Of a stretch of DNA of 64,000 nucleotides, positions 1-64,000 are shown piece after piece. Both the position numbers and the translations under genes were made by a program. How positions within the stretch are numbered: position 1 is the first letter of the stretch; every line of letters starts with the position of its first letter. Source of the stretch: Escherichia coli (GTDB taxonomy: Bacteria > Pseudomonadota > Gammaproteobacteria > Enterobacterales > Enterobacteriaceae); NCBI RefSeq assembly GCF_013122565.1, contig NZ_CP053258.1. One strand, written 5' to 3'. A model generated the notes under the pieces. The model saw only the letters and a list, made by a program, of their open reading frames with translations. It searched no databases and had not been told where the DNA came from.

Positions 1-201
1 GCGGATCAGTACGCCGTCTGCCACTAAGTCGCTGATGGCTTTGCGAATGGTAATGCGGCTGACGTTATATTGTGTACAAAGCTCGTTTTCGGTAGGGATC
101 TGTTGCCCGGCCTGGTAAACCCCCTGCGCGATATCATCCAGCAGCCGCTGGCGGACGGTAGCGTAGAGGAGTTGATGAGAGTAGCGGTCCGTAGCTGACA
201 T
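1..201 (-). CDS. frlR: GntR-family transcriptional regulator FrlR, N-terminal 67 codons (gene runs off the window start)
   Basis: Reverse-complement of 1..201 translates in frame from ATG (199..201) as MSATDRYSHQLLYATVRQRLLDDIAQGVYQAGQQIPTENELCTQYNVSRITIRKAISDLVADGVLIR, a GntR winged-helix N-terminus; sits directly downstream of frlD as in the frl operon. Confidence 0.85.
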   Translation of the reverse strand, partial: MSATDRYSHQLLYATVRQRLLDDIAQGVYQAGQQIPTENELCTQYNVSRITIRKAISDLVADGVLIR

Positions 202-266
202 AATCGACCCTGAAATAAAGAATGAATTACTCGGATTATAGGGTCGTTTTCCGGCAAGTAACAGCA

Positions 267-294
267 CGTTGGCGTGAAGATGCTCACGCCAACG
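267..294. other. Perfect 11-bp stem-loop (cgttggcgtga / tcacgccaacg, 6-nt loop) between frlD stop and frlR start
   Basis: Inverted repeat read directly from sequence; no adjacent U-tract on either strand. Confidence 0.6.
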
Positions 295-300
295 TTATAC

Positions 301-1086
301 CTACCAGGCACCGTGGTACTGAATGGTTTTCGCCGCGCACGCCGTTCCCTGCGCCATCGCCTGCGGTAATGTCATCCCCGCAGACCAGCCGCAAAGGAAT
401 CCGGCAATGAACGAATCTCCGGCACCCATGGTGTCGATAACCGTCACCGGTTCAGGAGCCTGACGCCAGAACTGCGCGCCATCCCAGGCAATGCTGCCGT
501 TTTCACCCAGCGTGACAATCACTGTTCCTGCGCCACGGGCAACAATCGCTTTCATCTTCAGACGCAGCGCTTCGTCTTCTTGCGGTGCGGAGGCAAAGGC
601 AAAATCGAGATGCGGCACCAGTGTCTGCCAGAGCGGGCTGTCCCACTTGTCGGAGAAGTCGAAAGCGGTAAGTTTGCCCGCAGCGTGCAGCTGTGGGAAT
701 GCGTCTTCCGCATGTCCCCAGATTGCGGCGTGCACAATGTCATACTGCGCCAGCCAGGCGTAATCCTCTTCACTCAGGGCAAAGTCGGCCATCACGCCTT
801 CGGTGTAGTCGCCAAAAACGCGATCATTGTCGTGCAGTTCCACCTGAGTTTGTGCGGTAACGCCGTGTTTCGTATGGACATGGCTGATATCGACGCCCAT
901 GCGGGCGAGATCCTGCTTCAGCTTTGTGCCGTAGTCATCGTCACCCACCCAGGTAATGCATCCCGGCTGTATGCCGTAGCGAGTGCAGTACACCGCCACA
1001 TTGACCGCATTACCGCCAGAAAACGCTTTATTCAGTTGCGGGTAGATATCGACGCAGTTATCGCCGATTGTCGCCAGGGTTTTCAT
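301..1086 (-). CDS. frlD: Fructoselysine 6-kinase (PfkB-family sugar kinase)
   Basis: 261-aa ORF-track protein with PfkB ribokinase-like features; position in frl operon. Confidence 0.93.
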
Positions 1087-1913
1087 CTCTCATCCTCCGG
1101 CAGCAGCGCGCGAAAGCGTTCCAGCGCCTGGCGGGCATAGAGTCTGGGCTCGTTCATATACATCGTCACCAGCTCCACCGTACAGTAACCCTCATAGCCC
1201 CGCTCAATAATATCGCGCATCAGTTCCCGCAGCGGCATTTTGCCTTCTCCAGGAATGTAATGCGTGTCGCTGGCCCCGTCGCTGTCGACAATATGCAGAT
1301 GACGTAATTTATCGCCCAGTTTGTCGAAATAACTCATCACCGGTTCCGCCTGAACATACGGCGCGCAAATGTCGACCATGCTGAACAGGCGCGGCGAAGG
1401 CACCAGCGCCAGCGCATGAAGCACATCATTAGCATTACACACGACGTTCGATTCATACGGCGTTAACGGTTCGAGGATTAGATCCATGCCGATGTTTTCC
1501 GCGTACTCACACAGTTCGCTTAGGTTCTCTGCCAGCCGTCCCCAGATAACATTAGGTGGCGTGAGATAGCCCGCATGGGCCGCGGAAATCAGCGTATAAC
1601 CCGCGTTCATCTCTTTTGCCATATCCATCGCCAGCTTGATCATGTCGAGGCTTTCGCGACGCATATGTTCATCGCCCAGCATCATGTTATACGGATAGCC
1701 GTTGGTTTCTGGCGTATAGCCGATAATCGGCATCTGATACGTCTGCGCCAGCGCCTTGATTTGTTTGATGCCGCCCGCTTTTAAGTCCGGCGCGAACGCG
1801 TGCGGGCGACCGCCCCAAATTTCGATGCCGTCGTAACCCAGCTCGCTTGCATCACGAAATGCGTGTTCAATAGGCAGCCGCTGGTGGCCGCAGGTAAACA
1901 TACCTGTTTTCAT
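1083..1913 (-). CDS. frlC: Fructoselysine 3-epimerase (TIM-barrel sugar-phosphate isomerase/epimerase family)
   Basis: ORF-track frame 1083..2000; start placed at internal ATG (MKTGMF, 276 aa) which has a GGAG Shine-Dalgarno and avoids a 38-nt overlap with frlB. Confidence 0.88.
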
Positions 1914-1962
1914 CGGGTAACTCCTTGCGTAAATCCGGCCCGTTGCCGGGCCGGGAGAGGGA

Positions 1963-2985
1963 TTAATATTCCACCAGACCACCGTAATAGCGGCGTTCAT
2001 CCGGGTTGTGATCTTTGTAAATAGACAGGTAGTAGCAGAGCCACTCCATTGGCACGAACATCAGGAACGGTGCCAGCCACGGGTGCAGCCCTTGCGAAAT
2101 TTCGGCGTAATCGATGACGATCACGTTGTCAGTACGCTGTTTAACAAAGTTAATGGCGCGTTCGGTGGTGTGGCGACTTTCATCATTGCCGAGCAGGAAC
2201 AGGAACGGAACGCCCGGTTCGACAATCTCCAGCGGGCCATGGCGGAACTCTCCGCTCTCAATCACGCAGCCGTGCGTCCAGGTAAATTCCATCAGCGTTA
2301 CAATGCCTTCTTTGTAACCCAGCGGACGCAGCGGACCCGCAGCAACGGTATAAATCATCGGCCACTGGCTGGCCAGTTCACCAAGCTGGCGGCCTTTTTC
2401 TTCCCAGGTGCGTACCAGATGACCGAGCGCATTCGGCAACTGCTTGAGATCGTTTTTGATCTTGCCGATTTCCGCGTTCGGCGCGAGGCGGGTGATCATC
2501 TCCAGCACCACGCTGTAGCAGAGCAGCAGGTGAATTTCCCAGATACAGTCGGCCTGATAATCAATGCTAAATTCCGCCGCCGAGGTAATCGGGCTGTCCG
2601 CGCGTTTGGTGAACGCCGCAGTGAGTGCGCCGCAGGCCCGGCCCAGCTCCAGCGCTTTGATTACCTCTTCCGTTTTACCGTAGTCAGAAACGCCAATCAC
2701 CGCGCAACGATCGTCGAGGCGATACGGGGTGTTATCGCAGAACTCCCAGCCGGAAATGGCGTAGACCTGAAGATCGGAAAAGCGATCCGCCAGATGTTTC
2801 GCCGTTTGCGCCGCGTTGAGTGGCGAGCCGCAGGCAACGAAATAAATACGATCAATGTCGCGCTTCACCATCTCTTCCACGATGGCGTGCACCAGCGGAA
2901 CGTCATGGCTGAGAACTTTTTCCACTTCCTGAACCATATTTTCGGTGACCAGAAAGTCCACGGTGCTTTTATCAATATCCAACAT
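1963..2985 (-). CDS. frlB: Fructoselysine-6-phosphate deglycase (SIS-domain protein)
   Basis: ORF-track frame 1963..3006; start placed at ATG 2985 (MLDIDKST, 340 aa) preceded by GGAG at about 8 nt; first ATG lacks an SD. Confidence 0.88.
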
Positions 2986-3005
2986 TTTATTTTCTCCAGA
3001 TAACA

Positions 3006-4394
<1,389 letters not shown>

Positions 4395-4560
4395 TTAAAA
4401 GGTAACATGACAATGCATGATGAATATAACAACATATGATGTTATGTAATGTGGAGGAAGATCACATAATTTCGCACAGGATCGCGCTGTGGCTGATGAA
4501 TGTGGTTATCCAATTGAAATTAAAGTGAAAATATTTTTACGGGTGGGGAGCAAGAAGGAT

Positions 4561-4598
4561 ATAGAAACAAATACGCCCTCGGAAAATCCAGAGGGCGT
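4561..4598 (-). terminator. Intrinsic terminator downstream of yhfL
   Basis: 8-bp stem acgccctc/gagggcgt with 10-nt loop, followed on the minus strand by auuuguuucu. Confidence 0.6.
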
Positions 4599-4638
4599 CA
4601 GGCAATTAAACCGGTGTTAGCCGATTTCTGTCAGAGAC

Positions 4639-4806
4639 TTACTGTGCAGTAGGACCGCAACCGCCAATGATTTTAGAAATAGAAATTGCCGGGTGCAGCA
4701 GGTAGTCGTAAGAGCAGTTCTTATCACGGTTTTCAATATGACCAGTACATGCAGTTAACGTAGCCAGTACCGCACCTACCAGTGCAACTTTAATAAATTT
4801 GTTCAT
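4639..4806 (-). CDS. yhfL: Small lipoprotein YhfL (55 aa)
   Basis: Own translation MNKFIKVALVGAVLATLTACTGHIENRDKNCSYDYLLHPAISISKIIGGCGPTAQ; signal peptide with lipobox LTAC; below ORF-track length cutoff. Confidence 0.8.
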   Translation of the reverse strand: MNKFIKVALVGAVLATLTACTGHIENRDKNCSYDYLLHPAISISKIIGGCGPTAQ

Positions 4807-5020
4807 TTACATTCCCTATGTATTATATATTGATTAATATTCATTGATTGTATGAATATAAGTAGACTGCTCATTAAGAACGATACAGGAATATTTAATC
4901 GGCGTCAGTGAGTGAATGACTTAATTTTGTAAGTCGCTGTAACGGTGAATATAACCCATTAGCAGATAATATTTATTAAGGGGTTATGTTTTTATCTGCT
5001 GAATATATAAAGAGAGTTGT

Positions 5021-5048
5021 AAACGAAAAAGGCCAGAATTCTCTGGCC
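5021..5048 (-). terminator. Intrinsic terminator downstream of cysG
   Basis: Stem ggccag/ctggcc (loop aattctc) followed on the minus strand by uuuuucguuu. Confidence 0.7.
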
Positions 5049-5057
5049 CTGATTAAA

Positions 5058-6431
5058 TTAATGGTTGGAGAACCAGTTCAGTTTATCGCGCAGGCCAACA
5101 ACCCGACCAATAATAATTAATGATGGACTGTTCATTTGCTGCGCCAGTTCGCCCAGTTGTGTGAGCGTACCGTCAATCACGCGCTGCGTGACTGCTGTTC
5201 CGTTTTCGACAATTGCCACCGGCATTTCGCCAGGCATACCGTGTTCAATCAGCTTTTGCTGAATGGTCGCGGCCTGATTCAGCCCCATATAGAACACCAG
5301 CGTCTGTTTTTCTGCCGCCAGGTTTTCCCAGTCCAGCTCGCCACCGGTTTTTAAGTGTCCGGTAATTAAGCGTACGCTCTGGGCATAATCGCGATGCGTG
5401 AGCGGAATACCCGAATAGGCAGAGCAACCAGAAGCTGCGGTAATACCCGGAACCACCGAGAACGGAATACCCGCGTTGCACAGTGTTTCCAGCTCTTCGC
5501 CACCACGGCCAAAAATAAACGGATCGCCACCTTTCAGCCGCACCACGCGTTTGCCTTTTTGCGCTTCCCGCAGCAGGATCTGGTTAATCTCTTCCTGCGG
5601 TACGCAGTGGTATCCCGCGCGTTTGCCGACGAAAACGCGATCAGCATCGCGGCGTACCAGATTCATAATATCGTCAGAAACCAGACGGTCGTAGACCACC
5701 ACATCTGCCTGCTGAATTTGTTGCAGACCCTTCAGTGTCAGCAGCCCGGCATCGCCCGGACCTGCACCAACCAGCACCACTTCACCGCGATGGTCGAGCG
5801 GTTCGTTGATTAACTGTTCGGTCGTTTCAGTAATGGCTTTCTGATCGTTGTTTGCCAGCGACTGCGCCAGGCGGTCGTTAACAAACAATTTCTCCCAGAA
5901 ACGGCGACGCTCACCCATCGTGGCGAACTGTTGTTTCACTCGACCGCGTAATTGCCCGGCGTATTTCGCTACCTGGCCCAGATGTAACGGTAGCAGTGAT
6001 TCAAGTTTTTCGCGTAACAGGCGCGCCAGAACCGGAGAGGTCCCGCCAGAGGAGACCGCGACCATTAGCGGTGAGCGGTCAATAATCGACGGCATAATAA
6101 AGCTGGCGGCTTTCGGCGCATCGACCACGTTACAGAAGATGCGACGAGCTTCAGCGGCTTCGCTGACGCGCTGGTTAAGCGCGTCATCATCCGTCGCTGC
6201 AATCGCCAGCCAGCAGGTGTCGAGAAGGCTTTCATCAAATGGCCCTTCGACGAGGGTTAACATGCCTGCATCTGCCCATGCGGTGAACTGTGGAATAAAC
6301 GCTAATGCATTCACCGTTAAGCGAGCACCTGCGTCTAACAGCAACCTTGCTTTGCGTTCCGCGACATCACCACCGCCGACAATCAGACAGTCGCGATCGC
6401 GTAATTGGCAAAATATAGGCAAATGATCCAC
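5058..6431 (-). CDS. cysG: Siroheme synthase (uroporphyrinogen-III methyltransferase / precorrin-2 dehydrogenase / ferrochelatase)
   Basis: 457-aa ORF-track protein; N-terminal Rossmann GGGDVA and C-terminal SUMT methyltransferase region; GTG start. Confidence 0.95.
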
Positions 6432-6449
6432 GTAAAAACCCCTTAGTAA

Positions 6450-7256
6450 TTAACCGGCAGCCGTTTCAGTTTGATTAAATTTGTCCGCAACCGGACGATT
6501 CGCTTTCGGCGTAGCATACCAATAACCCAATCCCATGAATACGGCACCTGATAAAGTATTACCCAGCGTCACCCACAGCAGGTTATGACCAATACCCGCC
6601 AGCGTGTAGGCTTCGCTGTGGTTGCCGAACCAGGAGAGCGCGAACAGCGTCATGTTAGCGATGGAGTGCTCGTAGCCGGACGCGATAAATGCCAGCAGAC
6701 ACCACCAGATTGCGATAAATTTCGCCGCCCCTTCAGTGCGCAGCGCCATCCAGATTGCCAGACAAACCAGCCAGTTACACAATGCACCTTTGAAGAACAG
6801 TACCATTGCCGGCGCAGTGGTTTTAGCCAGCGCGACGGAGTGAACGATGCTGGTATCTACCGGCAGCAGGCTACCGCCACCCCAGCTATAGAGCATGGCA
6901 ACGAAGACGGAACCGACCAGGTTACCCAGCCAGGTTTGCGGCAGGATTGCCCACATTTGCCCGTGGCTGATGGTGCCCGCTTTCACCCCAAAGGTGAGGA
7001 ACATGGTGTGTCCGGTGAACAGTTCAGAACCGGCGATAATCACCAGCGTTAAAGCGATACCAAAGGTCGCGCCCATCACCAAAGGGCGTACGGATGGATC
7101 GAGCAAATTACCGAGCGTAAAAATCAGGATGATCCCAAGACCCACATACGCGCCCGCCATAGCGGAGCTGACCCAAAAGCCGAGCGGGTTATTTGCCGAC
7201 AGGCGTGCAATGCGCGCAGCGTTAGCCGCACACTTATTAATAGTGTCTGTAAACAT
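6450..7256 (-). CDS. nirC: Nitrite transporter NirC (formate/nitrite transporter family)
   Basis: 268-aa ORF-track polytopic membrane protein in the nirBDC-cysG operon context. Confidence 0.95.
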   Translation of the reverse strand: MFTDTINKCAANAARIARLSANNPLGFWVSSAMAGAYVGLGIILIFTLGNLLDPSVRPLVMGATFGIALTLVIIAGSELFTGHTMFLTFGVKAGTISHGQMWAILPQTWLGNLVGSVFVAMLYSWGGGSLLPVDTSIVHSVALAKTTAPAMVLFFKGALCNWLVCLAIWMALRTEGAAKFIAIWWCLLAFIASGYEHSIANMTLFALSWFGNHSEAYTLAGIGHNLLWVTLGNTLSGAVFMGLGYWYATPKANRPVADKFNQTETAAG

Positions 7257-7344
7257 TTGATTATCCTTTAAAAAATAAAAACAAAAAATAAAACAAAAAG
7301 TTTAAAAAATGTCCTGCAATATACCGAAGATTATTACAGGACCA

Positions 7345-7372
7345 TGCAAAAAGGGGAGGCATTGCGCCTCCC
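7345..7372 (-). terminator. Terminator-like hairpin with U-run between nirD and nirC (possible internal attenuator)
   Basis: 7-bp GC-rich stem gggaggc/gcctccc, loop gcaau, followed on the minus strand by cuuuuug and then a roughly 50-nt U-rich tract (7262..7310). Confidence 0.5.
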
Positions 7373-7381
7373 GTTAAAACA

Positions 7382-7708
7382 TTAACCGCGCAGCTGCACC
7401 ACGCCGTCTTTCACTCGCGCTTCGTAATGTTTGACGGAAAACTGTTCGTCTTCCATGCACAAGCCATCACTTAAGCGAAAACGCTGTTTTTTCAGCGGGC
7501 TGGCGACCCACAGCTCGCCCTGGTGTTCCGCAATCAGCCCGCGTGACAGCACGCTGGACTCGAAGAACGGGTCGATGTTGCTGATCGCAAACACCTGGTC
7601 GCTGTGATACGGGCGGAAAATTGCTACCTGCTCGTCACCTAACAGCGCGCAGACGCCGGTTTCAGGCAGGATGTCATCGATTTTGCAGATGTCTTTCCAC
7701 TGGCTCAT
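7382..7708 (-). CDS. nirD: Nitrite reductase (NADH) small subunit (Rieske-like)
   Basis: 108-aa ORF-track protein; start ATG at 7708 overlaps the nirB stop codon. Confidence 0.95.
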   Translation of the reverse strand: MSQWKDICKIDDILPETGVCALLGDEQVAIFRPYHSDQVFAISNIDPFFESSVLSRGLIAEHQGELWVASPLKKQRFRLSDGLCMEDEQFSVKHYEARVKDGVVQLRG

Positions 7709-10248
7709 GCGTTGTCCTCCACCAGAGTTACCGGGATACGTTCATACGGCGTTGCCGGACGGTGCTGTTCGCGCTCTGGCACCATCTGTACGTTCGGGTC
7801 ACGCTTGTCGCTGTTGATGAAGTGTTTGAAGCGAGTCTGCGCAGACGGCGTATTGACCGTTTCAGTCCACTCACACACTACCGCTTCACGCAGGCGCGCC
7901 ATCTCTTCTTCCAGATGTGCGTTCAGCCCCAGTTTGTCGTCAATGATCACCGCTTTCAGGTAATCGATGCCGCCTTCGAGGTTTTCTAACCACGGCGCGG
8001 TACGCGTCAGTTTGTCGGCGGTACGGATGTAGAACATCATGAAGCGGTCGAGATATTTGATCAGCGTTTCGCGATCGATATCCGCCGCCAGCAGATCCGC
8101 ATGACGCGGTTTCATGCCGCCGTTACCGCAAACATACAGGTTCCAGCCTTTTTCGGTGGCGATAATACCCACGTCTTTACCCTGAGCTTCTGAACATTCA
8201 CGGGTACAGCCGGAGACACCGAACTTCATTTTGTGCGGCGTACGGATGCCTTTGTAGCGGTTTTCCAGTTCCACGCCGAGGCCCACGCTGTCGCCCACGC
8301 CGTAGCGGCACCAGGTGCTACCCACGCAGGTTTTCGCCATACGCAGTGCTTTCGCATAGGCATGACCGGTTTCGAAACCGGCTTCAATCAGCTGACGCCA
8401 GATTTCCGGCAGATCGTCTTTCTGTGCGCCAAACATCGCCAGGCGCTGGGAGCCGGTGATTTTGGTGTAGAGATTAAATTCACGCGCGATACGACCCACT
8501 GCCATCAGCCCTTCCGGGGTGATTTCACCGCCCGGAGAGCGCGGGATCACCGAGTAGGTGCCGTCTTTCTGGATGTTAGCGAGGAAGTTGTCGTTAGAAT
8601 CCTGCAGCGGAGTATGTTCCGGCTTCAGAATGTATTCGTTCCAGCAGGAGGCCAGCAACGAACCGACGGTCGGTTTACAAACTTCACAACCGTAACCTTT
8701 GCCGTGTTTCGCCAGCAGTTCTTCGAAGGTTTTAATGCCTTCAACGCGGATCAAATGGAACAGTTCCTGACGCGAATAAGCAAAGTGTTCGCACAGGTTG
8801 TTGTTAACTTCGATGCCCTGTTTCGCCAGTTCCGCGTTCAGTACCTGAGTAACCAGCGGGATACAGCCACCGCAGCCAGTACCCGCTTTGGTTTCGGCTT
8901 TCAGCGCCGCAACGGTGTGACAGCCTTTGTTGATGGCAGCAATCAGATCACCTTTGGTGACGTCGAAGCAGGAGCAGATTTGCGCGCTGTCCGGCAGTTT
9001 ATCAACACCGATAGACGACTTACCGCTACCCGAGTGCGCTGGCAGGATCAGGGAATCCGGGTTTTCCGGCAGCTCGATAGCATTCAGCACCAGTTGCAGC
9101 AGGTTGCCGTAGTCGCTGGTATCGCCCACCAGTACCGCACCGAGCAGGGTTTTGTTGTCTTCGCTGACAATAAGGCGTTTGTAGATCTCTTTGCTTTCGT
9201 CGAGGTAAACGTAGCTACGTGCGCCTGGTGTGCGACCGTGCGCATCACCAATACCGCCTACGTCTACGCCCAGCAGTTTCAGCTTGGCGCTAAGGTCAGC
9301 ACCTTCAAAGGCGTTTTCGCTACCGAGAATATGGTCAACGGCGACCTGCGCCATTTTGTAGCCAGGTGCTACCAGACCAAATACACGGTTGTTCCAGCTT
9401 GCGCATTCACCGATGGCGTAGATATCCGGATCGGAAGTCTGGCAGGAATCATTAATGACAATACCCCCACGCGGAGCTACGTCCAGACCACACTGGGTTG
9501 CCAGCTTATCGCGCGGACGGATACCGGTAGAGAAGACGATAAAGTCGACTTCCAGTTCGCTGCCGTCGGCAAAACGCATGGTTTTACGCGCTTCGACACC
9601 TTCCTGCACAATCTCAAGGGTGTTTTTGCTGGTGTGAACGCGCACGCCCATACTTTCGATTTTGCGACGCAGCTGCTCGCCACCCATCTGATCAAGCTGT
9701 TCCGCCATCAGCATAGGGGCAAATTCGATAACGTGGGTTTCAATACCTAAGTTTTTCAGCGCGCCAGCGGCTTCCAGACCTAACAGGCCGCCACCAACAA
9801 CGGCACCGCGTTTGCTGCGACGGGCGCAGGATTCAATGGCGTTGAGGTCTTCAATAGTGCGATAGACAAAGCAGTCCTGAGTATCAGAACCTTTGATTGG
9901 CGGGATCCACGGGTAGGAACCGGTCGCCATGATCAGCTTGTCATAAAAAACGGTGCGCCCGGCGCTGGAGTGAATCACCTTCTCCTGACGGTTGATGGTG
10001 ATAGCGCGTTCGCCGACCAGAACTTTGATGCCGTGTTTCTCGTAGAAGCCTTCGCGCACCAGCGACAGCTCTTCGGCGGTGTGGTGAGAGAAGTAAGACG
10101 AGAGGTGTACGCGGTCATAAGCGATGCGCGGTTCTTCACAGAAAACGGTAATATCAAAGTTGGCCGCATCAGATTTATCAAGAAGATCTTCGATAAAGCG
10201 ATGGCCGACCATACCGTTACCGATAATTGCGAGTCTGACTTTGCTCAT
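7705..10248 (-). CDS. nirB: Nitrite reductase (NADH) large subunit (FAD/NAD-binding, siroheme/4Fe-4S)
   Basis: 847-aa ORF-track protein; N-terminal AIIGNGMVGHRF dinucleotide-binding motif. Confidence 0.96.
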   Translation of the reverse strand: MSKVRLAIIGNGMVGHRFIEDLLDKSDAANFDITVFCEEPRIAYDRVHLSSYFSHHTAEELSLVREGFYEKHGIKVLVGERAITINRQEKVIHSSAGRTVFYDKLIMATGSYPWIPPIKGSDTQDCFVYRTIEDLNAIESCARRSKRGAVVGGGLLGLEAAGALKNLGIETHVIEFAPMLMAEQLDQMGGEQLRRKIESMGVRVHTSKNTLEIVQEGVEARKTMRFADGSELEVDFIVFSTGIRPRDKLATQCGLDVAPRGGIVINDSCQTSDPDIYAIGECASWNNRVFGLVAPGYKMAQVAVDHILGSENAFEGADLSAKLKLLGVDVGGIGDAHGRTPGARSYVYLDESKEIYKRLIVSEDNKTLLGAVLVGDTSDYGNLLQLVLNAIELPENPDSLILPAHSGSGKSSIGVDKLPDSAQICSCFDVTKGDLIAAINKGCHTVAALKAETKAGTGCGGCIPLVTQVLNAELAKQGIEVNNNLCEHFAYSRQELFHLIRVEGIKTFEELLAKHGKGYGCEVCKPTVGSLLASCWNEYILKPEHTPLQDSNDNFLANIQKDGTYSVIPRSPGGEITPEGLMAVGRIAREFNLYTKITGSQRLAMFGAQKDDLPEIWRQLIEAGFETGHAYAKALRMAKTCVGSTWCRYGVGDSVGLGVELENRYKGIRTPHKMKFGVSGCTRECSEAQGKDVGIIATEKGWNLYVCGNGGMKPRHADLLAADIDRETLIKYLDRFMMFYIRTADKLTRTAPWLENLEGGIDYLKAVIIDDKLGLNAHLEEEMARLREAVVCEWTETVNTPSAQTRFKHFINSDKRDPNVQMVPEREQHRPATPYERIPVTLVEDNA

Positions 10249-10306
10249 TTTTGCCTCGATTTCTTTTCTATTACCGCCTACCTTAACGATTCAGCAACCC
10301 CGCTTA

Positions 10307-10320
10307 TTGATGTAAATCAA
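10307..10320 (-). promoter_or_regulatory. FNR binding site of the nirB promoter (TTGAT-N4-ATCAA)
   Basis: Perfect consensus ttgatgtaaatcaa centred about 65 bp upstream of the nirB ATG. Confidence 0.8.
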
Positions 10321-10333
10321 ATTCACCTTTATA

Positions 10334-10349
10334 TACTCCTTAAGGGGTA
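10334..10349 (-). promoter_or_regulatory. NarL/NarP 7-2-7 heptamer pair of the nirB promoter
   Basis: tactcct-ta-aggggta inverted heptamers; centre lies 28 bp upstream of the FNR site centre, matching a -41.5/-69.5 arrangement. Confidence 0.75.
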
Positions 10350-10509
10350 TATTGCTGATTTGTATAAATTTTCTTAAGTCACGGAATTGTCTGACATTTC
10401 ATGTTTGTGCAAAAAATAGACAAAATGAACGGGTTTACAGAAATAGATGCACGTAGCGGGGTAAGAGAGGAAAAGGCCGGACGACGATAGTGCCGTCCGG
10501 CATGAGCAA

Positions 10510-11691
10510 TTAATGAGAGGTCAGGGTGTTATGCTGACGGTGACGGCTGACGAAACCTAACAGGAAGCACATCACAAAGACGACAGCGTACAGACCGTTT
10601 GCTGTAAGCAGCGCCGCCTGCGGACCGCTATGTTCAACAATCGGGCCGGTAACCACAAAGGTCAACATAGTACCGATGGTCCCGCAGGTCAGGACAAAGT
10701 TAACCAGTTTTGGCGACGGTACTTTGGTCTGCTGTGAACCCAGGGTGATGATGGTGGTATAGATCGCGCTGGAGAAGAAGCCCAGGGCGAGAATTGACCA
10801 CGCCATATGTGCCGGTGTTCCGGTGTTAAAGACGTACATCAGAATCGCAGCCAGACCAGCCAGTACGGTCAGAATGCGCTGCAAATCAAAGAAGCGAAGA
10901 ATAAAGCTGAACGCCCACATGCCGACCATGTATGACATCCAGAAGTTACTCACCAGCGTGCCCGCGTCGTTCAGGCTCATGCCCAGGCCTTTGGCATACT
11001 CAGGCACCCAGGAGATAAAACCTAACTGACCGAGGATGTAGCACAGCGCCGCAACAGAGAGAAACAGTACGCCGATCCCCCACTTTTCTTTCTCTACCGG
11101 AGCATCCGTTTTTGGCGCATGTTTGCCCAGCGCCGGGAACTCACACCCGAAGGTCAGAATAAAAATAGCGACATACACCAGCCCGATGCAGGCATAAACC
11201 CAGTACCACTCAATGCTGCGCGCCAGTAGAAACGCGGCGATCATTGGGAAAATCATCCCAGCCATACTGAAGAAGGAGTCGGTAAATAACAGGCGGGAAC
11301 CGCGCTGACGCCCTTCATACATTTGTGTTACCAGGAATGTACCAATCGACATGGTGATGCCGCTGACCACCCCGAGAATGAACATCGCCGCCGAGAACAG
11401 CGCCAGGCTGTGGCTGAACATCAAACCGGCAACCGCCAGCACCATCAGGAGAAAGCCAAAACGTAACTGCGTTTTCAACGGGACGATTTCCATCAGCCAG
11501 GCGTTGAGGAAGATAGAGATTAAAATGCCGGCGTTGAGGAAGGTGAAGGTATTACTCATACTGGAAACAGGCAGATTGAAATAATCGGCGATATTTCCCA
11601 TCACCATCCCGGTGACAATAACCAACGCACCGGTCAGTGCGTAGGAGAGAAAGCTAATCCATGTGAGCTTGATGCGATTGCTGTTAGTCAT
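10510..11691 (-). CDS. tsgA: MFS-family transporter TsgA
   Basis: 393-aa ORF-track polytopic membrane protein. Confidence 0.92.
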
Positions 11692-11813
11692 GATTGGCCT
11701 GCGTTCAAAAATAAAATGGCATAGCGGGATATGCCGCGAGCGGGCGATTTTAGGCGATTTTGTGATCTGATTAAATGTTTTATTGCAATCGGTTGCTAAA
11801 TTGCATTTTAAGA

Positions 11814-11829
11814 GGTGATTTTGATCACG
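11814..11829. promoter_or_regulatory. CRP-type site (gGTGA-N6-TCACg) in the tsgA/ppiA divergent region
   Basis: Near-consensus palindrome ggtgattttgatcacg read from sequence; a weaker second site lies near 11759..11776. Confidence 0.55.
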
Positions 11830-11952
11830 GAATAAAAAGTGATCGTCAGGTTACATATATTTCAGATACGTAAAATTAGGTAAAGGGATGGCCTTGTTCT
11901 TGAAGGCTATTTAGAATCTCTTCACTTGCTTTTTTTCTGCTCTGTTTGTTAA

Positions 11953-12534
<582 letters not shown>

Positions 12535-12543
12535 TGATTTCTC

Positions 12544-12570
12544 GCGCGGGCAATCTTGCCCGCGCTTCTG
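12544..12570 (+). terminator. Intrinsic terminator downstream of ppiA
   Basis: Stem gcgcgggcaa / ttgcccgcgc followed by ttctgctct. Confidence 0.6.
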
Positions 12571-12599
12571 CTCTCCCGGCGTAACCCGGATTTGCCGCT

Positions 12600-12605
12600 T
12601 ATACT
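12600..12605 (+). promoter_or_regulatory. Candidate -10 hexamer TATACT for the yhfG-fic transcript
   Basis: TATACT 33 nt upstream of the yhfG GTG, no good -35; inference only. Confidence 0.3.
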
Positions 12606-12638
12606 TGTGGCAAATGGACACGTTCAGGGAGGCATCAA

Positions 12639-12806
12639 GTGAAGAAACTCACCGATAAGCAAAAGTCCCGTCTCTGGGAGCTTCAGCGTAATCGTAATTT
12701 CCAGGCCAGTCGCCGTCTTGAAGGCGTCGAGATGCCTTTAGTCACTCTTACTGCCGCAGAGGCTTTAGCGCGCCTTGAAGCGCTGAGGAGGCACTATGAG
12801 CGATAA
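12639..12806 (+). CDS. yhfG: Small Fic-partner protein YhfG (putative antitoxin-like inhibitor, 55 aa)
   Basis: Own translation from GTG with SD agggagg: [55 protein letters not shown]; 3' end overlaps fic start by 11 nt. Confidence 0.85.
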
Positions 12807-13398
12807 ATTCGGCGAAGGGCGCGATCCGTATCTTTATCCAGGCCTTGATATCATGCGTAACCGGCTGAACATCCGTCAGCAGCAGCGGCTGGAACAGGCC
12901 GCTTACGAAATGACGGCGCTGCGTGCTGCGACCATTGAGCTTGGTCCGCTGGTGCGCGGTTTACCGCATTTGCGCACTATCCATCGCCAGCTGTATCAGG
13001 ATATTTTCGACTGGGCAGGGCAACTGCGTGAAGTCGATATTTATCAGGGCGATACGCCGTTCTGCCACTTTGCTTATATCGAAAAAGAGGGCAATGCCCT
13101 GATGCAGGATCTGGAGGAAGAAGGTTATCTGGTTGGCCTGGAGAAAACGAAGTTCGTCGAGCGGCTGGCGCATTACTATTGTGAAATCAACGTGCTGCAT
13201 CCCTTCCGGGTGGGAAGTGGTCTGGCACAGCGGATCTTCTTCGAGCAACTGGCGATTCATGCCGGATATCAACTGAGCTGGCAGGGTATCGAAAAAGAGG
13301 CCTGGAATCAGGCAAATCAGAGTGGGGCAATGGGGGATCTCACCGCGTTGCAGATGATATTTAGCAAAGTGGTAAGCGAAGCCGGGGAATCTGAGTAA
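12796..13398 (+). CDS. fic: Fic-domain protein (filamentation induced by cAMP; FicT-class AMP-transferase fold)
   Basis: 200-aa ORF-track protein; Fic motif region reads [12 protein letters not shown]; SD gaggagg upstream. Confidence 0.93.
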
Positions 13399-13429
13399 AA
13401 TAGCGCGGTTCTTTCGTACCGGAGCCGCC

Positions 13430-13993
13430 ATGATCCTGCTTATAGATAACTACGATTCTTTTACCTGGAACCTCTACCAGTACTTTTGTGAACTGGGGGC
13501 GGATGTGCTGGTTAAGCGCAACGATGCGTTGACGCTGGCGGATATCGACGCCCTTAAACCACAAAAAATTGTCATCTCACCTGGCCCCTGTACGCCAGAT
13601 GAAGCCGGGATCTCCCTTGACGTTATTCGCCACTATGCCGGGCGCTTGCCGATTCTTGGCGTCTGCCTCGGTCATCAGGCAATGGCGCAGGCATTTGGCG
13701 GTAAAGTTGTGCGCGCCGCAAAGGTCATGCACGGCAAAACCTCGCCGATAACACATAGCGGTGAGGGCGTATTTCGGGGGCTGGCAAATCCACTTACTGT
13801 GACACGCTATCATTCGCTGGTGGTGGAACCTGACTCATTACCTGCGTGCTTTGACGTGACGGCCTGGAGCGAAACCCGCGAGATTATGGGGATTCGCCAT
13901 CGCCAGTGGGATCTGGAAGGTGTGCAGTTCCATCCAGAAAGTATTCTTAGCGAACAAGGACATCAACTGCTGGCTAATTTCCTGCATCGCTGA
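13430..13993 (+). CDS. pabA: Aminodeoxychorismate synthase component II (glutamine amidotransferase)
   Basis: 187-aa ORF-track protein, class-I GATase (GVCLGHQ catalytic Cys motif). Confidence 0.96.
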
Positions 13994-14005
13994 TTTCTGA
14001 TTGCC

Positions 14006-14051
14006 ATTCAGTGATTTTTTATGCATATTTTGTGATTATAATTTCACATTT
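14006..14051 (+). promoter_or_regulatory. Candidate ArgR operator (ARG boxes) in the argD promoter
   Basis: AT-rich imperfect palindromes (attcagtgattttttatgca and tgtgattataatttcaca) 30-70 bp upstream of argD; loose match to the ARG-box consensus. Confidence 0.35.
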
Positions 14052-14063
14052 ATTTATGCGTAA

Positions 14064-15299
<1,236 letters not shown>

Positions 15300-15322
15300 A
15301 TACGAAGCATCAGGCAAAAGAT

Positions 15323-15353
15323 GTCGGATGCGGCGTGAATGCCTTATCCGATG
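15323..15353. repeat. REP (repetitive extragenic palindromic) element
   Basis: gtcggatgcggcgtgaatgccttatccgat closely resembles the enterobacterial REP consensus; lies between convergent argD and yhfK. Confidence 0.7.
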
Positions 15354-15365
15354 GTTTAGCCTGCA

Positions 15366-17456
15366 TTACGCCTTCGAATCCCGCAACTTGCGACTCAGCC
15401 AAATCCCGTGATGCGGTCGCTGACGCCATGCCATCGACGAAATGGTGTGCATGGTGTTCAGATGACCAATAACCCGCTGTAAATGCTGCTCCAGCGTACC
15501 TGCCGCGCCTTCGTGCGGCTGCATCTCCGGCGCATCCATGATATTGGCATCGCCAGAACTCCCCGGTTCGTCATACTCCAGTCGCTGCTGACAACGCTGA
15601 ATGGCGATTTCACAAGACTGCAAATATTCTTGCGCCAGTTCAGGCGGCAATGCCCGGTGTTCCCGTGCCAGCGTGGTCATGGCATTAATATGTTCAACAA
15701 TAAACTGACTGTGCGTTACCCACAGTTTCATATCTGCCAGATAATGGCTGTTGAATGCCGGTTCCTGCATCGCTTGATTCAATGAGTTATACAGAGTGTT
15801 ATGCGCCTGATTTACCCGCATTCGCTGCCAGGCCAGTGGGGTAGGTTGCGGGTCCTCGCTCAGAATCAAGCGAATCGCTTCCTGATAGGCTTCTAAAGCA
15901 TCATGGGCGTTTTTACGCAATAACCCGCTCTGCCACTGCGGCCACAGCCAGACGGTACCACCGAAAGCAATCAAACAACCAATAATGGTATCGATAAGAC
16001 GTGGAAGGATGTACTGCTCACCGTTCAGCCACAACAGTTGCAGGGTATACACTGCGGTAATAGTAAAACCGACCGTCGCCCAGCCGTAGTTTTTGCGCAA
16101 TATCAGGTAGCTGGCGAGGGTGGTAATCAGCATCAAGGTCAGGGTGTAACCTTCGGGAATTTTAAAGTGCAGCGCCACGCCCGCAATGATTAACCCAACC
16201 ACGGTTCCCACGGAGCGATTCACAATCCTCAGACGGGTTGCGCCATAGCCATTTTGCGTCACCAGCAATACCGTCATCAGGATCCAGTACGACTTCGGCA
16301 GATGCAGCGCGGTACCCATCAGGCTGGCAACGCTTAACATCACACTGAGTCGTCCGGCATTGCGTAGCGCCGGAGACTTTAGTGACAGATAACTTTTCAG
16401 CGCCGGAAGTAACGGCATTCGCCGCTGTTTATCGGCCAGTAAGTCACGGGCATAGAGCGGTTTTTGGGTGCGCAGCACGCGGGCAATGCGGCTGAAATGC
16501 CAGTAGCAGAATTGCCCAACCGGATTATCCGGATGCTGGCGGGCGATTTTTTCCAGTGCGCCAATTTGCTTTTCCATCGTAAAACGCGTCGGCAGGCGAT
16601 GGTAAAGAATGTCATCAGCCAGCACGCGCAGGCGAGCGGCGACGGTTTGCGCATTCCAGCGGATAACTTCTTCCGCATGGCTACGCTCGACCAGTTTTTG
16701 CACCTCTTCCGGCTGATGCAAACTGACCGAAATATGTTCCTGCAAATCCAGCGCCTCCTGGAAAATACGCAGCATCCGCTTGTAGTCAGTATTATTTTGC
16801 GCGGAAAGCATATGCATTTGCTGATAGCACTGGGTAATTAGATCGACCGCTTTTTGCTGGCGCACCAGCAGCGGCGGCAGCGCTTTTTCAGGGTCGGTGT
16901 GCTGGGTAAGCAGGCTGTATTTGGCTTCACAATAATCTGCCAGTTCACGGTATAGCAGACTTAGTGACTCGCGCAGCGGTTGTTCGCGCCAGATCCAGAA
17001 CCAAAACCAGTTAAACAATCCGTACCAGAGAGTGCCCAACGCATAGATGAGCAACGGTTCCCAGACCGGCATGTATCCCGCCAGACTGAGGGTAAAAATG
17101 GCGGCGAGCAGCGATGCGGGAAGCAATTTAGCGTGCAATGGCCCCAGCTCAGCAGTGACGCCAAGTACCAGCGTTAATCCGGTCAGCAAAAAGGGCAGGG
17201 GAACATCTTTTGCCAGTAGTAGCTGTGTCAGCAAGCTACAGGTGGCAAACAGCGACGCACCAATGATTAAGCGTTTGAAAAAACGTTTATGAGGCGTATC
17301 AAGGCCCGCAATATTGCAACAGGCAGGAACGAGGGAGAAGAGCAGACCGAATCGTAATTCGCCAAGCATTAACCCAACGGCCACGGGCAAACATAGCACC
17401 AGCGTTTGTCGCAGTGCATAGTTGATATCGGGGTGATAAATCAGTCTGCGCCACAT
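15366..17456 (-). CDS. yhfK: Large inner-membrane protein YhfK, function unknown
   Basis: ORF-track frame 15366..17468 begins at TTG; first ATG (MWRRLIYHP) at 17456 gives 696 aa. Confidence 0.85.
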   Translation of the reverse strand: MWRRLIYHPDINYALRQTLVLCLPVAVGLMLGELRFGLLFSLVPACCNIAGLDTPHKRFFKRLIIGASLFATCSLLTQLLLAKDVPLPFLLTGLTLVLGVTAELGPLHAKLLPASLLAAIFTLSLAGYMPVWEPLLIYALGTLWYGLFNWFWFWIWREQPLRESLSLLYRELADYCEAKYSLLTQHTDPEKALPPLLVRQQKAVDLITQCYQQMHMLSAQNNTDYKRMLRIFQEALDLQEHISVSLHQPEEVQKLVERSHAEEVIRWNAQTVAARLRVLADDILYHRLPTRFTMEKQIGALEKIARQHPDNPVGQFCYWHFSRIARVLRTQKPLYARDLLADKQRRMPLLPALKSYLSLKSPALRNAGRLSVMLSVASLMGTALHLPKSYWILMTVLLVTQNGYGATRLRIVNRSVGTVVGLIIAGVALHFKIPEGYTLTLMLITTLASYLILRKNYGWATVGFTITAVYTLQLLWLNGEQYILPRLIDTIIGCLIAFGGTVWLWPQWQSGLLRKNAHDALEAYQEAIRLILSEDPQPTPLAWQRMRVNQAHNTLYNSLNQAMQEPAFNSHYLADMKLWVTHSQFIVEHINAMTTLAREHRALPPELAQEYLQSCEIAIQRCQQRLEYDEPGSSGDANIMDAPEMQPHEGAAGTLEQHLQRVIGHLNTMHTISSMAWRQRPHHGIWLSRKLRDSKA

Positions 17457-17494
17457 CGGGGGAAACAAAATGGCGCGCTACTCAGTAACGCGCC
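17455..17494 (-). terminator. Intrinsic terminator downstream of crp
   Basis: Hairpin ggcgcgcuacucaguaacgcgcc followed on the minus strand by auuuuguuuccc; overlaps the yhfK start codon. Confidence 0.75.
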
Positions 17495-17506
17495 ACTCCG
17501 ACGGGA

Positions 17507-18139
17507 TTAACGAGTGCCGTAAACGACGATGGTTTTACCGTGTGCGGAGATCAGGTTCTGATCTTCCAGCATCTTCAGAATGCGTCCCACGGTTTCACGA
17601 GAACAGCCGACAATCTGACCAATTTCCTGACGGGTAATTTTGATTTGCATACCGTCCGGGTGAGTCATAGCGTCTGGTTGTTTTGCCAGGTTCAGCAGAG
17701 TCTGTGCAATACGGCCCGTCACGTCGAGGAACGCCAGGTTGCCCACTTTCTCTGAAGTGACTTGCAGACGACGCGCCATCTGTGCAGACAGACGCATCAG
17801 AATGTCCGGATTTACCTGAATCAATTGGCGAAATTTTTTGTACGAAATTTCAGCCACTTCACAGGCGGTTTTCGCACGTACCCATGCGCTACGTTCCTGG
17901 CCCTCTTCAAACAGGCCCAGTTCGCCAATAAAATCACCCTGATTCAGATAGGAGAGGATCATTTCTTTACCCTCCTCGTCTTTGATCAGCACTGCCACAG
18001 AGCCTTTAACGATGTAGTACAGCGTTTCCGCTTTTTCACCCTGGTGAATAAGCGTGCTCTTGGATGGGTACTTATGAATGTGGCAATGAGACAAGAACCA
18101 TTCGAGAGTCGGGTCTGTTTGCGGTTTGCCAAGCACCAT
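17507..18139 (-). CDS. crp: cAMP receptor protein (global transcriptional regulator)
   Basis: 210-aa ORF-track protein with cNMP-binding domain and C-terminal HTH. Confidence 0.98.
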
Positions 18140-18440
18140 GCGCGGTTATCCTCTGTTATAAGCTTTCTCCAGAGCCAGATAACGCCGCTGTCTCTGGATT
18201 GCCGAAATATGCTTCCCGCTACCTGGGAAGGGGCTATCAACTGTACTGCACGGTAATGTGACGTCCTTTGCATACATGCAGTACATCAATGTATTACTGT
18301 AGCATCCTGACTGTTTTAGCATAGCTTTCGCTTTGTGTCTCCTGGTGTCTCGCTTCAGCATGACCCAGGTCGCCTTCCGTTGCGCGATTTGGTTAGTACG
18401 CGTACTCTGTCAGGAAAATTGACGCAGTGGAGTAGCAAAA

Positions 18441-18845
18441 ATGCAAGCGCGAGTGAAGTGGGTCGAAGGGTTAACTTTTTTGGGCGAATCCGCCTCTGGT
18501 CACCAGATTTTAATGGACGGCAACTCAGGCGATAAAGCACCAAGTCCGATGGAAATGGTGTTGATGGCGGCGGGTGGTTGCAGTGCCATCGATGTGGTTT
18601 CGATCCTGCAAAAAGGGCGTCAGGATGTGGTCGATTGTGAAGTAAAATTGACCTCTGAACGCCGCGAAGAGGCACCACGCCTGTTTACGCACATTAATCT
18701 GCATTTTATCGTCACCGGTCGCGACCTGAAAGACGCAGCGGTTGCGCGTGCGGTTGATCTCTCTGCTGAGAAATATTGTTCAGTGGCGTTGATGCTGGAA
18801 AAAGCGGTGAATATTACTCACTCGTATGAAGTGGTTGCCGCGTGA
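18441..18845 (+). CDS. yhfA: OsmC-family protein YhfA
   Basis: 134-aa ORF-track protein; divergent from crp. Confidence 0.9.
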   Translation: MQARVKWVEGLTFLGESASGHQILMDGNSGDKAPSPMEMVLMAAGGCSAIDVVSILQKGRQDVVDCEVKLTSERREEAPRLFTHINLHFIVTGRDLKDAAVARAVDLSAEKYCSVALMLEKAVNITHSYEVVAA

Positions 18846-18865
18846 TTTAACTATCCCGTTGTGAA

Positions 18866-18887
18866 GCCGGATAGTATTTTATCCGGC
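18866..18887. other. Stem-loop between convergent yhfA and prkB
   Basis: Stem gccggata / tatccggc, 6-nt loop; no clear U-tract. Confidence 0.4.
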
Positions 18888-18899
18888 GTAATAGCAGAG

Positions 18900-19769
18900 T
18901 TACTCGATTTTCTTTCCTTCCATCAATCGTTGCACCAGCGGCAGCATAATTAATTCCATTGCCAGACCCATTTTGCCGCCGGGCACCACTAACGTATTGA
19001 TGTGGGAAATGAATGAGCCTTGCAACATCGCCAGCAGCCAGGGGAAATCGATCCCTTCCAGATTACGAAAATGGATCACCACAAAGCTTTCATCCAGCGA
19101 CGGGATACCTTTTGCCGCGAACGGGTTTGAAGTGTCGACGGTGGGAACGCGCTGGAAGTTAAGATGGGTGCGGGAAAACTGCGGTGTGATGTAGTTGATA
19201 TAGTCTTCCATTGAACGCACTACTGAGTCCATCACTGCTTCTCGTGAGTGCCCGCGCTCGCTGGTGTCGCGGATCAGTTTTTGAATCCACTCAAGGTTAA
19301 CGATAGGCACCACGCCGACCAGTAAGTCCACATGCTGCGCAACGTTATGCTGTGGCGTGACTACACCGCCGTGTAAACCTTCATAAAACAGTACATCAGT
19401 GGGTTCCGGTAAAGGTTGCCAGGGGGTGAATGTTCCCGGTACCTGATTCCAGGGTACGGCTTCGTCGTAGGTATGCAGATATTTGCGAGATTTCCCTTTG
19501 CCGCTCTGACCGTATTCAATGAAGGTTTGTTCCAGCAGGCCGAAGTCGTTCGCTTCGGGGCCGAAGTAGCTGATATGCCGCCCGGCGTCACGCGCTTTAC
19601 GGATCGCCATGTCCATTTCCGGGCGGGTGTAACGGTGAAAACTGTCGCCTTCCACCTCAGCTGCATGCAGATTTAACTGCGCGAATATTTTACGAAACGC
19701 GAGGCTGGTGGTGGTGGTCCCCGCGCCGCTGGATCCTGTTACCGCAATGACCGGATGTTTGGCAGACAT
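18900..19769 (-). CDS. prkB: Phosphoribulokinase-family protein (P-loop kinase)
   Basis: 289-aa ORF-track protein, Walker A GSSGAGTTT. Confidence 0.93.
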   Translation of the reverse strand: MSAKHPVIAVTGSSGAGTTTTSLAFRKIFAQLNLHAAEVEGDSFHRYTRPEMDMAIRKARDAGRHISYFGPEANDFGLLEQTFIEYGQSGKGKSRKYLHTYDEAVPWNQVPGTFTPWQPLPEPTDVLFYEGLHGGVVTPQHNVAQHVDLLVGVVPIVNLEWIQKLIRDTSERGHSREAVMDSVVRSMEDYINYITPQFSRTHLNFQRVPTVDTSNPFAAKGIPSLDESFVVIHFRNLEGIDFPWLLAMLQGSFISHINTLVVPGGKMGLAMELIMLPLVQRLMEGKKIE

Positions 19770-19822
19770 AGTAACTCCATGACTTAGCTATCATTATTAT
19801 CTCGTCCGCCGACGGTTGCAGG

Positions 19823-20041
19823 CTATTCGCGAAACTGACTGCGCGGCATGATATTGACCGTTTCGTGCAGCTCCGACCATACCAGCACCGCTTCTCCGCA
19901 CTGTAGCTGGCGTTTGACGTCGGCGACTTTCTGTTCAAGTGTACGCTCATGTTCACCATAATCGGTGCCTTCACGTAACACAAAGCTTTCAATTAAATTT
20001 TCCAGCGTTTCGGGGGAGAGGTCTTGCCACGGAATCAACAT
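19823..20041 (-). CDS. yheU: UPF0270-family small protein YheU
   Basis: 72-aa ORF-track protein; start overlaps yheT stop. Confidence 0.88.
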
Positions 20042-21057
20042 GATTTCGCCTCCAGATACGTTGTTAACCAGTCAGGAATGCGTGACTCCAGCCACATTTG
20101 CGGATGAAGTAATGTACCGCCAATAAAGCCAACATGACCGCCATGTTCAGTCAGTTGATACTCCACCTGCGGGGGGAGACTTTCCGGTTTCGGGATCACC
20201 TGATGATCCATAAACGGATCGTCTTTGGCGTGAATAATCAGCGTCGGTTTGGCGATCCGGTTCAGCATCGGCATGGCGCTACACTGACGATAATAGTCGA
20301 TAGCGTCAGCGTAGCCGTGAATTCTGGCGGTGATGAGATCGTCAAATTCACGGATGCGACGTACCGATTTTAACTGCGCGAGATTAATCGGCAGTGTTCC
20401 GGGGTAGGCTGCCAGCTTGCGCGCGGCATTGGCTTTTAACAGGTTCAGCAAGTAACGCTGATAAACGCGGGAAAAGCCCTTTTCCATATGATAGCTACAG
20501 GCTTCCAGCATAAACGGCGCAGAGACAATCACCGCCGCATCAACAGGGAGATCATTGCCTTCTTTTGCCAGCAAACAGGCCAGCATATTACCGCCGAGCG
20601 AATAGCCGACGGCAGCCGTTGGCGCATGACCAAATTCGCGTTGCAGCCAGCGTAAAAACCAACTGGCGTCTTCGGTTTCGCCCGAATGGTAAATGCGGTG
20701 CATACGGTTTGGTTCACCGCTGCATCCGCGAAAATGCATCACCACGCCCAGCCAGCCGCGCTTTTGCGCCGCCTCAACCAGACCGTGGGCGTAAGGGCTA
20801 TTGAGACTGCCTTCGAGACCGTGAAACACCACTAAACGCGGTTTATGTTTCGCCTGTGCGGGGTTTTCACTCCACGCGAGATCGACAAAATCGCCGTCGG
20901 GCAACTCCAGCCGCTGCCAGTGCGGGGTGAATTTCACCTGGCGACGAAACAGACGCGGCAGCATGGTTTGTAGATGACAATTGCTAAAGCCGCGCATGGG
21001 GGTGAATTCAGCACTGCTGCTGAATTCATTGGCATCGGTCGTCGTTATCTGCGCCAT
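20035..21057 (-). CDS. yheT: Alpha/beta-hydrolase-fold protein YheT
   Basis: 340-aa ORF-track protein with GYSLGG nucleophile-elbow motif. Confidence 0.92.
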
Positions 21058-22970
21058 CAGTTGCTTTGGCCTTCCAGCAGCATCTGCTCAAGCTGCTCCT
21101 GGGCTTCCAGCCACGCCATTTCACACTCTTCCAGGCCGGATTTGGCGCTGGCTTGCTGTTGCAGGCAGGCGGTCAGCTCCGCTTTACGGCTTTGATCGTA
21201 CAGTTCGCTGTCGCCGAGTTTCTCTTCCGCCTGCGCCAGCTGTGCGTTCAGCTTTTCCATCTCTTTTTCCAGACGGGCGATCTCTTTACGCAGCGGTTGG
21301 GTTTGCGCACGCAGCTCCGCTTCCCGACGCTTCTGATCTTTACGTGCCTGGGCGCTGTTTGCGTTCTCTTTTGGCGCTTCGTCGGTCTGGTTTTCTTGCT
21401 TTTGTACGTCGCTCAACCACTGTTGATAATCTTCCAGATCGCCGTCGAACGGTTCGACTTTACGATCGTGAACCAGGTAGAGGTCGTCAGTGGTGGAACG
21501 CAGCAAATGACGGTCGTGCGAAACGACAACCAGCGCGCCTTCAAACTCGATTAATGCTTCGGTGAGTGCCTGACGCATGTCGAGGTCAAGGTGGTTAGTC
21601 GGTTCGTCGAGCAGCAGCAGATTCGGCCGCTGCCAGACAATTAATGCCAGCACCAGGCGGGCTTTTTCCCCACCTGAGAAGCGGCGCGTTTCTTCGGTTA
21701 CTTTATCGCCCTGGAAACCAAAGCCGCCGAGGTAGTCACGCAGTTTTTGCTCCAGTTCCTGCGGCGCTAAACGTGCCAGATGTTGAATAGGCGATTCGTC
21801 GGCGCGCAGGTATTCAAGTTGATGCTGGGCGAAGTAGCCGAGCTTGATCCCTTTTGCCAGGCCTATTTCACCACTGACTGGCGCAAGTTCACCGGCTAAC
21901 AGTTTGATTAATGTCGATTTACCCGCGCCGTTGCGGCCTAACAGACCAATGCGCGAACCGGGGACCAGATTCAGTTTAATCGAGTCGAGAACAATGCGAT
22001 CGCCATAGCCTGCGCTGACCTTTTCCATCTTCAGTAACGGATTTGGCAGACTTTCCGGCGCGCGGAAGCTAAAGCGGAACGGGTTGTCGACGTGCGCGGG
22101 GGCAATCAGCTCCATACGCTCGAGCATCTTAATGCGGCTCTGGGCCTGCTTCGCTTTGGTGGCTTTGGCACGGAAACGGTCGATATAACTTTGCAGATGC
22201 GCTACGCGTTCCTGCTGGCTTTCGTACATCGCTTGTTGCTGCGCCAGACGGGTGGCGCGCTGTACTTCAAACGAACTGTAGTTGCCGGTGTACTCGAACA
22301 TGCTTTGTTGTTCGATATGAATAATTTTATCGACGATCGGATCGAGGAAGTCGCGGTCGTGAGAGATCAGGATCAGCGTGCCCTGATAGCTCTTCAGCCA
22401 TTTTTCCAGCCAGATAACGGCATCGAGATCGAGGTGGTTAGTCGGTTCGTCGAGCAGCAGCAAGTCTGAACGGCAAATCAGCGCCTGGGCAAGGTTAAGA
22501 CGCATACGCCAGCCACCAGAGAAATCACTTACCGGGCGCTCCAGTTGTTCATTGCTGAAACCGAGGCCGTGCAGCAGGCTGGCGGCACGGGAGCGAATAC
22601 TCCATGCGTCAATAGCATCCAGCTTGCCATGAATGGTCGCAATGGCGTGCCCGTCGTTACGTTCGTTGGCGTCGTGTAGCTGCGCTTCCAGTTGACGATA
22701 TTCACGGTCGCCGTCAATGACATATTCCAGCGCCGCTTGCGGTAACGCCGGCGTTTCCTGATTCACCCACGCCAGTTGCCAGCTTCCCGGAAAGGTGTAG
22801 CTGCCGCCGTCGGCGCTGATTTCATTTTTCAGCAATGCCAGCAGGGTAGATTTACCACAGCCGTTTTTACCCACCAGGCCGACTTTCTGCCCGGGGTTGA
22901 TGGTGGCGGTGGCATTATCCAGCAGGACGCGCACGCCGCGACGAATTTGTAACGAGGAGAAAACAATCAT
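21057..22970 (-). CDS. yheS: ABC-F family ATPase YheS (two ABC cassettes, no membrane domain)
   Basis: 637-aa ORF-track protein with duplicated Walker A (GKNGCGKST, GRNGAGKST) and ABC signature motifs plus coiled-coil C-terminus. Confidence 0.95.
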   Translation of the reverse strand: MIVFSSLQIRRGVRVLLDNATATINPGQKVGLVGKNGCGKSTLLALLKNEISADGGSYTFPGSWQLAWVNQETPALPQAALEYVIDGDREYRQLEAQLHDANERNDGHAIATIHGKLDAIDAWSIRSRAASLLHGLGFSNEQLERPVSDFSGGWRMRLNLAQALICRSDLLLLDEPTNHLDLDAVIWLEKWLKSYQGTLILISHDRDFLDPIVDKIIHIEQQSMFEYTGNYSSFEVQRATRLAQQQAMYESQQERVAHLQSYIDRFRAKATKAKQAQSRIKMLERMELIAPAHVDNPFRFSFRAPESLPNPLLKMEKVSAGYGDRIVLDSIKLNLVPGSRIGLLGRNGAGKSTLIKLLAGELAPVSGEIGLAKGIKLGYFAQHQLEYLRADESPIQHLARLAPQELEQKLRDYLGGFGFQGDKVTEETRRFSGGEKARLVLALIVWQRPNLLLLDEPTNHLDLDMRQALTEALIEFEGALVVVSHDRHLLRSTTDDLYLVHDRKVEPFDGDLEDYQQWLSDVQKQENQTDEAPKENANSAQARKDQKRREAELRAQTQPLRKEIARLEKEMEKLNAQLAQAEEKLGDSELYDQSRKAELTACLQQQASAKSGLEECEMAWLEAQEQLEQMLLEGQSN

Positions 22971-22999
22971 AAGGCGCCGTATGTTCAGACTATGTTAAC

Positions 23000-23014
23000 T
23001 TATCATTATGATAA
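23000..23014. promoter_or_regulatory. Perfect 7-1-7 palindrome TTATCAT-T-ATGATAA in the yheS/kefG divergent promoter region
   Basis: Read directly from sequence; partial Fur-box-like similarity, or overlapping divergent -10 elements; regulator unassigned. Confidence 0.35.
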
Positions 23015-23097
23015 TGTAATGTATGGGCGAGCTGCCGCACCGGGCGCAATGGTAGCCCAAAACAGCGACTATACACAAAAACCATACCGGGAGGGGG

Positions 23098-23652
23098 ATG
23101 ATGTCTCAGCCAGCGAAAGTTTTGCTGCTGTATGCCCATCCGGAATCTCAGGACTCGGTGGCAAACCGGGTACTGCTTAAACCGGCCACGCAGCTCAGCA
23201 ATGTTACCGTGCACGACCTTTACGCGCACTATCCCGATTTTTTTATTGATATCCCCCGTGAGCAGGCATTACTGCGCGAGCACGAGGTGATTGTCTTTCA
23301 GCATCCTCTTTATACCTATAGCTGCCCGGCGCTACTGAAAGAGTGGCTGGACAGGGTATTAAGCCGTGGTTTTGCCAGCGGGCCGGGAGGAAACCAACTG
23401 GCGGGAAAGTACTGGCGTAGCGTGATTACCACCGGCGAGCCGGAAAGTGCTTACCGTTATGACGCGTTGAATCGCTACCCGATGAGCGATGTCCTGCGCC
23501 CCTTTGAACTGGCGGCGGGCATGTGCCGGATGCATTGGTTAAGTCCCATCATTATTTACTGGGCGAGACGGCAAAGCGCACAGGAGCTGGCGAGCCACGC
23601 CAGAGCCTACGGTGACTGGCTGGCAAATCCGCTGTCTCCAGGAGGCCGCTGA
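23098..23652 (+). CDS. kefG: KefB ancillary protein KefG (flavodoxin-like quinone oxidoreductase fold)
   Basis: 184-aa ORF-track protein; stop overlaps kefB start (TGATG). Confidence 0.94.
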
Positions 23653-25457
23653 TGGAAGGTTCCGATTTTTTACTCGCAGGAGTGTTGTTTCTCTTCGCGG
23701 CGGTGGCTGCGGTGCCGCTGGCATCGCGGCTGGGTATTGGCGCTGTGTTGGGATATTTGCTGGCAGGGATTGCAATTGGCCCGTGGGGGCTGGGGTTTAT
23801 TAGCGACGTCGATGAGATCCTCCACTTTTCGGAACTCGGCGTGGTGTTCCTGATGTTTATCATCGGCCTTGAGTTGAATCCCTCCAAGCTTTGGCAACTG
23901 CGGCGTTCGATTTTTGGCGTAGGCGCGGCACAGGTGCTGTTAAGCGCGGCGTTGCTGGCGGGATTATTGATGCTGACGGATTTCGCCTGGCAGGCGGCGG
24001 TGGTCGGTGGCATTGGCCTTGCGATGTCTTCGACCGCAATGGCGTTGCAACTGATGCGTGAGAAAGGGATGAATCGTAGCGAATCCGGGCAGCTCGGGTT
24101 TTCGGTTCTGCTGTTTCAGGATCTGGCAGTGATCCCGGCACTGGCGTTAGTGCCGTTGTTGGCGGGGTCGGCAGACGAACATTTTGACTGGATGAAGATC
24201 GGCATGAAGGTGCTGGCGTTTGTTGGCATGCTGATTGGCGGGCGCTATTTACTGCGTCCGGTATTCCGTTTTATTGCAGCTTCTGGCGTGAGGGAAGTGT
24301 TCACCGCCGCGACGTTACTGCTGGTGTTGGGTTCCGCATTGTTTATGGATGCGCTTGGGCTGTCGATGGCGCTCGGTACGTTTATTGCGGGCGTGCTGCT
24401 GGCGGAAAGTGAATATCGCCATGAACTGGAAACGGCTATCGATCCCTTCAAAGGCTTGCTGCTCGGTTTGTTCTTTATCTCTGTCGGCATGTCACTCAAT
24501 CTCGGGGTGCTTTATACCCATCTGTTGTGGGTAGTGATAAGCGTGGTTGTGCTGGTGACGGTGAAAATTCTCGTGCTATATCTGCTGGCGCGATTATATG
24601 GCGTGCGTAGCTCAGAGCGGATGCAGTTTGCTGGCGTGTTGAGTCAGGGCGGCGAGTTTGCCTTTGTCCTCTTTTCTACTGCTTCTTCGCAACGGTTGTT
24701 TCAGGGCGACCAGATGGCGCTGTTGTTGGTGACGGTAACGCTTTCTATGATGACCACGCCACTGCTGATGAAGCTGGTGGATAAATGGCTATCCCGCCAG
24801 TTTAACGGACCAGAAGAAGAAGACGAAAAACCGTGGGTCAACGATGATAAACCGCAGGTCATTGTCGTGGGCTTCGGGCGTTTTGGGCAGGTGATTGGTC
24901 GTTTGCTGATGGCAAATAAAATGCGCATTACTGTGCTGGAGCGGGATATCAGCGCCGTTAACCTGATGCGTAAATATGGCTACAAAGTTTATTACGGTGA
25001 TGCCACGCAAGTCGATCTGTTGCGCTCTGCAGGTGCCGAGGCCGCAGAATCTATCGTGATCACCTGTAACGAACCGGAAGACACCATGAAGCTGGTGGAA
25101 ATATGCCAGCAGCACTTTCCGCATTTGCATATTCTTGCGCGAGCGCGCGGACGTGTGGAAGCGCATGAGTTATTACAGGCAGGGGTGACGCAGTTTTCCC
25201 GTGAAACATTCTCCAGTGCGTTAGAGCTGGGGCGCAAGACGCTGGTCACGCTTGGCATGCATCCGCATCAGGCACAGCGGGCGCAACTGCATTTTCGCCG
25301 CCTGGATATGCGGATGCTGCGAGAGCTCATCCCAATGCATACCGATACCGTACAAATTTCTCGCGCCAGGGAAGCCCGACGCGAACTGGAAGAGATTTTC
25401 CAGCGTGAAATGCAACAAGAACGACGCCAGCTTGACGGCTGGGATGAATTTGAGTAG
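23652..25457 (+). CDS. kefB: Glutathione-regulated potassium-efflux system protein KefB
   Basis: 601-aa ORF-track protein with CPA2 membrane domain and C-terminal KTN/RCK domain. Confidence 0.96.
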
Positions 25458-25466
25458 AGGGTAAAG

Positions 25467-25667
25467 ATGGCAATCCGAAAACGTTTTATTGCGGGCGCAA
25501 AATGCCCGGCCTGTCAGGCGCAGGATTCAATGGCGATGTGGCGCGAAAATAATATTGATATTGTTGAATGTGTTAAGTGTGGACATCAGATGCGAGAAGC
25601 AGACAAAGAAGCCCGCGATCACGTTCGCAAAGATGAGCAAGTGATCGGGATTTTTCATCCGGACTAG
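25467..25667 (+). CDS. yheV: Small zinc-ribbon-like protein YheV
   Basis: 66-aa ORF-track protein with CPAC...CVKCGH cysteine pairs. Confidence 0.85.
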   Translation: MAIRKRFIAGAKCPACQAQDSMAMWRENNIDIVECVKCGHQMREADKEARDHVRKDEQVIGIFHPD

Positions 25668-25761
25668 CGATATGCGCCGAGTTTTTTTAAGCTAGTGAGT
25701 ACACGGCTGCAGAATTCCGCTACAATCTGCGCCACTATTCTTCCCATGCTCAGGAGATATC

Positions 25762-26352
25762 ATGAAAGTAGCAAAAGACCTGGTGGTCAGCCTGGCCTAT
25801 CAGGTACGTACAGAAGACGGTGTGTTGGTTGATGAGTCTCCGGTGAGTGCGCCGCTGGACTACCTGCATGGTCACGGTTCCCTGATCTCTGGCCTGGAAA
25901 CGGCGCTGGAAGGTCATGAAGTTGGCGACAAATTTGATGTCGCTGTTGGCGCGAACGACGCTTACGGTCAGTACGACGAAAACCTGGTGCAACGTGTGCC
26001 TAAAGACGTATTTATGGGCGTTGATGAACTGCAGGTAGGTATGCGTTTCCTGGCTGAAACCGACCAGGGTCCGGTACCGGTTGAAATCACTGCGGTTGAA
26101 GACGATCACGTCGTGGTTGATGGTAACCACATGCTGGCCGGTCAGAACCTGAAATTCAACGTTGAAGTTGTGGCGATTCGCGAAGCGACTGAAGAAGAGC
26201 TGGCTCATGGCCACGTTCACGGTGCGCACGATCATCACCACGATCACGACCACGACGGTTGCTGCGGCGGTCATGGCCACGATCACGGCCATGAACACGG
26301 TGGCGAAGGCTGCTGTGGCGGTAAAGGCAACGGCGGTTGCGGTTGCCACTAA
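25762..26352 (+). CDS. slyD: FKBP-type peptidyl-prolyl isomerase/chaperone SlyD with His/Cys-rich metal-binding tail
   Basis: 196-aa ORF-track protein; C-terminus HGHVHGAHDHHHDHDHDGCCGGHGHDHGHEHGG. Confidence 0.97.
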   Translation: MKVAKDLVVSLAYQVRTEDGVLVDESPVSAPLDYLHGHGSLISGLETALEGHEVGDKFDVAVGANDAYGQYDENLVQRVPKDVFMGVDELQVGMRFLAETDQGPVPVEITAVEDDHVVVDGNHMLAGQNLKFNVEVVAIREATEEELAHGHVHGAHDHHHDHDHDGCCGGHGHDHGHEHGGEGCCGGKGNGGCGCH

Positions 26353-26373
26353 TACCGAAAAAGTGACAAAAAA

Positions 26374-26395
26374 GCGGGGAATCCCCGCTTTTTTT
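26374..26395. terminator. Bidirectional intrinsic terminator between convergent slyD and slyX
   Basis: Stem gcgggga/tccccgc flanked by A-run upstream and T-run downstream. Confidence 0.8.
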
Positions 26396-26400
26396 ACGCC

Positions 26401-26619
26401 TCAATAATGTGGCGGTGGCGTTTCTTCAGCCTGCGACGCAATGTTCGACGGCTGGCTGGCTTTTAACTTCTCGGTCAGCAGACGCAGATGATCGCGCAGT
26501 TTCGCCATCTCCATTTCATGAGCGGTCACCGTGACGTTCAGTTCTTCAATGGTGATTTCCTGAAAAGCCAGTCGGCTCTCCAGCTCTGCCAGGCGTGCTT
26601 CCAATGATAAATCCTGCAT
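26401..26619 (-). CDS. slyX: Coiled-coil protein SlyX
   Basis: 72-aa ORF-track protein. Confidence 0.9.
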
Positions 26620-26839
26620 GATTCACCTCTTTTGTCGAATGGTCGCCGCGGATTCTACTTAACTTTGCTGCCCGAGACAGCACTCATTTCGCGGTCATCG
26701 AAACTAATTTAAACAAAAAGAGTCTGAAAATAGATGATAATAGGGCGTGTCTGTATGTAGATTTGTTCGACAACGCTTTATAGTACCCTTCTGATAATAG
26801 TTAACCCTGGGGTGAGATGCCCCGATCCTGGAGATATGG

Positions 26840-27652
26840 ATGAAATCACTGTTTAAAGTAACGCTGCTGGCGACCACAATGGCCGTTGCCCTGCATGCAC
26901 CGATCACTTTTGCTGCTGAAGCTGCAAAACCTGCTACAACTGCTGACAGCAAAGCAGCGTTCAAAAATGACGATCAGAAATCAGCTTATGCACTGGGTGC
27001 TTCGCTGGGTCGTTACATGGAAAACTCTCTTAAAGAACAAGAAAAACTGGGCATCAAACTGGATAAAGATCAGCTGATCGCTGGTGTTCAGGATGCATTT
27101 GCTGATAAGAGCAAACTCTCCGACCAAGAGATCGAACAGACACTGCAAGCATTCGAAGCTCGCGTGAAGTCTTCTGCTCAGGCGAAGATGGAAAAAGACG
27201 CGGCAGATAACGAAGCGAAAGGTAAAGAGTACCGCGAGAAATTTGCCAAAGAGAAAGGTGTGAAAACCTCTTCAACTGGTCTGGTTTATCAGGTAGTCGA
27301 AGCCGGTAAAGGCGAAGCACCGAAAGACAGCGATACTGTTGTCGTGAACTACAAAGGTACGCTGATCGACGGTAAAGAGTTCGACAACTCTTACACCCGT
27401 GGTGAACCGCTCTCTTTCCGTCTGGACGGTGTTATCCCGGGGTGGACAGAAGGTCTGAAGAACATCAAGAAAGGCGGTAAGATCAAACTGGTTATTCCAC
27501 CAGAACTGGCTTACGGCAAAGCGGGTGTTCCGGGGATCCCACCGAATTCTACCCTGGTGTTTGACGTAGAGCTGCTGGATGTGAAACCAGCGCCGAAGGC
27601 TGATGCAAAGCCGGAAGCTGATGCGAAAGCCGCAGATTCTGCTAAAAAATAA
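26840..27652 (+). CDS. fkpA: Periplasmic FKBP-type peptidyl-prolyl isomerase FkpA
   Basis: 270-aa ORF-track protein with signal peptide and C-terminal FKBP domain. Confidence 0.96.
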   Translation: MKSLFKVTLLATTMAVALHAPITFAAEAAKPATTADSKAAFKNDDQKSAYALGASLGRYMENSLKEQEKLGIKLDKDQLIAGVQDAFADKSKLSDQEIEQTLQAFEARVKSSAQAKMEKDAADNEAKGKEYREKFAKEKGVKTSSTGLVYQVVEAGKGEAPKDSDTVVVNYKGTLIDGKEFDNSYTRGEPLSFRLDGVIPGWTEGLKNIKKGGKIKLVIPPELAYGKAGVPGIPPNSTLVFDVELLDVKPAPKADAKPEADAKAADSAKK

Positions 27653-27662
27653 GCATTAAGAA

Positions 27663-27692
27663 CCGCCGCCTGACCAGGCGGCGGTTTTTTTA
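27663..27692 (+). terminator. Intrinsic terminator downstream of fkpA
   Basis: Stem ccgccgcc/ggcggcgg followed by tttttttatt. Confidence 0.85.
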
Positions 27693-27818
27693 TTACAGGC
27701 CGGATATAATTAGTGCTGGAAAGCGGAACCTCCGCTGTATTAATTTAGTTACCCGCATCATTAATGAGCCTGCCCTGAAAAGTTAACGACAGGCTCCTGA
27801 AAAGGAGTGTTTTTTTTC

Positions 27819-28926
<1,108 letters not shown>

Positions 28927-28927
<1 letters not shown>

Positions 28928-29286
28928 TGAAACGAATTGCGTTTGTTTTTTCTACTGTGCCTCATGGTACCGCTGCCGGGCGGGAAGGTTTAGATGCTTT
29001 ACTGGCAACTTCCGCGTTAACTGACGAGCTGGCCGTCTTCTTTATTGCTGATGGCGTTTTTCAGCTACTGCCAGGACAAAAGCCCGGTGCGGTGCTGGCG
29101 CGTGATTACATTGCCACTTTTAAATTGTTGGGTCTGTACGACATTGAACAGTGCTGGGTTTGTGCGGCTTCACTGCGCGAACGTGGGTTAGATCCGCAGA
29201 CACCCTTTGTTGTCGAAGCCACGCCGCTCGAAGCAGATGCCTTACGCCGCGAACTTGGCAACTACGATGTAATTTTGAGGTTTTGA
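28927..29286 (+). CDS. tusC: Sulfurtransferase complex subunit TusC
   Basis: 119-aa ORF-track protein; start overlaps tusD stop. Confidence 0.94.
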
Positions 29287-29293
29287 GGCGTTT

Positions 29294-29581
29294 ATGCTGC
29301 ACACATTACATCGCTCACCCTGGCTGACGGATTTTGCTGCGCTGCTGCGTCTGCTCAGTGAAGGCGACGAACTGCTATTATTGCAAGATGGCGTAACTGC
29401 CGTAGTTGACGGTAACCGCTACCTTGAAAGTCTGCGTAATGCCCCCATTAAGGTCTATGCCCTGAACGAAGACCTTATTGCCCGCGGTTTGACTGGTCAA
29501 ATTTCGAACGACATCATTCCAATTGACTATACTGATTTCGTCAGACTTACGGTTAAGCACTCCAGCCAGATGGCCTGGTGA
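29294..29581 (+). CDS. tusB: Sulfurtransferase complex subunit TusB
   Basis: 95-aa ORF-track protein. Confidence 0.94.
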
Positions 29582-29603
29582 TGGCGGGATCGTTGTATAT
29601 TTC

Positions 29604-30648
<1,045 letters not shown>

Positions 30649-30732
30649 TCCCTTCGGAGTTTTAGTCACCAGGCGGGCGCTTCCAGTAAGCAGCCCGCTT
30701 TGGGCTACTTAAATTGAACGCCTAAAAGATAA

Positions 30733-32859
<2,127 letters not shown>

Positions 32860-32872
32860 GCCTAAGGGTTAA

Positions 32873-34114
<1,242 letters not shown>

Positions 34115-34143
34115 TTACTCGTTAATTAGTTTTGAATTAAAAA

Positions 34144-34165
34144 GGGCGCTTCGGCGCCCTTTTTG
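34144..34165 (+). terminator. Intrinsic terminator of the str operon after tufA
   Basis: Stem gggcgc/gcgccc with loop ttcg, followed by ttttt. Confidence 0.85.
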
Positions 34166-34405
34166 CATTTATTGATTGCATATCTTATTTGTAATATCAG
34201 AACGAACAAATCATTCATAATTAAAATATCATATTGAATTGATATTTTAATTATGAATATTTCTGTTTTTAAAATGCTTCATTTATCAGGCTTTTTTCTT
34301 ATTTTTAATGCTGTAATTCAATTCATATTGAAGGGTTCTCGTAAAATGTAAATAATTACTACGTAGGACTTTTGTTTTGTAGTTTTTACGTCACAAGGGA
34401 TTATA

Positions 34406-37099
34406 ATGAAATTAAATATATTTACTAAATCTATGATTGGTATGGGGCTGGTGTGTTCTGCTCTGCCTGCATTTGCTATTGAAGCATGGAATAACCAACA
34501 AGGTGGTAATAAATATCAGGTTATTTTCGATGGCAAAATTTATGAAAATGCCTGGTGGGTTTCTTCTACAAATTGCCCGGGAAAAGCGAAAGCAAATGAT
34601 GCAACTAACCCGTGGCGTTTAAAGCGTACCGCGACAGCTGCTGAAATTAGTCAGTTTGGCAATACACTTTCCTGCGAAAAGAGCGGTAGCTCATCGTCTT
34701 CAACTTCAAATACGCCAGCATCTAATACGCCGGCTAATGGCGGTTCGGCTACACCAGCACAGGGCACTGTTCCGTCTAATTCTTCTGTAGTTGCCTGGAA
34801 TAAACAGCAGGGCGGTCAGACCTGGTATGTCGTCTTTAATGGTGCGGTATATAAAAATGCCTGGTGGGTAGCCTCTTCTAACTGCCCGGGTGATGCGAAA
34901 GGCAATGATGCCAGCAACCCATGGCGTTATGTTCGTGCCGCTACGGCAACGGAAATCTCAGAAACCAGTAATCCACAGTCCTGTACTTCAGCACCACAGC
35001 CTGCACCGGATGTGAAACCGGCACCGGACGTTAAACCGGCTCCTGATGTTCAGCCAGCCCCGGCTGATAAGTCAAACGACAACTATGCTGTCGCAGCCTG
35101 GAAAGGTCAGGAAGGTTCTTCTACATGGTACGTTATCTACAACGGCGGCATTTATAAGAACGCCTGGTGGGTAGGCGCGGCAAATTGCCCAGGCGATGCG
35201 AAAGAAAACGATGCCAGCAACCCATGGCGTTATGTTCGCGCGGCAACGGCAACAGAAATCAGCCAGTATGGTAACCCAGGCTCCTGTTCCGTTAAGCCTG
35301 ATAATAATGGCGGTGCTGTGACTCCGGTTGATCCAACTCCGGAAACTCCGGTTACCCCAACTCCGGATAACAACGAGCCATCAACACCAGCGGATAGCGG
35401 TAACGATTACTCATTGCAAGCGTGGAGCGGCCAGGAAGGTAGCGAAATTTACCATGTTATTTTCAATGGTAATGTTTACAAGAATGCCTGGTGGGTTGGT
35501 TCTAAAGATTGCCCACGGGGTACCAGCGCTGAAAACTCCAATAACCCATGGCGTCTCGTGCGCACAGCTACCGCTGCGGAAATGAGTCAGTATGGTAACC
35601 CGACTACCTGTGAAATTGATAATGGCGGCGTCATTGTTGCGGATGGTTTCCAGGCCAGCAAAGCGTACAGCGCAAACAGCATCGTAGATTATAACGATGC
35701 ACATTATAAAACCTCTGTCGATCAAGACGCATGGGGCTTTGTCCCGGGCGGCGATAACCCGTGGAAGAAATACGAACCGGCGAAAGCATGGTCCGCTTCC
35801 ACCGTGTACTTGAAAGGTGATCGCGTTGTTGTTGATGGGCAGGCTTATGAAGCGCTGTTCTGGACGCAAAGTGACAACCCTGCTCTGGTTGCGAACCAAA
35901 ACGCCACCGGTAGCAATAGCCGCCCGTGGAAGCCGTTAGGTAAGGCTCAGAGCTATAGCAACGAAGAGCTGAATAATGCGCCGCAGTTTAATCCAGAAAC
36001 GCTTTATGCCAGTGATACGCTGATTCGTTTTAACGGTGAGAACTACATTTCTCAGAGTAAAGTGCAGAAAGTTTCCCCTTCTGACAGCAACCCGTGGCGT
36101 GTCTTTGTTGACTGGACCGGAACCAAAGAACGTGTAGGTACGCCGAAGAAAGCGTGGCCGAAACACGTTTATGCACCGTATGTCGACTTTACGCTGAATA
36201 CGATCCCGGATCTGGCTGCGCTGGCTAAGAATCATAACGTCAACCACTTCACGCTGGCGTTTGTGGTGAGTAAAGATGCGAACACCTGTCTGCCGACATG
36301 GGGTACCGCTTACGGTATGCAGAATTACGCTCAGTACAGCAAAATCAAAGCTCTGCGTGAGGCTGGCGGCGATGTGATGCTGTCTATCGGTGGTGCTAAC
36401 AACGCTCCGCTGGCTGCTTCCTGTAAGAACGTAGACGATCTGATGCAGCATTATTATGACATCGTTGATAACCTGAACCTCAAAGTCCTGGACTTCGATA
36501 TCGAAGGCACCTGGGTTGCGGATCAGGCATCTATTGAACGTCGTAACCTTGCTGTGAAGAAAGTGCAGGATAAATGGAAGTCAGAAGGCAAAGATATTGC
36601 TATCTGGTATACCTTGCCAATTCTGCCGACTGGCCTGACGCCGGAAGGGATGAATGTCCTGAGCGATGCCAAAGCGAAAGGTGTTGAGCTGGCGGGTGTG
36701 AACGTGATGACAATGGATTACGGTAACGCGATTTGTCAGTCTGCAAATACCGAAGGTCAGAACATCCACGGTAAGTGTGCTACGTCTGCGATTGCCAGCC
36801 TGCATGCGCAGTTGAAAGGCCTCTACGGCAATAAGAGCGATGCTGAAATTGACGCCATGATGGGTACCACGCCGATGGTTGGCGTGAACGACGTTCAGGG
36901 CGAGGTGTTCTATCTCTCTGATGCTCGTCTGGTCATGCAGGATGCGCAGAAGCGTAATCTCGGTATGGTTGGTATCTGGTCAATCGCGCGCGACCTGCCG
37001 GGCGGCACTAACCTGTCTCCGGAATTCCACGGTCTGACTAAAGAGCAGGCTCCGAAGTACGCATTTAGCGAAATCTTCGCGCCGTTTACTAAGCAATAA
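34406..37099 (+). CDS. chiA: Periplasmic endochitinase/lysozyme-like ChiA (GH18 catalytic domain with four N-terminal chitin-binding repeats)
   Basis: 897-aa ORF-track protein; signal peptide; four repeats of the AW(N/K)xQxGxxxYxVxFNGxxYKNAWWV...NPWR module; GH18 motif LDFDIEG. Confidence 0.95.
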   Translation: MKLNIFTKSMIGMGLVCSALPAFAIEAWNNQQGGNKYQVIFDGKIYENAWWVSSTNCPGKAKANDATNPWRLKRTATAAEISQFGNTLSCEKSGSSSSSTSNTPASNTPANGGSATPAQGTVPSNSSVVAWNKQQGGQTWYVVFNGAVYKNAWWVASSNCPGDAKGNDASNPWRYVRAATATEISETSNPQSCTSAPQPAPDVKPAPDVKPAPDVQPAPADKSNDNYAVAAWKGQEGSSTWYVIYNGGIYKNAWWVGAANCPGDAKENDASNPWRYVRAATATEISQYGNPGSCSVKPDNNGGAVTPVDPTPETPVTPTPDNNEPSTPADSGNDYSLQAWSGQEGSEIYHVIFNGNVYKNAWWVGSKDCPRGTSAENSNNPWRLVRTATAAEMSQYGNPTTCEIDNGGVIVADGFQASKAYSANSIVDYNDAHYKTSVDQDAWGFVPGGDNPWKKYEPAKAWSASTVYLKGDRVVVDGQAYEALFWTQSDNPALVANQNATGSNSRPWKPLGKAQSYSNEELNNAPQFNPETLYASDTLIRFNGENYISQSKVQKVSPSDSNPWRVFVDWTGTKERVGTPKKAWPKHVYAPYVDFTLNTIPDLAALAKNHNVNHFTLAFVVSKDANTCLPTWGTAYGMQNYAQYSKIKALREAGGDVMLSIGGANNAPLAASCKNVDDLMQHYYDIVDNLNLKVLDFDIEGTWVADQASIERRNLAVKKVQDKWKSEGKDIAIWYTLPILPTGLTPEGMNVLSDAKAKGVELAGVNVMTMDYGNAICQSANTEGQNIHGKCATSAIASLHAQLKGLYGNKSDAEIDAMMGTTPMVGVNDVQGEVFYLSDARLVMQDAQKRNLGMVGIWSIARDLPGGTNLSPEFHGLTKEQAPKYAFSEIFAPFTKQ
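35000..35071 (+). repeat. In-frame 18-bp tandem repeat encoding the Pro-rich linker (PAPDVK)x2-PAPDVQ-PAPADK within chiA
   Basis: Four consecutive 18-nt units read from sequence. Confidence 0.8.
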
Positions 37100-37106
37100 A
37101 TGTGTT

Positions 37107-37137
37107 GGCGATACCTTCCGGTATCGCCGCATTTTTT
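37107..37137 (+). terminator. Intrinsic terminator downstream of chiA
   Basis: 9-bp stem ggcgatacc/ggtatcgcc, loop ttcc, followed by gcatttttt. Confidence 0.85.
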
Positions 37138-37140
37138 GTC

Positions 37141-37173
37141 AATGGGCTACTTTTGGTAGCCCATTATTTTTAT
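37141..37173 (+). terminator. Second hairpin with T-run immediately after the chiA terminator (tandem terminator)
   Basis: 10-bp stem aatgggctac/gtagcccatt, loop ttttg, followed by atttttatt. Confidence 0.5.
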
Positions 37174-37267
37174 TCATATTTCTATTTTTTGCTTAAAAAA
37201 GAGTCTTTCCGTAATTGAAATAAGAACTATTTTCATTTATTTTTGAGGAAAGTATACGGGAGTCTCT

Positions 37268-37462
37268 ATGTACGTTTGTCTTTGTAATGGTATCAGCGAT
37301 AAAAAAATTCGTCAGGCTGTGCGCCAGTTTTCCCCCCACTCGTTCCAGCAATTAAAAAAATTTATTCCGGTCGGCAATCAGTGCGGTAAATGTATCCGGG
37401 CCGCGCGTGAAGTGATGGAGGATGAATTAATGCAGTTGCCGGAGTTTAAGGAGTCCGCATAA
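37268..37462 (+). CDS. bfd: Bacterioferritin-associated ferredoxin ([2Fe-2S])
   Basis: 64-aa ORF-track protein with CLC...CGKC cysteine pattern. Confidence 0.93.
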   Translation: MYVCLCNGISDKKIRQAVRQFSPHSFQQLKKFIPVGNQCGKCIRAAREVMEDELMQLPEFKESA

Positions 37463-37533
37463 ACGGAGTGTGTTTTTTGACTTACTCGTAAGCCGTTCTA
37501 CGCTTCAAAGAGTGGAAGCGAAGGAGTCAAAAA

Positions 37534-38010
37534 ATGAAAGGTGATACTAAAGTTATAAATTATCTCAACAAACTGTTGGGAAATGAGCTTGTCGCAATCA
37601 ATCAGTACTTTCTCCATGCCCGGATGTTTAAAAACTGGGGCCTCAAACGTCTCAATGATGTGGAGTATCATGAATCCATTGATGAGATGAAACATGCCGA
37701 TCGTTATATTGAGCGCATTCTTTTTCTGGAAGGTCTTCCAAACTTACAGGACCTGGGCAAACTGAACATTGGTGAAGATGTTGAGGAAATGCTGCGTTCT
37801 GATCTGGCACTTGAGCTGGATGGCGCGAAGAATTTGCGTGAGGCAATTGGTTATGCCGATAGCGTTCATGATTACGTCAGCCGCGATATGATGATAGAAA
37901 TTTTGCGCGATGAAGAAGGCCATATCGACTGGCTGGAAACGGAACTTGATCTGATTCAGAAGATGGGCCTGCAAAATTATCTGCAAGCACAGATCCGCGA
38001 AGAAGGTTGA
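37534..38010 (+). CDS. bfr: Bacterioferritin
   Basis: 158-aa ORF-track protein; SD aaggag. Confidence 0.97.
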
Positions 38011-38017
38011 GCCGTGT

Positions 38018-38037
38018 CGGGAGGGTGAACCCTCCCG
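38018..38037. other. Stem-loop between convergent bfr and gspO, adjacent to the gspO stop
   Basis: 8-bp stem cgggaggg/ccctcccg, loop tgaa; no U-tract on either strand. Confidence 0.45.
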
Positions 38038-38038
38038 G

Positions 38039-38716
38039 TTAATAAGAGATCCAGGCCAGATACCCCAGGTTTATCATGCTGCCGAGCGCAAGCCATGGGC
38101 CGAATGCAATAGTGGTTATAGTCCGGCGTTGCAGAAGTTGTGAAACGATGGCGTAACCAATGCCACCCAGCGAGGCAATCAGCAGTATCATTGGCAACGT
38201 TTGCCAGCCACACCACGCGCCTGCAGCGGCCAGTAGCTTGAAATCACCGTAGCCCAATCCCTCTTTGTGACAAACTAACCAGACGCCCCAGTAAACACAC
38301 CACAGCACCCCATAGCCAGCTACCGCGCCGTAAACCGCATCATGTAGATCAATTAATCCAGACTGCGCATTAAATACTAAGCCAAGCCAGAGCAGCGGTA
38401 AGGTGAGTTTGTCGGGCAGGAGCTGAGTGCGAAAATCAATAACACTGAGCGTGAGTGCGAAACAGAAATAGAGAAAGAGTGCGCCAGTCACTATGGGCGT
38501 GAAAGGTGCCAGGGCGCAGGCGATAGCAGCAGCAACGCAAAGTATCAGGGGCACTGTATCATGCCAGGCATATTTTTTTTGCCTGAAATGAACCAATACC
38601 TGGCGAAACGTTAACGCCGTTTTATCCTCCATAGGCGAGAGGTGATAGGCCATGGCATTAACAAAATAACCTGCAATAAAACCAATCAGAATGAAGAGCG
38701 GCAGTAGCATTGTCAT
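38039..38716 (-). CDS. gspO: Type II secretion prepilin peptidase (A24 family)
   Basis: 225-aa ORF-track polytopic membrane protein with prepilin-peptidase-like regions (VIDFRTQLLPD, GYGDFKL). Confidence 0.9.
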   Translation of the reverse strand: MTMLLPLFILIGFIAGYFVNAMAYHLSPMEDKTALTFRQVLVHFRQKKYAWHDTVPLILCVAAAIACALAPFTPIVTGALFLYFCFALTLSVIDFRTQLLPDKLTLPLLWLGLVFNAQSGLIDLHDAVYGAVAGYGVLWCVYWGVWLVCHKEGLGYGDFKLLAAAGAWCGWQTLPMILLIASLGGIGYAIVSQLLQRRTITTIAFGPWLALGSMINLGYLAWISY

Positions 38717-39177
38717 TATTGTTGCTCCCTGAAGGACAAATGCCTGAGGGTGATCTCTTCGTTTCCGGCAAGAGTAAACTGAAGGTCTTCAATAACAATA
38801 CCGTATGTTATCTGTACCTTAGTGAGCCAGTGGGAGACATTTTCGAGGGGAGCTGTGACAGGATGAATTGTCAGAGTATTGTCCGGGCCGTTTTCCAGCG
38901 TGATAGCCAAATTCTCACGTTTTGCTTCCTCGAGAAGGATATTTTTGATGGGCTGCGTAAGCGCAGGATGACCAAGTAAACCATGGGTGCTCGCTTGATC
39001 CTGCATCCATTTGATGTCCTTCTTAATTTTTTGCGCGTGGGACTGATGCTCTGCAATGTAGGTATCTATCGGTTTTATCACCCCAAGCCAACAAAAAACG
39101 CCGAGCGAGAGAACCGCCAGTGCCGCAACGATCTGTTTTTCCGATGTGGATTTTTCTGCCCACCATGATTTAATCAT
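38716..39177 (-). CDS. gspM: Type II secretion system protein M
   Basis: ORF-track frame 38716..39201; start placed at ATG 39177 (MIKSWW, 153 aa), preceded by AAGGAG and forming ATGA overlap with the gspL stop. Confidence 0.85.
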   Translation of the reverse strand: MIKSWWAEKSTSEKQIVAALAVLSLGVFCWLGVIKPIDTYIAEHQSHAQKIKKDIKWMQDQASTHGLLGHPALTQPIKNILLEEAKRENLAITLENGPDNTLTIHPVTAPLENVSHWLTKVQITYGIVIEDLQFTLAGNEEITLRHLSFREQQ

Positions 39178-40340
39178 TTCCCTGAGCTCCTTACTGTCCA
39201 TACACCACTAAGCGGATCTTTTCCTGTTTTTTCCATCGGAAGCCAGGACTGTGTTAATTCACAGAAACGATCGATATTGGCTTCACTCTTAGCACTCATT
39301 TTTAAGGTCAGCGACTTTTGCTTTTGGCTATAATTCGCTTCCATTAACTGCAGTTCAGGATGTTCCAGTAAGAGCGTTTGCAAATGATGGAGCAACGGCA
39401 CAGCTTCAGGATATTGCTGAGCGAGCTGCTGCTTAAAGTAAAAACGAAAGTTGTGGGTGCGTTTGATCTGCGGGAAATAACGTTGCCAGGTTTCTTGCTG
39501 TTGTTGCTGAAGTTGATCTTCAATCTTAAGCGTTTGCCAGAGCGCGATGCCCCGGCTGCCAACAAAAGAAAGAATGGCGAGAACGAGACAGCTTACTGCC
39601 AGGCGGGCGAGCCATTTTCCCGATTTGCTTACAGTTTTCTGTTTACGAAAAACACCATGCAGCATGTCATAGCGCTGGAATGCAATATCGGCAGAATACA
39701 AACTCAGTGATGGTATTTCAGGATGCTGGATAAGTGGATTGGTCGCTGCAACGCCGTGAGGTGCTACACCATAACAAAGCATATTCTCAGGCGGAAACTG
39801 GGCAGCAAGATGCTGTAACCAGTGTTCATCCAGTTCATTGAAGGCATGTGCGGCACTGCGAATAAGCCAGCTTGTTTGCTGGTTAACCAGAGTCCAGCTA
39901 TCTACTTCCCAGGGAAGATAGCAGCCATCTGGCAAAACCCGCGTCACGTTGAGTCCGGCAGTATGTAAACGCTCAAGATAGCGACTGAGTTTCTCCGACT
40001 GAATGCCTATCACCTCGACACTTTCGTTTTGTTTATCGACAACCGTCCAGTGCCAATTTTGGTTGGCGTCGGGTAATGTCTCCTCCGCCAACCACTGTAA
40101 TGTTTGCGCGGTGAGTTTGTATTTGGCGTTGGGCAGCGTGAGGGAACGATATAACAGACCCTCAGGTGGGATCAAAAGGTGAACATTTCCGGCACCAGGC
40201 TGATCGGCCAGCGACTCCAGCGGAAGATCGTCTGTGAGCGTATGTACCGAAGATACGCTATCTGCGGAGAACGTCATCCATTCCCAATGCTTACGCAGCG
40301 TCGAGGAAGAACGTATTACCATCAACGATTCAGGCATCAC
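39174..40340 (-). CDS. gspL: Type II secretion system protein L
   Basis: 388-aa ORF-track protein (or 387 from the second Met). Confidence 0.88.
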   Translation of the reverse strand: MMPESLMVIRSSSTLRKHWEWMTFSADSVSSVHTLTDDLPLESLADQPGAGNVHLLIPPEGLLYRSLTLPNAKYKLTAQTLQWLAEETLPDANQNWHWTVVDKQNESVEVIGIQSEKLSRYLERLHTAGLNVTRVLPDGCYLPWEVDSWTLVNQQTSWLIRSAAHAFNELDEHWLQHLAAQFPPENMLCYGVAPHGVAATNPLIQHPEIPSLSLYSADIAFQRYDMLHGVFRKQKTVSKSGKWLARLAVSCLVLAILSFVGSRGIALWQTLKIEDQLQQQQQETWQRYFPQIKRTHNFRFYFKQQLAQQYPEAVPLLHHLQTLLLEHPELQLMEANYSQKQKSLTLKMSAKSEANIDRFCELTQSWLPMEKTGKDPLSGVWTVRSSGK

Positions 40341-40351
40341 GATCCTTATGA

Positions 40352-41335
40352 TTAGTAGAGTTGCAGCGTACGCCGATAGATTTGGGCGCTCTGCTGTTTA
40401 CGGTTGAAAAAAATATGGCTTTGCCATCCCTGGGATTGTTCGTCGCTGATACTTTCCGTACTCAGCGTAAAATAGCGGCTATAGGGAAAGAGATGCCCTT
40501 TCACCTGAGCAACCAGGGGCTTCACGCCGGAGAAATCCTGCTGCGCCCAGTAAAGAAATGCTTCCGTGGTTAGCCAGCCTTCCCTCGGCTTTTTTTGTAA
40601 TAAGACCCGAGCGTCAGCATCCGTGATGTTATTGAGGAATAACGCTCTGAAGAGCGGAATATCGTTCTCCGTTAGCATATTAAGATTGATGCTAAGTTCC
40701 TTAGTCGGGAGAACGCAGACATACGGGATAAGCCGCTGATAGATGTTTTCGGTTATGCCTTTTATCTGACGCAATTCACCGGTCAGAAAAAGCATCTGAT
40801 TGGCGCTATGGCGAGGCGGCGTCTGGCTTTGGTAAAAGTTATCTTCTGCGCCGTGAAAGCGTGGCGAATCATCGGCATCAATATAGTCAGCGATTGATTG
40901 CACGAGCTCATCGGTGTTTCCGCGATCGATACCGGCGTTAATCAGCAGCGCACTGAATACCTGGGCGGGGAAATCAGGGGAAGCCAGCGGGTCGTCAGAG
41001 ATTTTTGCTAACGCATTGAGATTAAAACAGTGCTGGGCATCGCGTAACTGCCACTTCACTGTATTGCCATCTTCCAGCTGCAACTGTTGTGGCTGTGCCC
41101 AGTACTGCTGCAACGTGGTCTGTCTGTCGTTATCTTTAACGTCCTGGGTGAGGCTGGCAAGCGCAAGTTTCTCCGCCAGTTCAATATCATATTGCCGTTG
41201 CAAATGATGGTTTACCTGGCGGGTTCGCTGAAGCTGGCTGTGAAAACTGAGCGTCATGTCTGCTGCCAGAGCAGCCATGAGCGCCAGTAACATGAGTACA
41301 ATGAGCAGCGCGACGCCGCGTTGTTCATTATTCAT
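40352..41335 (-). CDS. gspK: Type II secretion minor pseudopilin K
   Basis: 327-aa ORF-track protein with N-terminal hydrophobic segment. Confidence 0.9.
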   Translation of the reverse strand: MNNEQRGVALLIVLMLLALMAALAADMTLSFHSQLQRTRQVNHHLQRQYDIELAEKLALASLTQDVKDNDRQTTLQQYWAQPQQLQLEDGNTVKWQLRDAQHCFNLNALAKISDDPLASPDFPAQVFSALLINAGIDRGNTDELVQSIADYIDADDSPRFHGAEDNFYQSQTPPRHSANQMLFLTGELRQIKGITENIYQRLIPYVCVLPTKELSINLNMLTENDIPLFRALFLNNITDADARVLLQKKPREGWLTTEAFLYWAQQDFSGVKPLVAQVKGHLFPYSRYFTLSTESISDEQSQGWQSHIFFNRKQQSAQIYRRTLQLY

Positions 41336-41915
41336 GGTTATTATTCCCGGCCTGCGTCTGAGCTGGCGACTCTTCTCTCGCTAACTGCTCAGGTAATGCA
41401 AAACGGCGCTGTAACACCCCATATTGCTGAGTCTGCAGATGTAACGTGACTGAGAGAGGAAGTTCCTGGCTTTCCCCGCTGTTACTTTCCATAAGAAAGC
41501 TCTCGACATGTTCCAGCATCGCCTGGGCGGGTTGATCCTTCCTGCCATCCACAGAAGTACGAACAGCACGGTAGAGCGTATGATTTCGTAGATACCAGTG
41601 AACTGTGAGTAAGGTTTGTGCTTCACTGAGAGGAGCCAGCGGATCGCGACTTTGCGTGGTAAAAATAGCTTCTTCACCCAACACCATGATCTTGTCCGTA
41701 CTCCGATTCCTCCGGGCGACCAATTGCAGGAGATCGTTATCAAGAATGGTGATGGTGCGCTGTAGCTGATTGAACTGCTGGATTTCTTTCTGTGAACGTT
41801 GATGCAACTCGGAAGCTTGCGAAAAAATCATAAACGCCAGCACGCTAAGCATTGAGAAAATCGCCAGCGCCGCCATGACCTCCAGCAATGTGAAACCCTG
41901 CTGGCGATTAATCAT
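41328..41915 (-). CDS. gspJ: Type II secretion minor pseudopilin J
   Basis: 195-aa ORF-track protein with prepilin-type N-terminus [10 protein letters not shown]. Confidence 0.9.
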
Positions 41916-42285
41916 CTTGTGCCTGCCCGGATTTATTATCGATGCTTTGATAACGCGTAAGCGAGGTTGTCTGACCGCTGGGTAATGTCACCGTTATGGT
42001 GCGTTCCAGAAGCGTGCCGTCTTTGCTTGAGTGGATATCGCTGCGCCAGTTCCACTCTTCGCCATTTATTAACTCTTTGCCAGAACTGGACGTGTTTTCC
42101 TCGTCGAATGAATCTTGTGACTGAAGCTGGTTATCCGCTATCCACAATGCCAGCGTCTCGTTGCGCATTCGCTCGATGGCATTTCGTTGCCCTTGCATAC
42201 TGCTCATTAAAGTCAGAGCAACAGCGGTGAAAATACTCATCGCCAGTAAGACTTCAAGCAGTGTCATCCCTGATTGTTTGTTCAT
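41908..42285 (-). CDS. gspI: Type II secretion minor pseudopilin I
   Basis: ORF-track frame 41908..42324; start placed at ATG 42285 ([19 protein letters not shown], 125 aa), ATGA overlap with gspH stop. Confidence 0.88.
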
Positions 42286-42791
42286 GGGCGGGTATCTCTG
42301 GCGAGCGTTTGATCCAGGGGCCATGAGCCTGAACAGACTAACGTCAGGAGCGGCTCACCGGTCCCGGCGTTAGCCATCAACAAAGAGAAGGGCGTGATTT
42401 GTCCGTCGGCCAGAATCACCACCTGTGGCTGGTTGCTGTCATCAGGTTTAAATGGCTGAAGATGAATTGAGAGTTCTTCATCCCAGTCATTTTGGCTCTC
42501 GTCTGCGGCATCTTCTTGTAATGGAACCCAGCGCCAGGCTGATGGTGTTTTGCCCGGTACCATAATGCGCCATGCTGAATCAGAGAAATGGATACCGACA
42601 GGCTGACCACTGAGCGTGGCGCGGTCGATGGCTAATTCAAGTGCAGCGGTAAACCGCGCCGCTGTTTCGCGCGCACGAGTGTTGGCGACATCCTCCCGAC
42701 CATATGTGAAGAGCACCACACTTGCCGTGATAGCGACCAGCGCCAGCACCAGCATCATCTCCAGCAGGGTAAACCCGCGTTGCTGATTCAT
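42282..42791 (-). CDS. gspH: Type II secretion minor pseudopilin H
   Basis: 169-aa ORF-track protein with prepilin-type N-terminus [10 protein letters not shown]. Confidence 0.9.
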
Positions 42792-42798
42792 CGCTGAC

Positions 42799-43236
42799 TT
42801 ACTTTTTCTTCTTGCTCAAACCCCAGTTGGTGATGTCGTCCTCGGTTCCCATTTCACCATCGGGCCCTGCTGAAAGCAGATCGTATGCACCATGTTCACC
42901 AGGATTAACGAGGACATAATCATTGCCCCAGGGATCGGCAGGCAGACGCTTGATATAACCTTCCTTGTTATAGTTTGCGGCCAGCGGTGGCAGTGTCGGC
43001 GCTTCGACTAAGGATTCAAGCCCCTGATTTGTGGTTGGATAGCGATGATTGTCGAGTTTGTACATATCAAGGGCGTTTTCCAGCGCCACAATATCGCTGA
43101 CGGCTTTTTGCTTATCCGCCTTTTCTTTATTGCCCATTAGGTTAGGAACCACCAGGCTGGCAAGTACGCCGATAATGACGATCACCACCATAATTTCCAG
43201 TAATGTAAAACCGCGTTGCTTATCCGTTGCGCGCAT
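42799..43236 (-). CDS. gspG: Type II secretion major pseudopilin G
   Basis: 145-aa ORF-track protein, prepilin N-terminus [21 protein letters not shown]. Confidence 0.93.
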   Translation of the reverse strand: MRATDKQRGFTLLEIMVVIVIIGVLASLVVPNLMGNKEKADKQKAVSDIVALENALDMYKLDNHRYPTTNQGLESLVEAPTLPPLAANYNKEGYIKRLPADPWGNDYVLVNPGEHGAYDLLSAGPDGEMGTEDDITNWGLSKKKK

Positions 43237-43245
43237 ATGCTTTCC

Positions 43246-44442
43246 TTAATTAATCAATGAGTTAAGTTGAAGAAGAGGTTGGAGTACCGACACGACAATA
43301 AACAGGACGATCAGTGCCATCGTAATAATGAGTGCTGGCTCGAAGATGGAGAGCGTTAAGGCGATCCGATTTTGTTGGAGTGTCTCTTGGTTATCTGCGG
43401 CTCTGACCATTAATGTGCCGAGCTGCCCGCTTTTTTCGCCAGAGGCCACCATGTAGAGCATCATCGGCGGGAAAATTGCGGTTTGTTCCAGCGAAAGATG
43501 AATGCTGTTACCCTGGCGAACGTTTTCTGCCGCATTTGCCAGACGCTGGCGAATTTCGAGGTTGCTGAGGCTTTCGGTGGACAAATTCATCCCATCCAGC
43601 AGAGGGACGCCGCTGGATTGCAAAATACTTAAAGTGCGGAGATAGCGTGCACTGTTAATGGCGCAAATCAGCGGGCCGATGAGCGCAACGCGCAGCAACA
43701 TGGCATGAAAACGGTGGCGGTTATTGCCGCGTTTTAACCAGAGCCAGAAACCTAAAGCGACAATAAACACTGTCGCTAATAATGTCGGGCCGGTACGTTG
43801 CAACGTGTCGCTCAGACCTAAAAGAATGCGTGTACTCATCGGCAGTTGCTGCTTCATATGCACGAACTGTTCGGTAATTTTGGGCACGACAGCAGTGAGG
43901 AGAATAATCACGACCACAATCGCCACCATAGTGAGCATGCAGGGGTAGATCATTGACTGAATGAGCTTATTGCGTATTTTCTGTCGGTTTTCATTGTAAT
44001 CAGCCAGCTTTTCCAACACCGGGGCCAGCAGCCCGCTTTTTTCGCCCGCTTTAACCAGGGTACGATAGAGCGAATCGAAAAGCGTGGGAAAATGCTGTAA
44101 TGCATCGGAAAGGGGATGCCCTTCAAGGATGGCGCTGCGTACTTGATTCAACACGTAAGCCAGTCGTTTATTACTACTTTGTTGACCAATTACGGCAAGG
44201 CTCTCTTCCAGGGGTAATGCCGCCGCGCTTAAGGTTGCCAACTGCCGGGTGAAAAGCGTCAGTTCACTATGGCTGATCCTCGGGCTACGTGTTTTTACTC
44301 CCGAACTTTTTTGGGGGCGAATATCCAGCAGGAAAAGCCCTTCTTCACGCAGCCGCAGTCGTGCCTGACGTTCATCGTTAGCATCAATGATCCCTTGCAA
44401 TTTTTGACCATCCTGGGTCATGGCGCGATAGCGATAATTCAT
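43246..44442 (-). CDS. gspF: Type II secretion inner-membrane platform protein F
   Basis: 398-aa ORF-track polytopic membrane protein. Confidence 0.93.
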
Positions 44443-45920
44443 GCTTCGCTCTCCAGTGTGGCGCTGGCGACGCGCATAACCTCATCCCAGGAGGTGTCAC
44501 CGTTTATCACTTTTTGCAGGCCATTTTTGATTAAGGCATTGTGTTGTTGCCGGACCAGTCGCTCCAGTGCTTGTTCATCCACATTTTCATGAATAGCGGC
44601 CCGCAATTCCGGCGTCACCACCATCATTTCGTGGATCGCCATGCGCCCCTGATAGCCGGATTGATGGCAATGAGGGCAGCCTACGGGAGTGCCAATTGTT
44701 GTCACCGCGAGCTGATGATATTTAAACATCTGCGCTTGTTGAGGGGATACGGGCGCGAATTGTCGGCATTGCGGACACAGACGACGAACTAGACGTTGCG
44801 CGATAATCCCTGCCAGTGAAGACGAAAGCAGGAATGATTCGACGCCCATGTCGCGGAGCCGGGTCACTGCGCCTGATGCACTGTTAGTGTGGAGTGTTGA
44901 GAGTACCAGATGGCCTGTGAGCGAGGCCTGAACCGCAATTTGCGCGGTTTCTGTATCACGAATTTCCCCCACCATGACGACATCCGGGTCCTGGCGAAGT
45001 ATGGCGCGCAGGCCGCGAGCGAAAGACATATCCACACGGGTATTCACCTGCGTTTGTCCTATGCCTTCCAGTTCATATTCCACGGGATCTTCTACCGTCA
45101 GAATATTGCGGCCGGGAGTATTCAGCGCCGAAAGAATGGCGTAGAGCGTGGTACTTTTACCGGAGCCTGTCGGTCCGGTCACCAGGATAATACCGTGTGG
45201 AAGCTGGATGAGATTTTCTAAATCCTGCTTATCCGCTGCCGTCATCCCCAGGTTGTTCAATGAAAGCTGGAGGCTGTTTTTATCCAGCAGACGGAGCACG
45301 GCACGTTCACCATAGATGGACGGCAGTGTGGATACGCGGACATCTATGTTACGTCGCCCGATACGCAAACTGATTCTTCCATCCTGTGGAATACGTTTTT
45401 CGGCGATATCAAGACGAGCCATGACCTTAATTCGGGAGATAAGCAGTGCCGCCAGTTTTTTGTTTGGCTGTAAAATTGTCCGCAGAACGCCGTCGATGCG
45501 AAAACGGATCGACATTGTTTTTTCATAGGTTTCAATGTGGATATCGGAGGCAGTTTCTTTGATGGCCTCACTCAAAATCGCATTGATCAAGCGGATAACC
45601 GGTGCCGCTGAATCTTCATTCAGGAGATCTTCATTTGCGGGCATCTCTTCCGAAAGCGAGAGAAGATCGACGGATTGATCGATATCCTGCGCAATCTGTT
45701 GCGACTCACCGGTATTCTGATGGAACACCGCTTCCAGCCGGGCTTCAAAATCAGCCTGTGACAAACTGGTCATGGTCTGGCACTGGCCAACCTGACGTTG
45801 AATATCGAGTAACCGCTCGAATGGCGTATCGGCGAGATAAATAATCTCGCCCTCTGAGTAGAGATAACCAATTCGTTGTGCCAGCGCCCAACTGGCTGGG
45901 TACGGTGAGTGAATTCTCAT
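44439..45920 (-). CDS. gspE: Type II secretion ATPase E
   Basis: 493-aa ORF-track protein with Walker [10 protein letters not shown] and C-terminal tetracysteine CPQC...CPHC. Confidence 0.95.
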
Positions 45921-45929
45921 CAGAATGCC

Positions 45930-47894
45930 TTACCGTGACGATGGCGCAGGGGCGTGACTGTTGAACGTGTTCTCATCCAGCACCGGCAAATCTTCCGAGC
46001 CAACCAGCGCTTTTGATTTCCCGTCGATTCGCAGCTGCTGCTCCTGACGGTAGCGGGTGTATTTCTCTTTTGACAGTGAGCGATAAACATCATCGTCACG
46101 GATAATCGTCGGGCGGATAAATACCATCAGGTTGCGTTTAGCGCGCTCGGTCGAGGTATAGCGAAAGAGTTGCCCCACTAAAGGAATATCGCCAAGCAGA
46201 GGAACCTTTGACACTTGCTCTTTAGAAAAATCATCCAGCAATCCGCCCAGGACCACCGTTTCACCGGTTTTAACCAGCACGGCGTTTTGAATAGTACGGG
46301 TGTTAAATGTCGGGCCGAGCGTCGAATTAGACGAAGAGTCAACGCTGGAAACCTCCTGCTCTATTTCGAGCAGTACCGCGTCGCCTTCATTGACCTGCGG
46401 AGTGACTTTGAGTTTTGTGCCCACCGTTTTGCGTTCGACGGTATTAAAGACATTATCCCCAGAAGTGGTCTGAGAGCCGGATAGCACCGGCACATCCTGG
46501 CCAACGTTGAAGGACGCGAGTTTATTATCCAGCGTTACGATGCTCGGGGTGGCGAGGATGTCATTTTTATTGTTACTGGCCAGCGCGGTAAGCAGTACGC
46601 CCCAGTCGCCATTGAAGAAGCCTGCGGCCATGCCGTTGTAGGCGCTAAACATATCCCAGGCAGGATTCGCGCTGGTGATCCCACCATTCTTTTTATAATC
46701 AGCCACACCTTGCGCAGCGTTAAAAATCGGTAATCCGGTATTGGTAAATTGCTGTGCGCCAACGTTTTTATTTGCCCATTGCACGCCGAGGTTGAGTCCA
46801 TTTCCATCCTGAACTTCGACGATGATTGCCTCAACCAGCACCTGTGCACGGCGAATATCCAGACGCGCAATTACCGTGGCGAGTTTTTCCTGGACGGACT
46901 GGTCAGCGGTAATGACCAACGAGTTGGTCTGTTCATCGGCGGTAATAGCCACATTATCCATCGCAGAAGTAGAAGAAGGCTTACGCGAATTCCCTTTTTC
47001 ATCTTTCAGCTTTTCGGAAACACCGGTTAGCACTTCCACCAGATTCGTGGCCTTGGCATATTTCAGGTAATAGACCCGGGTATTTCCTTCCTCGCTCTCT
47101 TCTACATCAAGGCTTTTCAGTAATGAAGTGATGCGCTGGCGTGCTTTTTCCGGCCCGCTGATGATAAGAGAGTTGGTTCGCTTATCCGCCACAATCTTCG
47201 CGGAAAGGAGGGCAGGCATCTGGCTTTTACCGTGGCTTTCGCTGATTAATTGATTAAGAATCTCGGCGAGATCTTCCGCTGACGCATATTCCAGATGAAT
47301 AATTTGCTGCTTCTCTGTGCCGATGACATCAACGCGCTTTATGACTTCAATCAGTTTATTAATGGTGGAGGCACGACCGGTCAGAATAAGAACGTTGGAG
47401 GGTTCATAATGCACAACATTACCGACGCTACCCGCATCCATCATCTGGCGCAGCAGGGGAGCCAGGTCACGAGCAGGAACGTTCTCAAGCGGTACGATTC
47501 GGGTGACCAACTCATCACCTACGCCTGGACGAGAACTGTCAGCAATCATCCCTGGCGATGTTTTTACATTAGCTGAGCGCACCACTTTCAGAAAACCATT
47601 GTCCAGCGTGATCACGGTATAACCGTAAAGATCAAGAATACTTAAAAAGAACTGGTAGTACTCCTGTTGGCTAAACGTATCATTACTGCGTACGGAAATG
47701 GTTCCCTGTACCGAAGGGTCGATCAGGATCGTTTTGCCAAGATGCTGACCCACTATTTCCACGAACTGGCGAATATCGGCGTTATTGAAGTTAGCGCCGT
47801 ATTGTTCGTTCTCAGAGTGCCCTGTACCAGGCATGAGTAGTGCTGCCAGCAAGCAGCAGGTGATTTTATTGAGTCCCTTCATTACGCTGTCCAT
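45930..47894 (-). CDS. gspD: Type II secretion outer-membrane secretin D
   Basis: 654-aa ORF-track protein with signal peptide; first ATG has AGGA 6 nt upstream; alternative start at 47882 gives 650 aa. Confidence 0.92.
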
Positions 47895-48681
47895 TCATTC
47901 CTGTAAGTTCCCCGACGGAAACATTTATCAAACGGGGTACGCCGTTGCGACGAATTGTAAACTGAGCACTTTGTTGAGTTAGCAGTAAACTTAATGCCTG
48001 TGAAACCTCATCAGGGTGGGTCAGCGAAAGATTATTGATCCTGAGGGCGATATCCCCTGGTTGTAGCAAGCTGGTGGTAAATGCATTGAGGCCCTTACGA
48101 GGGTTCAATCGAAGCCCGTATATCTGTTCTCCATCACGTATAGGCGTGGCGATAATATAATCAGCGAGTACATTTTGACTTTCCGAATCAGGCTGCTTGA
48201 TGATGTCAGGTAGCCCTGGATGGAGAGTTACTTTTTCGTAATGCCCGTGAGTTTCAAACACAACGCTGGTTTTATTTATTTTTCTAATAAACGTTCCCGG
48301 CGCTGACTCAAGGGCTTCGTTGAGGGCGTATCGCTTTTGCTCGCCCCCCTCATTAATTAAGACAAAAGAAGTCTCATCATTCGATGTGAGTACAATGCCA
48401 TTAAGCGCTATAGAGAGCTTAGGTGTTTCCTGATTAACTGCCACAGGATTTGCATCTTTTACCCCAGCATGATTTTCGTTACGCCATAAAGCGGCAAGGC
48501 TGAACTCAGACTGAAATGCATTTGTTGGTTGATTAATGATCTGTCCATTTTTAACTATAGTTGTATGGAAATAATTCACATTAAAAATAATCAGCCCTAT
48601 GCTTATAAATATAATCAATATATTGATGGCAGCATCTTTATTATGATTCGCCAGATGGAAGGGGAAACGTAGTGTGGGCAC
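47866..48681 (-). CDS. gspC: Type II secretion system protein C
   Basis: 271-aa ORF-track protein with one N-terminal TM segment; first gene of the gspC-O operon. Confidence 0.9.
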
Positions 48682-48860
48682 GATGTATGTTCTAATAAAA
48701 TAGATTGGGTGGGTTGTATATTGACGTTAGTATAAATAGTATTAATGCCGCTTGCATGAATCAAGCAAAATTTATTTATATTAGTAATATGTATTTAATT
48801 AATAAATGCATACATTATTTTTATGATTAAGGATAATCAATAATTAAAACAGGAAGTTCT

Positions 48861-50330
48861 ATGTCTACGAGAAGAGAAGTTATTCTTGCCTGGTTGCGTG
48901 AGAAACGTCAGACCTGGCGTCTGTGCTATTTGTTGGGTGAGGCTGGAAGTGGAAAAACCTGGCTGGCGCAGCAATTACAAAAAGATAAACATCGCCGTGT
49001 GATTACTTTAAGCCTCGTTGTTTCCTGGCAAGGTAAGGCCGCATGGATCGTTACCGACGATAACGCGGCTGAACAGGGCTGCCGTGACAGCGCCTGGACG
49101 CGAGATGAGATGGCGGGGCAATTACTGCATGCGCTTCATCGAACTGATAGTCGCTGCCCTCTTATTATTATTGAAAATGCTCACCTGAATCACCGCCGGA
49201 TACTTGATGATCTCCAACGCGCGATATCTCTTATTCCTGACGGTCAATTTTTGCTGATCGGCAGACCCGATCGAAAAGTCGAACGTGATTTTAAAAAACA
49301 GGGCATTGAACTTGTCTCGACAGGACGTCTAACGGAGCACGAACTTAAGGCTAGTATCCTTGAAGGTCAGAATATTGACCAACCCGATCTCCTTTTAACC
49401 GCCAGTGTTCTGAAACGAATAGCTTTATTATGTCGGGGCGATCGCAGAAAGCTGGCGCTTGCCGGCGAAACAATTAGCTTATTACAGCAAGCCGAGCAGA
49501 CCAGCGTTTTCACAGCAAAACAATGGCGAATGATTTACCGCATATTGGGTGATAACCGCCCCCGGAAAATGCAGCTTGCCGTGGTAATGAGTGGAACCAT
49601 TATCGCTATTACCTGTGGTTGGCTACTGCTGTCCTCTTTCACAGCTCCGTTCCCCGTTCCTGCGTGGCTGGTACCCGTAACGCCAGTAGTTAAACAAGAT
49701 ATGACTAAGGATATTGCTCATGTGGTGATGCGCGATAGTGAGGCGCTAAGCGTGTTATACGGCGTATGGGGGTACGAGGTCCCAGCTGATTCGGCCTGGT
49801 GCGATCAGGCAGTAAGAGCGGGGCTGGCATGTAAAAGTGGGAATGCTTCTTTACAAACATTGGTAGATCAGAATTTGCCCTGGATCGCATCGCTTAAAGT
49901 CGGGGACAAAAAATTGCCTGTTGTGGTCGTTCGCGTCGGTGAGGCTACCGTTGATGTCCTCGTAGGTCAGCAAACGTGGACGCTGACACATAAATGGTTT
50001 GAGTCGGTATGGACGGGTGATTATCTTCTGTTGTGGAAAATGTCGCCGGAAGGGGAGAGTACCATTACGCGTGATAGCAGCGAGGAAGAGATTCTCTGGC
50101 TGGAAACGATGTTAAACCGTGCATTGCATATTTCGACAGAACCTTCGGCGGAGTGGCGTCCCTTGTTGGTAGAAAAAATAAAGCAATTTCAAAAAAGCCA
50201 CCACTTGAAAACTGACGGTGTTGTTGGCTTTTCAACCTTAGTACATCTCTGGCAGGTGGCAGGGGAGAGTGCCTACTTATATCGGGATGAAGCAAATATT
50301 TCCCCGGAAACAACAGTGAAGGGGAAATGA
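48861..50330 (+). CDS. gspA: Type II secretion accessory protein A (ExeA-like AAA ATPase with periplasmic domain)
   Basis: 489-aa ORF-track protein; Walker A GEAGSGKT; divergent from gspC. Confidence 0.92.
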   Translation: MSTRREVILAWLREKRQTWRLCYLLGEAGSGKTWLAQQLQKDKHRRVITLSLVVSWQGKAAWIVTDDNAAEQGCRDSAWTRDEMAGQLLHALHRTDSRCPLIIIENAHLNHRRILDDLQRAISLIPDGQFLLIGRPDRKVERDFKKQGIELVSTGRLTEHELKASILEGQNIDQPDLLLTASVLKRIALLCRGDRRKLALAGETISLLQQAEQTSVFTAKQWRMIYRILGDNRPRKMQLAVVMSGTIIAITCGWLLLSSFTAPFPVPAWLVPVTPVVKQDMTKDIAHVVMRDSEALSVLYGVWGYEVPADSAWCDQAVRAGLACKSGNASLQTLVDQNLPWIASLKVGDKKLPVVVVRVGEATVDVLVGQQTWTLTHKWFESVWTGDYLLLWKMSPEGESTITRDSSEEEILWLETMLNRALHISTEPSAEWRPLLVEKIKQFQKSHHLKTDGVVGFSTLVHLWQVAGESAYLYRDEANISPETTVKGK

Positions 50331-50331
50331 C

Positions 50332-50751
50332 ATGTTTGAATTCTATATCGCCGCGCGTGAGCAGAAAGAAACAGGTCACCCTGGTATCTTCTCCCGACAA
50401 AAACACAGCACCATAATATATGTCATTTGTTTATTACTGATTTGCCTGTGGTTTGCAGGAATGGTGCTGGTTGGTGGGTATGCCAGGCAGCTATGGGTGC
50501 TTTGGATAGTAAAAGCAGAAGTCACTGTAGAGGCTGAAACGCCCGCTTTTAAACAATCAACACAACACTATTTCTTCAAAAAACAGCCACTCCCCGTCGT
50601 CGAATCCGTCGAGGAGGAAGATGATCCAGGCGTCGCGGTTGAGAATGCCCCCTCTTCTTCTGAAGACGAAGAAAATACTGTGGAAGAAAGCGACGAGAAA
50701 GCCGGTTTAAGAGAGCGTGTTAAAAATGCGCTGAACGAACTTGAGAGATAA
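50332..50751 (+). CDS. gspB: Type II secretion accessory protein B (ExeB-like)
   Basis: 139-aa ORF-track protein with single TM segment and acidic C-terminus. Confidence 0.88.
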   Translation: MFEFYIAAREQKETGHPGIFSRQKHSTIIYVICLLLICLWFAGMVLVGGYARQLWVLWIVKAEVTVEAETPAFKQSTQHYFFKKQPLPVVESVEEEDDPGVAVENAPSSSEDEENTVEESDEKAGLRERVKNALNELER

Positions 50752-50783
50752 CCCGAAGGCTGTTTACTTTACTAGCAATACGC

Positions 50784-50811
50784 TTGCGTTCGGTGGTTAA
50801 GTATGTATAAT
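50784..50811 (+). promoter_or_regulatory. S10 operon promoter (-35 TTGCGT, 16-bp spacer, -10 TATAAT)
   Basis: Hexamers at 50784..50789 and 50806..50811; predicted transcript start about 170 nt upstream of rpsJ. Confidence 0.7.
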
Positions 50812-50817
50812 GCGCGG

Positions 50818-51300
<483 letters not shown>

Positions 51301-51320
51301 TCAGGTCATTGAGCGATTGA

Positions 51321-53716
<2,396 letters not shown>

Positions 53717-53729
53717 TTTTAGAGGATAA

Positions 53730-54011
<282 letters not shown>

Positions 54012-54016
54012 GGTAG

Positions 54017-55945
<1,929 letters not shown>

Positions 55946-55970
55946 TACAGTACACTCTCTCGATACGAAT

Positions 55971-56002
55971 AAACGGCTCAGAAATGAGCCGTTTATTTTT
56001 TC
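55971..56002 (+). terminator. Intrinsic terminator at the end of the S10 operon
   Basis: Stem aaacggctca/tgagccgttt, loop gaaa, followed by attttttct. Confidence 0.85.
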
Positions 56003-56022
56003 TACCCATATCCTTGAAGCGG

Positions 56023-56031
56023 TGTTATAAT
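56023..56031 (+). promoter_or_regulatory. spc operon promoter, extended -10 (TGtTATAAT)
   Basis: TGnTATAAT about 78 bp upstream of rplN; no good -35 at 16-18 bp spacing. Confidence 0.5.
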
Positions 56032-56097
56032 GCCGCGCCCTCGATATGGGGATTTTTAACGACCTGATTTTCGGGTCTCAGTAGTAGTTGACATTAG

Positions 56098-57360
<1,263 letters not shown>

Positions 57361-57371
57361 GGTAGGGTTAC

Positions 57372-57680
<309 letters not shown>

Positions 57681-57707
57681 TTGTCACCAATTGAATCACG
57701 GGAGTAA

Positions 57708-59015
<1,308 letters not shown>

Positions 59016-59020
59016 GGTAG

Positions 59021-60154
<1,134 letters not shown>

Positions 60155-60161
60155 GTAGCAG

Positions 60162-61641
<1,480 letters not shown>

Positions 61642-61659
61642 TTTTTTCGCATATTTTTC

Positions 61660-61688
61660 TTGCAAAGTTGGGTTGAGCTGGCTAGATT
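61660..61688 (+). promoter_or_regulatory. Candidate alpha-operon promoter (-35 TTGCAA, 17-bp spacer, -10 TAGATT)
   Basis: Hexamers at 61660..61665 and 61683..61688, about 100 bp upstream of rpsM. Confidence 0.55.
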
Positions 61689-61778
61689 AGCCAGCCAATC
61701 TTTTGTATGTCTGTGCGTTTCCATTTGAGTATCCTGAAAACGGGCTTTTCAGCATGGAACGTACATATTAAATAGTAG

Positions 61779-62144
<366 letters not shown>

Positions 62145-62157
62145 TCGGGGTGATTGA

Positions 62158-63204
<1,047 letters not shown>

Positions 63205-63229
63205 AGCTTAGTACCAAAGAGAGGACACA

Positions 63230-64000
63230 ATGCAGGGTTCTGTGACAGAGTTTCTAAAACCGCGCCTGGTTGATATCGAGCAAGTGAGTTCGACGCACGC
63301 CAAGGTGACCCTTGAGCCTTTAGAGCGTGGCTTTGGCCATACTCTGGGTAACGCACTGCGCCGTATTCTGCTCTCATCGATGCCGGGTTGCGCGGTGACC
63401 GAGGTTGAGATTGATGGTGTACTACATGAGTACAGCACCAAAGAAGGCGTTCAGGAAGATATCCTGGAAATCCTGCTCAACCTGAAAGGGCTGGCGGTGA
63501 GAGTTCAGGGCAAAGATGAAGTTATTCTTACCTTGAATAAATCTGGCATTGGCCCTGTGACTGCAGCCGATATCACCCATGACGGTGATGTCGAAATCGT
63601 CAAGCCGCAGCACGTGATCTGCCACCTGACCGATGAGAACGCGTCTATTAGCATGCGTATCAAAGTTCAGCGCGGTCGTGGTTATGTGCCGGCTTCTACC
63701 CGAATTCATTCGGAAGAAGATGAGCGCCCAATCGGCCGTCTGCTGGTCGACGCATGCTACAGCCCTGTGGAGCGTATTGCCTACAATGTTGAAGCAGCGC
63801 GTGTAGAACAGCGTACCGACCTGGACAAGCTGGTCATCGAAATGGAAACCAACGGCACAATCGATCCTGAAGAGGCGATTCGTCGTGCGGCAACCATTCT
63901 GGCTGAACAACTGGAAGCTTTCGTTGACTTACGTGATGTACGTCAGCCTGAAGTGAAAGAAGAGAAACCAGAGTTCGATCCGATCCTGCTGCGCCCTGTT
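63230..64000 (+). CDS. rpoA: DNA-directed RNA polymerase alpha subunit, N-terminal 257 codons (gene runs off the window end)
   Basis: Own translation from ATG 63230 with SD agaggac: [88 protein letters not shown]...; in frame to position 64000. Confidence 0.97.

Follow-up and report, generated by a model that had tools for sequence, protein, structure and literature searches.

The window, as we call the whole stretch of 64,000 nucleotides that was analysed, contains an open reading frame at 34406..37099 that encodes 897 amino acids plus a stop codon; it lies on the plus strand, as do all the features of this gene described below. It is flanked by reading frames for tufA on one side and bfd, bfr and gspO on the other, and the resulting order tuf-chiA-bfd-bfr-gspO is that of annotated E. 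coli genomes. The nucleotide identity to genes annotated as chiA in E. coli is 97-98%, and a Pfam scan found both PF00704 and PF02839 above their gathering scores in the product. Synteny, nucleotide identity and domain content thus agree in identifying the gene as the E. coli chiA (yheB) orthologue, encoding a bifunctional chitinase/lysozyme. In a nucleotide search, the N-terminal half of the gene was recovered at 95-99% identity in 3,126 genomes; over 4.1 kb of the locus the best identity was 98.1%, none of the complete E. coli genomes giving a higher value. Best values of 97.8-98.1% for chiA raised the question whether the window comes from outside E. coli, an idea that was rejected since the ribosomal-protein operon at 50000..58000 is 99.9% identical to E. 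coli; as this operon is strongly conserved and the collection contains no Shigella, a source in Shigella or another close Escherichia is still conceivable. A protein identical to that of the window is present in an NCBI draft assembly. Earlier literature describes both the gene and the seven "chitin-binding domains" of its product. ChiA is secreted via T2SS-alpha/GspO (PMC3707838), and is a substrate of the adjoining Gsp type II secretion system.

The protein begins with a predicted signal peptide, MKLNIFTKSMIGMGLVCSALPAFA (residues 1-24, 34406..34477), with a hydrophobic core and an A-x-A ahead of IEAW. Residue 25 is where the first module starts in relatives, which supports this prediction. 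Four CBM5/12-like N-terminal modules are then followed by three canonical CBM5/12 modules (residues about 417-572, 35654..36121) and a GH18 catalytic domain (residues about 584-895, 36155..37090). PF02839 matches the canonical region in three stretches (E 6.7e-15), the best being residues 461-494, and PDB entries 2d49 and 6z40 align to the same region. For the catalytic domain, PF00704 covers residues 609-803, and the GH18 chitinases 9buf, 2dsk and 3a4w align to residues 584-895. ChiA (YheB) of E. coli K-12 has the same locus, the same length of 897 residues and the same domain order, as well as the same state of the linker repeats described below (four 18-bp units, two 15-bp units, no extra TPE unit), but differs from the protein of the window by 17 amino acid substitutions, with a nucleotide divergence of about 2%. 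The intergenic region between tufA and chiA is much more diverged between the two than the gene itself.

The four N-terminal modules occupy residues 25-93 (34478..34684), 128-196 (34787..34993), 229-297 (35090..35296) and 337-405 (35414..35620) in the module alignment. At the DNA level they form a repeat family whose members start at 34482, 34791, 35094 and 35418, at spacings of 309, 303 and 324 nucleotides, which corresponds to a period of 101-108 residues for a module of about 69. The first-pass annotation had recognised four copies of an N-terminal module, and both these repeat starts and the pairwise amino acid identities of 48-70% bear this out. Judged from the protein alignment, in which 26 of the 69 columns are invariant, the similarity among the four is far beyond chance. 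Some details of the earlier description need revision: the module is not roughly 50 residues long but about 66-69 (AW...C), and the (I/M)S(Q/E) motif, which was taken for its end, lies 8-10 residues ahead of the closing cysteine. Likewise, the motifs YKNAWWV and CPG had been assigned to every copy, which holds except that module 1 reads YENAWWV and module 4 reads CPR.

Neither Pfam nor NCBIfam, searched with the entire protein and with the single modules, returned a family for modules 1-4, and PF02839 did not match any of the four even at E <= 10, while it does match the three modules downstream. Since modules 1-4 have no family in either collection, their nature was judged by profile and fold comparison. 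A profile of 31 module sequences aligned with the canonical CBM5/12 of ChiA itself in hhalign with a probability of 87% (E 3.6e-6). The AlphaFold model of the module is confident (pLDDT 93.5) and consists of three strands and one helix; its likeness to chitin-binding CBM5/12 domains assigns the N-terminal modules to that fold. A pair of tryptophans is present in all four. The published account of ChiA (PMC11486038) counts these modules as chitin-binding domains 1-4 of seven, and ChiA is reported to bind CHI3L1 (PMC11486038). The comparisons support placing modules 1-4 with the CBM5/12 chitin-binding domains, and the binding itself is a prediction from profile and model; to this extent, the earlier naming of the modules as chitin-binding is supported by the profile, the model and the literature alike. 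They nevertheless differ from CBM5/12 domains as represented by PF02839, the ChBD of S. griseus ChiC (2d49) and the ChBD of B. circulans ChiA1 (1ed7). The ChiA modules are about 20 residues longer, carry an additional C-terminal helix (ATAxEIxxxGNPxxC), keep a Cys33-Cys66 pair that presumably forms a disulfide, and fall below Pfam detection.

The only solved sequence relative of the modules lies elsewhere, in residues 24-92 of Chi2 from Yersinia entomophaga (6ogd_C), which was matched at E 5.4e-18 with a profile of four sequences and at E 1.3e-24 with the profile of 31. The N-terminal domain of Chi2 anchors the chitinase to the YenA1 toxin subunit (PMC12705794), and modules 1-4 could by analogy be protein-docking or secretion-targeting domains and not carbohydrate binders, a reading with which the absence of any Pfam CBM match would also agree. 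The resemblance is extensive: in the YenTc complex (PDB 6ogd, 9c4k, 9cbc) the Chi2 domain is homologous over the whole 69-residue module, it sits, like module 1 of ChiA, at the N-terminus of a GH18 chitinase, and its compact mixed alpha/beta fold (PMC12705794) is consistent with the module model. However, Chi2 contacts its partner mainly via a long beta-strand that extends from the N-terminus of the domain (PMC12705794), and this donor strand has no counterpart in ChiA, because the residues ahead of module 1 form the predicted signal peptide; modules 2-4 are preceded by Pro/Thr/Ser linkers. Chi2, which has one copy of the domain against four in ChiA, has also lost both cysteines and the first tryptophan of the pair (YTNTYWV), while the ChiA modules retain them. 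Moreover, the module is found on GH18 chitinases of many bacteria, judged by chitinase context alone, and its fold and profile resemble those of chitin-binding CBM5/12 domains. A docking or targeting role for modules 1-4 is thus unlikely.

The four modules would stem from tandem duplication. Modules 2 and 3 are the closest pair (70% amino acid identity). The one syntenic orthologue examined has three modules, the outer two 75% identical to E. coli modules 1 and 4, and the middle one 59-64% identical to modules 2 and 3. Modules 2 and 3 would accordingly be the youngest pair, unduplicated in this relative. A protein search among 1.84 billion representatives retrieved 46 clusters of the module family, in which the module is always N-terminal on a GH18 chitinase and mostly in single copy.

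Pro/Thr/Ser-rich linkers separate the four modules, and each linker is partly built of an in-frame repeat of 15, 18 or 9 bp. Linker 2 contains four 18-bp units at 35000..35071, encoding PAPDVK, PAPDVK, PAPDVQ and PAPADK, exactly the coordinates and peptides of the first-pass annotation. The units are, however, imperfect and not perfect as stated there: in pairwise comparison they share 12-15 of 18 bases (67-83%), and the longest exact repeats, GCACCGGA and AAACCGGC, measure 8 bp. The array is still beyond chance, since Tandem Repeats Finder gave it a score of 66 (2.6 copies, 82% match) against a default threshold of 50. In linker 1, allele alignment delimits two 15-bp units at 34709..34738 (NTPAS, NTPAN). 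Linker 3 carries, at 35321..35368, 9-bp ACTCCGGNN units reading TPV..TPE TPV..TPD, as seen with Tandem Repeats Finder and in the allele alignment. The 15-bp repeat of linker 1 and the 9-bp TP(E/V/D) repeat of linker 3 had not been remarked on in the first reading of the sequence.

Repeat numbers were compared across 3,121 complete E. coli genomes that carry the region. The 18-bp unit count was four in about 3,060 of them (98%), five in 17 and three in 29, the linker 2 variants amounting to 1.5%; a further 16 genomes, matched at 80-90% identity, would fit a four-unit allele with at least 4 SNPs, such as that of the window. The five-unit alleles are exact duplications of CACCGGATGTGAAACCGG, and 15 of the 17 are identical over 210 bp. 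The three-unit alleles have an 18-bp deletion flanked by AAACCGGC, and fall into two tight score groups, at 96.1% and 96.6%. Strain 789 is one with five units, whereas UPEC132 has three, together with the 15-bp and 9-bp gains of the other linkers. A synthetic six-unit query found no six-unit allele in complete E. coli genomes: its best matches, in four-unit genomes, were broken into two alignments, and the identity of the 17 five-unit genomes dropped to 90-95%. The other linkers vary as well, with three 15-bp units of linker 1 in 32 complete genomes and one extra TPE unit of linker 3, after 35344, in 1,164 of the 3,121 (B2-type alleles such as PA45B).

Whole modules can also be missing. In ETEC1746 and in the S. 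dysenteriae CP027027 chromosome, modules 2 and 3 have been joined into one by a deletion of exactly 303 bp. Its junctions fall within a 29-bp segment of module 2, GATGCCAGCAACCCATGGCGTTATGTTCG (34907..34935), which is identical to its partner copy in module 3 (35210..35238). The two deleted sequences differ from each other at 13 of 992 aligned positions. The same fusion occurs in protein databases on B2-type and K-12-type haplotypes (P0058, P0047), and the 3-module allele recurs in about 150 contig-collection blocks, among which is a 5.04-Mb chromosome. Two further deleted forms, P0061 and P0062, each known from one metagenome contig, may have resulted from assembly collapse; P0061 also has a C-terminal frameshift. 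The protein search with residues 1-420 returned shortened forms only, the common 897-residue cluster being missing from the matches, and is thus uninformative on longer alleles. A synthetic reciprocal junction, with the front of module 3 and the back of module 2, found no full-length single-piece match of the kind expected from a five-module duplication. The count of sequences at least 80% covered by this query had no power to discriminate, given that the fronts of the modules align with one another at 88%; five-module alleles are likely to be absent, which is less firmly shown. The earlier expectation of possible strain differences in module and linker number was thus confirmed in complete genomes, with three, four or five units and the loss of a 303-bp module, and the alternative, an identical number in all strains, was not observed.

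The junctions suggest how these alleles may have arisen. From time to time a linker repeat would acquire or drop a single unit, replication slippage at the 8-bp microhomologies being the most likely cause, and the 20-29 bp stretches of identity between modules 2 and 3 would occasionally allow unequal homologous exchange with a loss of exactly 303 bp, that is one module plus linker 2. As all the length changes are in frame, they would alter the length of a linker or the number of modules and not destroy the enzyme. Such events would be rare, and their products seem to have been passed on by descent: the variants are rare, and the near-uniform local haplotype of each suggests that events were few, perhaps no more than one for each allele.

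Unit numbers of three, four or five, together with the gain or loss of units in all three linkers, could alternatively point to a hypermutable contingency locus, in which slipped-strand mispairing of the 18-bp array modulates ChiA function at high frequency. Tandem units and copy numbers that differ among strains are indeed what chiA has in common with simple-sequence contingency loci. The likeness ends there, as the chiA units are 67-83% identical, with no exact repeat beyond 8 bp, and on/off switching by frameshift is impossible because the units are multiples of 3 bp. With 98% of the genomes in a single state, five-unit and three-unit alleles that are locally near-uniform and no six-unit allele found, the pattern is not that of frequent, reversible switching of expression, and we consider a contingency function very improbable. 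At the other extreme, the variants might be artefacts of sequencing or assembly, with repeat and module numbers that are in truth constant. Assemblies are well known to go wrong at tandem repeats, and the deleted forms P0061 and P0062 each come from a single metagenome contig. But the variants are found in many independently made complete genomes from differing hosts and countries, they keep the frame and are exact unit multiples, typical sequencing reads are long relative to the exact repeats of 8-29 bp, and the 3-module allele recurs in the roughly 150 blocks mentioned above. A general artefact is therefore an extremely remote prospect. Our preferred account, to which we would give a probability of about 85%, is that of a known gene, chiA, with tandem-duplicated modules, in which a multi-domain secreted glycoside hydrolase shows rare, in-frame, repeat-mediated length polymorphism, and not a fast switch.

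Repeated linkers rich in Pro, Thr and Ser are common in modular cellulases and chitinases. The ChiA linkers conform to those of modular glycoside hydrolases in being low-complexity P/T/S/A-rich spacers with short in-frame repeats and a length that varies between alleles; nothing essential differs, and chiA offers a population-scale record of the variation within one species. Length variation of this kind is thus to be expected in a modular secreted glycoside hydrolase, and it raises no new question. A more ambitious proposal would be that modules 1-4 are a distinct, uncurated offshoot of CBM5/12, defined by the C-terminal helix and the disulfide, comprising about 46 clusters and common to the Chi2 docking domain of YenTc, and that module number (three versus four) and the 15-, 18- and 9-bp linker alleles represent selected, lineage-specific tuning of the reach and avidity of ChiA for host glycoproteins such as CHI3L1 and mucins. 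We regard this as unlikely. If true, selected module number and linker length would add to the AIEC/ExPEC phenotypes for which five point substitutions alone are now held responsible.

In E. coli associated with Crohn's disease, ChiA acts as a factor of adhesion and colonisation (PMC11486038), and polymorphisms of its "chitin-binding domain" serve as pathotype markers (PMC11486038). Module 4 holds the published AIEC-associated substitutions at positions 362, 370, 378 and 388 in LF82 numbering (PMC11486038). Of the five AIEC-associated positions, the window has three as in K-12 (K, K and A) and two as in LF82-type alleles (V and E), and is in this respect a mosaic. The published positions 362-548 are shifted by +3 relative to K-12 and to the window, because they were numbered on a 900-residue allele. 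Besides such substitutions, chiA alleles also differ by indels, namely +15 bp in linker 1, +/-18 bp in linker 2, +9 bp in linker 3 and the loss of a 303-bp module, and these in-frame indels have to be taken into account in numbering residues, in designing PCR assays and markers, and in interpreting binding experiments.

In the window, chiA is one long open reading frame at 34406-37099 (+, 897 residues). Ahead of it lies tufA (32885-34114); bfr (37534-38010) and, on the other strand, a prepilin-peptidase gene come after it. When 5,426 complete E. coli genomes were searched with megablast, the matches fell on genes annotated "chiA: bifunctional chitinase/lysozyme", with the tuf-chiA-bfd-bfr-gspO context kept. 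Pfam detected CBM_5_12 and Glyco_hydro_18 in the product, GH18 chitinase structures aligned to residues 584-895, and 17 residues differ from K-12 ChiA. The gene is well known: ChiA serves as substrate for type II secretion system alpha in K-12 and is processed with GspO (PMC3707838), and its seven binding domains are already published, with the four N-terminal modules studied here numbered chitin-binding domains 1-4 (PMC11486038).

The fourfold repeat noticed in the first-pass annotation was recovered at both the DNA and the protein level. A DNA repeat family, D2, has copies beginning at 34482, 34791, 35094 and 35418 (spacing 309, 303 and 324 nt), and the corresponding 69-residue segments (aa 25-93, 128-196, 229-297 and 337-405; 34478-34684, 34787-34993, 35090-35296 and 35414-35620) share 48-70% pairwise identity and 26 invariant columns. 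The modules are thus about 66-69 residues long rather than about 50, and the motifs ascribed to each of them need correction: module 1 reads YENAWWV instead of YKNAWWV, module 4 has CPR in place of CPG, and (I/M)S(Q/E) is internal, before the closing cysteine, rather than the module end. In linker 2, four 18-bp units do lie in frame at 35000-35071 and encode PAPDVK, PAPDVK, PAPDVQ and PAPADK, as had been described, but they are not perfect: any two agree at 12-15 of 18 bases, no exact repeat exceeds 8 bp (GCACCGGA and AAACCGGC reach that length), and the array was scored by Tandem Repeats Finder as 2.6 copies at 82% match. Two further arrays had been overlooked, a 15-bp unit encoding NTPA(S/N) present twice in linker 1 (34709-34738) and 9-bp ACTCCGGNN units (TPx) in linker 3 (35321-35368).

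The N-terminal half of chiA (34406-35700) was found in 3,160 of the 5,426 complete genomes, with one or two of the matches on plasmid-type records. Sampling the ranked matches at even intervals gave matched spans of 1,295 bp (the length in the window and in K-12), 1,304, 1,313 or 992 bp. Indels were placed by fetching and aligning representative alleles, and each was then counted with allele-specific queries. In linker 2, strain 789 has a fifth unit, an exact duplication of CACCGGATGTGAAACCGG, and UPEC132 has three units, with the 8-bp repeat AAACCGGC at the flanks of the deletion; five units were counted in 17 genomes, three in 29 and four in about 3,058, the remaining 16 being consistent with four units plus additional SNPs. 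UPEC132 also carries a third 15-bp unit (SNAPA) in linker 1, a state shared by 32 of 3,116 genomes, and, together with PA45B (both are B2-type alleles), one additional 9-bp TPE unit in linker 3 that was present in 1,164 of 3,121. ETEC1746 lacks exactly 303 bp, leaving an in-frame module 2/3 fusion in a protein of 796 residues, and was the only complete E. coli genome with this junction. Among the same genomes, a synthetic six-unit query for linker 2 found no such allele, and a reciprocal junction made up to detect a five-module allele had no convincing match. A word-indexed protein search with ChiA residues 1-420, which is blind to longer alleles, returned only truncated or deleted forms, without the common 897-residue cluster. 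The predicted strain variation in linker and module number is therefore borne out by the three-, four- and five-unit alleles and the 303-bp module loss; the contrary outcome, one repeat number in every strain, was looked for and is not what these genomes have. We found no paper describing such length alleles of chiA.

All linker indels are exact multiples of a unit, lie within the repeats, keep the frame and are bordered by 8-bp direct repeats; slippage during replication or recombination at short homologies probably produced these gains and losses. Modules 2 and 3 share no identical stretch longer than the one (29 bp in the window, 20 bp in K-12) within which the module deletion has its junction, and unequal homologous exchange probably removed the module. 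The tempo of these changes is low. Among the 17 five-unit alleles, 15 have one and the same sequence over 210 bp, and the 29 three-unit alleles form two tight identity groups. The three-unit linker 2 occurs together with the 15-bp gain in linker 1 in at least three genomes (D8, UPEC132 and GW-AmxH19), and the overall counts of these two alleles are similar (29 and 32). A low tempo fits the imperfect units, and this imperfection, the near-uniform variant alleles and the four-unit state of linker 2 in 98% of genomes argue against reading chiA as a contingency locus.

Outside the complete E. coli set, the 303-bp deletion was also found on a 5.04-Mb Shigella dysenteriae chromosome, and the index of the contig collection lists it for about 150 blocks. 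This Shigella allele additionally carries a frameshift in the GH18 domain and differs from that of ETEC1746 at 13 of 992 aligned positions, and the fusion also occurs on B2-type (P0058) and K-12-type (P0047) haplotypes. The divergence of the alleles and the range of haplotypes suggest that the deletion recurred, and spread by recombination after one event is a less favoured account of the same distribution. Two single-contig metagenome forms, one with modules 2 and 3 wholly deleted (P0061) and one with a module 2/4 fusion (P0062), could be assembly artefacts. As for the origin of the four modules, another enterobacterium has a syntenic chiA orthologue with three (P0001, 786 residues; locus L009, 3001-5361, and locus L010), at about 72% nucleotide identity compared with 93% for tuf. 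The outer two correspond to E. coli modules 1 and 4 (75% amino acid identity), the middle one is about equidistant from modules 2 and 3, and the latter are each other's closest relatives (70%). Most other family members have one module. The fourth module was therefore most likely gained when the middle one was duplicated, whether on the branch leading to E. coli or earlier still, the relative having lost it since; loss of the 303 bp undoes this duplication. The linkers of the orthologue differ from those of E. coli in being P/V/D/T-rich.

The N-terminal half of chiA is missing from 2,266 of the 5,426 genomes; in strain 3PT (locus L007) an IS1 follows immediately after bp 61 of chiA, with the deletion extending into the gsp secretion operon. 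The gene has also been repeatedly inactivated: GW-AmxH19 has a 91-bp frameshifting deletion, and a widespread allele of Shigella dysenteriae/boydii combines the GH18 frameshift with the module 2/3 fusion. In several other complete genomes chiA is annotated only as "carbohydrate-binding protein" or "lysozyme". A UniProt entry, "Endochitinase 11, Metarhizium anisopliae" (P0073, 522 residues), is 87% identical to the window ChiA over 515 residues (aa 351-865) with frameshift-like patches, and its first residues, MLFSMVMFT, match an out-of-frame reading frame of the window (35328-35585, +); the entry is apparently a piece of E. coli chiA that was deposited under a fungal name. The window's own allele is E. 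coli-like: at 50000-58000 the window has a ribosomal-protein operon with 99.9% identity to E. coli, while the chiA-bfr segment reaches at most 98.1% identity to any complete E. coli genome. The tufA-chiA spacer (34115-34405) has about 30 mismatches in 400 bp to K-12, 789 and PA45B, a divergence several-fold above that of chiA, with tufA nearly identical. The exact protein is present in one NCBI draft assembly, GCA_052983875.1. At the five published AIEC-associated positions the allele is a mosaic (K, K, A, V and E at 362, 370, 378, 388 and 548 in LF82 numbering, which runs +3 relative to the 897-residue allele here because of the TPE unit).

The three downstream modules of ChiA (aa ~417-572) are ordinary CBM_5_12 by Pfam, while modules 1-4 matched no Pfam or NCBIfam family even at E = 10. 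Searching 1.84 billion cluster representatives exhaustively with an HMM returned just 46 proteins with this module; full-length members are nearly all GH18 chitinases in which it adjoins the signal peptide, mostly in single copy. One protein of 243 residues (P0002) has three tandem copies, no catalytic domain and no W-W pair (NASPV, NKNLV, NISRV), and could be either fragmentary or a free-standing module protein. Profile-profile comparison matched the module to ChiA's own CBM5/12 modules (probability 87%, E 3.6e-6, positions 2-49), and a confident AlphaFold2 model (pLDDT 93.5) has three strands and a C-terminal helix. On this evidence modules 1-4 are diverged CBM5/12-like domains that carry an additional helix and a conserved cysteine pair, and their W-W pair occupies the position of the aromatic residues in CBM5/12 domains; on profile similarity and predicted fold, "chitin-binding modules" seems a fair label. 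The sole solved relative is residues 24-92 of "Chitinase 2" in the Yersinia entomophaga toxin complex (6ogd_C; E 5e-18 with the four-module profile, 1.3e-24 with a 31-sequence profile). This Chi2 N-terminal domain helps the enzyme dock to YenA1, chiefly via an N-terminal donor strand (PMC12705794). It is homologous to the ChiA modules, but they have no donor strand, and the cysteines and one tryptophan are gone from Chi2. We regard docking as something that Chi2 probably acquired secondarily, not as what the ChiA modules do.

Our findings indicate that the length alleles of chiA are an expected, low-frequency property of its repeat-containing linkers. What is mildly new is that modules 1-4 belong to a small family, unmodelled by Pfam or NCBIfam, that has a predicted CBM5/12-like fold and includes the N-terminal domain of YenTc Chi2.

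Follow-up and report, generated by a model that had tools for sequence, protein, structure and literature searches.

A selected, conventional tandem of predicted intrinsic terminators at the end of Escherichia coli chiA

The locus analysed here lies within a 64-kb stretch of E. coli DNA (the window), in which the gene order is tufA–chiA–bfd–bfr–gspO, with gspO encoded on the minus strand. The tufA gene ends at position 34114, and its intrinsic terminator, AAAAAGGGCGC-TTCG-GCGCCCTTTTT (34138..34170, plus strand), lies 24 nt past the tufA stop codon and served as our comparator. According to the list of open reading frames, chiA occupies 34406..37099 on the plus strand, encodes a protein of 897 amino acids and terminates in a TAA codon at 37097-37099. 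RefSeq names the gene product 'bifunctional chitinase/lysozyme' in near-identical E. coli records, ChiA homologs match the Pfam families GH18 and CBM_5_12, and the gene has been described as H-NS-silenced (PMC5797941). The spacer between tufA and chiA (34166-34405) has a very high AT content and lacks a counterpart in the chiA-less allele described below, in keeping with a chiA promoter region bound by H-NS. Downstream of chiA, bfd (bacterioferritin-associated ferredoxin, 37268..37462, plus strand) is the first gene of a unit that continues with bfr (bacterioferritin, 37534..38010, plus strand). A promoter scan predicted a bfd promoter, TTGAAA-17 nt-TATTTT, at 37215..37243 on the plus strand, overlapping a Fur-box-like sequence (37216-37234) that matches at 11 of 19 positions in the window and at up to 15 of 19 positions in positional homologs from relatives. 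This block of promoter and Fur box is 85% identical between E. coli and Superficieibacter, and bfd is known to be Fur-repressed in E. coli (PMC4676285). Over the 701 bases from 36900 to 37600, the window shares 98-99% identity with chiA-positive E. coli chromosomes.

The 168-nt spacer between chiA and bfd contains two hairpins, H1 and H2, each followed by a T-run. The stop-proximal H1 (37102..37139, plus strand) was delineated by sequence inspection, a terminator scan and folding. Its stem as called by the tool (37106-37129) comprises 10 pairs, 6 of them G-C, and is built on the core arms GGCGATACC (37107-37115) and GGTATCGCC (37120-37128), which enclose the loop TTCC at 37116-37119. An optional extension adds four pairs, formed between 37102-37105 and 37129-37132, and the stem leads into the run TTTTTT (37132-37137), which belongs to the stretch TTTTTTGT (37132-37139). 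The second hairpin, H2 (37141..37174, plus strand), is formed by a perfect inverted repeat of 11 bp interrupted by 3 bp, its arms AATGGGCTACT (37141-37151) and GGTAGCCCATT (37155-37165) forming 11 pairs, 5 of them G-C, around the loop TTT. It is followed by the tail ATTTTTATT (37166-37174), which reads A-TTTTT-A-TT. Counted from the chiA stop codon, H1 starts at +7 (+3 for the extended stem) and H2 at +42. Since the two stems lie on the same strand and only 11 nt apart, they fall well within the ~100 nt used to define a tandem.

Both hairpins are considerably more stable than expected by chance. RNA folding yielded -18.8 kcal/mol for H1 (z = -5.2) and -16.2 kcal/mol for H2 (z = -5.3), and none of 200 dinucleotide shuffles matched the folding of H1, with the same result (0/200) for H2. 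The 86-nt block carrying both hairpins folded at -36.4 kcal/mol (z = -7.4). When strong terminator-like sites were defined as having 9 or more stem pairs and a T-run, the window contained 21 of them on its two strands together, with H1-H2 as the single same-strand tandem, whereas 60 dinucleotide shuffles contained 4.3 strong sites on average and not one tandem. The preliminary description of this DNA had reported two GC stem-loops, each with a T-run, between the chiA stop codon and bfd, and this observation is borne out, with z values of about -5. Each element combines a GC-rich stem-loop with a 3' U-rich tract and is located 3' of a gene on the coding strand, and in E. coli both look like independent intrinsic terminators. 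On the minus strand, no T-run follows either H1 or H2 and no convergent gene is found at the locus; we therefore treat the pair as a plus-strand feature. Neither stem is preceded by the 5' A-tract that would indicate a bidirectional terminator.

A search against Rfam returned no match at E <= 1 in the interval 37000-37300. Within the larger interval 33000-39000, the sole match at this cutoff was a sub-threshold hit to the Salmonella sRNA STnc40, located at the tufA terminator (34139-34197, minus strand; 27.7 bits vs a gathering score of 45; E = 0.12), which most likely reflects merely the terminator hairpin. Published 3' ends were also inspected. The K-12 Term-seq tables in the supplement of Adams et al. 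assign one 3' end to the bfr terminator (3466218) and another to that of tufA (3470093), with none listed in between (PMC7815308). As chiA is silent, missing K-12 ends at H1 and H2 are to be expected, and the tables are thus uninformative on the usage of the hairpins. The TERMITe supplements contain no entry for chiA or bfd, and a full-text literature search for the hairpin sequences found no paper.

We next consider how the hairpins are distributed among E. coli populations. The tufA-rpsJ interval exists as two alleles. Of 5426 complete genomes, 3160 have the hairpin block in a single copy and carry chiA together with the gsp operon, while 2256 genomes (42%) have neither and place bfd directly after tuf(A). 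In these chiA-less genomes, the tufA terminator is the only terminator upstream of bfd. A repeat or mobile-element origin of the hairpins is ruled out by the single copy of the 86-nt block per genome; one of the 3160 records with the chiA-bfd spacer is labelled plasmid and not chromosome. Among the chiA-positive genomes, 1097 have a hairpin block identical to that of the window, and 1900 share a K-12-like haplotype in which the substitution G37120A opens the loop-closing C-G pair of H1, changing its stability from -18.5 to -15.0 kcal/mol. When the two alleles are compared, similarity stops right past the tufA terminator and is back at the bfd promoter. An island boundary at the spacer was considered and ruled out, as the bfd-bfr genes themselves differ by ~20% between alleles, those of the chiA-less form being only ~80% identical to the window. 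Given these break points and the divergence of bfd-bfr, the chiA-bfd spacer is internal to a variable block, and the alleles differ over the entire tufA-to-gspO segment (34115-38716), bfd-bfr included, and not merely by an inserted chiA. Independently, a published pan-genome study found that the 'presence' of bfd and bfr co-varied with chiA and gsp, a pattern that reflects the same allele split (PMC11390585). Past bfr, the chiA-less allele carries a truncated prepilin-peptidase (gspO-like) gene. At most Enterobacteriaceae loci (L005-L050), whether chiA is present or absent, gspO-like ORFs or fragments occupy this position, with about 40-56% amino acid identity and often of partial length, which hints that the chiA-less tufA-bfd order arose by repeated loss and is not ancestral.

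Two E. coli records depart from the common arrangement in ways that touch the hairpins. In isolate 12 (NZ_CM194533.1, L098), the substitution C37147T converts a C-G pair of H2 into U.G, with pairing retained. The same record (locus positions 2990-3060, window 37097-37147) has the chiA stop codon TAA changed to AAA together with a 3-nt deletion, and its annotated chiA ORF continues through H1 into H2; these changes may reflect either genuine variation or a fault of the assembly. The engineered strain JME64 (NZ_CP042846.1, L097, 2960-3177) has genes for a feruloyl-CoA synthase, an aldehyde dehydrogenase and a hydratase-lyase in place of the chiA ORF, the exchange ending exactly at the stop codon, with both native hairpins retained downstream. 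Replacing chiA in engineered strains in this manner leaves the native hairpins to act on the inserted genes.

The comparison with Superficieibacter indicates that selection maintains the hairpins. Identity between this lineage and E. coli at the four-fold degenerate sites of the chiA, bfd and bfr genes is only 45-46%, which is near saturation, and the spacer outside the promoter aligns, with gaps, at 52-56% identity. Nevertheless, two hairpins are present in both, with their first stem bases at +7 and +42 in E. coli and at +5 and +36 in Superficieibacter (H1' and H2'). Comparing H2 with H2', six of eight pairs are identical and two have changed on both sides; for H1 and H1', four of nine pairs are identical, four show two-sided changes and one a one-sided change. 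No pair is broken in either comparison, and every pair is canonical. In a simulation of neutral decay that started from the E. coli sequence and applied 35-55% substitution, stability at the level of H1' was kept in at most 0.04% of trials and that of H2' in 4-6%, while both were kept in 0 of 5000. The persistence of the structures at a neutral identity of ~45%, with two-sided pair changes and none broken, argues that both H1 and H2 are under selection, the case being built on two independent lineages. H2 is homologous to H2'. The homology of H1 and H1' is not certain, as the register of the alignment is not unique and the stems can be aligned in another one with about as many identical pairs. 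The two first hairpins both have a stable stem (-18.5 and -20.2 kcal/mol), and differ in what follows: H1' runs into TTTCCCC, which is no canonical U-tract, whereas H2' retains TTTTCAATT. The conserved unit is thus better described as a hairpin plus a terminator than as two terminators, and termination may not be the conserved role of H1.

To place the tandem in a wider context, lineages in which tufA and bfd flank a chiA-type gene were collected by means of a Bfd scan and of ChiA homologs, Citrobacter cronae (L087) being left out owing to a run of N past chiA. Two strong hairpins at the chiA-bfd junction were seen only in E. coli and in one Superficieibacter lineage, represented by three loci (L051, L083, L084) whose identical spacers were counted as one. 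Most other junctions of a chiA-type gene with bfd, namely those of L085/86, L090, L091/92, L007, L008, L026 and L012/30, carry a single hairpin, as do chitinase homologs in unrelated contexts (L089, L093, L095). The three closest of the single-terminator lineages (L085, L090 and L091) have the same tufA-chiA-bfd-bfr-gspO order as the window and place their terminator at +42, +44 and +39 from the stop codon, respectively; in two of them the segment right past the stop is without significant structure, and in the third it forms a weak AT-rich hairpin. With its start at +42, H2 thus occupies the ordinary position of a chiA terminator, and H1 is, on this sampling of sequences, a clade-specific, stop-proximal extra that only the chiA lineage of E. 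coli and Superficieibacter possesses. In other words, the additional element of the tandem is the first hairpin and not the second. In other Enterobacteriaceae species where tufA adjoins bfd, the near-invariant tufA terminator is the only terminator-like site in 29 of 31 spacers, and the remaining two contain one additional weak match each. In the collection of ChiA homologs we also noticed a UniProt entry, CHI11_METAN ('Endochitinase 11' of Metarhizium anisopliae, P0013), that matches the C-terminal half of ChiA from E. coli at 97% identity and is probably a bacterial contaminant clone entered as a fungal protein.

Judged by these sequence comparisons, H1-H2 is a genuine, selected and conventional tandem of predicted terminators ending chiA, and belongs to a class that is already known. 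We consider it probable, at roughly three in four, that the two hairpins act as tandem Rho-independent signals, with H2 as the principal terminator and H1 as a stop-proximal element that serves either as an auxiliary terminator or as a hairpin protecting the 3' end. H2, followed by AUUUUUAUU, would be the positionally ancestral main terminator, and at +42 it should be beyond the reach of a ribosome sitting on the stop codon. H1, which in E. coli has its own U-run, may end transcription when no ribosome follows close behind. Under coupled transcription and translation, the terminating ribosome would cover the 5' arm of H1, allowing the polymerase to continue to H2. In transcripts ended at H2, H1 would stay in place as a second 3' stem and could slow 3' exonucleases. 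The net effect would be a robust ending of the chiA transcript ~40 nt before the bfd promoter and its Fur control, that is, a generic fail-safe. Within this scheme, termination at either hairpin and the stabilizing role of H1 are predicted from the layout of the locus, and the occlusion of H1 by the ribosome is proposed by analogy with a phage terminator.

The analogy concerns tR2, for which Li et al. varied the distance from a preceding stop codon in E. coli (PMC4824070). With the stop codon 5 bp upstream of the hairpin, less than 10% termination was measured, against about 90% at 28 bp, such that full function required a distance of more than ~27-30 nt, and the repression was gone once translation was uncoupled from transcription (PMC4824070). 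The distance effect was sequence-specific and was determined for this single terminator in a plasmid reporter (PMC4824070). Read against the tR2 distance series, H1 (3-7 nt from the stop) would fall inside the ribosome-repressed zone and H2 (42 nt) outside it. One could extend this reasoning to propose that H1 is a translation-sensing terminator, which ends only untranslated or uncoupled chiA transcripts and leaves translated ones to H2, the module having been conserved since E. coli- and Superficieibacter-type chiA split. We regard this extension as quite improbable. If true, the two 3' isoforms would report the translational status of chiA and may differ in stability or Hfq binding.

A different purpose for the doubling had been suggested by the preliminary description, in which the double insulation was taken to suggest that read-through from chiA into the iron-regulated bfd-bfr unit is specifically prevented. 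The general part of this claim can be retained, since hairpins that have been kept in evolution would lower read-through toward the Fur-repressed bfd promoter. The specific part is not supported, as tufA and bfd have a single terminator between them in 2256 of the 5426 complete E. coli genomes, and the same is true of 29 of 31 spacers from other species. The underlying idea, namely that the doubling is a dedicated insulator selected since chiA read-through would disturb bfd-bfr, draws on the selective maintenance of both hairpins, on their position ~40 nt upstream of a conserved promoter bearing a Fur box, and on the repression of bfd by Fur. We nonetheless find it unlikely: in the genomes just mentioned, one terminator is all that lies between bfd and tufA, a heavily transcribed gene, only one hairpin is present at other chiA-bfd junctions, and H1' of Superficieibacter is not a canonical terminator. 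Moreover, being silenced by H-NS, chiA should pose a weaker threat to bfd than tufA does.

Further readings of the hairpins concern the RNA itself or the underlying DNA. H1 may be a 3'-UTR stability element, a barrier to exonuclease trimming for transcripts ended at H2, with the U-run in E. coli being incidental. Such a role would fit the fact that both lineages have conserved a stable GC-rich stem (-18.5 and -20.2 kcal/mol) but not the U-tract, and also the position of H1, which at 3-7 nt past the stop is a poor one for termination. We hold it to be possible but doubtful, given that the extended stem of E. coli H1 leads straight into six U, the textbook layout of a terminator, and that the common K-12 haplotype (1900 genomes) tolerates a weakened H1 stem through G37120A. 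An Hfq-binding module consists of a U-rich stretch, a terminator hairpin and a poly-U tail. The succession of hairpin, U-rich spacer, hairpin and poly-U could accordingly be taken for the Hfq-binding 3' module of an sRNA derived from the chiA 3'-UTR, and the arrangement of UUUUUUGUC, H2 and UUUUUAUU does loosely resemble such a module, within a conserved structure. Against this stand the lack of an Rfam match, the absence of chiA and bfd from the EPEC RIL-seq supplementary tables, a spacer that is less U-rich in Superficieibacter, and the fact that no internal promoter or processing site is evident; a literature search likewise found no mention of such an RNA, be it a report of a chiA 3'-UTR sRNA or of a link to Hfq. 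Taken together, we judge an sRNA module to be very improbable. Finally, the inverted repeats could function in the DNA itself, as palindromes to which proteins bind (operator sites for bfd or chiA, for instance), and the perfect 11-bp repeat of H2 with its 3-bp spacer has the appropriate symmetry. This explanation is hardly credible, since E. coli and Superficieibacter have stems of different sequence in which pairing is kept, including G.U pairs that exist only in RNA, and T-runs past both repeats are confined to the transcribed strand.

The reading of H1-H2 as tandem terminators provides chiA with a well-founded 3'-end annotation in E. coli strains whose tufA-rpsJ interval is of the chiA-positive form, a gain of modest practical value that leaves current views on termination and iron regulation unchanged. 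The locus may be most useful as a natural test case for how the distance from a stop codon affects terminator use, with H1 predicted to lie in the shadow of the ribosome and H2 outside it, and with the chiA-less and single-terminator alleles as natural controls for this question.

Among known systems, rrnB T1-T2 is an example of tandem (fail-safe) intrinsic terminators. More generally, termination units of two hairpins have been described as the commonest hairpin cluster in bacteria (PMC8355165). H1-H2 resembles both in having serial GC-rich stem-loops, each with its own T-run, on the same strand and within ~70 nt of the stop codon. It differs from them in that H1 is unusually near the stop (3-7 nt) and in that its Superficieibacter counterpart is without a U-tract. 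With respect to the tR2 series, H2 likewise lies past the 27-30 nt needed for full efficiency; yet that series employed an engineered plasmid reporter and one phage terminator, whereas H1-H2 is a natural arrangement with a downstream back-up. The neighbouring tufA terminator shares with the chiA hairpins the canonical layout of a hairpin and T-run past a stop codon. In contrast to them, however, it is single, flanked by an A-tract and almost invariant across the Enterobacteriaceae, whereas the chiA hairpins have turned over in sequence.

Follow-up and report, generated by a model that had tools for sequence, protein, structure and literature searches.

The window, that is, the whole 64,000-nucleotide stretch of Escherichia coli DNA analysed here, carries the chromosomal, chitinase-secreting T2SS-alpha operon gspC-O, of which gspO is the final gene. 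The gene order is chiA, bfd and bfr, followed on the opposite strand by gspO, gspM, gspL and so on to gspC, and then by gspA and gspB. The principal genes are as follows:

34406..37099, plus strand: chiA, an intact ORF annotated as an 897-aa chitinase, the known T2SS-alpha substrate (PMC3707838)
38039..38716, minus strand: gspO, a 225-codon ORF with an ATG start, the prepilin peptidase gene of the T2SS-alpha operon
38716..48681, minus strand: gspM, L, K, J, I, H, G, F, E, D and C, the rest of the operon upstream of gspO, all intact ORFs named after the annotation of the matching E. coli locus
40352..43236, minus strand: the pseudopilin genes gspG, H, I, J and K, ORFs with the PF07963 N_methyl motif and T2SS G/H/I/J/K domains

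The gspO product is an exact match to NCBI protein WP_171460262.1 ("prepilin peptidase GspO", E. coli), and the region shares 98.6% nucleotide identity with annotated E. coli chromosomes in which this gene is gspO. GspO of E. coli K-12 (also HofD/HopD on old maps) comes from the same gene, with 225 amino acids, a position after gspM and bfr as its neighbor; the window protein is 97-98% identical to other E. coli alleles at the amino-acid level, with allelic differences only. The window gene is the long-characterised E. coli gspO, encoding the T2SS-alpha prepilin peptidase. No in-frame extension exists upstream, the ATG at 38716 abutting the gspM stop codon. An NCBIfam scan of GspO returned zero families at E<=1, and no clear foreign signal was found in the base composition of the island (GC 0.45-0.52).

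In K-12, GspO is functional in the secretion of ChiA via T2SS-alpha (PMC3707838). A second paper, citing Francetic & Pugsley 1996 for prepilin cleavage, describes GspO as a functional enzyme (PMC4971541); transcription of gspO is very low under laboratory conditions (PMC4971541). Every operon gene and chiA (34406-37099) are intact in the window, yet the complete genome that matches best, UTME-7 (L001 5908-8600), has a chiA with a frameshift annotation; thus, in some strains the secreted substrate is decaying although the secretion system is kept.

The peptidase part of the protein was delimited by profile search and alignment:

38147..38473, minus strand: Peptidase_A24 domain PF01478, residues 82-190 (E 2.7e-30, 105.3 bits versus a cutoff of 26.5)
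38435..38437, minus strand: codon of the first catalytic aspartate, D94 (VID in VIDFRTQLLPD), invariant and aligned with PilD D149
38243..38254, minus strand: GYGD motif with the second catalytic aspartate, D158; G155, G157 and D158 are invariant, and D158 aligns with PilD D213

Both aspartates are invariant across a 39-sequence alignment, in agreement with the earlier note, which had described the downstream catalytic motifs as retained. They are separated by 64 residues in GspO and by an equal distance in Pseudomonas aeruginosa PilD, the bifunctional leader peptidase/N-methyltransferase, with which GspO shares 36% identity and whose D149 and D213 align with D94 and D158 (the PilD sequence aligned here matches PMC3584216 in its length, 290 aa, and in the numbering of Cys72/75/97/100). 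With the family profile, the two aspartates including the GxGD motif, polytopic helices and class III substrates all found, GspO is a type IV prepilin peptidase of MEROPS family A24A.

The leaders of the five pseudopilins, with a slash between positions -1 and +1, are MRATDKQRG/FTLLE (GspG), MNQQRG/FTLLE, MNKQSG/MTLLE, MINRQQG/FTLLE and MNNEQRG/VALL (GspK). Those of GspG, H, I and J are class III signal peptides of the G/F(M)TLLE type accompanied by PF07963 (Gly at -1, a hydrophobic residue at +1 and Glu at +5). From the operon and these leaders we infer that the system's own pseudopilins are the substrates of GspO. The longest ORF of gspI (window 41908-42324, 138 aa) overlaps gspH and has its first codon 13 codons upstream of the canonical leader MNKQSG/MTLLE; translation probably begins instead at the internal ATG at 42285, for a product of 125 aa.

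The point raised by the earlier note was that the segment following the first transmembrane helix of this 225-aa protein, HLSPMEDKTALTFRQVLVHFRQKKYAWHDTVP, is short and devoid of the zinc-binding cysteines found in many relatives. The ORF at 38039..38716 on the minus strand contains this stretch exactly, and the motif is indeed missing: GspO has no Cys in residues 1-59, no CxxC and no PF06750. Its only cysteines are at residues 60, 67, 85, 140, 149 and 169. The Pfam search found PF01478 as the sole domain, and PF06750 (A24_N_bact; IPR010627) was not detected in GspO even at E<=1, whereas the positive controls in the same scan (the 254-aa orthologue P0024, the Klebsiella protein P0050 and E. 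coli PppA) scored 95-118 bits with E values of 3e-27 to 3e-34. The note had also allowed for a Cys motif hidden in another frame. In all six frames of window 38350-38800 there is no CxxC...CxxC pair; the sole CxxC, an unpaired CHYC, lies on the other strand.

The structures of window GspO and of its syntenic orthologue P0024 were modelled with AlphaFold2. The relevant features of the N-terminal part of GspO, with the limits taken from the model, are:

38639..38704, minus strand: predicted membrane helix 1, residues 5-26
38567..38638, minus strand: shortened, Cys-free first cytoplasmic loop, residues 27-50, SPMEDKTALTFRQVLVHFRQKKYA, also marked by the alignment gap relative to the orthologue
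38510..38566, minus strand: predicted membrane helix 2, residues 51-69, retained

The GspO model (mean pLDDT 90.6, pTM 0.83) predicts eight long helices plus a short one in the loop, and that of P0024 (pLDDT 89.0, pTM 0.85) has the same eight-helix set, in agreement with the eight membrane segments described for prepilin peptidases (PMC10191384). The difference between the two models is confined to the first cytoplasmic loop, which spans 50 residues in P0024 (33-82) versus 24 in GspO (27-50). In P0024 the loop holds both CxxC motifs together with paired beta-bridges and a couple of short helices, the make-up one would expect of a zinc ribbon; in GspO it holds one short helix. Residues 27-50 of GspO are what is left of the zinc-binding CxxC-x21-CxxC loop, and the missing part is an internal segment of this loop, not a whole N-terminal domain. 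The description of GspO as a "minimal peptidase" in the earlier note thus holds insofar as the tetracysteine loop is lost and the peptidase is kept, but "minimal" overstates the case, since eight predicted membrane helices are retained. A sequence search of solved structures with GspO gave chance matches only (E 0.25 or worse), and a Foldseek search of the GspO model against the PDB returned nothing below E 0.9 and did not retrieve archaeal FlaK.

Relative to orthologues, about 26-31 residues of the first loop are missing from GspO (the overall length difference from P0024 is 29 residues), and all four zinc-ligand positions are without Cys. The Gly and basic residue that precede Cys3 in orthologues (G-R/K-C) have no equivalent in GspO under either alignment. 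The ends of the deletion are only approximate, the position of the MAFFT gap shifting with the sequence set in two runs: the segment YAWHDTVPLIL of GspO pairs in one case with LAWYDNIPLLS, which follows the first CxxC, and in the other with IAWRYPILEL, which follows the second one. A scan of single-gap placements had a flat optimum in which the gap follows residues 33-47. That 25 residues were cleanly excised between the two similar half-motifs is therefore a speculation. DNA alignment of the gspO genes of the window, L003 and L002 was too diverged to give deletion end-points or flanking repeats.

Within the codons of the residual loop (RQKKY) lies an A8 homopolymer (T8 on the plus strand; window 38573-38580). 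In a metagenomic variant of GspO (P0004, 227 aa) the sequence becomes garbled at precisely this tract, which suggests slippage or sequencing errors there.

The alignment of 39 sequences allowed the missing motif to be placed in its family context. Among the 34 relatives with an N-terminal part, 29 carry CxxC-x21-CxxC, with the two motifs 25 residues apart, and the remaining five (P0050, P0062, P0071, P0084 and P0089, of the Klebsiella, Serratia and Brenneria PulO/OutO type) combine a CxxC with an xRCC variant of the second zinc-knuckle motif. On these counts the absence in GspO is a true departure from the family and not chance. The xRCC variants in the PulO/OutO-like enzymes show that the cysteine pattern already varies among peptidases dedicated to T2SS. 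Only the E. coli protein, a protein designated P0009 and three Cedecea proteins are without either motif.

The earlier note had left room for the absence being universal in the subfamily; the nearest syntenic orthologues, however, keep the Cys motif. In a search of 5.8 billion proteins, the matches with at least 90% identity, all from E. coli, have PF01478 only, and in all of the full-length relatives that come next (53-62% identity, 254-258 aa) it is accompanied by PF06750. Full-length GspO orthologues of other Enterobacteriaceae have 254-260 aa, PF06750 and CxxC-x21-CxxC, and the peptidase part of such orthologues (P0024, the P0028 cluster with its Superficieibacter sp. member, and the Enterobacter and Kosakonia forms) is 56-65% identical to that of GspO. 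The match in operon position among them was established for P0024 (254 aa, locus L002), which is encoded next to gspE-F-G-H-I-J-K-L-M, bfr, bfd, an 893-aa chiA-like gene and tuf, in the order gspE to gspM, gspO, bfr, bfd, the chiA-like gene, tuf; its motifs are CCHC and CRYC, 25 residues apart. That syntenic orthologues keep PF06750 and CxxC-x21-CxxC shows that the loss of the zinc loop is derived and not universal in the subfamily.

P0009 (226 aa, 67% identity to GspO) has the same alignment gap as GspO and keeps a single vestigial Cys (SYCW) near the former motif position; its gene is flanked on one side by a gspM-like gene, at 63% identity, and on the other by bfr, at 88% nucleotide identity. 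The shared gap suggests that the shortening of the loop predates E. coli or arose in a close sister lineage. Among the matches listed from a scan of genome contigs (at least 600 stretches), most belong to distant Proteobacteria, with UBA5654 also present. A species-representative MAG labelled "Citrobacter sp. HRGM_Genome_0066" (L004, DXKH01000010.1) contains 6.4 kb that are 97.2% identical to the gspK-gspO-bfr-chiA stretch of the window, with a GspO 99% identical to that of the window; it has the look of E. coli DNA in a bin that is contaminated or wrongly labelled.

What remains of the N-terminal part has changed unevenly. In pairwise comparisons among three E. coli alleles, the replacements numbered 5, 3 and 4 in the N-terminal part and none in the C-terminal part; all fall within codons 1-75, while codons 76-225 show 4-7 synonymous changes and zero replacements (Fisher p 0.004-0.04). 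The window GspO differs from the other alleles by I11V, A21V, M22V, M29L, R45W and A70T. Between GspO and P0009, identity is 80% in the peptidase domain and 40% in the N-terminal part. The ratio of N-terminal to peptidase identity is 0.30-0.50 in pairs that include a short form (E. coli versus P0009 among them) and 0.69-0.90 in pairs of full-length orthologues, so that, measured against the protease domain, the N-terminal remnant is changing at about double the pace seen in full-length orthologues. This low ratio and the confinement of replacements to codons 1-75 point to drift of the remnant after the loss, and the pattern is the one expected if the N-terminal domain lost its function with the loop and the protease stayed under selection.

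Across 5426 complete E. coli genomes, gspO is present in 3158, is always 678 or 673 nt long and has the short form in all; the entire island is lacking from 2256 (42%). The tuf-rpsJ site of the species occurs as two deeply divergent haplotypes. The window type is a 16.6-kb block (window 34167-50804) with chiA, bfd, bfr, gspO-gspC and gspAB, found in 3158 of the 5426 genomes; the alternative (2256 genomes; L087, NZ_CP030331.1) has bfd, bfr and an orphan peptidase gene and is without chiA and the gsp genes. The bfr allele of the alternative haplotype has about 80-82% DNA identity, and the flanks of the haplotypes are 99.2-99.96% identical. Some E. coli (e.g. NZ_CP018991.1, whose gspO copy RefSeq annotates as frameshifted) have lost 5 bp at a GGCTT/GGCTT direct repeat, gspO nt 335-339 (window 38378-38382). 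This deletion probably explains the 133-aa "PilD" fragments (P0017) of O25b:H4 strains.

The peptidase of the alternative haplotype, HopD (Swiss-Prot HOPD_ECOLX; L087 9474-9941, minus strand, an intact ORF with no adjacent T2SS), is also found in Shigella dysenteriae and E. marmotae, and an analogous 159-aa orphan peptidase of Cedecea is encoded between rpsJ and bfr (L085 5001-5480). HopD (155 aa; E. coli, Shigella, E. marmotae) and the 158-159-aa Cedecea forms have Peptidase_A24 only, lie beside bfr and keep the catalytic Asp and GYGD; they occupy the chromosomal position of GspO in other E. coli strains and in Cedecea, and it is to these forms that the word "minimal" truly applies. They begin just before the first catalytic Asp, HopD being 41% identical to residues 80-215 of GspO. 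Unlike GspO, they are without the whole N-terminal part, the first two helices and an adjacent gsp operon.

E. coli PppA, the T2SS-beta enzyme, belongs to the same family and species and has both catalytic Asp motifs, but its 269 aa (33% identity to GspO) include a complete PF06750 (E 2.8e-34) and CPHC...CRDC, of which GspO has none. PilD has the zinc-binding loop with C72, C75, C97 and C100 that is required for methylation (PMC3584216); GspO does not. All three marks of a bifunctional PilD-type N-terminal domain that were looked for in GspO, namely PF06750, the four cysteines and the Gly-basic pair, are missing. GspO equally falls outside the peptidase-only class (TadV/CpaA, HopD; ~140-170 aa), as it keeps 75-80 N-terminal residues and two helices. 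TadV/CpaA of Tad (type IVc) pili and archaeal FlaK/PibD are prepilin aspartyl proteases that are naturally without the methylase domain (PMC10191384, PMC3584216), and they represent lineages separate from GspO that serve other machines. The nearest relatives of GspO being domain-bearing T2SS peptidases, its loss is recent and independent of the TadV/CpaA and FlaK/PibD lineages. Xanthomonas campestris is said to offer a precedent for a T2SS/T4P prepilin peptidase that can do without the cysteines: Hu et al. in 1995 reportedly found XpsO/PilD functional without the conserved cysteines. There the loop is said to be present with its cysteines substituted; in GspO the loop itself is shortened.

The functional reading draws on the biochemistry of PilD, whose four cysteines bind zinc and in which methylation is abolished when zinc is removed or the cysteines are substituted (PMC3584216). 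SAM-dependent N-methylation, but not leader cleavage, requires zinc, the cysteines and a neighboring Gly and basic residue, and some such proteases do not have the four-cysteine domain (PMC3584216). Prepilin peptidases without a methylase domain exist (TadV), and the purpose of the methylation is still unknown (PMC10191384). Taken with the reported function of GspO, the PilD data make it likely that the enzyme is a protease only and no longer methylates the pseudopilins. The literature searched contained neither a methylation assay of E. coli GspO nor an explicit statement that it is without the cysteines or the methyltransferase; Francetic & Pugsley 1996 is said to comment on its missing cysteines.

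The explanation that we favor overall, and consider very likely, is that GspO is a T2SS-alpha peptidase that has lost the zinc loop and N-methylation and kept the protease. On this reading GspO is an eight-helix inner-membrane aspartyl protease that uses D94 and D158 and cuts behind the conserved Gly to remove the short basic leaders of GspG, H, I, J and K. Its first cytoplasmic loop has been shortened, the rest of the N-terminal part has since drifted, and SAM-dependent N-methylation of the new N-terminus would have gone, leaving a protease only. The T2SS-alpha pseudopilins would stay unmethylated unless PppA, with its full domain, acts on them, if co-expressed.

GspO might instead still be bifunctional, with the methyltransferase site elsewhere in the membrane part and the zinc loop a dispensable ornament. 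Both helices that flank the loop are retained and confidently modelled (helices 1 and 2 could serve some role), the zinc site of PilD is probably structural or substrate-binding and not catalytic (PMC3584216), and the PulO/OutO relatives vary the second motif. The substrates also keep the "N_methyl" motif, which doubles as the cleavage signal and so is neutral on methylation. We regard continued bifunctionality as improbable: in PilD, methylation does not survive the loss of zinc or cysteines (PMC3584216), the Gly and basic residue adjoining Cys3, which methylation needs, are gone from GspO too, and the remnant is under relaxed constraint with PF06750 beyond detection at E<=1.

Very low transcription (PMC4971541), the 5-bp frameshift in some lineages, the 2256 of 5426 genomes without the island and the replacements accumulating in the N-terminal third of GspO would all suit a gene decaying in a cryptic, silenced operon, with the loss of the loop as a step of pseudogenisation. 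Against such decay, the ORF is intact in the window, as are the other operon genes and chiA, and gspO is near-full-length in 3144 complete genomes (a figure in which the 673-nt frameshifted copies are not counted apart). The peptidase domain shows synonymous differences only among the alleles compared and is far better conserved than the N-terminal part relative to P0009, and two papers report GspO as functional (PMC4971541, PMC3707838), which together leave pseudogenisation highly improbable. Negligible in comparison is an artefact, in which a wrong start, a frameshift or an assembly error would hide the Cys motif: the start abuts the gspM stop, no frame holds CxxC...CxxC, and a gene of identical length (678 nt) occurs in thousands of independent complete genomes. 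The six-frame search and this recurrence rule the artefact out.

Much of this is already known in outline: gspO has long been characterised, and prepilin peptidases without the cysteines or the methylase are documented (PMC3584216, PMC10191384). Any domain database shows that the domain is missing, a specialist would not be surprised, and the practical consequences are small. Mildly new are only the evolutionary points, namely the derived loss relative to syntenic orthologues, the drift of the remnant and the three-grade series at one locus. In protein collections, names of the leader peptidase / N-methyltransferase type are found on relatives of GspO, and for GspO this label, given by similarity, is probably wrong as to the second activity. 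Work in K-12 that uses GspO, and not PppA or the cognate PilD/PulO, may give unmethylated pilins or pseudopilins.

On balance we lean toward regarding T2SS-alpha as a naturally methylation-free T2SS and the tuf-rpsJ site as holding a graded series of enzymes across Enterobacteriaceae. The series may run from the full bifunctional enzyme through the loop-deleted form (E. coli GspO, P0009) to the peptidase-only orphan HopD. If this is true, the series would be a natural experiment on the role of pilin N-methylation, a question that is still open (PMC10191384).
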